From assembly GCA_010356995.1 (NCBI GenBank), contig ML996692.1:1189933-1253932 (forward strand): a stretch of 64,000 nt of DNA, in the 5' to 3' direction. Positions 1 to 64,000 of this stretch are shown piece by piece. The stretch's first letter is position 1; the number at the start of each line of letters is the position of its first letter. Source of the stretch: Trichodelitschia bisporula (taxonomy: Eukaryota). The notes below the pieces were generated by a model, which saw nothing but the letters and a program-made list of their open reading frames with translations, did no database searches and was not told where the DNA came from. A program made the translations under genes and the position numbers.

Positions 1-794
1 GTGTAGGGAGCGCAGTTCGTCTACGTGATATGGGGAGGTGTCCATCGCATCCCCCGCGAAGCCCGCTAACGCAGCCGTGGATCGGAACTGAGAAGCAGTA
101 CCGGCAACTATTACTCCAGGCTCAGCCCACTGCCATCCGCCCCGTTACCACCCGGGCCGGGTGAAGGGACCCCGTTCTCGGTTGAGCCGCGTGTGCCCCC
201 CCGGCTCGCTTCGGTTACTGTAGCCGTGGTGATGTAGACACAGGAAGGAGCATCCAGACTTTGGGAAGGGACGGTTGTGCTCTGGAAAGGAGCATACCTG
301 CGTGGGGAAGTGGTGGGGGAGATGATGCAAGGAGCGCTGGAGGACAAGTATATCTTGACGTGAGCGGCCCTGTCACTCTCCTCTCGCTTCTTTTCTTCAC
401 CATCTTTTGCAATGCTTTCACACTGTACTTGTTTCCTTTGCCAGTGCATTCAGCCGTGCCCCCATTAACATGTCCCGTACGTAGCCCGACGTTTGACTCG
501 ACCAGAATCAGCCTTTACCGGGCCATCGGGGATACGCCTACTTGGAGACGCAGGCGCAACGGCTCTGAAGACCGAAGCAATGATGAAGCGACAAACACGA
601 CGACGGCGACGATTCTAAACACTGGACTCCTATATTGGGTATACGCAAAGACAGCAGCAAAGCGACCTCAACCACGCCAGGCCTAACCACTCGCTACAAC
701 GCGACCAACGAAAAGACACTACGCCTCGCTCCCAAGCTCCCAATTCGCAAGTAAAACCACCAGCACCGAGATCTCTGCCTCCTCCGTCCTCCCT

Positions 795-2861
795 TCAACT
801 CATCCCTTTGCCCTCCCAAACCCTCCGCCGTGCAACCTCCAAGGCATCAAGCCACTCCAAGCACTGAAATCCCCCTGCAAACCCAAACTCATGTTCATAA
901 TCTCTCGTACTGACACTGAGCACAGCAACATGCTTCGCCTTCCCCGCACGATGACGCGTCTCTACCGCGGCCGGCGTAACGGCCACACTACTAACATCGA
1001 CTAGCATAATCTAGGTCGTTAGCTTCCCTTCAACCCATCATCTGGAAACTCAACTCACTACACAATAAACCTGATACCTCCTCTTCCCGCCTCCTTGCCT
1101 AGGCAACCCACACAGCACCAACGCCCCACTCAACAGTACTCCATGACACCCACTCCACCGTCCCCCCGCAGTCCGCCACCTCACATCCCCTCTCACCAAA
1201 ACCCCTTGCCTCGGTGCATCCAGTTCCAGCAAGGGAATCATCCGCCGCAAACTCGGCGGGAACATAACTTCTCCAACTACATCACTCATATCCCGCGCGC
1301 CGTACGCGCCTAGCGCCCCGGAGTCTCGCACACCGTCCCACCCCGCCAGCAGTGCTGCTTCTGCACCCCGGACTAGCGCGCGCACCCCGGATCGCGCATT
1401 ATCGACTTCCACCCCAGACCCGGCGACATCAAGCACGGCTAGTAAGGAGCGGATGTGCGCGAGTGGGGCGCGCTGCGCCGCAAGCTGCGCCGCGAGCCGC
1501 GCAAAAGACCCATCCCCGCCAGCCTCCCGCGGTAGCTGGCGCAAGTAGCCCTCGTACGCGGGAGCCAGTGCCGGTGCCGCGGCGGCCAGAACCGAGAGCG
1601 CAGCCGCGCCGTCCGCGGCTACGGTCAGGGGGGCGAGGAGGTACTCGCAGTGCGCGGAGGCAAGGGGCGCGGGCGGGTCGAAGGCACGTTCTAGCATAAG
1701 CAGGCGGTGACGGATGTCCGGGGGAGGTGGGTCAGTAGAGAAGGAAGATGTGATGGGGGCCGGGGCGGAGGAAGCGGTGGGGAGGCGGGAGGCTGCGCCG
1801 AGGACGTATGCTGCTTTTAGGGGAAGGCCTGTACCGCTGTGGCGGGCGGGGGAGGAGGTGCGGCTACTGGCGGGGGAAGTGGGGCGGGAGCTGACTGTGG
1901 TGGGCGGCGGGGAGGAGGGGATGCTGTCGAGATTATTGAGTACCGGCTTGGTGGCGGGTTTGTGCAGCGTCACTGCGCTGGCTTCGGCTTCGAGGGCCGT
2001 GGATACGGTGTCCAGCGCCGAGGGCGCGTCGCGGGCCGAGAACTCAGGGTCCAGACCCGACGGCGCGGGAACGGCATCGGAGGACCGCAACGTAGGCTCT
2101 GGGGTTGCGATCCAGATATCGGGCGTGCGAGGCGGCGGCGAGCGGTTGGTCGCCATGGCGCGCCGGTAGACGGTCGAGCGTAGGATCGTGGTGTCGAAGT
2201 CGAATGCGGCTACTGGAGAGAGGGGAGATTCGGGCGCCGGCTCGCCGACTGACGCCAAAATCTCGACGTCGGGAAAGGAGATGGTGAGGCAGGCGCGCGC
2301 GCGGGTTGAGGCGTGGGTTAGGGCCCCTTGGGCATGAGTGAGGAGTTGCCGTTTTGCGATGGGTGATTCACTATGGGCGTTAGTTGGTGAGGGTGATATG
2401 GTTTGAGGGGAGGGCGCCGGGACACACGCTTCAAGGGCGCCGATGAGGAGACCCAGTGTATTCTGTTGCTCGCGGATTTGCGCGAGCAGCTGGGTCATTA
2501 CCCCGGTTCGCCATGGGCCGGGCACGGCTGCGGCGCCGGCGAGGGTGTAGACTTCGTGCTCGAGGCACGCGTAGGTGATGTGCCCGGCTTGGAAGGCGGC
2601 ATTGAGGGCGGGTGGGAGAGCGGATGTCAGGGCCGGGTCGGCGAGGGCGGAGTGCAGGTCTGCGATGGTGGTGCCGCGGAGAAGGGAGCTCTGTAGTTGG
2701 GCGAGCTGCGCGCCTAGGGCGGTGGTTTCGGCGACGATGTGGGCGGTTGTTTGGTGCGCGGCGGGGGGGAGGGCGGGGGCGAGGGTGCGTAGGGTAAGGG
2801 CTGTGGTTAGGGTGGTGGTGAGGAGGGTGGTTAGGGGGAGGGTTGTTGTTAGAGGGTCCAT
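795..2861 (-). CDS. Protein with fungal helical N-terminal domain plus degenerate RhoGEF (DH-PH)-like C-terminus
   Basis: ATG at 2861 (MDPLTTTL). Probable introns 2371-2427 (in frame) and 1011-1058 join ORF 1050..3224 to ORF 795..1007. C-terminus resembles the Tus1/Rom-type DH-PH region (HCEYLLAPL, LELDAPRQGVLVRGD, HGVLLSGALVL, EWLDAL helix). Confidence 0.55.
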
Positions 2862-4201
2862 TGTTAGGACGATGTGGGAGGGAGGGGAGGCATAAGAGGG
2901 AGGAGAGGAGAGGAGGAGCGGAGGACGGGGAGGGGGAGGGATGAAATGGTGGAGGTGGAGGTGGAGGAGGCTAGAAGATGAGATGTGGTGGAGATAAGGC
3001 TGAGATGCTTGACGTTGGCTGGTTCCGATTGAGATGGAGCAGAGCACGCAAGGCTCTAGTTCTACGATCGATACCACGCCCTCGTGGTGTCTCGGTCCAT
3101 GTTGCTGTCCTTTTGGATTGCAATTCTCCACTGCTGCTTCCTCCACCTCTTCTCCTCCTCCCCCTCCTCCTGCTGCTGCATTGCTGTGCCGCCACGAGTT
3201 TGCGCATAGTTCCCTGTCCACCATAAGCCCTGCATATCAGCCACACAAACGCACACCCCAAACTGGCAAACTCGACGCAGTGTGGAGAGTCATGGCGTAC
3301 AGCACCGTACTGCGTAGAGGCAGCCTGATAAACCCGTAACCTCGGCCTCTTTCTTCTCTCTGCCCGATCTCCAGCAAACTCAGGCATATGAATCTGGAAT
3401 AACGCCTAGTTCTAGTTCTAGTTCTAGGGGACCCCCACATTCCTCACGACGTCAACCGCATGCCCCTAGGAGCTCCTACGGTTGCACCGCCGGGCCCTTC
3501 CCCCACTTTGGTGAAACGGCTCCGGACTGCGAGGGCCGTGCTGAGGTGGCGTTTTGAAGGATCTCTTGGATAATTAGCACGCGCGCCAGTGCGGCGGCCA
3601 GGGCTGATGCGGAGGATTGAGGGCTTGGGGGGGGGGGGGAGAAGTTGTGGCATCCCCTCCAGATCGAAGGCTATGCGGAGAAAGTCAGGTCACCACCGTG
3701 ATAGTCTCTGCTTCTTACTCAGCGAAAGCCCTGGCCAGAGACAGCCATGACTTTATGGGGCAGGACATATCTTTTTTCGCATCGCCTTGAGCCTTTGCGT
3801 ACCTCGTTGGAAAGCAGAGACATGACTACGGAGGTAAAGTGTAGCGATGAGAATCTATCGTGGAGGTGGATTTTATCACACGGTACGTCAGGTGATGCAT
3901 GAGGCTCGGCTGCGGGGTAAGGTGACCGCGGGGAATTGTTCTACTAGTGCTACCGTATATAAAAGAACCATAGCTCCTCCCACTCTCTACCTGTGCACGA
4001 GTCTTCTTCTCTGCTCAGAATACCAGCAAAGAGAACCCAGCTACGCAAGCGCAAAGATTCCCATGCGCAGTAGGGAGCGGGTACAGCAACCTTTTCACCT
4101 ATACTTCGTCCCAGAGTGCGAATGGTCCGGACGGTACTATTATATACCGTAGGAATTAGCTATTTACCCCTATTTCTCAATTCAATATGCATACCTCGAG
4201 A

Positions 4202-4543
4202 TTATGAAGACAAGCGTAAACCGTCCGAGCCTTCATCCGGTATGCCTCCACCTCGTCGAGCGTGCATTGAACGGCGCTTTGCCAGATCTGCGGAACAAGT
4301 ATGCAAATCCGCAGCGTATTCTATACAATCACCAAGGGCCTCAGTATAACGCGTCCGAGTAGGCTCTTGCGAATCCTCAAGCCAAGTCATCGAATCGGAG
4401 AGCATTGTGAATAATTCCTCGGTCTGGAGCACGAAGTCGTACGGTTTTCTTTCTTTCTCATTTTCCCGGTAAATAATCGTGCGATATATCGCATTGCACG
4501 ATTTATAGAGGTCAGTAATCTGGTCCGAAAGCTCTTCCGGCAT
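4202..4543 (-). CDS. Orphan 113-aa helical protein; most intact copy of the array
   Basis: ATG-initiated ORF MPEELSDQITDL..KPYDFVLQTEE..DLAKRRS, clearly homologous to the 5908-6274 copy. Confidence 0.5.
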   Translation of the reverse strand: MPEELSDQITDLYKSCNAIYRTIIYRENEKERKPYDFVLQTEELFTMLSDSMTWLEDSQEPTRTRYTEALGDCIEYAADLHTCSADLAKRRSMHARRGGGIPDEGSDGLRLSS

Positions 4544-5487
4544 GATAGCGATGGGTGCGTACGGTAGTACGGTGGGTAAAGTGTGAAGATGAGAATCTAT
4601 CGTGGAGGTGGGTTTTATCGCACGGTACGTTTGGTGATGTCATGAGGCTGAGCTGCGGGGTTCTGCGGTGAGGTTGCACAGGAACGACCAGTACTACGGT
4701 ACGGAGTGCACAACGGCATACAGAAAGGAGATAACTCCTCCTACCCTCTATTTGTGCACGAGTCTCTCCTCAGCATCATAAGAGGCGAATAAACAGGACC
4801 AAGCCACGCAAGCAGCGTGAAGATTCCCATGCCATGCGCAACGGGACCGAGCGCGGCGACCCTTTCACCTAGAACTACCCGTAGCCCTTTGCCTAAGGGT
4901 GCGAAGGGTACCGAGGGCGAAGGGCTTCCTATAACATATACCGTAGCAATTAGCTACATATTCACCCCAGATTTCTCAATTGAATAGGTATACCTCGAGA
5001 TCATTAAGCCAAGGTTGAAACCCAGCAGCTATCGCGTGCCATGCCCGCAACTCGTAGTTCGAACATGAAATGAGTTTAGCCAGATCTGTGGTAAACGTAT
5101 GAAGCCATGCAGCGCTCGTTACACACCCGGTGAGGCGCGGAGCGAAAATCTTCCAGGTAGGATCTTGCGGGTCCTTGAGCTCCTGCGAGTCTTAAGACGC
5201 GGAACTCAGAGAGTCCCGGGGCCCGCGGGCACAAGTACAAACCATACCCAGCACCTCCTGCTGCTATCCCCAACAATACTTCCCCAAGGCCCACTGGTGC
5301 CTACCGCCTACCATGTCAAGGTAGGCTCCTTCTAGAACTAGCCATTCTGGCCCTTGCGCCACGATGCAAGAGTTTAGAACCATCATACAACGCTCCGAAG
5401 GTACGCCACGAAGGGAGCGGGGGAAACCCAGGTCTTTCGGCGAACGCCTACAACATACCGTAGGTATTAGCCATGTGCCCATCTTTC

Positions 5488-5895
5488 TTAATGAAATAGG
5501 TATACCTCGAGATCAGGAAGAGGGCTGGTAAGCTTGCCAACCATCGGCAACCATATACACGTCTCGTCGAGCGTACACGAACCGCGTGTGGCGGGATCCA
5601 CCGTATAAGTATGAAGCCCCTCCGCCTTCTTTATACATTCAGTGACGTGCGGAGCGAAAGTCTTCCGAGCCTCTCGCGAATCTTCATTCCATTCGCGAGT
5701 TACTCGCACGGTGCGAATGGCTTTGACGGGACGTAAGAGCCGATCCAGCAGGCGGGGACAGAATTCAGGGGGGGTCCACGAAGTCGGACAGCATCTTGAG
5801 TATTTCCTCGATCTTGAGCACAAAATCGTATGGTTGCTTCTGGCGGGAGTTTACCGCGCCGCGTATTTTGTAAGCAAGCGCATAGCAGTTCTGAG
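5488..5895 (-). pseudogene. Frameshifted paralog of the 4202-4543 ORF
   Basis: RQKQPYDFVLKIEEILKMLSDF lies in one frame and ends in a stop; HVTECIKKAEGLHTYTVDPATRGSCTL lies in another frame. Confidence 0.6.
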
Positions 5896-5907
5896 CTAGA
5901 CTCTCAA

Positions 5908-6274
5908 TCAGAAGGGCATACGTACCTTAAGTAAGAAAACTTCGAACGAAGGCCTAGCACCCAGTCTCTTCCATATCCCCAGCTCGCCCAAGGTACATGA
6001 ACGGCGTTTGGCCAGATCCACGGTACAAGTATAAAGGTTCGCGGTATGCCTCACACAATTGGTAAGGCGAGCAATGTAGAAATTCAAAGTAGGCTCTTGC
6101 AAATCTTCAAGCGCAAGCGTGAAATCGACGAGCACCGTGAATATTTGCTCCATCTCGAGCACATAGTCGTACGGTTGCTTCTTCTCAAAGTATACTTTCG
6201 CGTCTGCCGTGTGATAAAGCCCAAAAGCACCACTCAGCGAGTTCCACAATCCGCTCTGTAAGCTCTTCCGACAT
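5908..6274 (-). pseudogene. Frameshifted paralog of the 4202-4543 ORF
   Basis: ATG at 6274 gives MSEELTERIVELAEWCF, then a frameshift at a T-run near 6225 into the frame with KQPYDYVLEMEQ..DLAKRRS. Confidence 0.65.
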
Positions 6275-7114
6275 GAAGGATGGCGATGAATTCGTAGCAA
6301 AGGGTAACGATGAGAGATGCAAAGGGTAACGATGAGAGATGCAAAGTTGAGGTGCGTTTATCGTATGTCTGGTGCTACTGTAGTATGAGGCCCCGGAGGC
6401 TTAGCGGGGCTCTAACACTGCCACACTCCCTCAATCCTCGCGTTCCAGACCAATGGCGCCACTCCGGGGCGCGGATGCGCGCGACGATCCGCGGGTGCTC
6501 GTGCGCGGGGGAGCGGGAGCGTGAGCTTACCCCAACGTCCTCATCGTAGTCCACATGGTCGCTTGCTCCCGTTCGGCTGGCCTGCCGCTTTCTTTCCCAC
6601 ACAGTACACTTAGTATATAGAAGATACTGACGCCGTCGATACCCGCCCGGTACCTACCCTCGAGATCCTCCCTCCCCGTCGACCTTTCAAGGAAACTGTA
6701 ACCGGGATTTTTTCAGCCTTCTCCGTTATCCGTGTTTGAGGTCGCCGGCCTGCGGACCCGGTTCGGCCATTTGCCCGCCTGGGCACTGCACCGCGATACG
6801 GCACACCGGTCCAATCTGCAGTGTCGGGCTACGCCGTGCGTCGTCGCTGCCTGCCTGCCCTGAGTCGGCGTGCATGGCATGGCGAGGCATGGCGAGTGCA
6901 GCCAAGCGGTCGTCGGGGTTCGTGGGACAGTATCGTGGGACAGTATCGTGGCGCAAGCACCACGAACTTCAATGGCATGCAATGCAAGCAGTTCCGTTCG
7001 AAAACACAAGCCCAGGGAAACACCCCACGCATCATCGCTATTTTTGTCAAAGTAAACACACATCATACCGACGTCTTTGCACACCACACCCCCCTCCCAT
7101 CCCCCAAACCACAC

Positions 7115-9679
7115 TCACACAACCCCCTCCACCCTCCTCAAAAACTCCCTCACCCTACCAACATCATGCTCCCCCTCACTCTCCACCGCCAAAACAAGCT
7201 GCCAAATAACCCCATCAACATGCTCCTCCGGCACCCCCGTACACAACGCAATAACCTTGCGATACTTCCCCTCCAACTCGCTATCCCTCGCCCTTAACGT
7301 GGTCAAATGCGCCGCGAGCCGCGAGTTCAGCGCATTGTACCCAAACACCCACGCTTGGAGCTGCGCCGGGTTCTGCGCGCCCTCCTCCGGGGCCGCGAAC
7401 TCGGCGTCCGCATCGCCGATGCGCAATGGCGGACCGGGGGATGGACGCGCGCGCTCGCTCATTTCGCCGATTGCGCGGCGCAGGTTGGCGAGCTTCTGTT
7501 TGCGCTCCGAGCGCCGCCGGAGCTGGGATTGGAGTTTTTCGACTTGTTGCGACAGGGCCTTTTGCTGTGCTGATAGCTCGCGGATCTGGTGCGTGTGCCC
7601 GTCGATGCGGTCTTGGATAAGACGCATTTCGGCGCTGAATTGCGAGTGCGTCTCGGTAAGTGATGACGTAAGAGCTGCTTGCGTTAGCATCGTGTATATA
7701 GCAAATAGGTAAGGGGCAAACCCACAAGGCACCATCTCGCGACTCGTCTCCTCAACCTTACTCGCCGTCCTTTGCCTCCCAGGACTATCCACATGCACCG
7801 CCCCCCGATTCCCTTCATTCTCCGCCTCGCCCCCGACGCCAAAATCCACCGGCCGCAGTCCCTTATAATTCGGTATGTTTGGGTCGGCCTGAACTTCCAG
7901 CAGCTGCTGTATGATACTCCGGTTCCCGATCCGCGCCACCAGGTTCAGCGCCGTGTTGCCCGCCATGTCGCGCGCGTTCACCATCTCGCTCATGAACCGC
8001 ATCAAGCCAATCGGCTTCGCCATCGCGCTGTCGCTGCCAGCTCCGCCCGCGATCTGCGACGAAGGCGCGCTGTTGCTGCGGACGAGGAACTCGAGGAGGG
8101 CTTCCAGGTAGTATTTCGACGAGGCGGCGCGGCCCTTGATCCCGCAGGCTACGGCGATGTGGTGCAGGATGGTCCGGCCCTTGGCGTCGCGCACTTCGAT
8201 CAGTGGTGCTAGGATCTCGAGGAGTTCCGGGAAACAGCTGTGGTCGAGGTTGTTGTTGACCGTCACGGCGGACATGAGCGGTGTTTCGCCCGCGATGTTA
8301 CCGCGGAAGATGCTCGCGCCCTTGGAAATAAGCAGCCGCATCAGCGGCACGCGCGCGAGCGTCGCCGCCCAGTGCAGCGCCGTGTTCGCAGACTGGTCGA
8401 GCGGGATATCCAGCTCCGCACCAGAGAGCTGCAGGATAGCAGCATGGGTCGAATAATCCGTCCGCGCGATATCCGAAAACAAATCCAGAATAAGCGCCTG
8501 CTTCTCCTCCGTGCGCTTATCCCCCGGATGTGGCAGCGGCGGCAACGCACTCGGCACCTCGCCATCCGCCGTCGCCAAATGCTGGTAATGCGCCGCCTGA
8601 TGGTAGATAAACGAGTCTGCGGCCTCGGTCGGCGTCCCGTCGCGCCCGTCCATACCGTTCACCTGCGAGAAAGATCCACCGGGACTGCCCTGCCGCAGCC
8701 GCTTGCGCGGCGGCTCAGCCGCCTCGTCCACCAGCCCGCTCACCGCGTACCCCGCGTCGCTGGCCCCGCCGAAGCTACGCTCCGATGCCATGCTCGTCAT
8801 GCTCTGGAAGGACTCCTGCGTGCCCATGAGGGACTGCTGGCTCGAGCGCGGGGGGCCGGGCATGCGGCGCTGGGCGCTGCTAGGGCGGGGTGCGGGGGAG
8901 TTGAGGCGCGCGGCTTTATTCATTGCGGCGAGGGCGTTGGACGCAGTCGACGAGATGTTGGAGAAAAACGTCCCGGCCGAGCCCTGGTTTGGCCGGCCGT
9001 CGAGGGTCTGGGTGTAGAAGCGTTTGCGATTTGCGGCCATGGCTTGCTCCTTCGTCGGGGTGTCGACGCCGTGGCCCGGCTGGCCGCTGCCGTCGGCACT
9101 CATGTCGTAGTCCAGAAGTGGCCGGAGGATTTCCTCGACGCCGTACTGGCGGCAGAATTCGCGGCCGCGGCGGTAGTTGATCCACGTCCCTTGGTACTTG
9201 CCGTAACCGCCTTGCACCTTTTCGTGCTCGCCCGTCAGAATCTCTTTCTCCAGCACCTTGGTTCGCTTCCCCTTGTCCACACCTGCGACCTTGAGAATCT
9301 GTGTTGCGTTGAGCCAGGAGTCAGAGCGCCGGCGCATGACTGCGATGCCGTTGACCTCCATCTCGTAGACCGAGACGCCGGAGTAAAGCGCGGTGTAGAT
9401 CTGCGGGCTCTGGCTCATGGGGTGCGGCACCTGGCCGTTGACGTCGTAGCGGTAGTTCATCTGCTGTTGTTGCTGTTGTTGCTGTTGTTGCTGCTGCTGC
9501 TGCGGCTGAGCGTACATGACCTGACCCGGCTGGCTCGAAAACGAGGGCGCGCGCCCGTCAAAGCTGTGCATCTGCATGTTCGTCGGGGTTTGCATGCGCT
9601 CGATGTTCGAATTATTGCTGCTAGTGCGCGAAAATGGCGGCGGGGGTATTTGCATGCTATTGTCGATCACGGCCGACAT
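7115..9679 (-). CDS. swi6: APSES/KilA-N plus ankyrin-repeat cell-cycle transcription factor (Swi6/Cdc10/Res-type MBF subunit)
   Basis: KilA-N motif MRRRSDSWLNATQILKVAG..HEKVQGGYGKYQGTW; ankyrin repeats NTALHWAATLA and GNTALNLVARIG; C-terminal coiled coil; polyQ; in-frame intron 7675-7725. Confidence 0.9.
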   Translation of the reverse strand: MSAVIDNSMQIPPPPFSRTSSNNSNIERMQTPTNMQMHSFDGRAPSFSSQPGQVMYAQPQQQQQQQQQQQQQQMNYRYDVNGQVPHPMSQSPQIYTALYSGVSVYEMEVNGIAVMRRRSDSWLNATQILKVAGVDKGKRTKVLEKEILTGEHEKVQGGYGKYQGTWINYRRGREFCRQYGVEEILRPLLDYDMSADGSGQPGHGVDTPTKEQAMAANRKRFYTQTLDGRPNQGSAGTFFSNISSTASNALAAMNKAARLNSPAPRPSSAQRRMPGPPRSSQQSLMGTQESFQSMTSMASERSFGGASDAGYAVSGLVDEAAEPPRKRLRQGSPGGSFSQVNGMDGRDGTPTEAADSFIYHQAAHYQHLATADGEVPSALPPLPHPGDKRTEEKQALILDLFSDIARTDYSTHAAILQLSGAELDIPLDQSANTALHWAATLARVPLMRLLISKGASIFRGNIAGETPLMSAVTVNNNLDHSCFPELLEILAPLIEVRDAKGRTILHHIAVACGIKGRAASSKYYLEALLEFLVRSNSAPSSQIAGGAGSDSAMAKPIGLMRFMSEMVNARDMAGNTALNLVARIGNRSIIQQLLEVQADPNIPNYKGLRPVDFGVGGEAENEGNRGAVHVDSPGRQRTASKVEETSREMVPCGFAPYLFAIYTMLTQAALTSSLTETHSQFSAEMRLIQDRIDGHTHQIRELSAQQKALSQQVEKLQSQLRRRSERKQKLANLRRAIGEMSERARPSPGPPLRIGDADAEFAAPEEGAQNPAQLQAWVFGYNALNSRLAAHLTTLRARDSELEGKYRKVIALCTGVPEEHVDGVIWQLVLAVESEGEHDVGRVREFLRRVEGVV

Positions 9680-10083
9680 TGGTGTCGCGTTGCGGGTGTG
9701 CGTGGGGGTTGTTGAGACGGCGTGCGAATGGGTCACGGATTGCGCATTCGACGCGCCTTCGGCTGTTTGCTGTATGTGGGGTTCGAGGACCGAGGTGTTG
9801 CAGCGCGATCTCGACGGCGCGATAACTTGTCGCGCGAGGGTAGCGATGATTCGCACGTTATAGCGGCCGTTTGGTGTGTGGTGGTGGTCCTTGGTGGAGT
9901 AGGGGGAGGTTGGCGGCAGTGCGATGGGGCGGATTCGCGTAGAGTTCAACACGGCCAACGAGAGTAGTAAGGGAACGCGTGAGATTATCCCAGCCTTGGC
10001 GTGTTCAACCCCACGAACCCCCACTGCCCATCACTTTCCACCACTTCCATCCCATATCATATGCATCCCTATGCATCTCCCCA

Positions 10084-11385
10084 ATGCCGCTCACCATCAC
10101 TTCCCGCACCGAGTACCGCCAGATCTTCACCTCGGTCTTCCGGAGCCTGCTACGTGAAGCCAGCTATCTCCCAGACTCAGTAGCACGGAACGAGACCAGA
10201 AACCTGATAGTCAAGCGCTTCCGCAAGCACAGCGGCCGCGACAAGCTACGCCTCTACAATGCCTTCCACTCGTCCCCCTACACCGAATCCTCCCGGACGG
10301 CCCTCGATGAGCACGTCCGGAAGTGCTACAAGAGCCTGCGTGTACTACAGCGCGCCAACGCCGGCGAGCGGCGGTCCCTGCTGAAGATTCTGTACCGCGC
10401 CTACGGGCGCATCGGGCCCCGCAGCCGCGCCCTCATGACTCCCCTCCTCCAACCCGACGACGCGCCCGCAAACTCCTCCACCCTCGAAGCCGCCCTCGCT
10501 GCTCTGCGCGTCTCAGACAAAGTCCCAGACACCAGCATATCCGCCGCCGTCTACTCGCAGGTCCCATCCACCCACCCCAACAACCTCGAATTCGACATCT
10601 CGCCGCGCTACGCCCGGCTCAAGGCCCTAGCCGACTGGCACGTCAACAACCCCCCACCAGACCTGGTCCGCGGCAAAGTGCGAAGAACCGAAGTCCTCAT
10701 CCCCGCGACGAACAACTGGTCGCGCCCCACACCGCGCTGCCGCGTGCGTAACATCGTGCACGCCAAATTCACCGACCTGCTGAACCGGCTCCTCCCTCCG
10801 CTGCCGGAGCACGAGGTCCAGCGGCTGCGCGGGCTGGTCGAAGGGACGATTCCCTGGGAAGGAGTACCCGAGCTACGCGCACGGCCCGGCGGCGGTAAGC
10901 CCGCGAGCCTGACGAACTACGACGTCGAGAAGCTGCTCACCGTCGGCGTCGGCACGCAGTACCTCGATACACTTCTCCGCGCAAATCAACTCCCAACGAC
11001 AGGCACCAAGGAGGAAAAACTCCTCGCCCTGACCGGCGGCAGCAACAGCAGGGGCTACTTCCGCATGCCAGACCTGTGGCTCGCGAACCCCGAGGCCGTC
11101 CAGCGAGGGATGGAGGACGTGCTGATGGACGAGCTGGGGATTATCCGGATCCAGAAGAAGGTACCGGGCATTACGCGTGGACATGTCATCACATCCCGGT
11201 TCATGCGTCGCCTGTGGGCTATGATACTTAGCCAATCGCCCTTGCTGTCGTGGGACGCGAAGGCGGGCCGCTGGCGTGTGACTGTGGGCTCACAGTTGGG
11301 CTCCTCGCAGCGGAATAAGCGGCCTGCGCCGGCGGTGCTTGCCCCCTTGTTCCAGGGGCCTGAGAAAGCGGCGGCGACGACGTGA
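10084..11385 (+). CDS. LYR-motif-like, probably mitochondrial, protein
   Basis: Long ORF with N-terminal VFRSLLREASYLPD..IVKRFR (LYR-like); basic composition; RFMRRLW motif near the C-terminus. Confidence 0.65.
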   Translation: MPLTITSRTEYRQIFTSVFRSLLREASYLPDSVARNETRNLIVKRFRKHSGRDKLRLYNAFHSSPYTESSRTALDEHVRKCYKSLRVLQRANAGERRSLLKILYRAYGRIGPRSRALMTPLLQPDDAPANSSTLEAALAALRVSDKVPDTSISAAVYSQVPSTHPNNLEFDISPRYARLKALADWHVNNPPPDLVRGKVRRTEVLIPATNNWSRPTPRCRVRNIVHAKFTDLLNRLLPPLPEHEVQRLRGLVEGTIPWEGVPELRARPGGGKPASLTNYDVEKLLTVGVGTQYLDTLLRANQLPTTGTKEEKLLALTGGSNSRGYFRMPDLWLANPEAVQRGMEDVLMDELGIIRIQKKVPGITRGHVITSRFMRRLWAMILSQSPLLSWDAKAGRWRVTVGSQLGSSQRNKRPAPAVLAPLFQGPEKAAATT

Positions 11386-12443
11386 GGCGACGCGTATGTA
11401 GCGATATGTTCATGGAGTGATGGTGCTGCTGATGATGTCATTTCGAGCAAGTCACGTATCCAGGCCGCGTGGAATCTTGGCGTGTCGTCGTTGCTCTAGT
11501 GCTGCTATCAGTCTCATCCATCGATTTCACTGTCGTTAAACGCCTTCCATGATATTGACCTGATCCAGCTACACACCTTCTTCCTGGGGACTGCCACCGA
11601 CTCTTCACCACTGGACCCTGCGGAACATCATGGAAACATAGGCTTGCCACATGCAAAAGGCAACCGGACTGAAGTGAAGAGTTGATAAAAGACGAGAAGA
11701 AGACGAGAGTCAAGACGTGCTCGAGACTGGATATACGATGCCAAGTATCCTCCTATGGTCCTTCCTCCCATCATGCGCACATTACATCATTTTCCTCCTG
11801 TTCCTGTCTAACATAACAGTGCTCCTGCCTCATGTCTACATCAGAGCGCAGCCACACGCCCATAAAAGCGTGGAGCCATTAGTAGAGAGCTCAAGACTCA
11901 TCATCTCACTCAGATACGCTTCTACTGGATCACCACCCCATGACTCGGCAGTCCCGTCTCCGGAACCTCTCAATATGCAGCTGAAGCCGAAGGAAGCGAA
12001 GCCGACGGCAGTCAACCCCGATCAGGGAGCAAAAAACCAATCACGGCCACCTCGGACTGCGGTTGATTAGAGCAAGTCCATTGAGTACGATGCCAGACAC
12101 CACCAAAGTATAAATCAAGAGGCAACTTATTTGCTGCTACTAGCGGTTAGAACTAGGCGGTCTGATTTCAGCTAATTCATCGCAGCACCTCATCGGTGGT
12201 GCTCAACATCGTTAGCTGTTGCTTCAAGTCCAACCCCAACGTGGAGTACATGGTCATTGAACGCGTACTGGACGGACGCCCTTCGTTCGTAATATTCCGA
12301 ACGCCAGATCAGTCCTACTCCCACATCCCTCGCACTTCGTTCCCAAAATCATCATCCCCATACTTTTCATCCCAAATCCAAACCCCCCAAACGCCCAAAC
12401 TCCAACCCCACCCATCTACCCAAACGCCAAAACCCACAACCCC

Positions 12444-13765
12444 CTACCCCTTCCGTAACCAAATCTCATCCTCCCTCTTGTCCCCCCTCGGCTCCTCCTC
12501 CAACTCCGCAAACTCCATTGCATCAAAAGAGTTCGGCCCCACCGCCCTCCCGCCTCTCAGCGACTTCAAGGACCGCAGCGACTCCCTCACCGACCGCCCC
12601 GCCCCACTCCCGACTCGCGACTGCGGCGGCGCCGTAATGCCCGGCGGTCGCACCTGCTCCCCTCCGGCCTCGACATCTGCCGGCTTTCCCGCACTCGCCG
12701 ATCGGCTCCCCGTGCCGAACCACATGCTCACCCTGCTCTTCCCGAATACATCCCCCAGCATGCGGGGCGCGCGCTTGAGAACGATGTGGTGCATGGCCGG
12801 CAGGCACGCACTGACAACACCAAACCCCAGCTCCACCAGCGCGCCGTACATGAACCCAATACTCGTCCATAAGCGATCATAGGAGTTAAACACACGGTAC
12901 ACATATGCCGTCTTCAGCACCGCACCCACGCAGGCAAACGCGCCGAACAGGAAAACGGAAGATACGCCGACGCGGGTGCCGAGCGGGAGACGCAGGCGCA
13001 AGACGGTGTGAATGGGCAGGACCAGGAGCCAGATGTCCATCAGAAGGTAGACGATGCTCATGAAGAAGATGGAGAGCGCAAGGTTGTACCGCGGGACCGC
13101 GCCGTCGAGACGTGCTTGCAGGTCCCATCCGCCCCGGATGGGGCGCCAGCCGAAAACGAAGGTGAATACCTGGACGATGAATTGGAGGGTAAGGGCCACA
13201 GAGGTGATATGCAGGAAGACGCGGGTTCGCGGTGCCGCGACACCAATGAGCCGGTAGTAAAAGGCGATGATGCTCGCGCGGACGAGGCACACGGCACTGA
13301 AGTAGGCGATCACGCCCACGAACTCAAGCTGTGCGTCTCATTAGCCCCTTCCTCCTCTCAAATTCAACGAACCCCTCTTACCTCCTGTGTCTTAAGCACG
13401 CGCTTCCAACTCGCATCATACACATGCAACCCACACCCGCCCAGCCTCCCCAGCAAAACCATCGTCGCAATCAACCACAACGTAGCCAGCTGCCCGGGAA
13501 TAATAAGCCAGTCATCCAGCCCGAAGACCAGCTTCTTGACCCTGCCGCGGATCCACAGCCGTGCGAGCACGAATCCCGTCGTCAGCACCGCGGTGACATA
13601 TGCCAGGGCCTCGAAGCGCGGGAACGTGTTTGGCGGGACATACTCCGGGTTGAGCAGCCGTGGCGGTATGAAGGTGGGGTCGAAGTCGGGATACCGGGCG
13701 GCGTAGGCGAGCGCTTTGGCCAGTTCGGAGGGCGGGAGTTCAAAGATTGTGCCATCGTAGGACAT
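12444..13765 (-). CDS. PTH11-like (fungal rhodopsin-domain) integral membrane protein, no CFEM domain
   Basis: LARLWIR..FGLDDWL, DIWLLVLPI, VELGFGVVSACLP motifs; intron 13329-13381. Confidence 0.88.
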
Positions 13766-15337
13766 GATGCCGGTGTCGAGGCGTAGGCAAGGCCGTGAGG
13801 AATCCTGTTCACGTCGTCGGAGGGGAAGCCGAATATCAAAACCAGCAAGCAGCGAGCGCGCTCCACACGCGTCGGAGCCTCGACGCCGTTATAAGTGACC
13901 GAGTCTTGCTCCCTCCACCGTTCAGTGTGCCCCAAACCCGCCTCTGCCGCACCAAGGGCCAATTATTCCTCATCCCAAGCAAGCCTTGCTAGGATACGCC
14001 CGCGGAGCAAACCCCGTCAACGCACCACCACCGTCATGCAGGATTGGCACCAATACCCGGGTCACGGGCATCTCGTCCACTTCTCACGCCCCCGCATTTC
14101 CGCATTCTAGCGCATTCGGCATCGCCGCCGCAGAATCGAAGGATCGCGCCTGAGTCGCGCCGGGAGGCCTCGCGGACAGCCTTGCTATGGGACTTGCAGG
14201 CCACAGGACCTATCGGCAGACGGTAGACGCGGGCTAGCGGGCGCCGCGATTTGGCGCCAATGGGCCGAGACGCCACTAGAGCCGCGCACCGACCGAAGGC
14301 GGGGCTGGTAGGGGTTGGCGTGTGATACGCCTTGTAGGGATGTGATATATGTGGAAGGGGTTATGGTGAGGTGTTTCGGTGTCTGTGCCGAAACTGTAGT
14401 TCTAGGCGGTGGGTGAGTCGTGGTGGTGCCGAAATGAGCGGGGTTGAGACTGGATGGTGTCGTGATACAGTGACGGGTGGCAGACAGTTGACGCCTGCGT
14501 TGAAGCTGAAGTCGGCTTCGGCCACTAAATCTGACGAAACAGGCTGCCTGACTAGGTAAGGTTGTTGCTTCCACGACGTACCGTAGTAGCGTGATAATTC
14601 GTCAGTCCCCGCTTTCGCGCAGCGAAGCCGACCTCAACCCTTGAGCTGAAATCCACCTCTGCGAACCACTCGCTCTCGCATGCCGCCTCGAAAACTCCAT
14701 GACTTCAAGTCGAAAATATAGCGTCTGAGCTGCGATAACAGGTGCACCCCAACCGGCTGCCGGGTCATGGGCGGCGCTAAGTGCGTCAGTATAGTACGCC
14801 GCGCCGAGGAGGCCGACATCGTTCACCGGAATCCAAGCAAAGCGATACCGAAGACACGTCTTGCAATATCAAGCCGTCTTCTTGGGCCAGCTTTAAATAG
14901 CATCCGTTCGTAAAGGTAGAGATTTCACCTAATCATCCAGGTTGGAGGTTCCTTGTGATGAGAGCATGGCGGAAAACCCGTACGGATGTACAAAGGCAAC
15001 GAGTGCGGGGTGAAGGGTTGCGAGAGACAAAGAACAGAAGAGAAAAGAGGGTGGCGGGGTAAAGTCGTACCTGAGCCTGCTGGCGTGGCGATCATCAAAA
15101 GGCACGAAGATAGCACGGTAATCGCTTCATCTCGGGATGAAACTTGGCATCACATATGGCGCTTCATCGGGCGTGACAGGATCGCGTCCAAACGCCGCTC
15201 CACAAATTCGGTCTTGGCAAGGCTGGATACGGGGTTAGCCCCGCCAATCAGCCTAGCGCACCGGATCACCACAAACAACTAAGTCGGTTAAAGATTATCA
15301 AACCCATGAAACCCACGCTCAACTACCAGTACACGCT

Positions 15338-17274
15338 CTAGATAACAATCTCAGCCGGAAGTTCAATCTGCAGCACATCCGCGCCCGCCAAAAGCTCGCG
15401 CTTGGTCGGCATCTTGCCCCTGCGCATCAACTCCGCCGACTGCACCATAACCGGATCCTTGCCCATGGTCGCAACGGCGACAACTTCATCGCCCTGCGTG
15501 TAATAGGCGGCAAACGCCGGCTTCTCCGTGTCGCCTTGGATGACCACATCGTCGTATCCCCCAACTGTGTTTCCGCAGTACCGCAGCTGCTGTCCCAGCG
15601 CAGACCAGAACACAGGAATGAACGGCTTGGGCTTGGATCCCGGGTTGTTGATGACGTGTGCGACGCTGCGGCCCGAGTTCTGCGCAACATTCCAGTGCTC
15701 GATGCGGATTGGGTTGCCCTTGCCGCCCGGGCCGTGGTATGGGTACGTCGCGATGTCGCCGATGGCGTACACGTCTTTCAGGCCCTTGACTTCGTATGCC
15801 TCGTTCGTCAACAGAGACTGGTCTTTCAGGAGATCGACTTTGGAGTTGCCCTGCAGATATGACGTCTGAGGAGAGATACCGACGCCTTCGATGACGACGT
15901 CGGCTTCGAGGACAGTGCCGTCCTTGAGGTGCACGGCGCCGACCTTGGAGGAATCGTTGGAGGAGGGCGAGGCGTGCGACACTGAAGCATTGAGGTAGAA
16001 CTTGACGCCAGTTTTTTCGAGAAGACCGCGGAAGATGCGGCCGATTTTGGTGCCCATGACGCGCTCCATGGGTTCGGACTCCATGCCGATGACGGACTGG
16101 GGTGTAAGTTTACGTTCCTAATTCGGTGGTGGACTTACGACGTCATTGCCTTTGCCTTGCAGGCAGTTGGCAACCTCCATGCCGATGAACGAACTACCGA
16201 CGACGACAACCTTCTTGCCATTCTCACCAATTGCGCCCATGATTGATTTAGCGTGCGGCAGGGTACGCAGTACAAACACATTCTCGAGGTCACCCTTCAG
16301 GCCGTCGAGCGGCAGCCAGCGCGGCGAGCCGCCCGTAGCAAGGATCAGCTTGGTGTAGTCGAAAGTCTCACCAGACTCGGTCTGTAGCTTCTTCGCTGCA
16401 AAGTCGATCGACGTGACCTTATCCTCCACCAGGTCGATATCTGCTTCCTTGTAGAATTCCTCCGGGCGCCAGGCCAGCTTCTCAATGTCCGTGAGAAGAG
16501 CCTTGGACAACTTGGTGCGGTCAATGGGCCGGTAGCCTTCCGACGTGATGACGGTGATGTCGCCAGTGAACCCACCGCCGCGGAGCGCTTCCATGGCACC
16601 GAGGCCACCACTCCCACTGTGCCGTGTCAGTTCCGTAGCAGTAAAAACCGACCTGCTTACCCTCCCACAATAACCACCTTTTCCGGCCCCTTGGCCGCAC
16701 ATTTGAGATTCAACTTGCGCTTGTTCTGCTTGATGACAGCCTCATCGCCGCGGATGTACACCGCACCATCCTTCTCAAACACTTCGTACTTGGACAATGG
16801 ATCCAAGGCCGGCGCGTCCTCCACGTCACCCGTCGCAATGTTGAAGCAAGCTGCTCACATCAGCGGCTGTTTGCGCACATCGGCACCCCACGTACCTCCG
16901 TGCCAAGGGCAAGTGATCCGCCCCGCGCTGTTGACGACACCATTCTTCAGCGGCGCGCCGTAGTGGGTGCAATTGGCGCTCATGGCGTGGACTTGGTCGT
17001 TGACCTTGACGAGCAGCACCTTGCCCTTTTCGAGCCCCTCAAGCTCATACTGCTCCTTGTGCCCGTTCTTGAAGTCGAGCGAGCTAAGGTCCTTGACGCG
17101 GTATTCTTGGACCATGTTTGCGATACGGGAGGTGGAGAATCTAAGTGCGAAGTTGAGCGTAGGATATGTGCAAGGAGTGAGAAACTGTCGGCGCAGCGGA
17201 CGGAGGGTTGCCGTAGATGTTGTAGTGCGCAAGAAGGTTGGGGAGAGGGGGATGAGGGGAGGCATGCGGGGCAT
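15338..17274 (-). CDS. AIF-like Rieske [2Fe-2S] / FAD-dependent pyridine nucleotide-disulfide oxidoreductase
   Basis: Rieske CTHYG..CPWHG; GSSFIGME; AIGDIA; IEHWNVA; FWS motif; three short introns; ATGs at 17274 and 17115. Confidence 0.92.
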
Positions 17275-17500
17275 ATGTCAGCTTAGAGGCCATCCCCGGC
17301 AGAGCTTCTAATGAGCCGCTTTTGATTGATTCGCTGCGCAGCCTGGCGTCATCGTGACCAGGGTGCCTTGCCGGTTCCCGTTGGCAAGTGGAGCTTATGT
17401 AATCATCATCAATGTCACTCCGGGATTATCACCGACCTCACCTGCTCAGCATTGGGATATCTTATCACGAGCGGCTGCAGTCAGATCTTTATTCTTCTAC

Positions 17501-19372
17501 TTATTGGTCTTTTCGAACATATTTCACCGGCCCCACATACACATGCCGACCCTTGAAGTAGTAGTAGATAAGCGAAAACAACATAACAGCGCCATACATG
17601 ATGATGCTCCAGTTCATGACTGACGGGGGCGGGTTTGGTTCCGGTGGGAAGAAGCACATGACGAACACGAGAAGCAGGAACAGCACCGAGAACGCGTTGA
17701 TGGCCATTCCGTACTGTCCGAGGCTGAAGCGTCGCTTGAGTAGAGGCTCGCCGCGCCATCGCTTCAGCGTCACGCAGGAGATGGAGACCATGTAGGACGA
17801 TACTAGTGCGCAGACTCCCAGGGATGTTATGGTGTTGTAGGCGATCGTTGACCCTATGTTTATGAGCGACAGCGCTGAAACGAATACCAGGGTTAGGATC
17901 ACGGCGTTCAGTGGAATATCCCACCCCGGCGGCACCTGGGCTGTCAGCAAAAGATGTAAAACTCGAAGCTAACTTACGTATGCAAAGACTTTGGCAAACG
18001 GTATTCCGTTGTCTCGGGCGAACGCAAACAACTGACGCGAAGCCGTGGCAATGTTGGTGATGCAGCAAAATACCGACAGCGTGATGAGAACCGATGTCAT
18101 GACGGTAGCGCCACCAATCGACTGCGTGCCATCGGCAAACACCTGCACGAAAGGGTACAAGGCCCCAGCGGGCGAGGCACGGACTGCGTCTACATCACCA
18201 AGGCAAAAGCAGAAGGTGATGAGCATCAGAAAGCCAAGGATCCCGTTGAACACCGCGGTCGCCATCATCGCTCTCGGCAACGTGTACGATGCGTCCTGCA
18301 GTTCCTACACCGTGTCAGCTCGGCCAGAAATCCTCGGAGCGTCCTACCTCCGACATATGCGTCGCTGCATCGGAACCGATAAGGGCCACCGTTGGCGTTA
18401 GAATGCCGACAAGGCACGAGAGTCCCTGGTTTCCCCACCCGTTATCCATGAAGCTCGTAAACACCTCTTCGGCAGGGGTCCGGGGAGCTAAGATCCACAA
18501 CGGAATCATGACGGCGAAGAAACCGATGACGTGCAGGATTAGCACTGTTCCCTCGACTAGCGGCAACTTGCGGGCAAGGAAGGTGTTGAAGATGCCACAG
18601 ATTATCGTCAGGCAGATGACCATGAGCGAGCCGTGCCATGGTTTCATATGGTACGTCGTGGGGTAGTTGAGTACGATCAGTGCTTGAATTTCGGTGCCGG
18701 CAAGAAAGGCACTCGATGCGGCGCCAGTCTGCCAGCCGAGTGCCGACAGCCAGCCGACCATGTAGCTGAGGAACTTCTGATACTCCTTTGGACTGAATTC
18801 GCTGACCCAGTGGTACTGTCCGCCAGCTGTAGGTGCCCTGTCGCCTATTAGTTACTGATATCAGGAGAAAAGGGAACATACATGGAGGCCATTTCCGCCA
18901 TGGACGCTATCACGGCGGAGAATCCGATAAAGGTACCGATGTAGACATAGATCATCCCCGCAGTGCCGCCGTTATTGATACCATTCACTGCACTCCTGCA
19001 GATATCGGATGTCAGCTCCACCCCTGCATTCGGGAAGCATACTTACCCCAGCTGTGTTTCCCACGTCGACAACAGAATCATGGAAAAGCCAAAGATGGAC
19101 AAGAACCCGAAGTTTCTCTACACGAAACGTCAATTCCGAAATTCTGGCAATGGCATTGCGCATACCCTCAGCTTCTGCGTCTTGCCCATGCGGTACATGT
19201 CCATCCGATCGGCAGCGGTGCCGAAGCGCTCGGAATAAGCCTTGACATCATCGCCCGGCGTACTCATGCCGAAACGCTCGGAGTAAGCCTGAATGTCGTC
19301 GCCCGCGGCGGACCCCGCGTCAGCGCCGGTGACGTGTGTTGTCGTCTCCATTGCGCTTGCATTGGGGGCCAT
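17501..19372 (-). CDS. Amino-acid/choline/GABA permease (APC superfamily, ACT family)
   Basis: DMYRMGKTQKLR, GGQYHWVSEF, GWLSALGWQ, DAATHMSE, SRQLFAFARDNGIPF; multi-exon. Confidence 0.92.
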
Positions 19373-19398
19373 GCGCCGGCAGTCTGGTGTCGATGAGG

Positions 19399-19435
<37 letters not shown>

Positions 19436-20664
19436 TGTGGGCGCAAGGCGAAGTGTCGAGCAACGTTTAATAGCCGCAGCAGCAGACAGCAAACATCAAA
19501 GATTGTGTGCAGTGTGTAACGAGCGTCCGTCTCCCCGCCAGCCCAGGCGACAAAGGGGGTTGTCCTCTTAAGCGTTCGTCCGCTACGAGAGCCCCACGTC
19601 GACCGATGAGGAGCAAGAGGCAAGGGGAATGGACATTATCCCACACCTCCCCCTCCACCCCCCTTCGCCTTCCCCACCACCTTTTCCCCCCAGGGCCCTG
19701 GTTTGGCCGTTTGTGACGGCCGCACAGGCGAGTGACAGGTCAGAAGGAAGCGGCGCCGGCCAACACGTCGAGTGCGAATGCCATGCGAGCCCACCCGGGG
19801 TATTGGCGGCGTACAAAAAATGGCCCAGCGAAAAGCAGCCAAACGCCCACAAGAGACGAGGGGCTTAATATGTCGTGGAACGTCGCATCTGCATTTTGCA
19901 CCTCGCTGACGAATGATATACGTCCTCCGCTATGCACCGGCCGTCCTCAAACCCCTCCACAAACCAGGAAATCGCCCATATCAGCTCTGATCCTTCAGAA
20001 AACTATAATTCAGCTTTGCAAGTTCAAGCCGCCTGCTATTGTGATATCTCTAGATAGTAAAGTTCAGCCTGGGCATCTGCTTTCAGCGTCCCCACATCCC
20101 TCCCCCCCCCCAGCAAATCGAACGCCCCGATCTCGTGCCACCGCACCTACTGTGGCACAAACCGCCGCACCCTTGGTAAATTACCCCCCAGCACCAAGCC
20201 GCCCCATCCCCCAGCCGTGCAACCGCCCTTCCCCGACGCCGCATGCCTCGCTGCATCGCCGAAGGCCACCCACAGGACCGGCGGGCCCTCGCACACCCAC
20301 CCAGCCCAGAAGCCCACAGGACGCTCCTCGCCAACCGGCCTGCGCATCCCTTGCCCGCCTCGCCAAACAGCCGAAGAGCAAATACATATGTATGTAGGCG
20401 CAATGCGGCCTTAAGCCGATACTCGGGATGTGGCATGCATGCGTTCCCTCGCTCCCTGCCCCCAACACGGCCAGTGCTCACCCACTTGCGCCGCATGTTG
20501 GCGGTGTAACGCGCCCGCCAAGCTCACAACGAAGAAAGCGCAACGGAAAATGTGACATTTGACAACGTAGTAAACCGCGCAAGCCCCACCGCACCCACCG
20601 CGGCCGCGCCGTTGCAAAGCTGAACCCCACACCACAAACAAACCCCACCCTCCCGCCATCAGCC

Positions 20665-21409
20665 ATGCCCATCCGCCCCGCCACCGCCCCCGACCTCCCC
20701 GCCCTCGCCGCAATCCTAACCCGCGCCTTCTGGGACGAAGACGCAACAGGCCGCTTCCTGCACCCGCACCGCGCAGCCTATCCCGCCGACGTGCACACCT
20801 ACTGGGAGCGCCGCCTGCGCCCCGCGTGCTACGATTGGCAAACGGACATTCTGCTCTGCACCGCGGCGTCGGAGGAATCCACGGATGCGAAAGCGTCCGA
20901 GCGCCCCGTCGGCGTCGCGGTGTGGACGCGCCGCGGCCGCACCGGGCAAGTCCTCGGGCCGGCCGATCCACGTGAGTGCCCAGGCCGATCCTGCCGGATC
21001 GGCAGCTGACGAAGTAGGCCGGGCGTTGAAGCCGCTGGTTCGTGCGCTGCTTGCAGTTGTGGAATGGGTGTGGCCGAATCGGGCGGCGGATCCGGCGGCG
21101 GTGCGGGCGTTTAAGAGTGCGGCCCCGTGGTTCGAACGGGCGTTTGAGGGCCGGGAGGAGTGTTGGGAGTTGGACACTTTGGGGGTTGAGCCAGGATTCC
21201 AGGGACGGGGGGTGGGGAGGAGTCTGGTTGAATGGGGGTTTGAGAGGGCAAAGATGGAGGGGGTGCCGGTGGGGGTTGTGTGTGCGGACGGGACGGAGGG
21301 GTTCTATCGCGCTTGTGGATTTGTGGTCGAGGGTGGATGCGTAACGGAGGGGGTGGGGAATCCGCTTGCTGGTGTTAGGGGAGGGAGCGTGCTGTTTTGC
21401 GATCCGTGA
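20665..21409 (+). CDS. GNAT-family N-acetyltransferase
   Basis: MPIRPAT start; LGVEPGFQGRGVG acetyl-CoA motif; FYRACGF; intron 20972-21017. Confidence 0.88.
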
Positions 21410-21653
21410 AATGGGCGGCGGTGGGTGGAGTGTGTCTCTGATGGTGGAGGGTATCTCTGATATCGCGCGCGCGATGTAACTCTTCAGTCAACCGTCCAAC
21501 CGGCAACCAAAAACGGGTCAATATGTCGTACGAGCTGCGTCCATCCAAAATCGTCGTGACAAGTCGACAAATCAATCTGATTGCAACTCCGCAGATCTCG
21601 CTTCGCCATGCGGCGAAAATGCAGGCCCTATTGCCGGCGTGCAGCACCCGCAT

Positions 21654-23101
21654 CTAGCGGTACGTAATTGCCTCCCCGACGCGCCAGCGCACATCGCGGC
21701 GGCCCGACTTGCCTTGCGCGCTAGGCGCGGGCACCTCAGGGTCTGCCGGCCAGCGTGCAGCATAGCGCGGCGCCCCGCCTTTTCGCCGCGGGTCGGGGCG
21801 CAGATGGCTGGCGAGGAAGAAGTCCGGGGACTCGGCGTCGGGGGCGCGGGGCGCGCGGCTCGAGATTGATTCGATGCGGTATGGTTCGCGTCCGCGCTCC
21901 CGCTCTCGCTCGCTCGGGGCGGTGGACTGGGCAGAGGATTGGACTTTGAAGGAGACGTCCATCATCATGGAGGTGTCGAAGGACATTAGGAAGCCTTTGA
22001 GGTTGGGGATTGTGGCGGAGATGAGCGAGTATGTTAGTTCGGCTTGTTCGCAGATGAGGGCGGGGACGATGAGCATTGATATGTCGGCGGGAGGGCGAGT
22101 TCGTGATAAGTATATTATATGGAGGATGGCGACGGCTACCAGCCTGAACTGACTGTTAGCGGTTCCCTTCTGGTGAGATTCCAGGGACGGCTGGGGACGC
22201 ACGGAAGCCTGAAGACGAAGGCAAATACGACGCGGAGCTTCAGCCCCATGCGCATCTGTAGTCTCCACACGAGGCCGGAAGACAGAATAACAATCATCAC
22301 TTCGGTCACGGCGTCAAAGACACCAATGAACCGCCACCGGAGCAACTGCCACAACTTAGTGGTGGGTCTGTTAGTTGAGGACTTGGATGCCTACTTGATC
22401 CTCGCACCGGCCACTGCGGGGCTGAAGAAGATCCTGCGGGCTGCATCGAACTGATAGGGCGACGATAGAGGAGCAAGCCCATAACGCCATGATGCCAAGA
22501 TTGATCTGAAGTTGCGTCAGTCTTCACGCACGGCGAGAATATGCCAGGGCCCATTACATCGCATAAAAGCCGATGGCGTTGCATGTCATCGGAGAAAAGG
22601 CGCCGAATGAGACACACTACGGAACATTTCGACAAACAAAGACTGAGAATGGAAGCTATGCGACTGGCAAAGAGGGACTAGACAGCCAGGATGCGTTAGT
22701 GCGAGGTCGGAGTGGAGGGTTTCTTCGAGCTCTTTTTGACCGACCTGACTGCTCGCCCGCAGGTGGGTGGCGTCCAGCACACTCGAGGACTCCCCGAGGC
22801 CTTGATGGAGGGCGACATAGAAGGCGGCCAGCGACGCAACCGCAACAACCTGAACCTCCGATTAGCGGCGGACACGGCGGACAGCAAAGACGGCAAAGGC
22901 GAAGAAACAGCATACGGTTGCGGCAGCGCACATCCAGTCGTCGATTCCGAAGCATTTTCGTTTGATGAAGGTGCGGACGAGAAGCGAGAGGACGGCATAG
23001 ATTCCGGCGAGGAGAGACGCAATCCAGAGCACACCCGCATGGTCATCCTGGGTCATGGGGGAGAAGCGCATCTTCGTCTGCTCGAGCCCCGGGGACGTCA
23101 T
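21654..23101 (-). CDS. PTH11-like integral membrane protein (multi-exon)
   Basis: DDHAGVLWI..FGIDDW, LSKCSVVCLIRRLF, LVWRLQM..KLRVVFAFVFRL, EQAELTYSLISATIP; canonical introns join the short ORFs. Confidence 0.8.
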
Positions 23102-24639
23102 CGTCAATGTATGCCGGTGAGTGAAAGGGGAATTGCGACTACGGGGAGCGAGAGCCGCGGTTTTGAAGGGGTTAAGACACCGGCACGAAAGGCGGGCCCC
23201 GAGCCTTTGGAGGGCATTGTAGGACACAAGTACGAAGATAGCAGTCTGGTGTTTCCCAGTACTGGGGTTCAAAGATTATTGCCCTTCCAAATGGAAAGTT
23301 GGAATGGGAGGAATAAGAAGCGGCAGAGGCGACGAGCGTTCCGGTTCTACGGTTGCGGTCATCACGGCCACTCGCCATCGAGTTGTGGCCAGCAGTCGAG
23401 GGGAATGGGGCAGTTGACCCATCTCAAGCTTACTCAAACGGCCGGCGTACAACGTTACGGATGGGATTGCTACCGTCGGCGCGGAAGAGCAGCATTTGGC
23501 CTTTTGGGCCTTCTCCATGAAGGCGGGGGAGATAGGGCAGCACTGGCAGGCATTCTGTCGACGGGCTCCCTTGCTCTGGTGGAGGAAATGATCAGCCGAA
23601 GACTCGTGGGACGAAGAGGAAACGAAGCGTCGTCGTACAAGTAGGCGAGCAGCAGGACGAATCGTCCGTCCAACCACACTGGTGCGACGGTCAGTTGGGG
23701 GAAGGGGATCGTGAGAATCAAGCGGCTTTCCCAGCTCCGTACGGCGGCTTTGGGGCTGCATCTTTGCATGTTAGCACCGGGACGACTAAGGGAGGTGGTT
23801 GGAGGACGAAGCGGTCGTCGGATGTTGAAGACGCCAATCCCTCAGAGCGATCGGGAATTATGCAAGCCACACGCCACAGCCGATTGCTCACGCCGCGCGC
23901 CTGTCCACCCGCGCGGCCACCAGCTTTCGGAGTCCCGCTTCTGATTTCTTAAATTGTTCTGTGTCGCTTCACGCCCTGGAAGCCTGGTGATCGGATTTTC
24001 GGCATATACATGACGTGCAAGTTCCTCCCAAAAATCGGCTGGCCTCCTCTTTGGACGGACAGAGACGACAGCTCGGCATGCGTTAAAGTAAAAGCAGCAA
24101 AGCAAAGAGGAACGCGGGGTCTACAAGCTGGCCGCTTCGATCAGTCCAAGTTTCAGTTCGTGCTTATGGCGAGTTCAAGTTCCACTTCCCCTTCTCCGGC
24201 ATACCGTCAATATTTGCTCTGACGCGCGGCTCCAGGATGCCTCACTCGGAAGCATGATTTCTGACGTCGATCCGGCAGGAGCCTCAAAGGCACCCAACCA
24301 TATTCAGCGCTTCAAGATTGATACCCACTCATTCTCTACTGCGCTTTTGATCGCAGAGAACGTCTGCCTATTTTTCGGGGGTAGTAAAGCAAAGGACAGT
24401 ATGTATTCTTATCTGGTGAATTAAGGCCCACTTAGCAGCATGATAAGACGACAAGGCAAAGCCCTCCTCAGATCTACAATTTTCATCGGTACAACAGCTC
24501 TCTACTGTCAACAGTCACGTCCGGGGCCTTCTGGCTTGAATATCGGGTTCGATTCATTTTGCTCTGGCTCCCTTCTGAAGTGCGATTGTGCCCACCATTA
24601 CCGATAGGATGGATAGTAACTACATGTTCTCCGCCAGAC

Positions 24640-27121
24640 AGTGTCAATATTGGTTGGTCATGCCAATAGAGTGGATCACATACTCCGCCACCACTATCGT
24701 TGGGATGGTCGCTCCTAGAACAGTGACAAAAAGCCAATTGAAATTTGGCCTTCCATGAACTCTGAAATCTGCATGCTGAAAAGCCCTGTCAGGCATGAGA
24801 AGATGAGGAGAAAGAAGCCAAAGACCGTTAGGTGCTCTATTCTCTTGTTCTGGTTCTGGCTTTCTGCTTCTGAATGTACGCGTCAGTCGCCTCCTAATCG
24901 TTGTTAATGTCTTCCACCAAGACGAGAGTCGCCTTGATCAATGTTTGAGTATCTTCATCGCTGCCGTCTCTGTTGATCTGAAGCGTATCGAGCTTGTATT
25001 GAATCGAAAGAACATCTCTCCGCATGCTATGAATTTGCCTCTGGAAGTCCAAAAAGCTGTCATTGGCCAGGAATTTTGTAAACCGGGAATCCCACCAAAT
25101 TTGCCGCATCTTGAACTTGTTACGTTCCAGCTCTCGTTGGTAGTACAGGGCAACCCCGGTGATATCGCAATGCATAACCCAAACAAGAATGCTCAAACTA
25201 TCGGACCGAGAGATGGCAAAAAACCCGGCCTCTTCCTCCTCGAACCGATCGTGACGTCGCCGTACGTGGATGTTGTCTTGCCGAGATAGGACTTCAATTG
25301 ACTAACTTTCTCTTCGAGGTTCGCCCGGTTGCCGCCAAGAGCAAGACCAAAGCCCAGATCGCGAGGAAGTGGTCTACGGGGCAGTTTGTATCGAAAGAAG
25401 TTAGTGGTTTCGGAAGGATGAGAAACCGCTGGAAGCGGATCAAGGAGCAGGATCACTGTACTGTTAGTATAGGAAGTGAAGGCAGATAAAACTTACCAAA
25501 AGGACACTCCGCCACTTTGCCGCGATATAAGGTGGCCCTCTCGTGCCATAGACCACGATCCTTTCTTGGGTACTCCGGAAGCCGAAATTAATCGACAGAT
25601 TGGATTTTGTTGACAAAGCGGAATATGTTTGTCCTTAGTGCGCCACTCCTTGATGATTCAAGAAATGCTACGAATTTGTGGTACTGGTCGCTGGGCTTGA
25701 CATCGTTCCTGTGAGCGTTCTTTTGCTTGAAATCAAGCGCAAGCTGAACTGGCCTCATCCAATCCAGGGAAGTGTAGTCCTTGGGTATGGTCATCGTTTT
25801 CCAGATCTCCCGCGTTCGCCAATCATCATAAGAACAGGGGCAGCAGTTGCTCCCGAGGAGATGCGCCGCGAGGAATTCGGGGTTCAAGTGAAATGCCGCA
25901 CCTAAAGCCTCAATGGCCCTCTCGGAAAGGTCCTCGACGACGATGGTGCGGCACAGCACATCTTGGGCCAGCTCCGGCGACAGGCGAAGACTCGCAACGA
26001 AATTCGAGGCTTCAACCTGGCTGGTGAATTCGCTGAAACTTTTCTTCACAATGAGTTTGGGGAACCCGCCGTCCCGAGGTGTGTCGATGCAGGTGAATCT
26101 TCCTGCGTGGGGCAAGCGCTTGTCTCTGCAGCAGACGCGTTTGACGTGCGGCATGCCGTTTTTAGCCAGATAGCGAACCCCATCGAGGTATGGGAAGGAC
26201 GATGCAGGGTACGGGGGAACCCTGGAAGGTGGAGTTGCAGCTGGCTGTGGCGACTTTGATGAGGGACACGACCTGGAGGCTACCGACAAGCCCGGCCGAA
26301 CTGTGGAAGGCCACTGGTTGGGAGAGATGACGCTTCCACCATCGGCCTCCAAGTCATATTTTCCCCGCTCGACGGCCGTCTTGATTACCTGGATTCATGG
26401 TTGCTAAGGGTCCTGACGATGAGACCGTGCATTTCCTGACCGTATCAGCAGTGTACAGCGTATTAAGATGGAATACAAACCTGCCATGTCTTGCATATGG
26501 CCACTGGAAACCTAAATCGAAGGTCTGGAGAGACCTCCAATACGATCTAGCCAGTCCAGTCTACTGTTGAATTGGATGTAGCGACAGTTGGTGCGCCGGA
26601 CGCCTCGAGGGGTTGTGACGGGCCAGCGGAGCCGCTCGATTCTTGGCCGCGTTGCTCACCGCCGGGCTCTGGGCGGTGCCCTTCATAGAAGGCGCCGCAT
26701 TGTTGTCAGGCCGGCCGGGACGTGCTGATGAGGCTGTAGGCTCCCGTTGAGTGTTTGGTTCACTGCTAACACCGTTGGCTGATTCTTCGCTATTCTGCAC
26801 ACTGCCAGATTCCTGGCGGTGTTCTCCATCTTGCTGTGTGCCAAAAGGCGCTACGTTATTGTGGGCTCCGCCGAGCCTTGGGGATAAGGTTGCCGGATCC
26901 TGTCGAGAGTTTGATGCACTGGCCACACCGTTCGCTGATTCTTCGCCACTCTGTTCACTGCCAGTCTCCCGGTGGCGTTCTCCATCGTGCATCGTGCTGG
27001 AAGGCAGCGTATCGCTGACCGCCCCGCCAACACGTGGTGGTAAGGCTGTCAGTTCATGATCAGAATCCGATACGCCGGCTGCACTGCTCGATACAGGAAT
27101 GATATGGTCAGCGACGTTCAT
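24640..27121 (-). pseudogene. Disrupted gene: N-terminal repeats, fungal ubiquitin-like domain and CorA-like transporter region
   Basis: FPVAICKTWQ..GKYDLEADGGSVISPNQW (ubiquitin-like). VVEDLS..LGAAFHLNPEFLAAHL, WHERAT, ILLLDPLP and LTVFGF..LFSM (CorA-like). In-frame stops at 26547, 25588 and 24894, plus several frameshifts. Confidence 0.7.
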
Positions 27122-27198
27122 GATGGTTATGCTAGCTTGAGGGCTCGTGGTCGATGACAGTAGGAGAAGATGTAAGAGGCAGAGGAAGAGGGGAAGAA

Positions 27199-27290
27199 AA
27201 ACTGCGAGAGTTAAGCAACCGATCAGGCTGAGGAAGAGGAGGAGGAGGGGATGGTAAACTGCGAGAGTTGTTCAACCGATCAGGCTGAGG
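27199..27290. repeat. Direct repeat of about 34 bp (period about 57 bp)
   Basis: aaactgcgagagtt(aag/gtt)caaccgatcaggctgagg occurs twice. Confidence 0.85.
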
Positions 27291-28239
27291 CCCAGCCACG
27301 ACAGCTTTGAGCTGCTTTGATGTGAGCTACGCCCACAGTGCGCGTGTGCTCCAATAATGGAACATTTTCCGACATGCATTTATTGGCCTACGTAGTAGAA
27401 TCCATACCTTTTTCTATGGATTTTGGGGGAGTACGAGGGACCGCAGTGTAAAGCTACATGGGCTTCCGAAAACGAATATGTCGCCAATGAAGAGAGTTCC
27501 GCTGGATATAACCAGATGCAGATTTGTTGCACAGCAAGTACATCCGTACAGAGTGAGGAATGCTGTCTCGGTTCTACAGTGAAGTCGGTGGACTCGAAGG
27601 ACATTTGGACGTTGGTTCAAGCTGCTGACTTATCAGTCAACTACGCAGCGTGGCTGACACGAAGCGGCGGTGCAGGGCGTAAAGGTGTCGGGACGTTGGG
27701 GAGTTGATCCGTTTGACAAAGCCGAGTGGTGGGGGTTCGCATGCTGGAAGGCCAAGCGTCACAGTCATGGCGCCAACTGGTCTACGGGGAAACGTCACTA
27801 ATTGTTCCTGAGGCCCAGCAGACCAGACCCAGAAGAACTTCCATCAACTTCGCCTTCCTACGATTCAATAATCTCCGTGTGCCTAGTCTATCTCTCCTAC
27901 TCATCGCCTCTTTCACCACTGCTCTCCTAATTGTTATTCACATCTCCCACACTCACCTCCCCGCTTCTAGAACACCGCCCTTCCGACTCCACATTCGCAC
28001 ACCCTTCAGCTCCACTGCTTTGTACCCCGCTAATCAGCTGCGCCATCTCCTCCGCATGACATCGCTGTCGAGAAGCTCCATAGCTTGCCTTTGAATTCGA
28101 GATAAGGAGTCCCGCATCGCGAAAGACAACATAAACCGCTGTTTAGCGCCACACCCCGAACCGCACATTGCCGCGAGGCAAACCGCATTCTACTCCACGG
28201 TTCTTGGGTGTAGCCTCGCTGCAGTCCACTTCTGCCAAC

Positions 28240-29679
28240 ATGAGCCAACGTCCAGCCGCCCGGGAGTTGGTGTTTTGCCACAGATGCGAGAATGAGTGGT
28301 ATCGGGACGAGCACGGACTCCAGTGCCCTCGATGCACGTCAGATTTCATAGAAATCGTAAGTCATGACTGCTTTCCCTCTGCAAGGCTAGCCTGGGCTTA
28401 AGTGCGATGAAGCACGCCAGGCTAGTTGCAATATCACCAGTTACTGATACTGTTCCATAGATCGATGAAGGGCACGACCCGCGGGACGCGTTTACCGATG
28501 ACGAAGGTGACGACTTCAACCCGAACCGCTTCTTCAACGACTTTCACCACGACCTCCATCACCATGTTCACGACCACCACCACCATGCTCACGACGATGA
28601 CCACCTCCACACTCATACACATGATGCTCCAGATCCAGAGGAGGATGTGCCGAACAGCGGCTTTCGGATCCGACCAACGGGACCAAACTCCTACTCCATC
28701 TCAGGAACCTACATCCAGCCTGGCGGAGCCCGCGCCGACCGCAACGTGCCTCCGCAGTATCCGAATGCAGATGATCCAGCCAGTCTCATAGGGACCCTCG
28801 GCAACGTCATGCTGGGGATGGTTAGTGGTGCAAACTTGACAAGAAATGAAGGGCATATTGGACCTCATGGCGGGCGCTTCACCTATACGACAACTTTCGG
28901 TGTCCGTAACGGGCCGCCAACGCAAGGCCAGCCACCTGCAGATCCTCAGGAGCTTCATCAGTAAGGTCCCCTTCAGCGCTTTAGTCTACTCCTAATCAAT
29001 ATCTAGGCTGTTTCAACAATTTGCTGCCCCCCCCCCTCCTTTCATGACGGGTCAGCTGCGCGTCCCGCCCGGCTTTGGCTTGCCAGGTCAACCGGGTGCG
29101 AACCGGCCAGCCAACCCAATCGCGCAACTTCTCAACGTTTTGCTGAACCAGACGCATGGTGACGCAGTGTACAGCCAAGAGGCCTTTGACCGTGTTCTTA
29201 CGCAGCTGATGGAGCAAAATGGTAGTGATAACGCGCCAGGCCCAGCATCCCAGGACGCCATCGCATCGTTGCCGAGGAAGAAGGTGGATGTCAGCATGTT
29301 GGACGACCAAGGGCGCGGCGAGTGCAGTATCTGCATGGACGAGGTCAAGATTGGCGAGGAGGTCACGCAGCTGTACTGCACGCATTGGTTTCATGGGCAG
29401 TGTGTCGGCGCATGGCTCTGCGAGCACAACACATGTCCTCATTGCCGCATGGGCATCGAAGAGGGGAGGGAAGCTGCGCGCAACAAGGCCGCGTCGACGA
29501 GCGAGTCGAATGCTGGCCCCAGCACAGCTACATCCACTTCAGACTCCTCGGTAGCAAGTGATACGCATACCGACAGAGATACAGCCTCTCTTCCTGAGGG
29601 AAATGGAGGTCATGGTAGTGGCGGCGGCATAACTGGGAGGGTAAGAAGCTTCTTTGGTCGACATCACTCTACCTCTTAG
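28240..29679 (+). CDS. RING-H2 E3 ubiquitin ligase with N-terminal zinc ribbon (RNF115/RNF126-like)
   Basis: FCHRC..CPRCTSDFIE; GDAVYSQEAFDRVLTQLME; CSIC..CTHWFH..C..W..CPHC; introns about 28357-28460 and 28961-29006. Confidence 0.9.
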
Positions 29680-30355
29680 GCACGGGATAGAGTTTGACGC
29701 GGGCTTGGTCGATGTACCATTGTAGTTAAGTCGGATTCCTTATTCCCCTTCCAGGCTGTTTACGGCCCAATGTTTTATAAGCGCGGGATGGACTGTTGGG
29801 AGCTTGCGCCAAATCTGTTGCTTGAGGGAACACTATGATGAATTACGATATCCACGGGAGTTGGGTTTCGAGGTTGTCAAGGATGATGTTAATGCGAAAG
29901 CGATCCACAAGTGATATACCCGTACGTGTCTGCCGTGATTGTATGTACAATCGTAGCTTTGCGGCTCCCATTTTATATTATTTTCTTATTTTATGCGGCT
30001 TCATTATCCCCGGCTTTGATCCATCCATGTCGGCCCCGCATCATGCGATATGTACCGTACGGTACATCCCTACTCCGAGAATCTAACAGCCCCTGCCGGA
30101 GGGGTCACCCTATGACGTATGTGCCGAAGGAGCAAGCGCTACTAGTAAGGACCTTGATCCGGCGGGGTAGCTCGACTCACTACCGTACAACCAATGGCTT
30201 GGTAGCTAAGATGCAGTCGCATTAACATCCACTGCAAGTCTCTTCAATTGTCTTAAACTGGTTCATCTGCTTTTTCGCTACCCTTTTGGCCATCCAGTCA
30301 TCGAGTTGTCAATATCATTGTTAAGTTTCAACCCGATAGCTCATGATTCGCAGCA

Positions 30356-33228
30356 ATGGCGACTCATGAACGCTCCGACGTTGCTCCTCAGCACCAGGCT
30401 GCAGTTCAGCTTCACCATGCTCATGATCACCATGAGCACGAGAAACATCATGAGGAAGAGAAGCATCATGAGCACCATGGCATCAAGGAGCACATTGAGC
30501 ATCCTTTCTCCCACGGCGGACATCGCAGTTTCAAGGAGCGCGTTCAGAGTCCCTTTCCCCACCTCCGAGAGAAGCTCAAGAATACGCATCTCTACGACCT
30601 CAAGATTCAAGCTACACACTTCAAGCATAAAGCGGGCAAGTTCACCAACATCGTGAACCCTAACCACCGCCATGACGAGGAGCATGAGAAAGCCACAGAC
30701 GAAAAACGAAGCCGCATTTCGGAGAGCCACCGTTTCGAATCGTTTGCGCCCGAGCGTGATGGCAACAACATAAAGTGGTATGTCGATGGACAGGACTACT
30801 TCTGGGCGGTATCCGTGGCGCTGGAGGCTGCAAAGGAGACGATTTACATCATGGACTGGTGGCTCAGCCCGGAATTGTTTCTCCGGCGTCCGCCATACTT
30901 CAACCAAGAGTGGCGGCTAGATCAAGTTCTCAAGCGCAAGGCTGAGGCTGGCGTCAAGATCTACGTGATTGTGTACCGCGAGGTCGAGGCAGCGCTCACT
31001 TGCAACAGCCAGCACACGAAACATGCCTTGCAGGCGTTGTGCCCAGAGGGCAAGCCGGGCCACGGCAACATCATCGTCATGCGGCATCCGGATCATAATG
31101 TTCTCGAGAACGCGAGTGATATGACCTTTTACTGGGCCCATCACGAGAAGCTACTGCTCATCGACTACGAGGTCGCCTTTTTCGGCGGACTGGATTTGTG
31201 CTTTGGCCGCTGGGACCAGCGTCAGCATCCGCTTTCCGACGTACACCCTGCGGGCATCCAGCATGAGGTCTTCCCCGGACAGGACTTTAACAACAATCGT
31301 ATTCTGGACTTTGCCGGTGTCGATGACTGGGGGTCGAACCAACTGAGCAAGGCTGAGTACGGGCGCATGCCATGGCATGATGTGTCGATGGGTATGATGG
31401 GGCCGTGTGTGTACGATCTCGCGGAGCATTTTGTCTTGCGGTGGAACTTCTGCAAGCGCGACAAGTACAAGCGGGACAAAGAATATCCCTGGCTCGTGCT
31501 CGAGGGCCGGAGTGGCGAAGATGAAGATCTGATTGGAGTGCAGAGACCCAAGTTCCCGGTTGGTGGGTACACACACCATCCGCTGTCGTCTCTGAGCACG
31601 AAGGAGCTACACGAGCAGGGAACAGTCCACGCCCAGGTTGTCCGCAGCAGCTCGGACTGGAGCAGTGGGATCTTGACGGAGCATAGTATCCAGAATGCCT
31701 ACTGTCAGATTATCCAGAACGCTCAGCATTATGTCTACATCGAGAACCAGTTTTTCAGTAAGTTTACTATCTTATATTTTACTCACATACTGACCCGTCA
31801 GTTACCGCTACTGGTGAGGAGCAGGCTCCTGTCCAGAACCTCATAGGCAAAGCAATCGTCGAAGCATGCGTACGTGCCGGGAAGGAAGGCCGCAAATTTA
31901 GGATCATCGTCGTGATTCCCGCCATTCCTGGCTTTGCAGGGGACTTGCGTGAAGATGCAGCCATTGGGACGAGGTACGTGCCCTCTGTGAATGAAATATC
32001 TTGCTGACCCATAAGGGCCATCATGGACTATCAGTACAAGTCCATCCTCCGAGGCGAGCATTCCATAAAGGAGCGAATAAAAGCCGAAGGCGTGAACCCA
32101 GATGGTAACCGTCCTTCCAAGGGTCAAGTTCCGCACTAACCCCTAAGATTATCTATTTTTCTTCAACCTCCGCTCCTACGACCGCCTCAATGCCACCTCC
32201 GCCATGCGCGATCAGGAAGAGAAATCCGGTATCAAGTACCAAGAGGTACAGCAGGCCGAAGCCGAGGAAATCATGGGTACTGGCGTGCACGACGACACCT
32301 CGTCAACCAGCTCCTCGGACACAGACAGTGGCGACGAGGCGCGGCAGCATGCTGTGGACAGAAAGCGGCGCTTCGAGGCGCATCGCGAGTCCGCCGGCTT
32401 GAACGAATCCAAGTCGACGGAGGACAGCATCGCCAAGAACGCAATGCTCAACACCCCGAAGGTGTCGAAGGAGCCATGGGACAAGGACGACGCCGAGGGC
32501 GAGCTGGCAAACTTCTTTCAGGAGGAGCTGTATATTCATGCCAAGGTGTGCATTGCGGACGATCGGATTGCCATCTGCGGCAGTGCGAATCTCAACGATC
32601 GGAGTCAGTTGGGGATTCATGATAGCGAGATTGCGGTCGTTATGGAGGATACGCGCGTGTTGGACAGCACAATGGATGGTCAGCCGTTCCAGGCTGGGTA
32701 TCACGCAGCGACGCTGCGGCGCCTGCTGTGGCGCGAGCATTTGGGTCTCTTGCCGCCGCAGGAATTGAATGACAAGGAGGATGATAATCGGCTACCGCCG
32801 GGCATGGCCGGGAATGATGTGTTTGAGGGGCGGGAGTATGAGCTTGTTGCTGATCCGCTCGCGGATAAGGTCTGGGGGATGTGGACTGAGAGCGCGACGG
32901 TGAATACGGGGGTGTTTAGGGACTTGTTTCACGCCGACCCGGATGATTCGAGTGAGTCCTTTCTGTCGTACGAGGAATGGGTTGGGGGCTAATGGTCGCA
33001 GTTCGCACCTTTGAGCAGTACGAGGAGTTCACGCCGAATCCGAAGAAGGACAAGGAGCATAAGCAGGGCCATCTTTACGTCAAGGATTTGTCGCCTGAGC
33101 AGGTCAAGAAGCGGCTGGATAAGGTTCAGGGGCATCTTGTTTGGATGCCGATGGATTTCTTGTGCGAGGCTGAGATGGCTGAAAAGGGGTTGCAGGTCAA
33201 TTCCATAACGGAGAGTGTTTATACTTGA
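30356..33228 (+). CDS. Phospholipase D (two HKD motifs)
   Basis: HHEKLLLID and HAKVCIADD..GSANLNDRS; DWWLSPE; RMPWHD; YIENQFF; four short introns. Confidence 0.95.
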
Positions 33229-33434
33229 TTGCACTGGGGGTAGGAGAGGCTTCTTTCGTGCACAGCTGGCTTTGGGGTGTTGGTTTGGAGTGCTGGGTGT
33301 TGGGAGCCGGCGTCCGGTCAACATGGCAATGAGGATGGGAGGGGGCTGTGGTTCACTTGCTTAGCATAGCATAACGGCCAGCCTTGCGTTCACAACGGAT
33401 ACATTCCTAACTCCACCTGCCTCCCCCTTCCCCC

Positions 33435-35127
33435 CTACGCCACCCCCGTCTCAACCGCCCTCACAAGTCGAACCCACTGCGCCGGCAAAACGGCACTCAC
33501 CGTCGGCCCCACCGTCACCGTAGCTTCATACCGCGTCGTACTCGGCCCCTCCACCTTACCGCCGGTGATAGGGACGTACATCACCTCCCCCACGCCCTCA
33601 ACCGCGCACCCACCAAAATCTCCCCCTATCCCCGCTCCCGCCGCCGCGCCCGGGACTGCTAGCAAGGGCCTGTATCCCGCCTCAATGGTCTTCGGGCAGG
33701 CTACGTCGTCACTGAGCAGCGTGTTGCACCCTTTAGCCGCGGCGTATGCCTCCCAGCCTACGCTGCCAGGCGGTAGGTCGCCGATATTGAAGCTATGCGG
33801 CGCGCGGCTCGATCCGTACCGCGTGTACGCGTGGTCCATGTACGTCGGGAAGAAGGTTGGACGCAGGGAACTCAGCGCTGACGGGGCGAGCACCATCGTC
33901 GCATTTACCCGGCGGCCGCACGGCGCGAAGTACGGGTCGTACGGGCGGTACATGCCGTTGTTCGCGGGGGTTGGGCGGGGTGGGAGGACGGTCGCGGATT
34001 CAGCGCCGAGGGAGCGGAGGATTAGCAGCGCGGAGGGGCTGGTGAGGGTGGTCCCGCTGTACACGGCGTGGTTCGGGCGCCCGTGGTGTGTGCTCGGCGC
34101 TGCGGGAGCACCGCAGAGATTCGAGCTGGGGGCGGGCCAGTAGAAGAGCGTGCCCCGCTGAGCGGTAAGGCGGCATGTAGCCGTTGGCGCGGGGGTGGGA
34201 CAGGAGCGGATGCGCGTGCAGGGCGGGGCGAGGGTTTGGAATGCGAAATTCGGGAGCGTGCCGCTTTTCTTGGACGCGAAGAAGGCGAAGAGCGTGCTGG
34301 AGAGGTAGCTGAATGTGCTGCTGTCGTAGGCGGCGTATGCGGCTGGACAATTTGCGTCTTCGAGGGTGCAGGTGGGTCGAGGGCCGGGGAATATTTCTTC
34401 AACGCTGAGGGCGGTGGCGGAGGGGAAGGTTAGTGTTACGGGTGTTTCGGTGGGGGCGAGGACGCGCGGGATGCCGTCGCAGAGGCGCAGGGTGGGGATG
34501 CTCGTGTTTGTGTACATGGTGAAGAGGGTGGAGGTGTATTGCGTGCGGGTCGCGATCACCGGCGTTCCGGACGCGTTGGTGATGTACGACCGGGACATGC
34601 TGCTGTAGTCCAGGTGCGACTGGTAGCACTGGTATACCTCCGGCGCGGCGGCGCCGGTGACTCGGCCCGCGAAGTTCGCTGTCACGGCGGGTTGGGCTGG
34701 GGGTATTAGCTTGGAGTGAGTATCTGCGGGCGGACCCACGTTGCTGATACCCGGGTCCCCAGCGGGGCATACCGCCCATTTGGTCGCCCATCATTAGGCC
34801 ACCTAGAACGGCGGCGCCGGGGGGGAGGGCGGCCATTTGGGGGGAGGCTTTTCCTTGCCCGTTTTCTGGTTGTTGGTTGCCGAGCATGTCGGCGAAGGCG
34901 CCGGCCATCATGGAGGCGAAGGCGTCGCTGGGGAGGGGTGTGGGTTTGGGTGGGGTGGCTGAGTGGGTTACTGTGACGGTGGCGAGAGATACAGATGTCC
35001 AGGAGATGGCGGTACTCGTGTGTGTCCGTGGGGCTGCTGGAGAGGGCGAGGTTGTGTTCGGAGCGTTGGACAGCGCGAGGCTGTGACCTGCGAGCGCAGC
35101 GGCGAGAGCGATTTGGAGGAACATCAT
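33435..35127 (-). CDS. Secreted Thr/Pro/Cys-rich hypothetical protein
   Basis: Signal peptide MFLQIALAAALAGHSLA; 43-nt intron 34697-34739 joins two ORFs in frame; LFYWP and TLTSPS motifs. Confidence 0.7.
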
Positions 35128-35619
35128 GATGGGTATAGGACAGAACCGCGTTCAGTATCCAGTCCACCTCCAATGGCACAAGCGTAGATATATCAGACAC
35201 CATTGCGGGTAGAAGATTTCCATATATCCGCCACTTCTCGATCAGCCGTCACTTCGGCAGCTGTTAGAAGGCCATCTCGTGTTGCAAAGTGGACTCATAC
35301 CGGAGAACCATCGACAGCAGGACTTGAAGCTTCAGATCACTCTAAATTCCAGAAGGGAAAGTGCGGGGCAGACAGCGGACAGCGATAGCCCTGTTAAATG
35401 AGACGACATCTTGCTATTTATTTCGTAACGCCTCGCCCAAAATCCGGTCTCGGTCCAATATAAGCGCTTGGCTCAAATCTTCATCCATATCCCTTGATTG
35501 CCTGCGGATTTTGAGTGCCACCAACACCCAAGGAAGTGCCAACTTGCGTCCGCGGGCTACAAGTCCGGAGTCGGACAACCACTGCGGTAATCATAAGGGC
35601 GCCGGCAGCCGGGAAAACC

Positions 35620-36781
35620 TCAAAACATTCCGAATACGGGGTCAACGAGCCGATCCGCTATCCAGATGCAGCCGTTTCCAGCGCAGCGGTTCGCCAGCAT
35701 TATCCTCGCGTTGTTAACGAACAACTCGCCGGATCCCTTCACGGGTTCGTAAATGGTGAGGTTGATATCCGCGCGGTGCGAAAAGATTTTGAACTCTCCC
35801 TCGGTCCGGATAGCAGTCATTATGTCCTCGAATGTGGCGCATGTGGGAACAGTGAGGCTCCAAGCGAGGAGATGCGATGACAGAGCAAAGTTGAACGGTG
35901 CACGCAGGAGCTTCGTGTAGTTGGACGGCAGTAGGTCAAATGCTGTGTTAGACGGAAGAATAGCAAACGGATGTGGCGTGGTGCACGTAACGCCCTCGGG
36001 ACCGCGGCGGTCGCCCAGTCGCTTCATGATGCCGTAGAGGACTTCGGTAATGATAGCTGTCCAATTTGAGAGCTGCGGCTCGGCGAGCACGAGGTCCGTC
36101 ATAGTTTTGCCCTCTGCCTTCGGTGAAGCGTCCAGTACTGTTGCTTTGCCGGTACCGTTGCGCAATGCGATACCGAAGCTCGAGGCATAAGGGTCCAGGA
36201 AGCGGCTGATTTTGTAAACAACCCCATTTTCGGCTGCTATACCGCTGAGGTTGACTTGCGACCGGTAGTACCCGGCTTCGACGTAGGCCTCGCCGCTAGC
36301 AGCTGAGATATGGAGCGGATATCCCTCCACTGATTGTATGACTGAGTTGGATTCTCCAGCGGCAATTGTCGTCTGCGCAGCAGGCACTTCGGCAAGATGC
36401 GCGCGGAGGAGGGAGAGAAGAAGCGGGTAGTTTTGAGGAAGCGAGAAATTTGAAAGCAACTGTTCTGGAATCCTCGCAAATGCCTCAAACCGTCAGTGGG
36501 AACAGAAGCATCTTCGATGCAGGCCTACCTCATTGCTAGGAGCAAAGAATTGGAATCTGTAGCCGGCTTTTGTGCTGCTAAAGCGTTCTTCGATGTCTTG
36601 GGGCATGTCAACAACATCCACAGGGACATGAACGAGCCTTGCCTCGATTGGAGATCGCGCCTCCGGTCTTCGCTATGATGGAAGCCAAACTGCTAAGCTG
36701 GGGATCGCTCCGAATAACATCCAGGATCGTGGCGGCATTGGCGCAGATGCCGAAGAGGAAAAAAGAGCCGAAGAGAAGCAT
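35620..36781 (-). CDS. Secreted fasciclin (FAS1) domain protein
   Basis: Signal peptide MLLFGSFFLFGICANA; FFAPSNEAF and AILPSNTAF H1 motifs; NGVVYKISRFL and NGCIWIADRLV H2 motifs; introns 36597-36642 (GC-AG) and 36484-36528. Confidence 0.85.
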
Positions 36782-37571
36782 TTTGGCTCAAGGCGTACCT
36801 CCGGATGATACCGGTATTTGATGCTGTTGTTCCAGCAGAGAGGATGATCAATATTCGACTTCGTGCCACATCGCGGAAGGACAGAACCAGAGCCGCAACA
36901 ATTAGGGCACGGGAGCTTCGGGCCCACGTCTGCGCCATCTAGCTTTGGTACCTGCAGCAATGGAAAAGTTTCAACTCGCATTCGGGAGGTCCACGCATAT
37001 CCAAGCTCGGTCCCCCGCGGCAAGATCCACGGCACGGACTATGGGGGAAGGCTGAGGACCAACAGGCTCATCGACCGATATTGAGCCTAGCGAGCGACCC
37101 CTCGTCATCACGGGGCCCGCTCCCTTCCATATTGGGCCCAAAACATCGTGATTGGAGCAAACGTTAACAGACGCAGCGGACTGGACGATGATCGGGAAAC
37201 CCGAGATCCTGCATGAAGGTCCCAAGGGTGTAATGAATGTCGTGCGCATGGCCAAGCACTGCCTGCCGTTATGCTTGACCTGCTTTCTTGCATGTCATTG
37301 CCTAATTCAAGCGAACGAAGCCTGGGGTTGTGGAGGGTTTTCGAAGGGAAAAAACGCCACAAGCGTGGAATTCATATATCGCACCTCGGCAGCGTTAACG
37401 AGAACGAAGCGCGTAAACGCCTTCCACGCCTCATCAACAGTTCGGAGAGAAGTTTAGGACGGGTGCTGCCGTCGGAACGAGCTAACTCTGTTAAAAGTCA
37501 ACGTTCGCCAGCGAGTGAAGAAATACTTGGGTTTGGTTGTTTTGCATTTGCGAATAGGCATCTTTTGGTCC

Positions 37572-38717
37572 ATGATGGGCTTCCCACTGGTGCTTTGTCT
37601 GCTCAACTTTGCGAGCGTGGTGTTTGCACATGGCTACATCAAATGGGTCGGCGTAGATAACAAACTGTAAGCCTCATGATATGATGCTGCATAAGACACT
37701 AAACTAGTTAGATGGCCCGGATTTAACCCGTAAGCGGCTCACTCACCTCAGGTACGACCCTAACGTACGTAGGCACGTAGACGCTGCTATCAAGGCGAAG
37801 CGCATCTCCTTCGGACAGAGCTACAGCAACCACCCACGCTATGCACCCGACAATGTGCTCCGTTCGGACATCGCCTGCGGATCCCACAACGTGCCGGCAG
37901 GCGCTCAAGCACCCGCACGAGCTGGGAGCAACATCACCTTCGGCTGGTCGACATGGCCAATAACGCACAACGGACCCATCATGACGTACATGGGCCGGTA
38001 CTCGGGAGATGTTGCCAACGTCAACGTCAACGAAATTGAGTTCTTCAAGATTGGCGAGCTCGGCCTGCTGCCGGACAACGTGACCTGGGCCACCAATGTC
38101 CTTACGGCTAACGACAACGTGACGTCGGCGACGATTCCGCATGATATCATCCCGGGAAATTACATCGTTCGTCATGAGCTCATTACGCTCCACTTTGCGA
38201 CGGAGGACAGTCGGTATTATGATGCGGCGGCCAAAGCCAAGGGCGCGCAGGTGAGCGATTGTTCGATGCCAGCAAGGAGCCTGACTGATGCTGTTAGCAC
38301 TTCATTACTTGCTTCAACATCAAAGTGACAGGCAGCGGGAAGGTTCAGCCACCCGGAGTCAAGTTCCCAGGGGGATACAAGCCAAGAGATCCGGGTATCT
38401 ACTTCGACTTGTATCGCAACATCACACCATATCCGATTCCCGGACCGCCAGTGTACAAGCCATCGGGACCGGCGCCAGTTCTCGAAGACAAGCCGTACGA
38501 AATCGTCATGCCGGTCGGCAACTTGGTCGAGGACATCAAGTACTTCAACAACATGTACTACCAGGCGTGGAAGTGGGACGGGCAGACATATAAGCGGAAC
38601 TACGACGCGATTCATGGATGGGAGGACGGACCGAACAAGAATCTTACGCGCGCCTGCACCGCTGCGGATCCTTGTCTGGAGGACATCGGAGGAAGTAATC
38701 CGTCATATGGACTTTAA
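37572..38717 (+). CDS. AA9 (GH61) lytic polysaccharide monooxygenase
   Basis: Signal peptide followed by N-terminal His (HGYIK); WPITHNGP; PGNYIVRHELITLH; GAQ; YPIPGP. Introns 37667-37711, 37730-37772 and 38251-38297. Confidence 0.92.
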
Positions 38718-40446
38718 CCGCTAATGATGTGGGGTGGCAAGGTGTCGTAAGGATTAAATGAAGATTTTTTTCTGTACCGGATATATCGGCGTGACTGTAC
38801 TGAACAGTGTTAATGCTATTCATCATATGGGAATAGGATCGCACCTGGCGATGACCCCAGACATACCAGACAGTCTGGAAGTCTGACGAGGCATCTCGTT
38901 CTTTTCTGGGATCGGGCACTTTCGGCCAGCGGCAAGGCGGACTTCTCAAGCAAGGTTGCTGTCTCATATCGAGCGGCGCGCCTCACCTTTTGCCTTTCCA
39001 ACCCATTTGTTACATGGTACATAACTGATTTTAGGAAAGCCAGCCAACTTGGAACAAGGAATGAATGTTGTGTGGGTCACAGTGTGTAGGATGTTGGCGG
39101 CACTTGCACCAAGACTGATGCGATAAGATAAGATGATAAGATAAGATCTTTGCATCAGACGCTTTGCTTTTGCCAGATCGCAACTCCCGAAGTTGCGGCT
39201 TCTCTTCTCAATTCACCTCGGAGGGCTGGTGTCCCTTGTGTCTACCTTTGCTCTCCACATACTCAACTCATTTTTCTAATCCATTCGTAATGCCATCATT
39301 GGCAAGTTATCAAATTCGAGCTCACCAAGACTCTGGGCAGGCTAGTGACTAAACTCACCCAGGGTGAGAATTTATCCCGATCCCAGTGGATCTCGTCACG
39401 TAAATCCCGTTCGCCCAACGGGACACCCGGATCTATTCAAGTGGGGCAGGAAGAATACATGGGAGGTCTGCCAGAAACGATGGTGGGGACCGGATTTTAC
39501 TGTTGCTTCTCGGCCCTCAATCGGGCACCATTTGATCACTCTCTGCTACTCCGTATCCGTGCAGTTTCTACGGCGATCGAGGACCTCAAGAACTGCGGGT
39601 ATAGAGGCAGCCGGAGATCTCAACCTTGCCTCTGGTAGCAACCGATGTTGAAGTACAGTAGAAGCGCAGCCTTGCGTCTTACAACGTAGAACCGCCAAGA
39701 GCATCAACCATTCGATGAGCACCGTGACGGCTGCCTGCTTCATTGGCACAAACCTCAGTCCCTTCCCTATGCTCCTTGAGCGGGAAAATGGTATCCAGTA
39801 CTCATAGGAAATACGTATAACAGTTTCGGACGGGTTTGAGTCATTTCCGGGAGCTGGAGTCCATGTAAGTGCCTTACTCAGAAGAACAGACGTCTAAACC
39901 GTGGAAGCAACGCTTGAAGGTCGAGTTTTCAGCCCTCAATACAGAGGCATAGGGTGTTAGGCTGGCGTGGAAGGTGAGAAGGCGAGAAGCAGGAACTCAT
40001 CGTAGATGACGTCCGATGTTGTGCTTTTGTCCCCATGTAAGTTCAAGGAGCACTCTTTACGGGCACTTGGACATCGGTGGAAAGACTGGGGCTTCGACAC
40101 CAATGCCATGCTTCCACGTCTGTTCAGTTGATCTCGATGTGTCGTCTCTGTTGTCGCCTTGTCAGTTCACCCCAAGCGAGGCGGACTCTTTGCGCCACCT
40201 TGGCACACACAGCCACTCTTGAAGGCGGGCTATTGGTGGGGCAGTTTTCTAACGCTTGGCAACCGGTTGCACAGGCGACGAGGGGCAAGGGAAAAAAGTC
40301 GTCGCCGGGTTAAGGGTGAGGATTGAGCGAGGGTTGGGCGAGAGAAGAGCGAAAAGAGAAGCAACGACTTCTATATTTCTTGGCGGAACACGACGTTGTC
40401 TTGACAGTAGGTCGCTTGATTGGCCAGCGAGAGGTGTGGGCGGAAT

Positions 40447-40491
40447 GGAAATGTGACGAACGTTCTAGTGGTCCAGCGAATTTTATCGAAA
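40447..40491 (+). promoter_or_regulatory. Heat-shock element (phased nGAAn units) upstream of hsp88
   Basis: nGAAn at 40447, 40457, 40477 and 40487 in 10-bp phase, with nTTCn at 40462; about 260 bp upstream of the ATG. Confidence 0.6.
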
Positions 40492-40752
40492 AAACAGCCT
40501 CAGGAAGAGAGTGGAGAGAACCTTGACGCTCCCGCTGCCCGGAAGAAGTGACACCACACATCTAAAGGCAACCACCCCGTACAAAACTCGCATTTACACA
40601 TTTCACATACCCCAACCACACCCTCGATTTCTCGCCGTCATCAACATTACCCACACCCCGACTATCGCAACTCTCGGTCTCTCAGTTGCCTCTCCCCGTC
40701 ACCCCTACGCAAGAACCGACCTTTACAGCATCGTCCCCCACCGAGCGTTAAC

Positions 40753-43373
40753 ATGACGACAGTCGTTGGCTGTGACTTTGGTTCCCTCAACACCGTTATC
40801 GCGGTCGCGAGGAACCGTGGTGTCGATGTAGTATGTTCTACAGCCCCCCCCCACTCCGATGTCCCTACGCACAAAGTATCTCGAGGTTTTCTTCATGTGG
40901 GCGGGGCGTGGCTCGCACGTTCACCCCGCCGTTGCCCCGCCATGTTTGACTTTTACCTCTTGCTACCCCACCACCACTCTGACTTTGAAGTTGCAGTACG
41001 CTGACAGATACATCTAGATCACCAACGAGGTTTCTAACCGTGCAACTCCGTACGTTATCGCGTTCCTCCCACTTTGTCGCCTCCATCTAACACGAAACCA
41101 GTTCTCTCGTGGGTTTCGGACCCAAACGTCGATACATCGGCGAAGCTGCAAAGACGCAAGAGATTTCCAATCTCAAGAACACCGTTGGTTTCTTGACTCG
41201 GTTAGCCGGCCGCTCTATCAAGGATCCGGACATAGCGATCGAGCAGGACTTCATCGCGGCGCCGCTTATCGACATCAATGGCCAGGTCGGTGTCGAGGTG
41301 TCGTACCTGGGCAAGAAGGAGCAGTTTACTGCTGTTCAGCTCATGGCTATGTACTTCACTCGCATCAAGGATACTGCCGCTGCCGAGCTGAGGGCTCCAG
41401 TGTCAGACATTGTTGTGAGCGTTCCGGCCTGGTACACCGATGCACAGCGCCGTGGCATGCTTGATGCTGCTGAGATCGCGGGCCTGAAGCTGCTTCGTCT
41501 CATCAACGACACTACTGCCGTTGCGCTCGGCTACGGTATCACCAAGACGGAGCTGCCCGGTCCTGAGGAGAAGCCCCGCCGCGTTGTGTTCGTTGATATC
41601 GGTCACAGCAATTACACGTGCACGGTTGTCGAGCTCCGCAAGGGTGAGCTGACCGTCAAGGCTACTGCGTGCGACCGCCACTTTGGTGGGCGCAACTTCG
41701 ACAAAGCTCTTGTTGACCACTTCGCTCGGGAGTTCAAGGAGAAGTACAAGATCGACATCAACGAGAACCCCAAGGCTCGGTTCCGCGTTCTTGCTGCTTG
41801 CGAGAAGCTCAAGAAAGTTCTTTCGGCCAACGCGTCGGCGCCTCTCAATATCGAGTCGCTGATGAACGATGTCGACGTTCGTTCGTTCCTCAAGCGCGAG
41901 GAGCTCGAAGAGCTTGTGCGTCCGCTCCTGGACCGTGCCACAGTTCCCATCGAGCAAGCTCTCGCCGAGGCCAAGCTCACGCCAGCGGACATTGACGCTG
42001 TCGAGATGGTTGGTGGCTCTACGCGTGTGCCGTCGCTCAAGTCTGCCATCCAGGAATTCTTTGGCAAAACCCTCTCCTTCACCTGCAACCAGGACGAGGC
42101 TGCCGCGCGTGGCTGTGCTTTCAGCTGCGCCATCCTCTCACCCGCCTTCCGTGTCCGCGACTTCTCCGTCCACGATGTCGTCAGCTACCCCATCGAATTC
42201 ACCTGGGAGAAGTCACCTGATATCCCGGATGAGGACACCAGCTTGACCGTGTTCAACAAAGGCAATGTGATGCCGTCTACCAAGATCCTCACGTTCTACC
42301 GGAAGCAGCCTTTCGACCTTGAGGCCAAGTACGCCAAGCCTGAGCTGTTGCCGAGCAAAATGAACCCGTGGATTGGTCGCTTTTCCGTCAAGGGGGTCAA
42401 GGCTGACTCCAAGGATGACTTTATGATCTGCAAGCTCAAGGCGCGGTTGAACCTTCACGGCGTCCTGAACGTCGAGCAGGGCTACTACGTTGAGGAGCAG
42501 GAGATTGAGGAACCCATCCCTGAAGCCAAGGAGGGTGACAAGAAGGACCCTGACGTAAGCTCCCCGTCTCGCACAAACTTACGTAAAGAATCGTACTGTG
42601 AACGGATAAGGGCCAAAGTGGATAGGGCCTTGGAGAGGCTTTGGGTGTGTTGCAGAACAAATGTGCCTCTCGTAGTCGTCTCTGGCGGTGTTTGCTTTTG
42701 ATCTTTTCGTCTTTAAGCGGACTATACTAACATATTTTTTCTAGGCTATGGATACCGACACTAATGGCGACAAGCCGAAGACCCGCAAGGTCAAGAAGCA
42801 GGTCCGCAAGGGCGATCTCCCGCTGTCCGCCGGCACCGCGTCCATGGATCAGGAGGCCAAGCTCGCCTCCATAGAGAAGGAACAGTCGATGTTCATGGAA
42901 GACAAGCTCGTCGCCGACACGGAGGACAAGAAGAACGAGCTTGAGTCCTACATCTACGAGCTACGCGACAAGCTCGAGGACCGGTACGCCGAGTTCGTGA
43001 GCGATGAGGAGAAGGCCAAGATCCGCGAGAAGCTTGAGACTACGGAGGTATGTTGTTCGCTTTCCTACGGCGAGTATCAGAAGCTAACGGGAATTAGGAC
43101 TGGCTCTATGAGGACGGTGAGGACGCCCTCAAGGCGGTCTATATTTCCAAGATCGAGGAGATTCGCGTCGTTGCTGGCCCCGTCGTTCAGCGCTACTTCG
43201 AGAAGCAGGAGGAGGAGCGCCAGGAGCGCCAGCGCAAGATTGATGAGGAGGCGGCGCGCAAGAAGGCTGCTGAGGATGCTAAGAAAGCCGCTGAGGAGGA
43301 AGCGAAGAAGGCGGCTGAGTCTAAGGACGAGGAGATGAAGGACGCGCCTGCGGGTGACGCTGATAAGGCGTAA
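40753..43373 (+). CDS. hsp88: Hsp110-family chaperone / nucleotide exchange factor (Hsp88/Sse1)
   Basis: VVGCDFG, ITNEVSNRATP, DEAAARGCAFSCAILSP, KKNELESYIY; introns about 40831-41018, 41049-41101, 42556-42744 and 43049-43098. Confidence 0.96.
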
Positions 43374-43679
43374 ACGTGACTTTGTCGTCAAACGCTGGGC
43401 TTAGATGTTGGCTATTCATGGGGCTGAGATTTTCTCGTTTGTGTGGAATGATGATGGGCGTGTTGATTCCGTTGTCCCCAGTCTGTTTGCGTGTGGTGGT
43501 TGACGGGGGGTCTGGCATTGTTTTTCATGACGTTGAAGGAAAATGCGCCTGCGATAGACTCCATTCCCATAGAATGAGCGGTGGGGGCGGGGGTGTACCT
43601 TGCTTCTTGAACTTGCATCAGATATTCTCAGGCAATGAATGGTAGAACGGATACGAGTCTTGTGCATTAAATTATTCCC

Positions 43680-45991
43680 TCATTTCTTTTCATCCGGTAT
43701 GAAGCGTTCTTCACCCTCATCATACTCTTCCTCACTCACTCTCCCGTCTCTCCGGAGACGAACCTCCCCTCGCTCAAACTGCCTAAGCTTATCATCCACG
43801 CGAAAGCGCGCCCACCACTCCTCCTCCGACACCATCGCCGCGCTCTGCGCCGCCTGCCTCGCCATCTCTACCGCCCTCTCCAACTTCCTCTTCGTCGTAT
43901 CTGCCGCCTTCTCTGCCTTGCCAGCCTTCCTCCTCTCCACAGCGCCCGACTTCACCGCCCCAGCCTCAAGCTCGGTACCTGAATCTCCTGCCTCCCCCGC
44001 CAATGGCCCAACCCTAACCCCCCCCAACCCCAGCTTCCCCTCCATCTTCTTCCCCCTCTCCACCTTCCTCCTCGCCACCGCCGCCTTCTTCACCAGCCCC
44101 TTCGCCCCAAACTTAAGTTTGGTAATCAAATCCCCCGCCTCGCCCATCGTCAAGCCCTTCAGCTTAACCCCCTCCTCCGCCTTAAGTAATCCCGCAAGCA
44201 ACGCCATCTGCGCCTCCGACGCGGGCCTCCCACGCCGCTGCCTCCGCCAGTCAAGTATATACCTCGGAAACCGCCCATGAGCATATGCATCCGCAGCCGC
44301 AAGTGCAGCCTGCAGCGAAGGCGCGTCCGCAATCAAATGTGGCCTTGCATAGGGCACGCGAGCCTCTTTATGTGGGCCCGGGGCGTGGGGCCGGAGTTTG
44401 AGCACGTGGCACACGCGGTACATGGGTGCGGAGGTGGAGGCGGAGGTGGAGGGGTCGCGGTTCACGGAGAGATAGTCCCCGCTCTGCGTGGTTAGGATGA
44501 ACCGCGACGAGTTGACCTGGACCCAGGCGTGCGGACTCAGACTGCGGAGCTTGCGATCCGGGCGCCGGTCCGCTAGGAGGGCGGAGAGGGAGGGGTAGTC
44601 CGTGAACGCGAGATGGCCGTCCAGCGCCTCCTCCGCGGCCTGAGCCTCCGCGGCCTGCGCCTCCGCGACCTGTGCCTGGAGTTGCGCAGGCGAGGCAGCG
44701 GTGAGGCGGAGGTTGGGCTCGAGGCCGAAGAGGGTGGGCACGCTGACGACGCCGGTTGCGAGCGCAGCGACCATGTCTATGACGTGGCAGTCGCGTTTTT
44801 CTGGGTGCAGGCGCAGGCCGCGGCCGAGCATTTGGGTGAGAAGGTTGCGGGAGCGCGTGGGGCGGGCGAGGAGGATGCAGTCTATGCCTGGGATGTCGGT
44901 GCCTTCGGTGAAGATGGCGCAGTTGAGGAGGAGCGGGAACTCGCGGTTGCGGAAGGCGGCGAGTAAGGCGGCGCGCTCGGGGGCGGGGGTGGAGGAGGTT
45001 ATGTAGCGGGCGTCGAGGTTGTGGGCCCTAAAGGCGGCGGTGAGGGAGCGGACGTGGGTGGTATCGATGCAGAAGACTAGTGTGGAGAGGCGGGTGGAGG
45101 CGCGCGTGAGCCAGGCGTGGACGGTGGCTTCGTTGTTTGCTGGGGTGTTTATTGCGCGGGATAGGGCGGGGGTTGCGAAGTCCCCGCTTGAGGTGGTGGG
45201 GAGGGATCGGAGGTCGGCACGCAGCTCGACGGTGGTGAAGAGCACCTCGGCTAGCCACTTGTCGTTTATCATCTCAATGTAGTCTTTGTGGTAGACTATG
45301 TGGTCGATTACGGAGCCGAGTTTTAGGCCGTCGGAGCGGGAGAATGTCGCGGATACACCTAGTAGGGCGGGCGATTCAACTTCCAGATGGCGGAGGTTGA
45401 AGTGTTTGAGTACATTCAGGTAGCGCGGCGCCACAATGTGGTGGGCTTCGTCGACGAGAACTAGTTTGAAGCGTGAGGGGTTGAATTTTAAGATCCGGTC
45501 GCGGGAGGTTATGCTCTGCAATGAGGCGACGGTTATGTCGGCAAGGCCGGAGGCGCGGGATTTGCCTAGCTCGATTTCGATGCTCTTGTTTGGGTATGCT
45601 TTTGCGCAGTGCTTGTATGCCTGGTCGACTAGTTCCTGGCGGTGGGCGAGGATGAGTGTTCGTGTTCGGTCGCCTGTCGATGGGATGCGATCTATCAGTT
45701 GTGTGAATATGACCTGCAGAACCGTTAGTCTCTCCAGACATGCTGGATACTAGCACGAACAGTTTTCCCGCTTCCGGTAGCCAGAGATATTCCCAGCCGT
45801 TTGTGCCCTTGCTTAAGGTGGTCCAGGACGGCGGTTATGCAGTCTTCTTGGTAGGGTCTGAGCTGGATCTTGGATGCATCCAGCAGACCTGCCGTTTGGT
45901 CGGAGATGGCTGTGGTATGCCGCCGGGAGAAGAGTAGAGGCATGCATCGTGCGTAGAGTCGGAGCTGTCGCGGTAACCGGGCAAAGGTCAT
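43680..45991 (-). CDS. irc3: SF2 DEAH helicase, Irc3-like (mitochondrial)
   Basis: [35 protein letters not shown]; Arg-rich presequence; intron 45714-45760. Confidence 0.85.
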
Positions 45992-46326
45992 GGGCGTTGA
46001 TGGTGCCAGTTCGCATGCTGCCAATAGGTTCCGAGCAGCCAGTGAGCGCAGCTAAAGAAAATGAGTTCGGGAAGAAGTATTTAGGGAGATATTCGGTGCG
46101 ACAGGTTGATAGGTGTCTGGGGTGGTCTTGATCTGACGTTGAAGTTTGCGCCACAGAAGGAAAGATACGTGCATGGGGAAATATAAGTGGCGGTGCTGGT
46201 TCATTCTTTGCTTGACCTTCGACATGGAACTCTGAAGTTCTTGAAACAATTGTTTCCCTCTGAAATCTCCAACTAGAAGACACTAACAGCTTTCACGCTG
46301 CATCGAAATGCTCCAGTTTGCCCACC

Positions 46327-48579
46327 ATGGACCCCGAAAGCGGCGTAGAAGAGTTCGCTACAGAAACAGGCATCTCTAGTTCCACCGACACCCAGCAAGT
46401 GCCCCGTGAAGCGAACAAGGCGAACGAACGGAACATGTTGCAGAATCCGGACCCTCCGCCAAAAACATCCAGGAAGCGCCGCCGCTCTTCCTCCGGAATA
46501 TCCACCCGGGAGTACAACAAAAAGTCCCGCCAGCTCCGCGGCGCCTACAGCGACGAATACCGCCAGCTCTTCAACTCCACTCTCGCCGACGCCCAAGACC
46601 CCCTCAGCTCTAACCGCCACGGCACTCTCCACACCTCCCAAATCGGCCTCACAATCTGGACATCAGATGAAAAACACGTATTCTTCGCCGCTCTAACGCG
46701 CTACGGCCGCGATGACATCCCGCAAATCGCCGCCGCGGTCGGAAAGTCCCAACTCGAGGTCCGGGACTATATAATGCACTTGCACGACGGCTTCACGGAG
46801 TACAATTATTTGCATTATGATGAGTTGGGCGATCCGGTGGGTGCTATGCAGGCGGCGGCGGAGATTGGTGAGGAGTGTGTGGGGATGCTGGAGGGGGCGG
46901 CGGAGGCGTTGGCTTGGTATCAGGATACGTGGGAGGGGAAGAGGGAGAGGGAGAGGTGGGGGGAGGTTTGGATGCTGGATGGGGGGGTTGCGGTGGGGAT
47001 TGAGGAGGAGATTGATACGCTGCGGGATGAAGAGGATGACGATTCTGACTCGGATTCCGAGTCCTCAGACTCTGCCACCCGCCCGAAGTCCAAATCCGAT
47101 CTCGGCTACGGCCCGCCGGACTCAAACGCCGGTCCTGCGACAGCTCCAGGCGCTGAATCTAGCTCGTCCACGAAAACGCTCAATCCCCAAAAACCACCCA
47201 CGCCGCTCCTAGACGCCATCCCTGCCGCCTCACTCCTCAATCTCTCGACCCTCCTGCGCCTCTCCTCCTCCGTCTTCATGAACTCCACCGACCCAGATCA
47301 CCAATGGACCACCTACTCCCCGCACCCCCCCTCAATCCGCGCAACCGCCCTCACCGACCTCGCAACCCTCATCCGCTCCCTAACAACCCGCCTCGTCTCC
47401 GCCACCCTCTTCCAAGCGCAATCCCGCCTGCGCGCTACAGAGCGCCTCGGCCGGAAATGGCAGCACGTGCCCGCGGTCATTACGCGCGACGTGCACACGG
47501 CCATTGCGATTCTGGGGGAGAAGGAAGATGCGAAGGCGTTTTGGGCGGGCTTGCCCGGGCGATTGGAGGCGGACTGGTGGTTTCGCTTGCCGGGGAATAG
47601 GAGGAGGGGGGTTAGGGTTAGCCGGGAGCGGGCGAGAGAATTACTGGCACGGCCGTGTACGAAGCGGAGTTTTGCTGAGGGGGTGGAGGAGGAGGACGAG
47701 GACGAGTTCTCCGCGCACGAAGACGATGCAGAGTTGGAGGAGGAGGAAGAAAGGGGGGACGAAAGCATCGACGAAGCAACCCGCGAATCCTTCTTCTCCT
47801 CAGCGCACACAGCCTTCACCGCGCACCGCCTCCGCTCCCTCCCCACACTCCTCGAGAAAGAAGAAGCTTTCGACGCGTATCTCGAAGCGTTAGATGCTCA
47901 AACTAGCCGTGCCGAGGAGCGCGCGTTGTGGGATGTGCTAGGCCGGGATGGACCGGAGGGGTTGTATGGGGAGGAGGGTGGGGTTGAGAGTGGGGTTGAG
48001 ATGATGAGGGGCAGGGCGGGGGAGAGGGTCGATTGGCGGTGGGGTGTTAGGGGGGNNNNNNNNNNNNNNNNNNNNNNNNNNNNNNNNNNNNNNNNNNNNN
48101 NNNNNGTGGATTTTAGGGCGGAGGGGAGTGAGGTGGAGTTGCCGTTCCGGCGGGGGGTGGGGGAGCAGCCGATGCGAGCGAGGCGTCGGGGGGATGAGGA
48201 GGGGGGTGCTAGCGATGAGGAGATGGCGAGCGAGGAGGGCGAGGCGGGGCCGATGGGTATTGGGAAGGACATCGTAGGCGGGAAGCAGAAGGCCAAGGGG
48301 AAGAAGCCTATCCGAGCCAGGCGCCGGAGTGACGACGAGGGGGATGTTAGTGATGAAGTGACGGCGAGTGACGAGAGCTCAGCGGGACCGATAAGAGGTG
48401 GGAAGAAGAAGTCCAAAGCGCGCGCTCAGCTACCCGCCCCTCCGCCAAAATCACCACGAGTTTCCCGACGAGCTTCTGTTGCATCACGACTGGCAACTTC
48501 GACCTTGGTCGATGAGGTGGGCGTTCATGGCGGCAGTGAAGAGAGCAGTTCAGACGACTACGCGCCAGGATCAAATTAA
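46327..48579 (+). CDS. rrn5: Myb/SANT-domain protein, Rrn5-like (RNA Pol I upstream activating factor)
   Basis: WTSDEKHVFFAALTRYG..IAAAVGKSQLEVRDYI SANT domain; LSSSVFMN; spans the N gap at 48056-48105, so the C-terminal frame is uncertain. Confidence 0.7.
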   Translation: MDPESGVEEFATETGISSSTDTQQVPREANKANERNMLQNPDPPPKTSRKRRRSSSGISTREYNKKSRQLRGAYSDEYRQLFNSTLADAQDPLSSNRHGTLHTSQIGLTIWTSDEKHVFFAALTRYGRDDIPQIAAAVGKSQLEVRDYIMHLHDGFTEYNYLHYDELGDPVGAMQAAAEIGEECVGMLEGAAEALAWYQDTWEGKRERERWGEVWMLDGGVAVGIEEEIDTLRDEEDDDSDSDSESSDSATRPKSKSDLGYGPPDSNAGPATAPGAESSSSTKTLNPQKPPTPLLDAIPAASLLNLSTLLRLSSSVFMNSTDPDHQWTTYSPHPPSIRATALTDLATLIRSLTTRLVSATLFQAQSRLRATERLGRKWQHVPAVITRDVHTAIAILGEKEDAKAFWAGLPGRLEADWWFRLPGNRRRGVRVSRERARELLARPCTKRSFAEGVEEEDEDEFSAHEDDAELEEEEERGDESIDEATRESFFSSAHTAFTAHRLRSLPTLLEKEEAFDAYLEALDAQTSRAEERALWDVLGRDGPEGLYGEEGGVESGVEMMRGRAGERVDWRWGVRGXXXXXXXXXXXXXXXXXVDFRAEGSEVELPFRRGVGEQPMRARRRGDEEGGASDEEMASEEGEAGPMGIGKDIVGGKQKAKGKKPIRARRRSDDEGDVSDEVTASDESSAGPIRGGKKKSKARAQLPAPPPKSPRVSRRASVASRLATSTLVDEVGVHGGSEESSSDDYAPGSN

Positions 48580-48703
48580 GATACGTGTAAGATAGGGTAA
48601 TAAGTAGGATCCAAAACCCCATACGTCGAACCAACGCTTTTGAATCAATCGCAGAAAAGCCATGTACACATAACACCCATTCCTAAAGCACAACAAGCAA
48701 TTG

Positions 48704-49522
48704 TTAGAGAACCTCGTAACCGCCCAACCCCTCATACTCGTCCTCACTCGCATACCCCTCCTCATCACTGCTCTCATCCTCCCACTCATCCTCATACTCA
48801 TCCCAACCCCCGCCATACCCCATCAACCCCCTCCTCCCCATCGGTGCCCGCATCGGTAACCGCCTAGCCCTCGCAGCCCCCAGCCCCCCCGGTCGCCGAA
48901 AACGCACTCCCGCACCGCCGAGCCCGAATCCGCCCCTCCTCCGGCCCGCAAGCAGCCCGGGCGCGCGAAGACCAAAATCCCTCTCCGGCATCATCATCGG
49001 ACCCCGCGAAGGCGCGCCATACCCCCCGAAACCGTCGTACTCCTCCGGGAACCGCATGTCGCGCATCCGGTCCACCCGGTCCATTCGATCGGGGCCCAGG
49101 CCGAGCCTATCGAAGCGCCCCGCGAGGCCGCCGTACGGGTCGCGCGCGTATGGCGAGTCGAGCCGATCGAGTTGGTTGAATCTGCCGAGGGGCTGGTCGA
49201 AGCGGGAGTATGGGTTCCCAGGGGAGTACGGGTTCCCAGGGTAGCCGGGGGGGCGGGAGGCGAGGAAAGATGACCGATGCGGATAAGCGACTGCGGGGCC
49301 GTGGCCTGGATAACCCCGTGGTTCGGAGAGGCCGGGGGGATTTTGACGCTGGAAGCGTGACCACGTGCCGTCCATGCCTAGCTCCGGGCGTAGACTGAGC
49401 GGATTCGCGCCGGAGGGGAAGGAGGAATAGGGAGTGAGGGCGGAGGAGGAGGTGGAGTAAGGAGCGTAAGGAGAGCAGGGAGAGTAAGGGGAGGCATATT
49501 TGTTGCGATACGACAAGTTCAT
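48704..49522 (-). CDS. Low-complexity Gly/Arg/Pro/Tyr-rich protein with acidic tail
   Basis: 272-aa ATG-initiated ORF with SPY and PGNPYS repeats, R/G/F-rich middle and E/D/Y-rich end. Confidence 0.5.
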   Translation of the reverse strand: MNLSYRNKYASPYSPCSPYAPYSTSSSALTPYSSFPSGANPLSLRPELGMDGTWSRFQRQNPPGLSEPRGYPGHGPAVAYPHRSSFLASRPPGYPGNPYSPGNPYSRFDQPLGRFNQLDRLDSPYARDPYGGLAGRFDRLGLGPDRMDRVDRMRDMRFPEEYDGFGGYGAPSRGPMMMPERDFGLRAPGLLAGRRRGGFGLGGAGVRFRRPGGLGAARARRLPMRAPMGRRGLMGYGGGWDEYEDEWEDESSDEEGYASEDEYEGLGGYEVL

Positions 49523-50182
49523 TTTATGGCTCCGGTGTTTGAGGGGGAGTGGGGTGGGGGGGGGGGGTAGGCGCCTTTGTAGGTTTGGAGCAAACAGTGA
49601 CGCAGATGGCGGATGATGGCCGCGGGGTGCAAACGGCGGATGGTGTCAGAGGATGGGTGCGGAGCGCGGCGACCTGTGTGATGCTTTTATATGCATGGTT
49701 GGGCGGGGACAAACGTGGGCCAGTGCCCCACGCTGCCGGCTGAGGGCATGGCTGCGTGCTGCTCACTGGGCATAGCGCGGCTGCCAGCTATTTGCGTGCG
49801 GCACTGCTAGCCTTGCGGGTGCTGGGGCCGTGGTACGAGCGGGTGTGAATGAGGTGCGGGACAGGTGTAGGTGTGTTGCTGAGCGGAGGGTATTCGAAGA
49901 TGAGGGACGGGGAGCAAACTGGGTCCGAGGACTGGTGGGAGCAAACACGGATGTTGCCGTAAGCGTCGTATGCGGCGGTCCTGAGGCAGCAAACAGTGGC
50001 GGCTGAGAATGGGATGTATAAACAAGGTTGTGTAACTGGTGGTTGGCGGCTCTGGGCATGGGGTTGAAGATGGAGATCGAGTCTGAAGCGATATATGTAC
50101 GGCGGCAAGGGCCTAAAATAAGGCGTCAACGGAATAGAGCAAACATGGCGGTATTAGAGACTAGATGAAGAATGTTAGCACT

Positions 50183-50680
50183 TGTTGATGAGACTCGGAT
50201 GGATGTGTCTATGGTGCCTTATCTGTCGTTTGGCTTCATTCACTGTGGACGAGAAGTTGGGTGGATCATGTAGTCACACAAACAAGAAAGCACTACTGTA
50301 GAACACAACTTGATGGCGTCCGAGGCTCCAAGGAGAGTATAACAGTCGTTGATGAGCCTCGAAGAACGCGGTAAGCATGTTTATGTTGTCTTGTGTATCT
50401 GTCGTTTGGCTTCATTCACTACAGACGACAAGTTGGGTGGAGTCATATAGCCACACTCAAACAAGAAAGCACCGCCGTAGAGCACGACCTGATGGCGTCC
50501 GAGGCACCAAGGAGAATACTAACAGATGTTGTTGAGACTCGATGGACGCGGTAAATGTTTAGGGAGCCTCATCTGTCCATTGGCTTCATTCACTGTGAAC
50601 GAAAAGATTAGATTGGAATAATCATGTACACCCGTAGTCACAATCAAACAAGGAAGCATTGTTCTAGAAGACATAACATA
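50183..50680. repeat. Three diverged tandem copies of a unit of about 170-180 bp
   Basis: atctgtc..ttggcttcattcact at about 50221, 50397 and 50571; aaacaag(a/g)aagca three times; tgatggcgtccgaggc.ccaaggaga twice. Confidence 0.9.
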
Positions 50681-51303
50681 TGATTATTGGTGGTAAAGAC
50701 TGGCGGAGCAAAGGAATCGGAGGATAGGAAGAGCGGTTTATAGGCACGAAAGAAGTGGAGATGGCGATGGAGATGTCCTGGTTTTTTTCTCGCGGAGGTT
50801 GGGAAGAAGAGGCACGTGACCTTAACCCACCGGTAGCGAATAATGAGGCGGATACTACGGTAGGGAGGGGGGTGAACTTGTCCGACACCCTCCCACCCAT
50901 CACCGAGCCTTCCCACACACACACAGACCCAGACATTCAGCATACCGAGCCTGCAAAGACCACGCCGCTAAGCTTCCTTCACTCCACTCCACTGCTGTGA
51001 CAAGCAAAATCACACCCGCACAACTTTACCACTCTGCTGTACCAGCTTCACAACTCTTCTTTGAGCACCTCACGTCGTTGTCCATCGCTCAACAGTCGTG
51101 ATAAAAGTACGTGCACAACTTCTGCATTCCGCATTCCGTCAACCTCTCCTCCTCCACCACCACCACCACCAACATCCTCCTGTATCGCTATTCTATCCAC
51201 TTTACTAACATCACACTCCGTGCTAGGCTCCATCACGCGTCCATTTATCCACTACTTCTCCCATTTGCAATCCTCCACTGCTCTGCAATATCAACCCTTT
51301 GCA

Positions 51304-51401
51304 ATGGCTCCATCAACTTTTGCCTCAGCTGCTGCAGGAACCACTTCCAACTCTGGTCGCGGAGAGGGCGCCGACGGATGGTGAGTAGCTCCGTACACCA
51401 C

Positions 51402-51495
<94 letters not shown>

Positions 51496-51795
51496 ACCTA
51501 TCTACGTCAAATTTTTCTGTCTTCCACGGGGCGTCGAGCGACTCTTCGTATACGTTCGAAAAGACCGATCCCCGTCTCTGTCCGGCCACTCCTGCTCATC
51601 TCTCGATCCCAGCATCATCCCGCCACCGGCTCATTGATGCAACTTTGCGCTCCCGGTGTGCTAACGTCTGATAGGGCCCGACGTCCAAACGGCGCAACGC
51701 AGACCTTCAGACGCCCGTCTCTCGCCACCGGTACCTCCTCGACCAACCTGAACCAACGCGAGCCGAGTGGCACCCCACAGCAACATCAAGGACAG

Positions 51796-51827
<32 letters not shown>

Positions 51828-54800
51828 ACGCACCTCCAACGACCCCATGCCCGGCGTGTACATTCCACCTCACGTCAGTGCAGCGCGGAACGGTGTCGCC
51901 AGCGAGACGCGATACTCCAAGAACGAGCTGCTCGACGTGTTCAAACATCTGTATGACTCTGATGCCCTGGTCGACGGTTTGCAGGACTTGCAAATTTCCG
52001 GCTCGGAGCCTAATCTGTCCAATGGCGTGGCGGCTGCTTCATGGGGTCGGCGGGACGAGCATAAAGACCAACATCCGGTCGATGTCTGCTGGGACCGCGA
52101 GGGCAGCATGTTGCCGATGGGGTTGACAACTTTGACGGAGGACGAGAAGGACATGTTCGCTCGCTCCGTCAACTCACCGCTAAAGCCCCCAAACCAAGGT
52201 ACGAGCAAGGATGGTACGCCAAAGGATGCCCTTTCGCATCGCAAATCTTCCGTGTCACAAATTCAAAGCAGCCCGAACGCCTTTGGCCTGTCCTCGCCCA
52301 CCACCACGCGGCCCTCTAACCGCCGCCGTGACACTGGGGATGCATATCCTTTTCCGTCAACTGCATCCGCGTCGCCAGCCTCGTCTCGTTTTGTTAGAGA
52401 TGACCTCTCTAACTCCAACGCTGCCGTCCCGCCCCCCGCCCTCCTGCGTCGTCGCACCGACCTAAAGGAAAACCTCAATGTAGAACAGGAGGACCGGGAA
52501 AAGGACAAGGCGAGCGCGCCTGATCCCGTCCCGTTTGGTGGCCTCCGGCGGAGTGCGACTGGCGGTGTTGGCGGCCAAGCGTCACCCTGGGCGGCAGCGC
52601 CTATGGGTGCGTTTGGTAGCTTCGCCCTACCGGCTACTCAGGGCCCCCTCCCTTCACCCTCCATCGAAAAGCGTGCTGGATTTGGGAGCCTGCGCGGCGA
52701 GAGCCGCTTCAAAGGCTTGATGTCGAGAGACACAGGCGATGACGGTAAGAATGTTCGGGCAAAGGAATCTCTTAGCAATATTGGCAAAGACGGCGACGGT
52801 GGCTCCTGGGGTGATTACCGGTCGAACCGTCCAGTAAGCAAGGACAGTGACCCGTTCCCTGACGAAGAGATTCGCAGTGGCAGTGCGGCTCTCGGTGGCG
52901 GCCTGGATACGAGTCCTCCAACTCGCAACTCTGGGCACGAGATTCATGACGATGCCGGCTTTTCCGCATTCGGCATGACAGCTGACACAATTGGCTTTAG
53001 AGACATGATCCATGGTCGCGACGACTTCACGCACCACACGCCTCTTCGTACGAGGGATGGGAATGAACCGATGAGCCCTACCGACACTAACCCGTACCGG
53101 AGCCCTGAGAACGAAAAGCACGATGGTGCTGAACACGAGTCCGAAGAATCCGATATGCACCGTCTTCCTGGGTTAGGGGGGTTCTCTAACGAGCAAGGGC
53201 TGCAGGGTCTCGGCGGATTCGGTGGTGGTATGGGTCGTCCGCCGCCGTACGACATACCTGCTAGCGACCGCAGCCAAACCTCCAGCACTGGACCTGGTCG
53301 TGGAGGATTTCCGAGCCTTAGTGGCCTCGGTGGTCTCCCGGGTCTAGGAAACGCGACTTGGTCTTCCGCCCAGCCCTCGGTTGGGACTCCCACTAGGGAG
53401 CGCGCCCCATATGGTGGTGTGTTTGGCGAGGGGATCTTTAGTTCTGCCGAAATGCAGTCTCCTTCTCTTGCTGGTCTCGGTGGTAGCAACATCTTTGGTC
53501 CTGGAACGGGTCCTGGTTTCGGAGGCGGTGGTAGGAGCAAGATGGGTTCGCTATTCCCCGCAGCCATGCAGGAACAGATGCGCGCTAGTGAACAAGCCAA
53601 ATATGGATCCGAGGAGCAGGCGTTTGATCCGTTTGAGCGCCAAGCCTTCGGCGGCTTTAGGACCACGGTCGGAGGGTTCCCGAACCATCCCTTGGGAACT
53701 GCCGGTCCAGCTCGCGAAACAGACAGCCCATTCCGCACCGGACGGGGCATATTTGACGAAATGATGAACGCGTCGCGGGCTGAAGCCACGGACTCGGGCG
53801 GCAACTACGTTCCCTCCGGCGCCTCTTCGGTCACTGGTCAAACTGCTGTTCCACAAAACGTCCAGGCTGGCCAGCGCCAGTCTTCCAACGTCGCGAGTCC
53901 CGTGTCTAATCAGCCCCCCGCAGCTCAAGTTCGGACTATGGTGATGCCGGACCGCATGCGGTGGATCTACAAAGATCCTCAGGGCAAGACTCAGGGGCCA
54001 TGGTCTGGCCTAGAAATGCATGACTGGTACAAGGCAGGCTTCTTCACACCCGAGCTCCTCATCAAGAAGGTCGAAGATCCGGAGTATGAGCCCCTCGCGC
54101 AGCTCATCCGTCGCATCGGTAACTCCCGCGAGCCCTTCCTGGTTCCTCAGATGGGCGTCCCGCATGAAGCCCCAGCGGGCCAGCCGCGCGGCACCTGGGG
54201 TGCTACGCAGGTGGTGAACCAACCCCCATTTGCCAATAGCTTCCCGAGCTTCGGTACCACCCTCACGGCCGAGCAGCAGAACGCGCTGGAGCGTCGCAAG
54301 CAGGAGGAGCAATATCTCATGGCTCGTCAGAAGGAGCACCTCGCCCAACAGCAGCTCCTGATGAAGATGCAGGGCGGTCCTCAACAGTTGCACCATCACT
54401 CGAGCGCGCACAGCCTGCACAGTCAACCTAGCTTCAGCAGCATCACTTCGCCTGGGGGATACCAGCCTTCGCCCACGCAGCCACCGATTGCTGGTGGCGT
54501 TCAACCTCAACCGGGCTTTTTCGAGGGCGGTTTTCGCCAGGGACCCTTGGGAGGTTTGGGCCCCATTGGTCCAAATGCTGAAATGTTCGCGAGCCTCCGC
54601 CAGGACGAGCTTCCCGGTATGATGGACCGCTTCAACATCAGCCGCGGCCCGCAGATGCCGCATGGCGGTGCCCCTTATACCGAAGCTCAAGGGATCGATC
54701 AGAGCATCCATCAAGCGCAGGTTAACAGCATGCTCAATGATCGCGCTCGCCTCCAACGTGAACAAGCCGAGCAAGACGCGCTGCAGCAACGCCTGCAAGA

Positions 54801-56285
54801 GGATCCTAATGTGCAACTCACTGCCGAGCGCCTAATGCAGTTTCAAGAACTGAGGGCTCATGAGCAGCAGCAAGAATTCCAGTATGAGCAGCAGGGACAA
54901 CTCGAGAAAGAGGCTGCCGCTCAGCAGGACGACACTGCTCCCACCCTCCAGGAGAACGAGGCACCGGCTGGTGTCAAGCTCGAGGAGACGCTGACGCAAC
55001 AAGTCAAGGCTGCACAATCCGCAAAGCAGTCATCAACTCAGGTTTGGACCAAGCTAGATATCAATGTGCAACCCATCCAAGCACCCCCAACGTCTAGCTC
55101 CCCGATGCCTGCGCCGGTGGCTCAGCGCAAGCAAAATGTCGCAGACACCCTTGTTGCTGATTCCCGCTCGCGCTCGCAGACTCCGTCCGTCGACACGCCT
55201 AGCACTTCCATCGCTCCCTGGGCCAAGGAGATCGCCGAAGTCCCGAAGGGACCGTCATTGAAGGAAATCCAGGAAGCAGAGGCGAAGAAGGCCGCGCGCC
55301 AGGAGGAACTTGCCGCCGCGGCGCGTCGTGCGGCTCTGGAAAAGGAACTACTTGCTCAGGCTGCTGCTGCAGTTCCTACCCCGGGTCTCCCGTCAACGTC
55401 CACTTGGGCCAGCTCCCAGGCTGCGGCTAGCCCGGCCCCCGGTGCCTCGGTCTGGAACAGCAAACCGACTCCTAAGGCTGCGACGCACAAGACTCTTCAG
55501 CAGATCCAGAAGGAGGAGGAGGCCAAGAAGCAGCGCCTTGCTGCCGCTGCTGCTGCTGCCGCGGCTACTTCTGCGGCTACTGCCCCTGCCGTAGCCGTTC
55601 CTGCGCTGTCGTCCGGCAAGCGCTACGCTGATCTCGCCAGCAAAACCACGGCTGTTCCTGCTGCCGTTCCTGCTGCCGCTGGCAGCTGGACCACCGTTGG
55701 CAGTGGTGGCAAGGTAAAGACGCCAGGGTTAGCCGCGCCGGCTGGCCCCGCCCGTGCCGTTAGCGGTGGTGTGCCTCTTATGACAGCTGTGGCGAAGCCG
55801 AAACCCGTGTCGCGAAGCACGACGATGGGCACGGCTCAGATTGCGGCGCGGGTGGATGCGCAAGAAGAGTTCAAAAAGTGGGCTACCACCGAACTGCGCT
55901 CGCAGCTGAATAAAGGCATTGAAGGTAATTTCAACCGTCAGAATTAGTCGCGCGTTTGTTAATTCTTGCTGCAGTTGATTCGTTTGTTGAGGTTCTGTTG
56001 TCGATTGGGTCGGACTATGAGGTCATTATGGAGGCTGTCCATGCGTCGTCGAAGACCATTGATAGTCGCCATTTTGCGACTGAGTTCATGCGCCGCCGCA
56101 AGCTTGCGGATAAGGGGATTGCGGATTCGTCGACGAGTGCGGCGCCGGCGCCGGCGAATGCTAATACTGGGGGTTGGAGCGAGGTTGCGAAGAAGGGACC
56201 CACCAGCACTGTCAAGGCGGCGGCGGATGAGTCGACGAATAATTTTAAGGTGGTGCAGCCGAAGAAGAAGGGGGGGAAGCGCTAG
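51304..56285 (+). CDS. GYF-domain protein (Smy2/Syh1/GIGYF-like)
   Basis: WIYKDPQGKTQGPWSGLEMHDWYKAGFF GYF domain; YSKNELL (eIF4E/4EHP-type motif); introns 51381-51674 and 55924-55974. Confidence 0.92.
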
Positions 56286-56671
56286 TCTTGAGGCTTGGAG
56301 CGGTGATCTAGTGTGCGGTGTGGAGTACGTCTATCGTTGATCTCATTGATACGGGCTCTGGCCAAGGTGTGCGCGATGTGGAGAAGGTCACTCATGTGGT
56401 GGCTTGTCGGCCAGCCCTTGCGCCTCTGTGCAATGGTATTCTTGACGGGTGATGGCGGTACGATCATTAATAGGAATGCGAGACGAGTTAAGGATGCGCA
56501 ATTGTCCGTGTTGATGTCAGTGCCAATGGAAGTGCAATACCATACTCCTTACATCCTACAGAACCGAGGTGCAGTATCAAAAGACTACGAATCGACAAGC
56601 ACAAAAAAAAGAACGCCTGGTATCCACTCACTCCTCCCAACGCCACATTATCATCCCATCCCATCCCCCCC

Positions 56672-57388
56672 TCAAGCCATAGTATTCCAAAAATAATTCG
56701 CATAAAAGTACCGCGAAAACTTCTGATCAATGTTGACAACATGCACATCCCCCTTCGTCGGATTACGCACCACTGCCTTGCTATACAAGCCCGTCTCCCG
56801 ATCCGGCTCCACGTCGATATTCAGCATGCGGTAAACCTTCAGCTTGAGCCTGCGTCCGTTAGCCGCGTTTCCCCCTTCATTTCTGCAAAGTACTCACAGA
56901 ATCTCATCCTCCATCCCCTCCCGCGCCTTATCCCCCCCCTCCACACCCTGCTCCTCAACTTCATCCACCGCCTCCCGCGCCCGCGCTATCTCGGCTTCTA
57001 ATCGCTCCCCTTCGATCTCCATCTCGGAGGCCTCCTTCGCGACGCGGAATTTCTCAGTGTCGAGGCGGAGGATTTCGGCGGCGTGGCTGCCGGGGTTGTG
57101 CGCGGAGACAGTGAGCGCGTGGGTGCTTTGCAATGTGCTCAGTTGGCGGTTTAAGGACTTGAGGGCTTGGCGGTGGGAGGTTAGGCGGTGGGAGCGGGTT
57201 GTGTGCAGCGTGGAGAGGGAGTCGCTGATGCGCGTGAGGGAGGATTTGTCCGGTGTTATGGTGAAGTTTTGGATGCAGTTGCGGATTAGCTGTGGTTGTT
57301 AGTTTGGGTTGTTTGGTTTGGTTCTTTTGAGGGGGGGGGGGGGGGGGGGGGGGAAACGTACCACGGAGGGATCTTCGTCGAGGAGCAT
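56672..57388 (-). CDS. spc24: Kinetochore Ndc80 complex subunit Spc24
   Basis: MLLDEDP start; coiled coil; LDTEKFRVAK; LKLKVYR..FYANYFW C-terminus; two introns. Confidence 0.88.
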
Positions 57389-57719
57389 TTTTGCGGTTGT
57401 GGAAGTTGGGTTTGAGGTTTGGAGTTCGGGGTTTAGGTGTTAATGGTTCTGAAAGTCGTGGCGCTTGCGATGCTGTTGTTGACGCCGATGTAAACATGCG
57501 CGGTTGTTAGTCCACCCCGGTCCTGGTCCACGGGCCAACGCGCCACTCCCCCCCCCGGCAGCGGCGCCACACACCTGCGTCACCAGCCCGCGCCACGCGG
57601 ACGACGGTGTGGCGCCAAATCCTGCTGCTTGACTTCATCTCACCACCTCCGCTCCGTTTACCGCACCTATCGTCTTCTCGCCGCAAAGTTGCAAATACAG
57701 AAGAGTTCTAGTTGTTGCC

Positions 57720-58478
<759 letters not shown>

Positions 58479-58874
58479 TGGGGGGTTTGAGAGGGGGGGA
58501 TGGGTGGGGTGATGATGGGATGTGTATGATGAATGGGTGGGGTGGGTGAGCTTATTGCTAGGGTATTGATGTTTCTTTTGCACTGGCTTTGCTATGTTGG
58601 GCACTGAGGCGCTTGTTGATGAAGTTTCGGCTTTAAGATACATGGGAAACACCGCAGTGATCAGACACGCCCAACACGCGAACTCCGTCGGCCACGCCAG
58701 CACTTTAACCAGACTCAGCACCAGCATCAACATGAGCAACCCCCGTACCATCACCCCGGCACCTCAGCGTACTTCCGCATCAACCACGTATGCACGTCCG
58801 ACGTATCCTCCAAACCACCCGCGCGGAACTGTACCGTGGTACCATCCCTGTGGAGCACCCACGTACTGTATGCA

Positions 58875-59460
58875 TGACCAGACTGGCGATACTCGCAAAC
58901 GACAAGCCGTACAAGATAGCGAACATGGTGCTCATAACAGGCTTCCGGAGAAGCGCTCCAAGACTATGGCGTACAGGAGACCGTTCTCTCAAATTATCTA
59001 GTAGCGAGAGTGCGTTGCATGGCCCTAGTTTGTGGGTAAGTATTCGGCATAGATACCAATCTTCACGAAGTCTTTGATGGAGATGGCTAGCTCTGCCGAA
59101 TGCTGGCCCATCAACTAGGACCACACAACTGACTGGCGATTCCAGCGAATTTGGGAAACCGGTCTCCTGCATGTGGTGCTCATAACCGGGTTCCGCAAGA
59201 GCGCTTCACGACTATGGCGTACCGGATACCTTTCTCACGGGTTCTCTGTATCCGAGGGTCCATTGAGTTATCCAGGGTGTGCCTGAACTCCGCGGCGGAG
59301 ATAACCATCCTCGTACTAGTACGGTGAAATCGATACCAGCGGACACTCGAAAGCCGTCCGACCGTAAGGCTTTTATCCTCCGCGCAGAAGCTCCGTTTCA
59401 GATAAAAGTGTCCGTGAGGTAGCGTTGGAGCCGGCCTAGGCCGGTTCTCCGCACCTACAG
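58875..59460 (+). repeat. Diverged direct duplication (period about 250 bp) with a coding-like signature
   Basis: VLITGFRRSAPRLWRTG (about 58927) versus VLITGFRKSASRLWRTG (about 59176), with mostly synonymous differences. Confidence 0.7.
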
Positions 59461-59865
59461 AGCCGATAAGCACCGTTCAAAGGTTCGTTACCGGAACCGA
59501 GAGCGGACGCTAAGGAACTAAGCATCATATATCTCGCACCAGCCTTGCGCATACACCGACGACCGCGATTACGCCCATCACGATATCTTCGATTGCTTGC
59601 GAGAGATCCGAAGTCCGAATTTCCAGAACGAAGACCAGGAAGGCTCGATTCGACTAACTGAAAGCAAAATGATGCCGACCCCAAACCACGCTGTGCACAT
59701 CAAGCTAGAACGACACCTCCATACCCAACCCCAAACAGCGCCGTGGTATCATGCATCCCAAACCCCGTTCCCTAAAAGCTCTAATTTTCCATGCCTTATG
59801 TGCTGAAGCCATCATTATCCGCGGAAAGAAACAATCTGTATCCAAACACTCGCTTCGCCGCGAGC

Positions 59866-61972
59866 TTAAAATGCAAACTGCGACCACACAGCCGCAGCCG
59901 CAGCCGCAGGCAGAGCAATCAACCAGACACTCTGAAGCGTGCTAGGTGCCGCCGCACTCTTCGCGGGTTTACCGCCATCAGGCTTACCGCCATTAGACGG
60001 AGTCCCGCCGGGCGTGGTACTGTTGCCCGAAGACGTAGTGCTATTTATATTAGCCAAGAGAGTCCGGCTTGATCACACTGTTAATGTAAAGGTCCGAAAA
60101 TGGAATCTATAGATAAATATACAACATTGATGAAGGAGTGACGACCTGCGCCAACGCCCCTGAACTTTACTCCACTGCACCATTAGGCGCACTTCACACC
60201 TCTAGAGACACCCCCTTACGTCAATATCGCGGTCCGGGTGGAAGGATGGCCAGGAGGGAAGGTAAAGGTTCAACGAAAAGCAAAACCTACTTGAGCTTGA
60301 GGATCAGTTCTGCCGCGCGCTCAGCTGCAATCATGGTACCAAACTGGATTTGTCAGCGGTGCTCCAAAAACCAAGACGAGACTCTTACCTGAGGGTTCAC
60401 AGTCAGGGGCTCGACGATCGACGCGTCGACGACGTGAATGTTGGTCGTGCCCTTGACTTGGGTGTTGGTATCCACACAGCTGCCAATGCGGCAAGACGAC
60501 GAGAAATGGTTCACTTCGCCACGCGTATACGGCGTCTCGGAGGTGATGTACTTCCGGATGTCCTGCTGGCTCGAGTTGAGAGGCAGATTCAGCGGCTTGA
60601 GAAGGGTCGGGTCCAGGCCCTGAAAGATGCGGAAGATGAAGGTAGCGATGTCCTCCGCGTCCTGCGGGTCGCTGTAGTACACCTCCGGCGACGGGCCGGG
60701 CAGGAGCTTGTCGTTCAAGATGACTTTGCCGCGAGACTTGAGCCCGGAGGTGCCGTACACGTTCAGCGTGATGGTCTGGTTGCTCTTGTAGTCGCCGAAG
60801 CCGGAGGAGTCGATGGTGCCCTGGCAGCCGGCCGAAGTGCCGTCGTTGCGGTCGACGTAGTCCCAGAAAGCGCTCGTTTCCGAAGCAAAGGAGTAGGGCC
60901 CGCTGCGGTGGTTGATGTACTCGTCCGCATCGGCCTTGATCGGGTCCGAGTAGTTCTGCACATAGGACTCAATGGTCGGGCCCTCGAGCTCAACGAAAGT
61001 GTTGGGGTTGTCAAAGAGACCGTCGCCGACGGCATTGTTGTCGATCCAGGCCTGCTTGATATCCAGAACACCGGCGCGGGAGAGGTTGGACTGAATGGCC
61101 TTGTCGCCGATGCCGGAGAACATGAGGATTTGCGGGCTCTGCAGGGCACCGCCGCTGAGGATGACACGGCCGCCGCTGTTCAGCTTGATGGTGTGGACGG
61201 AGCCGTTGACGGGCTTCACTAGGACGCCAGTCGCCGTGTTACCGTCGCGCTCGACACGCTGCACGCGCGTGTACATCTCCAGGTGGAAGTTCGTCCGGTT
61301 TTCGGCCTCCTTGAGGTAAACCCGGGTAGGCCCGCCCCGCTGGCCACCGATGTAGTCAAAAACGGTGCGGCCAAAGGTCCCATTCTTCTCGTCTGGCTGC
61401 TTGTTGAACTGGACTTCCTTGTAGCCGACGCCGTCGACGAGCCACTTGCGGGCAGCCTGGTAGCCCGAATCCAGGTAGAACTTGCCGTCCTGGGAGTAGA
61501 CCTCGCTGGAGGGCAGCTTCTCGTAGCACTTGTCAATGGCGCTCTTCACATCCTTGGCCTTCCAGCCGTCTGGGAAGTAGTTATCGAAGTCCGAGGCCGG
61601 GGGCTGGAAGAACAGCCCCGCGTTGATGGCGCTGGAGCCGCCAACGGTGCAGCCGGTAAAAGCGGCCGCGGAGTCAGTGCACGTCAAGTTGCCCTGATCG
61701 GCAAAGATGGATTTGTACAAGCCGGGGACATCAACGCGGCTGAGATCGGTGCCGTCGAGCCACTTGGGGCGCTGCCGGCCACCAGTGGAGTAGTACGACG
61801 GACCACCGCCTTCGAGAAGCAGTGTCTTCTTGCCTGCTTCACTCATGCGGTTTGAGATGATGAGGCCGGCGGGCCCAGCGCCCACGACAATGACATCCCA
61901 TGTCTCATCCCACGGCGCAGCCAAGACGACAGACGCAATGGCTGCATAAAGTAGCGACAGTGAGGCCCGCAT
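59866..61972 (-). CDS. Cellobiose dehydrogenase-like GMC flavoprotein (AA3_1) lacking a cytochrome domain; short form stops at 60287, spliced form at 59866
   Basis: Signal peptide directly followed by WDVIVVGAGPAG; DVPGL; GGSSAINAGL; NHFSSSCRIG; VVDASI; NPQ. Intron about 60343-60388 and optional intron 60041-60290. Confidence 0.9.
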
Positions 61973-63455
61973 GTTTGGTGATAAGCCGGGGGGCTGAGGG
62001 GATAGAAAGGATCTTCGAGGTGGAGGAGAGGGAGAGAGGGGATTTTGACGTGAGCGAGAAAGAAAATGTCCGACGAAGCACAAGACGACGAGGCATTGGA
62101 TAGGCTATATGTGTAAGTTGGGGTGGGGCCACCGGAACAAGAATACGGAGATCTCCATGACAGGCAGGGGACGGAAAGTGGTAGGCTTAGATGCCAGGCA
62201 CGCCGCAACACCAGGTTGTATGGTTTGTCGATTAGTTCTAGGTCTCACCGTTCGGTACAGGCGTACAGCGCACGCACACTCGGCTTGTGATGATCAGGAC
62301 GCAAGCAGCTAGAACCTTGAAGGCCGCAGGAGGCTCAAAGCCTCCTACAAGGTTGCCTATTCGGAGAGCTGAGAGCGAGGTGCAGGCCAAGCGATGGTGC
62401 ATCAGCAAGATGACCTATTTTTGGCCCCCAACTCGCCGAGCTGCTGGAAAGTGAACAGCGGAGGAGCTTGTTTGTTTGTTTGAGGTTGGACCTTGGCTTC
62501 GGCCTTTCCTTCCAACCAGCCTCATGCTGTGCGCAGCTTGGAAACACGGCAAAGAGCGGGGATGGTTGTACGCGGGGATTGCTGTAAGTCTTCGGGCCAT
62601 TCGATGTCCCTTCCTACCGACTCCTTGAGGACGACACAAGACCGACCTTTGGATGACCGACATCCTTCTAGCCAGAGAGCTGCGTTCCACTATGTTGTCC
62701 GGTCGACACATGCAAAGAGGGGGTTTGCCGGACATTCACGGAACCAAGAGATGATGGGCAAGATTGATGCTTTTCAGGTGTCCAGCAACGGTCGCGGTAT
62801 GCGCCCCACTTCCCAGCCCGTGGCTTTGCAAGCATTTCCCAGGCCGGGGGCCAGTTACGGTAGGGGACCATGTGCTGCCCTGTGCATCCGAGCTAACCAC
62901 CCCAAGAGGAAAGGCGCAGTCCTGTTCAAGTCAAGCCTCCCCCGCTCCCGTTCCCGGCACGGCTTGGCGCGGCGTGGCTTGACCCTACAGCCTTAAAAAG
63001 CGCCTGAATTGGTGCCTGGCGACTTATCTCAACACCAAAAAGAGCTTCGGATGGCACTGTGATCGACGGTCATCAATTGATCGCTCATCTACCGTTCCAT
63101 CGTCCCACTGCTTACAGGACTGCTGCTTCTTTTGTCCTTTGGGAATGTCAGCTTCGACCTTGGCCCTCCTTCCTTTGACTGGAAATTGCTCTCTCGCCAC
63201 ACTGCTCCTGCCGGCGTCCGCGACCACCTCATCCTCATTCCACTACAATACTCCGTAATCTCACGAGAACGCTCCCGGATCCCACGCGCGGTTCTGGAAC
63301 GCAATCTGGTCTTTGGACCTCATTCACTATACGGTATACCCCTCAGCCCAAATCCAGCCACAATCCCGATCCCCCGAGTCCAGACCAAACATCTCGAACA
63401 AAGCAAACGCGTCATGTGCACGTTTTTCGCCTCATACCGGTCTTGACACATGCCT

Positions 63456-64000
63456 TCACGAAGCCGGTGTTCCAGCTGCGATACCAGTAGGGCTATTGCT
63501 CATCGCCGCTGCTTCACCTCCAGATCCCAATCCCCCGAATAGCGCCCCGAAGCCACCTGCAAAGCTTCAGACTTCCGAGATCACCCAAATCGGAGGAACT
63601 GGATCTGGTCAAGACGTACCACCACTGCTGCTTCCTCCCAACAGCCCACCGATCCCTAAACAAAAGTTAGGATCGCTGTCGACGTACAGTGTGCGCGGAA
63701 GGCTCATTACCTCCACCTCCGCTCCCAAGCCCGCCCAGCAGCCCAGCTAATGCCCCGCTACTAGCTTCACCACGTTAAAACCGACTTCAGAGTCACATGG
63801 GAAAGCGTACCTCCGGTACTGCTTCCAAATCCACCCAGCAGTCCTCCAAGGCCGTTGAGGTTCCCGAGCGACGGTAGAGCACCTGGAGATACATCAACGT
63901 GCCGTCCCACCCAATTCGTCACCAGAAAGACGTACCCCCTCCCCCAAACAGCCCACCACCACTCGCCAGTCCCAAACCTATCCTGATCAGCCTCGAATAT
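63456..64000 (-). CDS. 3' part of a Gly/Leu-rich (GGLLGG repeat) protein split into micro-exons; continues beyond the window
   Basis: Five short exons separated by GT..AG introns splice in frame to GLGLASGGGLFGGG/GALPSLGNLNGLGGLLGGFGSSTG/ASSGALAGLLGGLGSGGG/GIGGLLGGSSSG/GGFGALFGGLG..PAS*. Confidence 0.65.

Follow-up and report, generated by a model that had tools for sequence, protein, structure and literature searches.

A stop codon within the donor of a last intron, spliced or retained, may separate an anchored from a free form of a cellobiose dehydrogenase-like enzyme in Trichodelitschia bisporula

The window, i.e., the whole stretch of 64,000 nucleotides of Trichodelitschia bisporula that was analyzed, carries on its minus strand a gene that, judged from its sequence, is a cytochrome-less flavin dehydrogenase of the cellobiose dehydrogenase (CDH) family (AA3_1). 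Transcripts with and without the last intron of this gene were found, and removal of the intron attaches a tail with the layout of a GPI-anchor signal behind the usual end of the enzyme, a layout that is shared with relatives. A functional use of the two isoforms, one anchored and one free, is regarded as the probable reading, with a rough probability of 60%.

The gene starts with the ATG at 61972, and all coordinates given for it are on the minus strand. Exon 1 (60389..61972) has 528 codons, is covered by contigs of RNA type, and encodes the signal peptide, which was predicted by eye for residues 1-18 (61919..61972), together with the larger part of the GMC flavin dehydrogenase domain. Intron 1 (60344..60388) has a length of 45 nt, is in phase 0 and lies 3' of the catalytic Asn526-Pro-Gln; its joint was seen in both runs, X1 and X2. 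Exon 2 (60291..60343) encodes the last helix of the GMC fold and ends with CTC AA. Intron 2 (60041..60290) has a length of 250 nt and is in phase 2, its donor GTAGGT starts at 60290, and its acceptor TAG ends at 60041. When it is retained, the Lys codon is completed and is followed by a TAG (60287..60289) that overlaps the donor, and the short form of 546 aa results. When it is removed, AA and C form an Asn codon that is followed by 57 more residues, and the long form has 603 aa. The coding part of exon 3 (59866..60040) contains a linker of Ser/Thr/Gly/Pro/Asn and the GPI-type signal, and ends with a TAA (59866..59868). The 3' UTR extends at least to the contig limits, which are 59679 in X1 and 59565 in X2 (59565..59865).

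The preliminary description had proposed the stop within the donor, a branch point GCTAAT (candidate, from the motif match, at 60049..60054) shortly before the acceptor, and the matching phases, and all of these were confirmed at their positions. It had also called the intron about five times longer than typical; intron 2 is indeed longer than the five other introns seen in RNA within 57400-63400 (45, 47, ~75, ~91 and 128 nt), but it has about three times the local median and not a five-fold length. Three further acceptors, at 60068, 60020 and 59942, are also in the frame of the tail (20 downstream AG sites were listed), and the RNA joint was found at 60041 only. The RNA fold of intron 2 was ordinary (z 0.81). 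A database protein of the same species, P0003, a cellobiose dehydrogenase-like protein of 546 aa, is 100% identical to the short form, and thus the public gene model is without the tail.

Splicing was analyzed with assembled, unstranded contigs from the two runs, which belong to one sample, across 57400-63400. X1 and X2 are not recorded as RNA, and their nature was judged from the behavior of the contigs: splice joints are present in the dehydrogenase gene and in its neighbor, and the intergenic depth is low, and, thus, both runs behave as RNA. The exact junction 60040/60291, which skips 250 nt and has the ends CT..AC, was found in both runs, with depths of 668.3 in X1 and 597 in X2. In addition, a 310-nt contig of X1 (60011-60320) covers the whole intron 2 with a depth of 264.8. 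The retained path represents 28% of both paths in X1, which is 37-74 times the intergenic depth (3.6-7.1), and the spliced form represents the other 72%. In X2 the spliced form was the sole form, and a contig retaining intron 2 was not found, though the sample was the same as for X1. For intron 1, a retained contig was found in neither X1 nor X2. Because contig assembly drops rare variants, retention in X2 and of the control introns is to be read as low, not nil. The bin depths of X1 were exactly reproduced without a contig that retains intron 1, showing that the retained molecules had already lost intron 1. Neither of the two outcomes that the preliminary description had named as refuting was therefore observed: the junction is present in contigs of both runs, and splicing was below 100% in X1.

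The RNA nature of the runs was only guessed and the contigs are unstranded, and, thus, the intron-spanning contig could stem from DNA or from an antisense transcript. However, the splice joints in several genes, the low intergenic depth and the high depth of the intron relative to this background all argue against it, and we rate this explanation, together with the one that the tail does not work as a GPI signal, as very improbable. Another route to the short form had been suggested as well, namely polyadenylation in an AT-rich stretch of the intron. The stretch exists (60091..60130, with 70% AT in 40 nt from 60130), but AATAAA is absent from the intron, and the use of a poly(A) site is not visible in contigs. 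Cleavage and polyadenylation within intron 2 could compete with splicing and be the main source of the short form. The patch near 60130-60090 speaks for this, and such a competition is known for human ACHE (PMC5388418). The contig of X1, in contrast, runs from exon 2 through all of intron 2 to exon 3, and thus full retention exists. Loose ends were also not listed, though contigs cannot show ends. Intronic polyadenylation as the main source of the short form is accordingly given very little weight.

Further transcription was seen around the gene. The gene contig of X1 reaches upstream to 62795, and low-depth contigs lie upstream of the gene at 62860-63400, which in X2 include a plus-strand intron of 47 nt; this suggests an antisense transcript over the promoter of the dehydrogenase gene (62860-63400). 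A neighboring gene, which is Fis1-like by eye (57739-57921, plus strand), contains a micro-exon (about 17-19 nt) that is flanked by introns of ~91 and ~75 nt.

The tail begins with a linker (84% Ser/Thr/Gly/Ala/Pro/Asn), to which K-S-A-A and then a short spacer are joined, and its last 20 residues are uncharged. GPI signals consist of a polar linker, small residues at omega to omega+2, a spacer and an uncharged hydrophobic end. Ser574 (59956..59958) is approximately the candidate omega residue, based on these rules and on the likeness to GH72 proteins; it is part of the K-S-A-A, has Lys at omega-1 and lies 29 residues before the end. The hydrophobic end comprises residues 584-603 (59869..59928). 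GH72 is a family with known GPI anchoring, and in the genome all four GH72 gene ends (4/4) have the same layout, with K-K-[SG]-[AD]-A and hydropathies of 2.22-2.58; the motif that the dehydrogenase tail has in common with them is K-[SG]-[AD]-A. The proposed GPI layout of linker, KSAA and hydrophobic end thus agrees with anchor signals of the same genome. Among the 656 stop-to-stop segments in the window with at least 55 aa, the dehydrogenase tail was the single one to pass a crude GPI-tail filter, which is not NetGPI and the thresholds of which were chosen after the tail had been seen. According to the title of a study by Ouyang et al. from 2013, a Lys at omega-1 is said to favor the plasma membrane. 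A tail that is not a working signal would fit to the hydrophobic end, which is Ala-rich, contains a Pro and has a best 11-residue hydropathy of 2.14, slightly under the GH72 ends. However, the tails in three branches of the clade described below kept linker and hydrophobic end as a layout without conservation of the sequence, which argues against a tail without function.

The short form is a complete enzyme by comparison with its family. Pfam found only the N- and C-terminal GMC domains (PF00732, PF05199), starting from residue 25, after the signal peptide, and a match to the cytochrome domain PF16010 was not found in the protein. All five structural-database matches at E<1e-50 were CDHs, with 271-283 bits. 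The FAD-binding GxGxxG is G31-G36, and the catalytic His/Asn pair, His489 and Asn526, aligns to His689 and Asn732 of PcCDH. The residues Glu279 and Arg586 of PcCDH bind cellobiose (PMC6719666), and in the 1kdg alignment they correspond to Lys87 and Asp388, a reciprocal charge swap that is invariant in 22 proteins of the clade. The cellobiose-binding pair is thus replaced, and the substrate may differ. The similarities to CDH structures of class I and class II are about equal (272 and 283 bits). By its domain architecture, the protein probably belongs to CDH class IV. This class, the CDH clade most distant from the others, consists of secreted ascomycete proteins with the dehydrogenase domain only, and PMC6509819 reported no characterized enzyme for it; the CDH set of this paper includes the Verruconis orthologue P0016, as short form, in a dehydrogenase-only block. 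The short form extends as far as the solved CDH domains do (its residue 545 aligns to residue 542 of 546 in 1kdg). A recognizable last helix is present in 189 of 216 relatives, and 178 of these 189 have no long extension. The short form therefore ends at the domain end like most relatives, and retention yields the usual product of the family and not a fragment. An AlphaFold model from a 22-row alignment had a pLDDT of 46.7, which is too low for use.

In a tree with 129 rows the protein was placed within a clade of 31 rows (SH-aLRT 100), together with proteins of Venturia, Verruconis, Tothia and Microthyrium. The position of intron 1 is constant across this clade, and unspliced relatives read into the intron at this place. 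Protein models that end exactly at the equivalent of Lys546 were found for 11 of 16 members of the clade, versus 1 of 216 outside; the 16 are the clade models with a recognizable last helix, five rows, of which three belong to the 16, were assigned to the clade by 90% cluster and not by tree, and nine of the eleven are from Venturia or a close branch and, thus, not independent. In one 90% cluster of V. inaequalis two models end at the Lys and two continue into a GPI-like tail, and the simplest reading of these sequences would be that a phase-2 donor overlaps the stop here too. P0015 of Tothia ends with K-L-N and six odd residues, and P0012 of Microthyrium ends with G-K-Y; in both models this last donor seems to have been mis-called. 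P0022 and P0265 have a GPI-like tail that is joined via Asn at the same place, and both introns are absent from their long contigs, indicating either an origin from spliced RNA or a lineage that has lost both introns; P0265 was missed by the filter and is outside the 16. Some lineages may thus keep the anchored form only. A further protein search revealed no new tailed proteins of the clade among the best 120 matches.

A metagenome scan revealed 56 loci, mostly outside the clade, and the C-terminus was found in 37 of them. Locus L019 has AA|GTAGGC at the stop, which is the layout of the clade, but its sequence breaks off 176 nt downstream of the stop and does not reach a tail exon. The overlap AA|GTAGG is thus also present in this locus, but a second genomic copy of the full layout of donor, intron and tail exon was not seen as DNA. 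In three outgroup loci the stop region reads AA|GTAAG, and an anchor exon was not found there. In a branch outside the clade, intronless GPI-like tails are present in 4 of the 37 metagenome loci (L010, L049-L051) and in P0145 and P0202, and these were probably gained independently.

The overlap of stop and donor was rejected as evidence for a switch by itself, since phase and donor consensus suffice to produce it. Any phase-2 intron that starts with GTAA, GTAG or GTGA reads a stop if it is retained, and, thus, the overlap alone is not a sign of design; three of the five other introns seen would likewise read a stop if they were in phase 2. That the overlap requires no selection is also in accordance with an enzyme that is constitutively GPI-anchored. 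The retained RNA would then result from slow splicing of the last intron or be a substrate of decay, free enzyme would be produced by shedding, and the short annotation would be an error of the gene finder. The predominance of the spliced form in X1 and its sole presence in X2, as well as the intronless tails of P0022 and P0265 and of the separate branch, are in line with this explanation. Among fungal splice events, intron retention ranks first (61%), and it is often thought to be non-coding or to feed decay (PMC3925392). The retained mRNA, which has a 3' UTR of 600-720 nt, might also be subject to degradation or nuclear confinement. However, a retention of 28% is high for molecules from which the neighboring intron is already out, and what retention yields is a whole enzyme of the type usual in the family. 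A constitutive anchor is thus considered possible, but rather doubtful.

For the preferred reading with two functional forms, we infer translation of both forms, anchoring, localization, activity and any regulation as follows. The last intron would be spliced or retained, so that two mRNAs are formed from one gene. The spliced major form would be translated to the 603-aa protein, in which a GPI anchor would replace the tail at about Ser574, and the enzyme would be held by a glycosylated stalk on the plasma membrane or the wall. The retained form, about a quarter of the molecules in one run, would be translated to the complete enzyme of 546 aa, which, as for most proteins of the family, would be secreted in free form. 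The enzyme would oxidize an oligosaccharide with FAD and the His/Asn pair, and the electrons would be transferred to an external acceptor. The anchor exon would have been added behind the usual stop of the family in the ancestor of the Venturiales-centered clade. The idea of a free versus a tethered enzyme, already contained in the preliminary description, is thus supported by the two RNAs in X1, the GH72-like tail and the complete domain of the short form, but its variant with intronic polyadenylation has no visible support.

The gene encodes the sole CDH-like dehydrogenase found in the genome, and the next best match has 44 bits (best candidates scored). Among the five GMC matches in the genome (best candidates scored) no fused CDH was found, and none lies beside a cytochrome domain. 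Cytochrome domains of the CDH type are present at four loci on other contigs (L098-L101). Judged by eye, L098 and L099 look free and secreted, and in L100 and L101 the domain is fused to membrane segments. L099 (G000:C4:1218726-1219333, minus strand) is located head-to-head with the AA9 LPMO gene L070, and L101 (G000:C9:876909-877406, minus strand) head-to-head with the AA9 LPMO gene L068. A further AA9 LPMO gene is located within the window at 37816-38426 (plus strand), and about 21 kb separate it from the dehydrogenase gene. A partnership of the dehydrogenase with cytochromes and LPMOs is speculation. An extended scenario is regarded as unlikely. In it, a regulated and old retention switch across Venturiales and neighboring orders would shift a class IV CDH between hyphal surface and medium, the enzyme would act as the flavin half in a split CDH, and splicing would set whether LPMO-driving electrons arise at the surface or at the substrate.

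Splicing is known to shift the location of other enzymes. Alternative 3' splicing generates GPI-linked and secreted ceruloplasmin, and fungal glycolytic enzymes acquire spliced peroxisomal tails; these are other enzymes, which rely on a choice between exons or on another kind of targeting signal. The closest parallel described is human acetylcholinesterase, for which intron 4 is spliced in the GPI form (H) and retained in the soluble form (R) (PMC5388418). As in the dehydrogenase, one catalytic domain is combined with splicing or retention of the last intron. Acetylcholinesterase is an unrelated animal enzyme with a third isoform, and AChE-R has an intron-encoded tail of its own, whereas retention adds nothing to the dehydrogenase, which stops at the usual end of the family. 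The GMC fold, the FAD motif and the His/Asn pair are common to the class I/II CDHs (1kdg, 4qi4, 4qi7) and the cytochrome-less TmXdhA (PMC9730589); unlike the class I/II CDHs, the Trichodelitschia dehydrogenase is without cytochrome, CBM1 and the Glu279/Arg586-type subsite. It shares its organization with the CDH IV clade of AA3_1, for which GPI is not mentioned in the main text of PMC6509819, nor does the term occur in the main texts of the other CDH papers checked. In the literature covered, which mostly excludes subscription papers, no fungal CDH with a GPI anchor or with alternative anchoring was found. Spliced adhesin isoforms are reported for Candida glabrata, and an anchor on/off switch was not found there in the parts of the sources available.

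Taken together, the anchor exon is real, shared across the Venturiales-centered clade and mostly unannotated, and its intron shows measurable retention. Class IV CDHs are reported as uncharacterized and have been modeled as free secreted enzymes, and a major isoform with a GPI tail would place the enzyme at the fungal surface, which alters the functions that deserve testing. Provided that the short form is produced as well, the gene would be a clean fungal case of enzyme tethering that is set by splicing, a logic best known in animals. It also suggests that annotations of fungal secretomes may commonly miss anchor exons that lie behind annotated stops.
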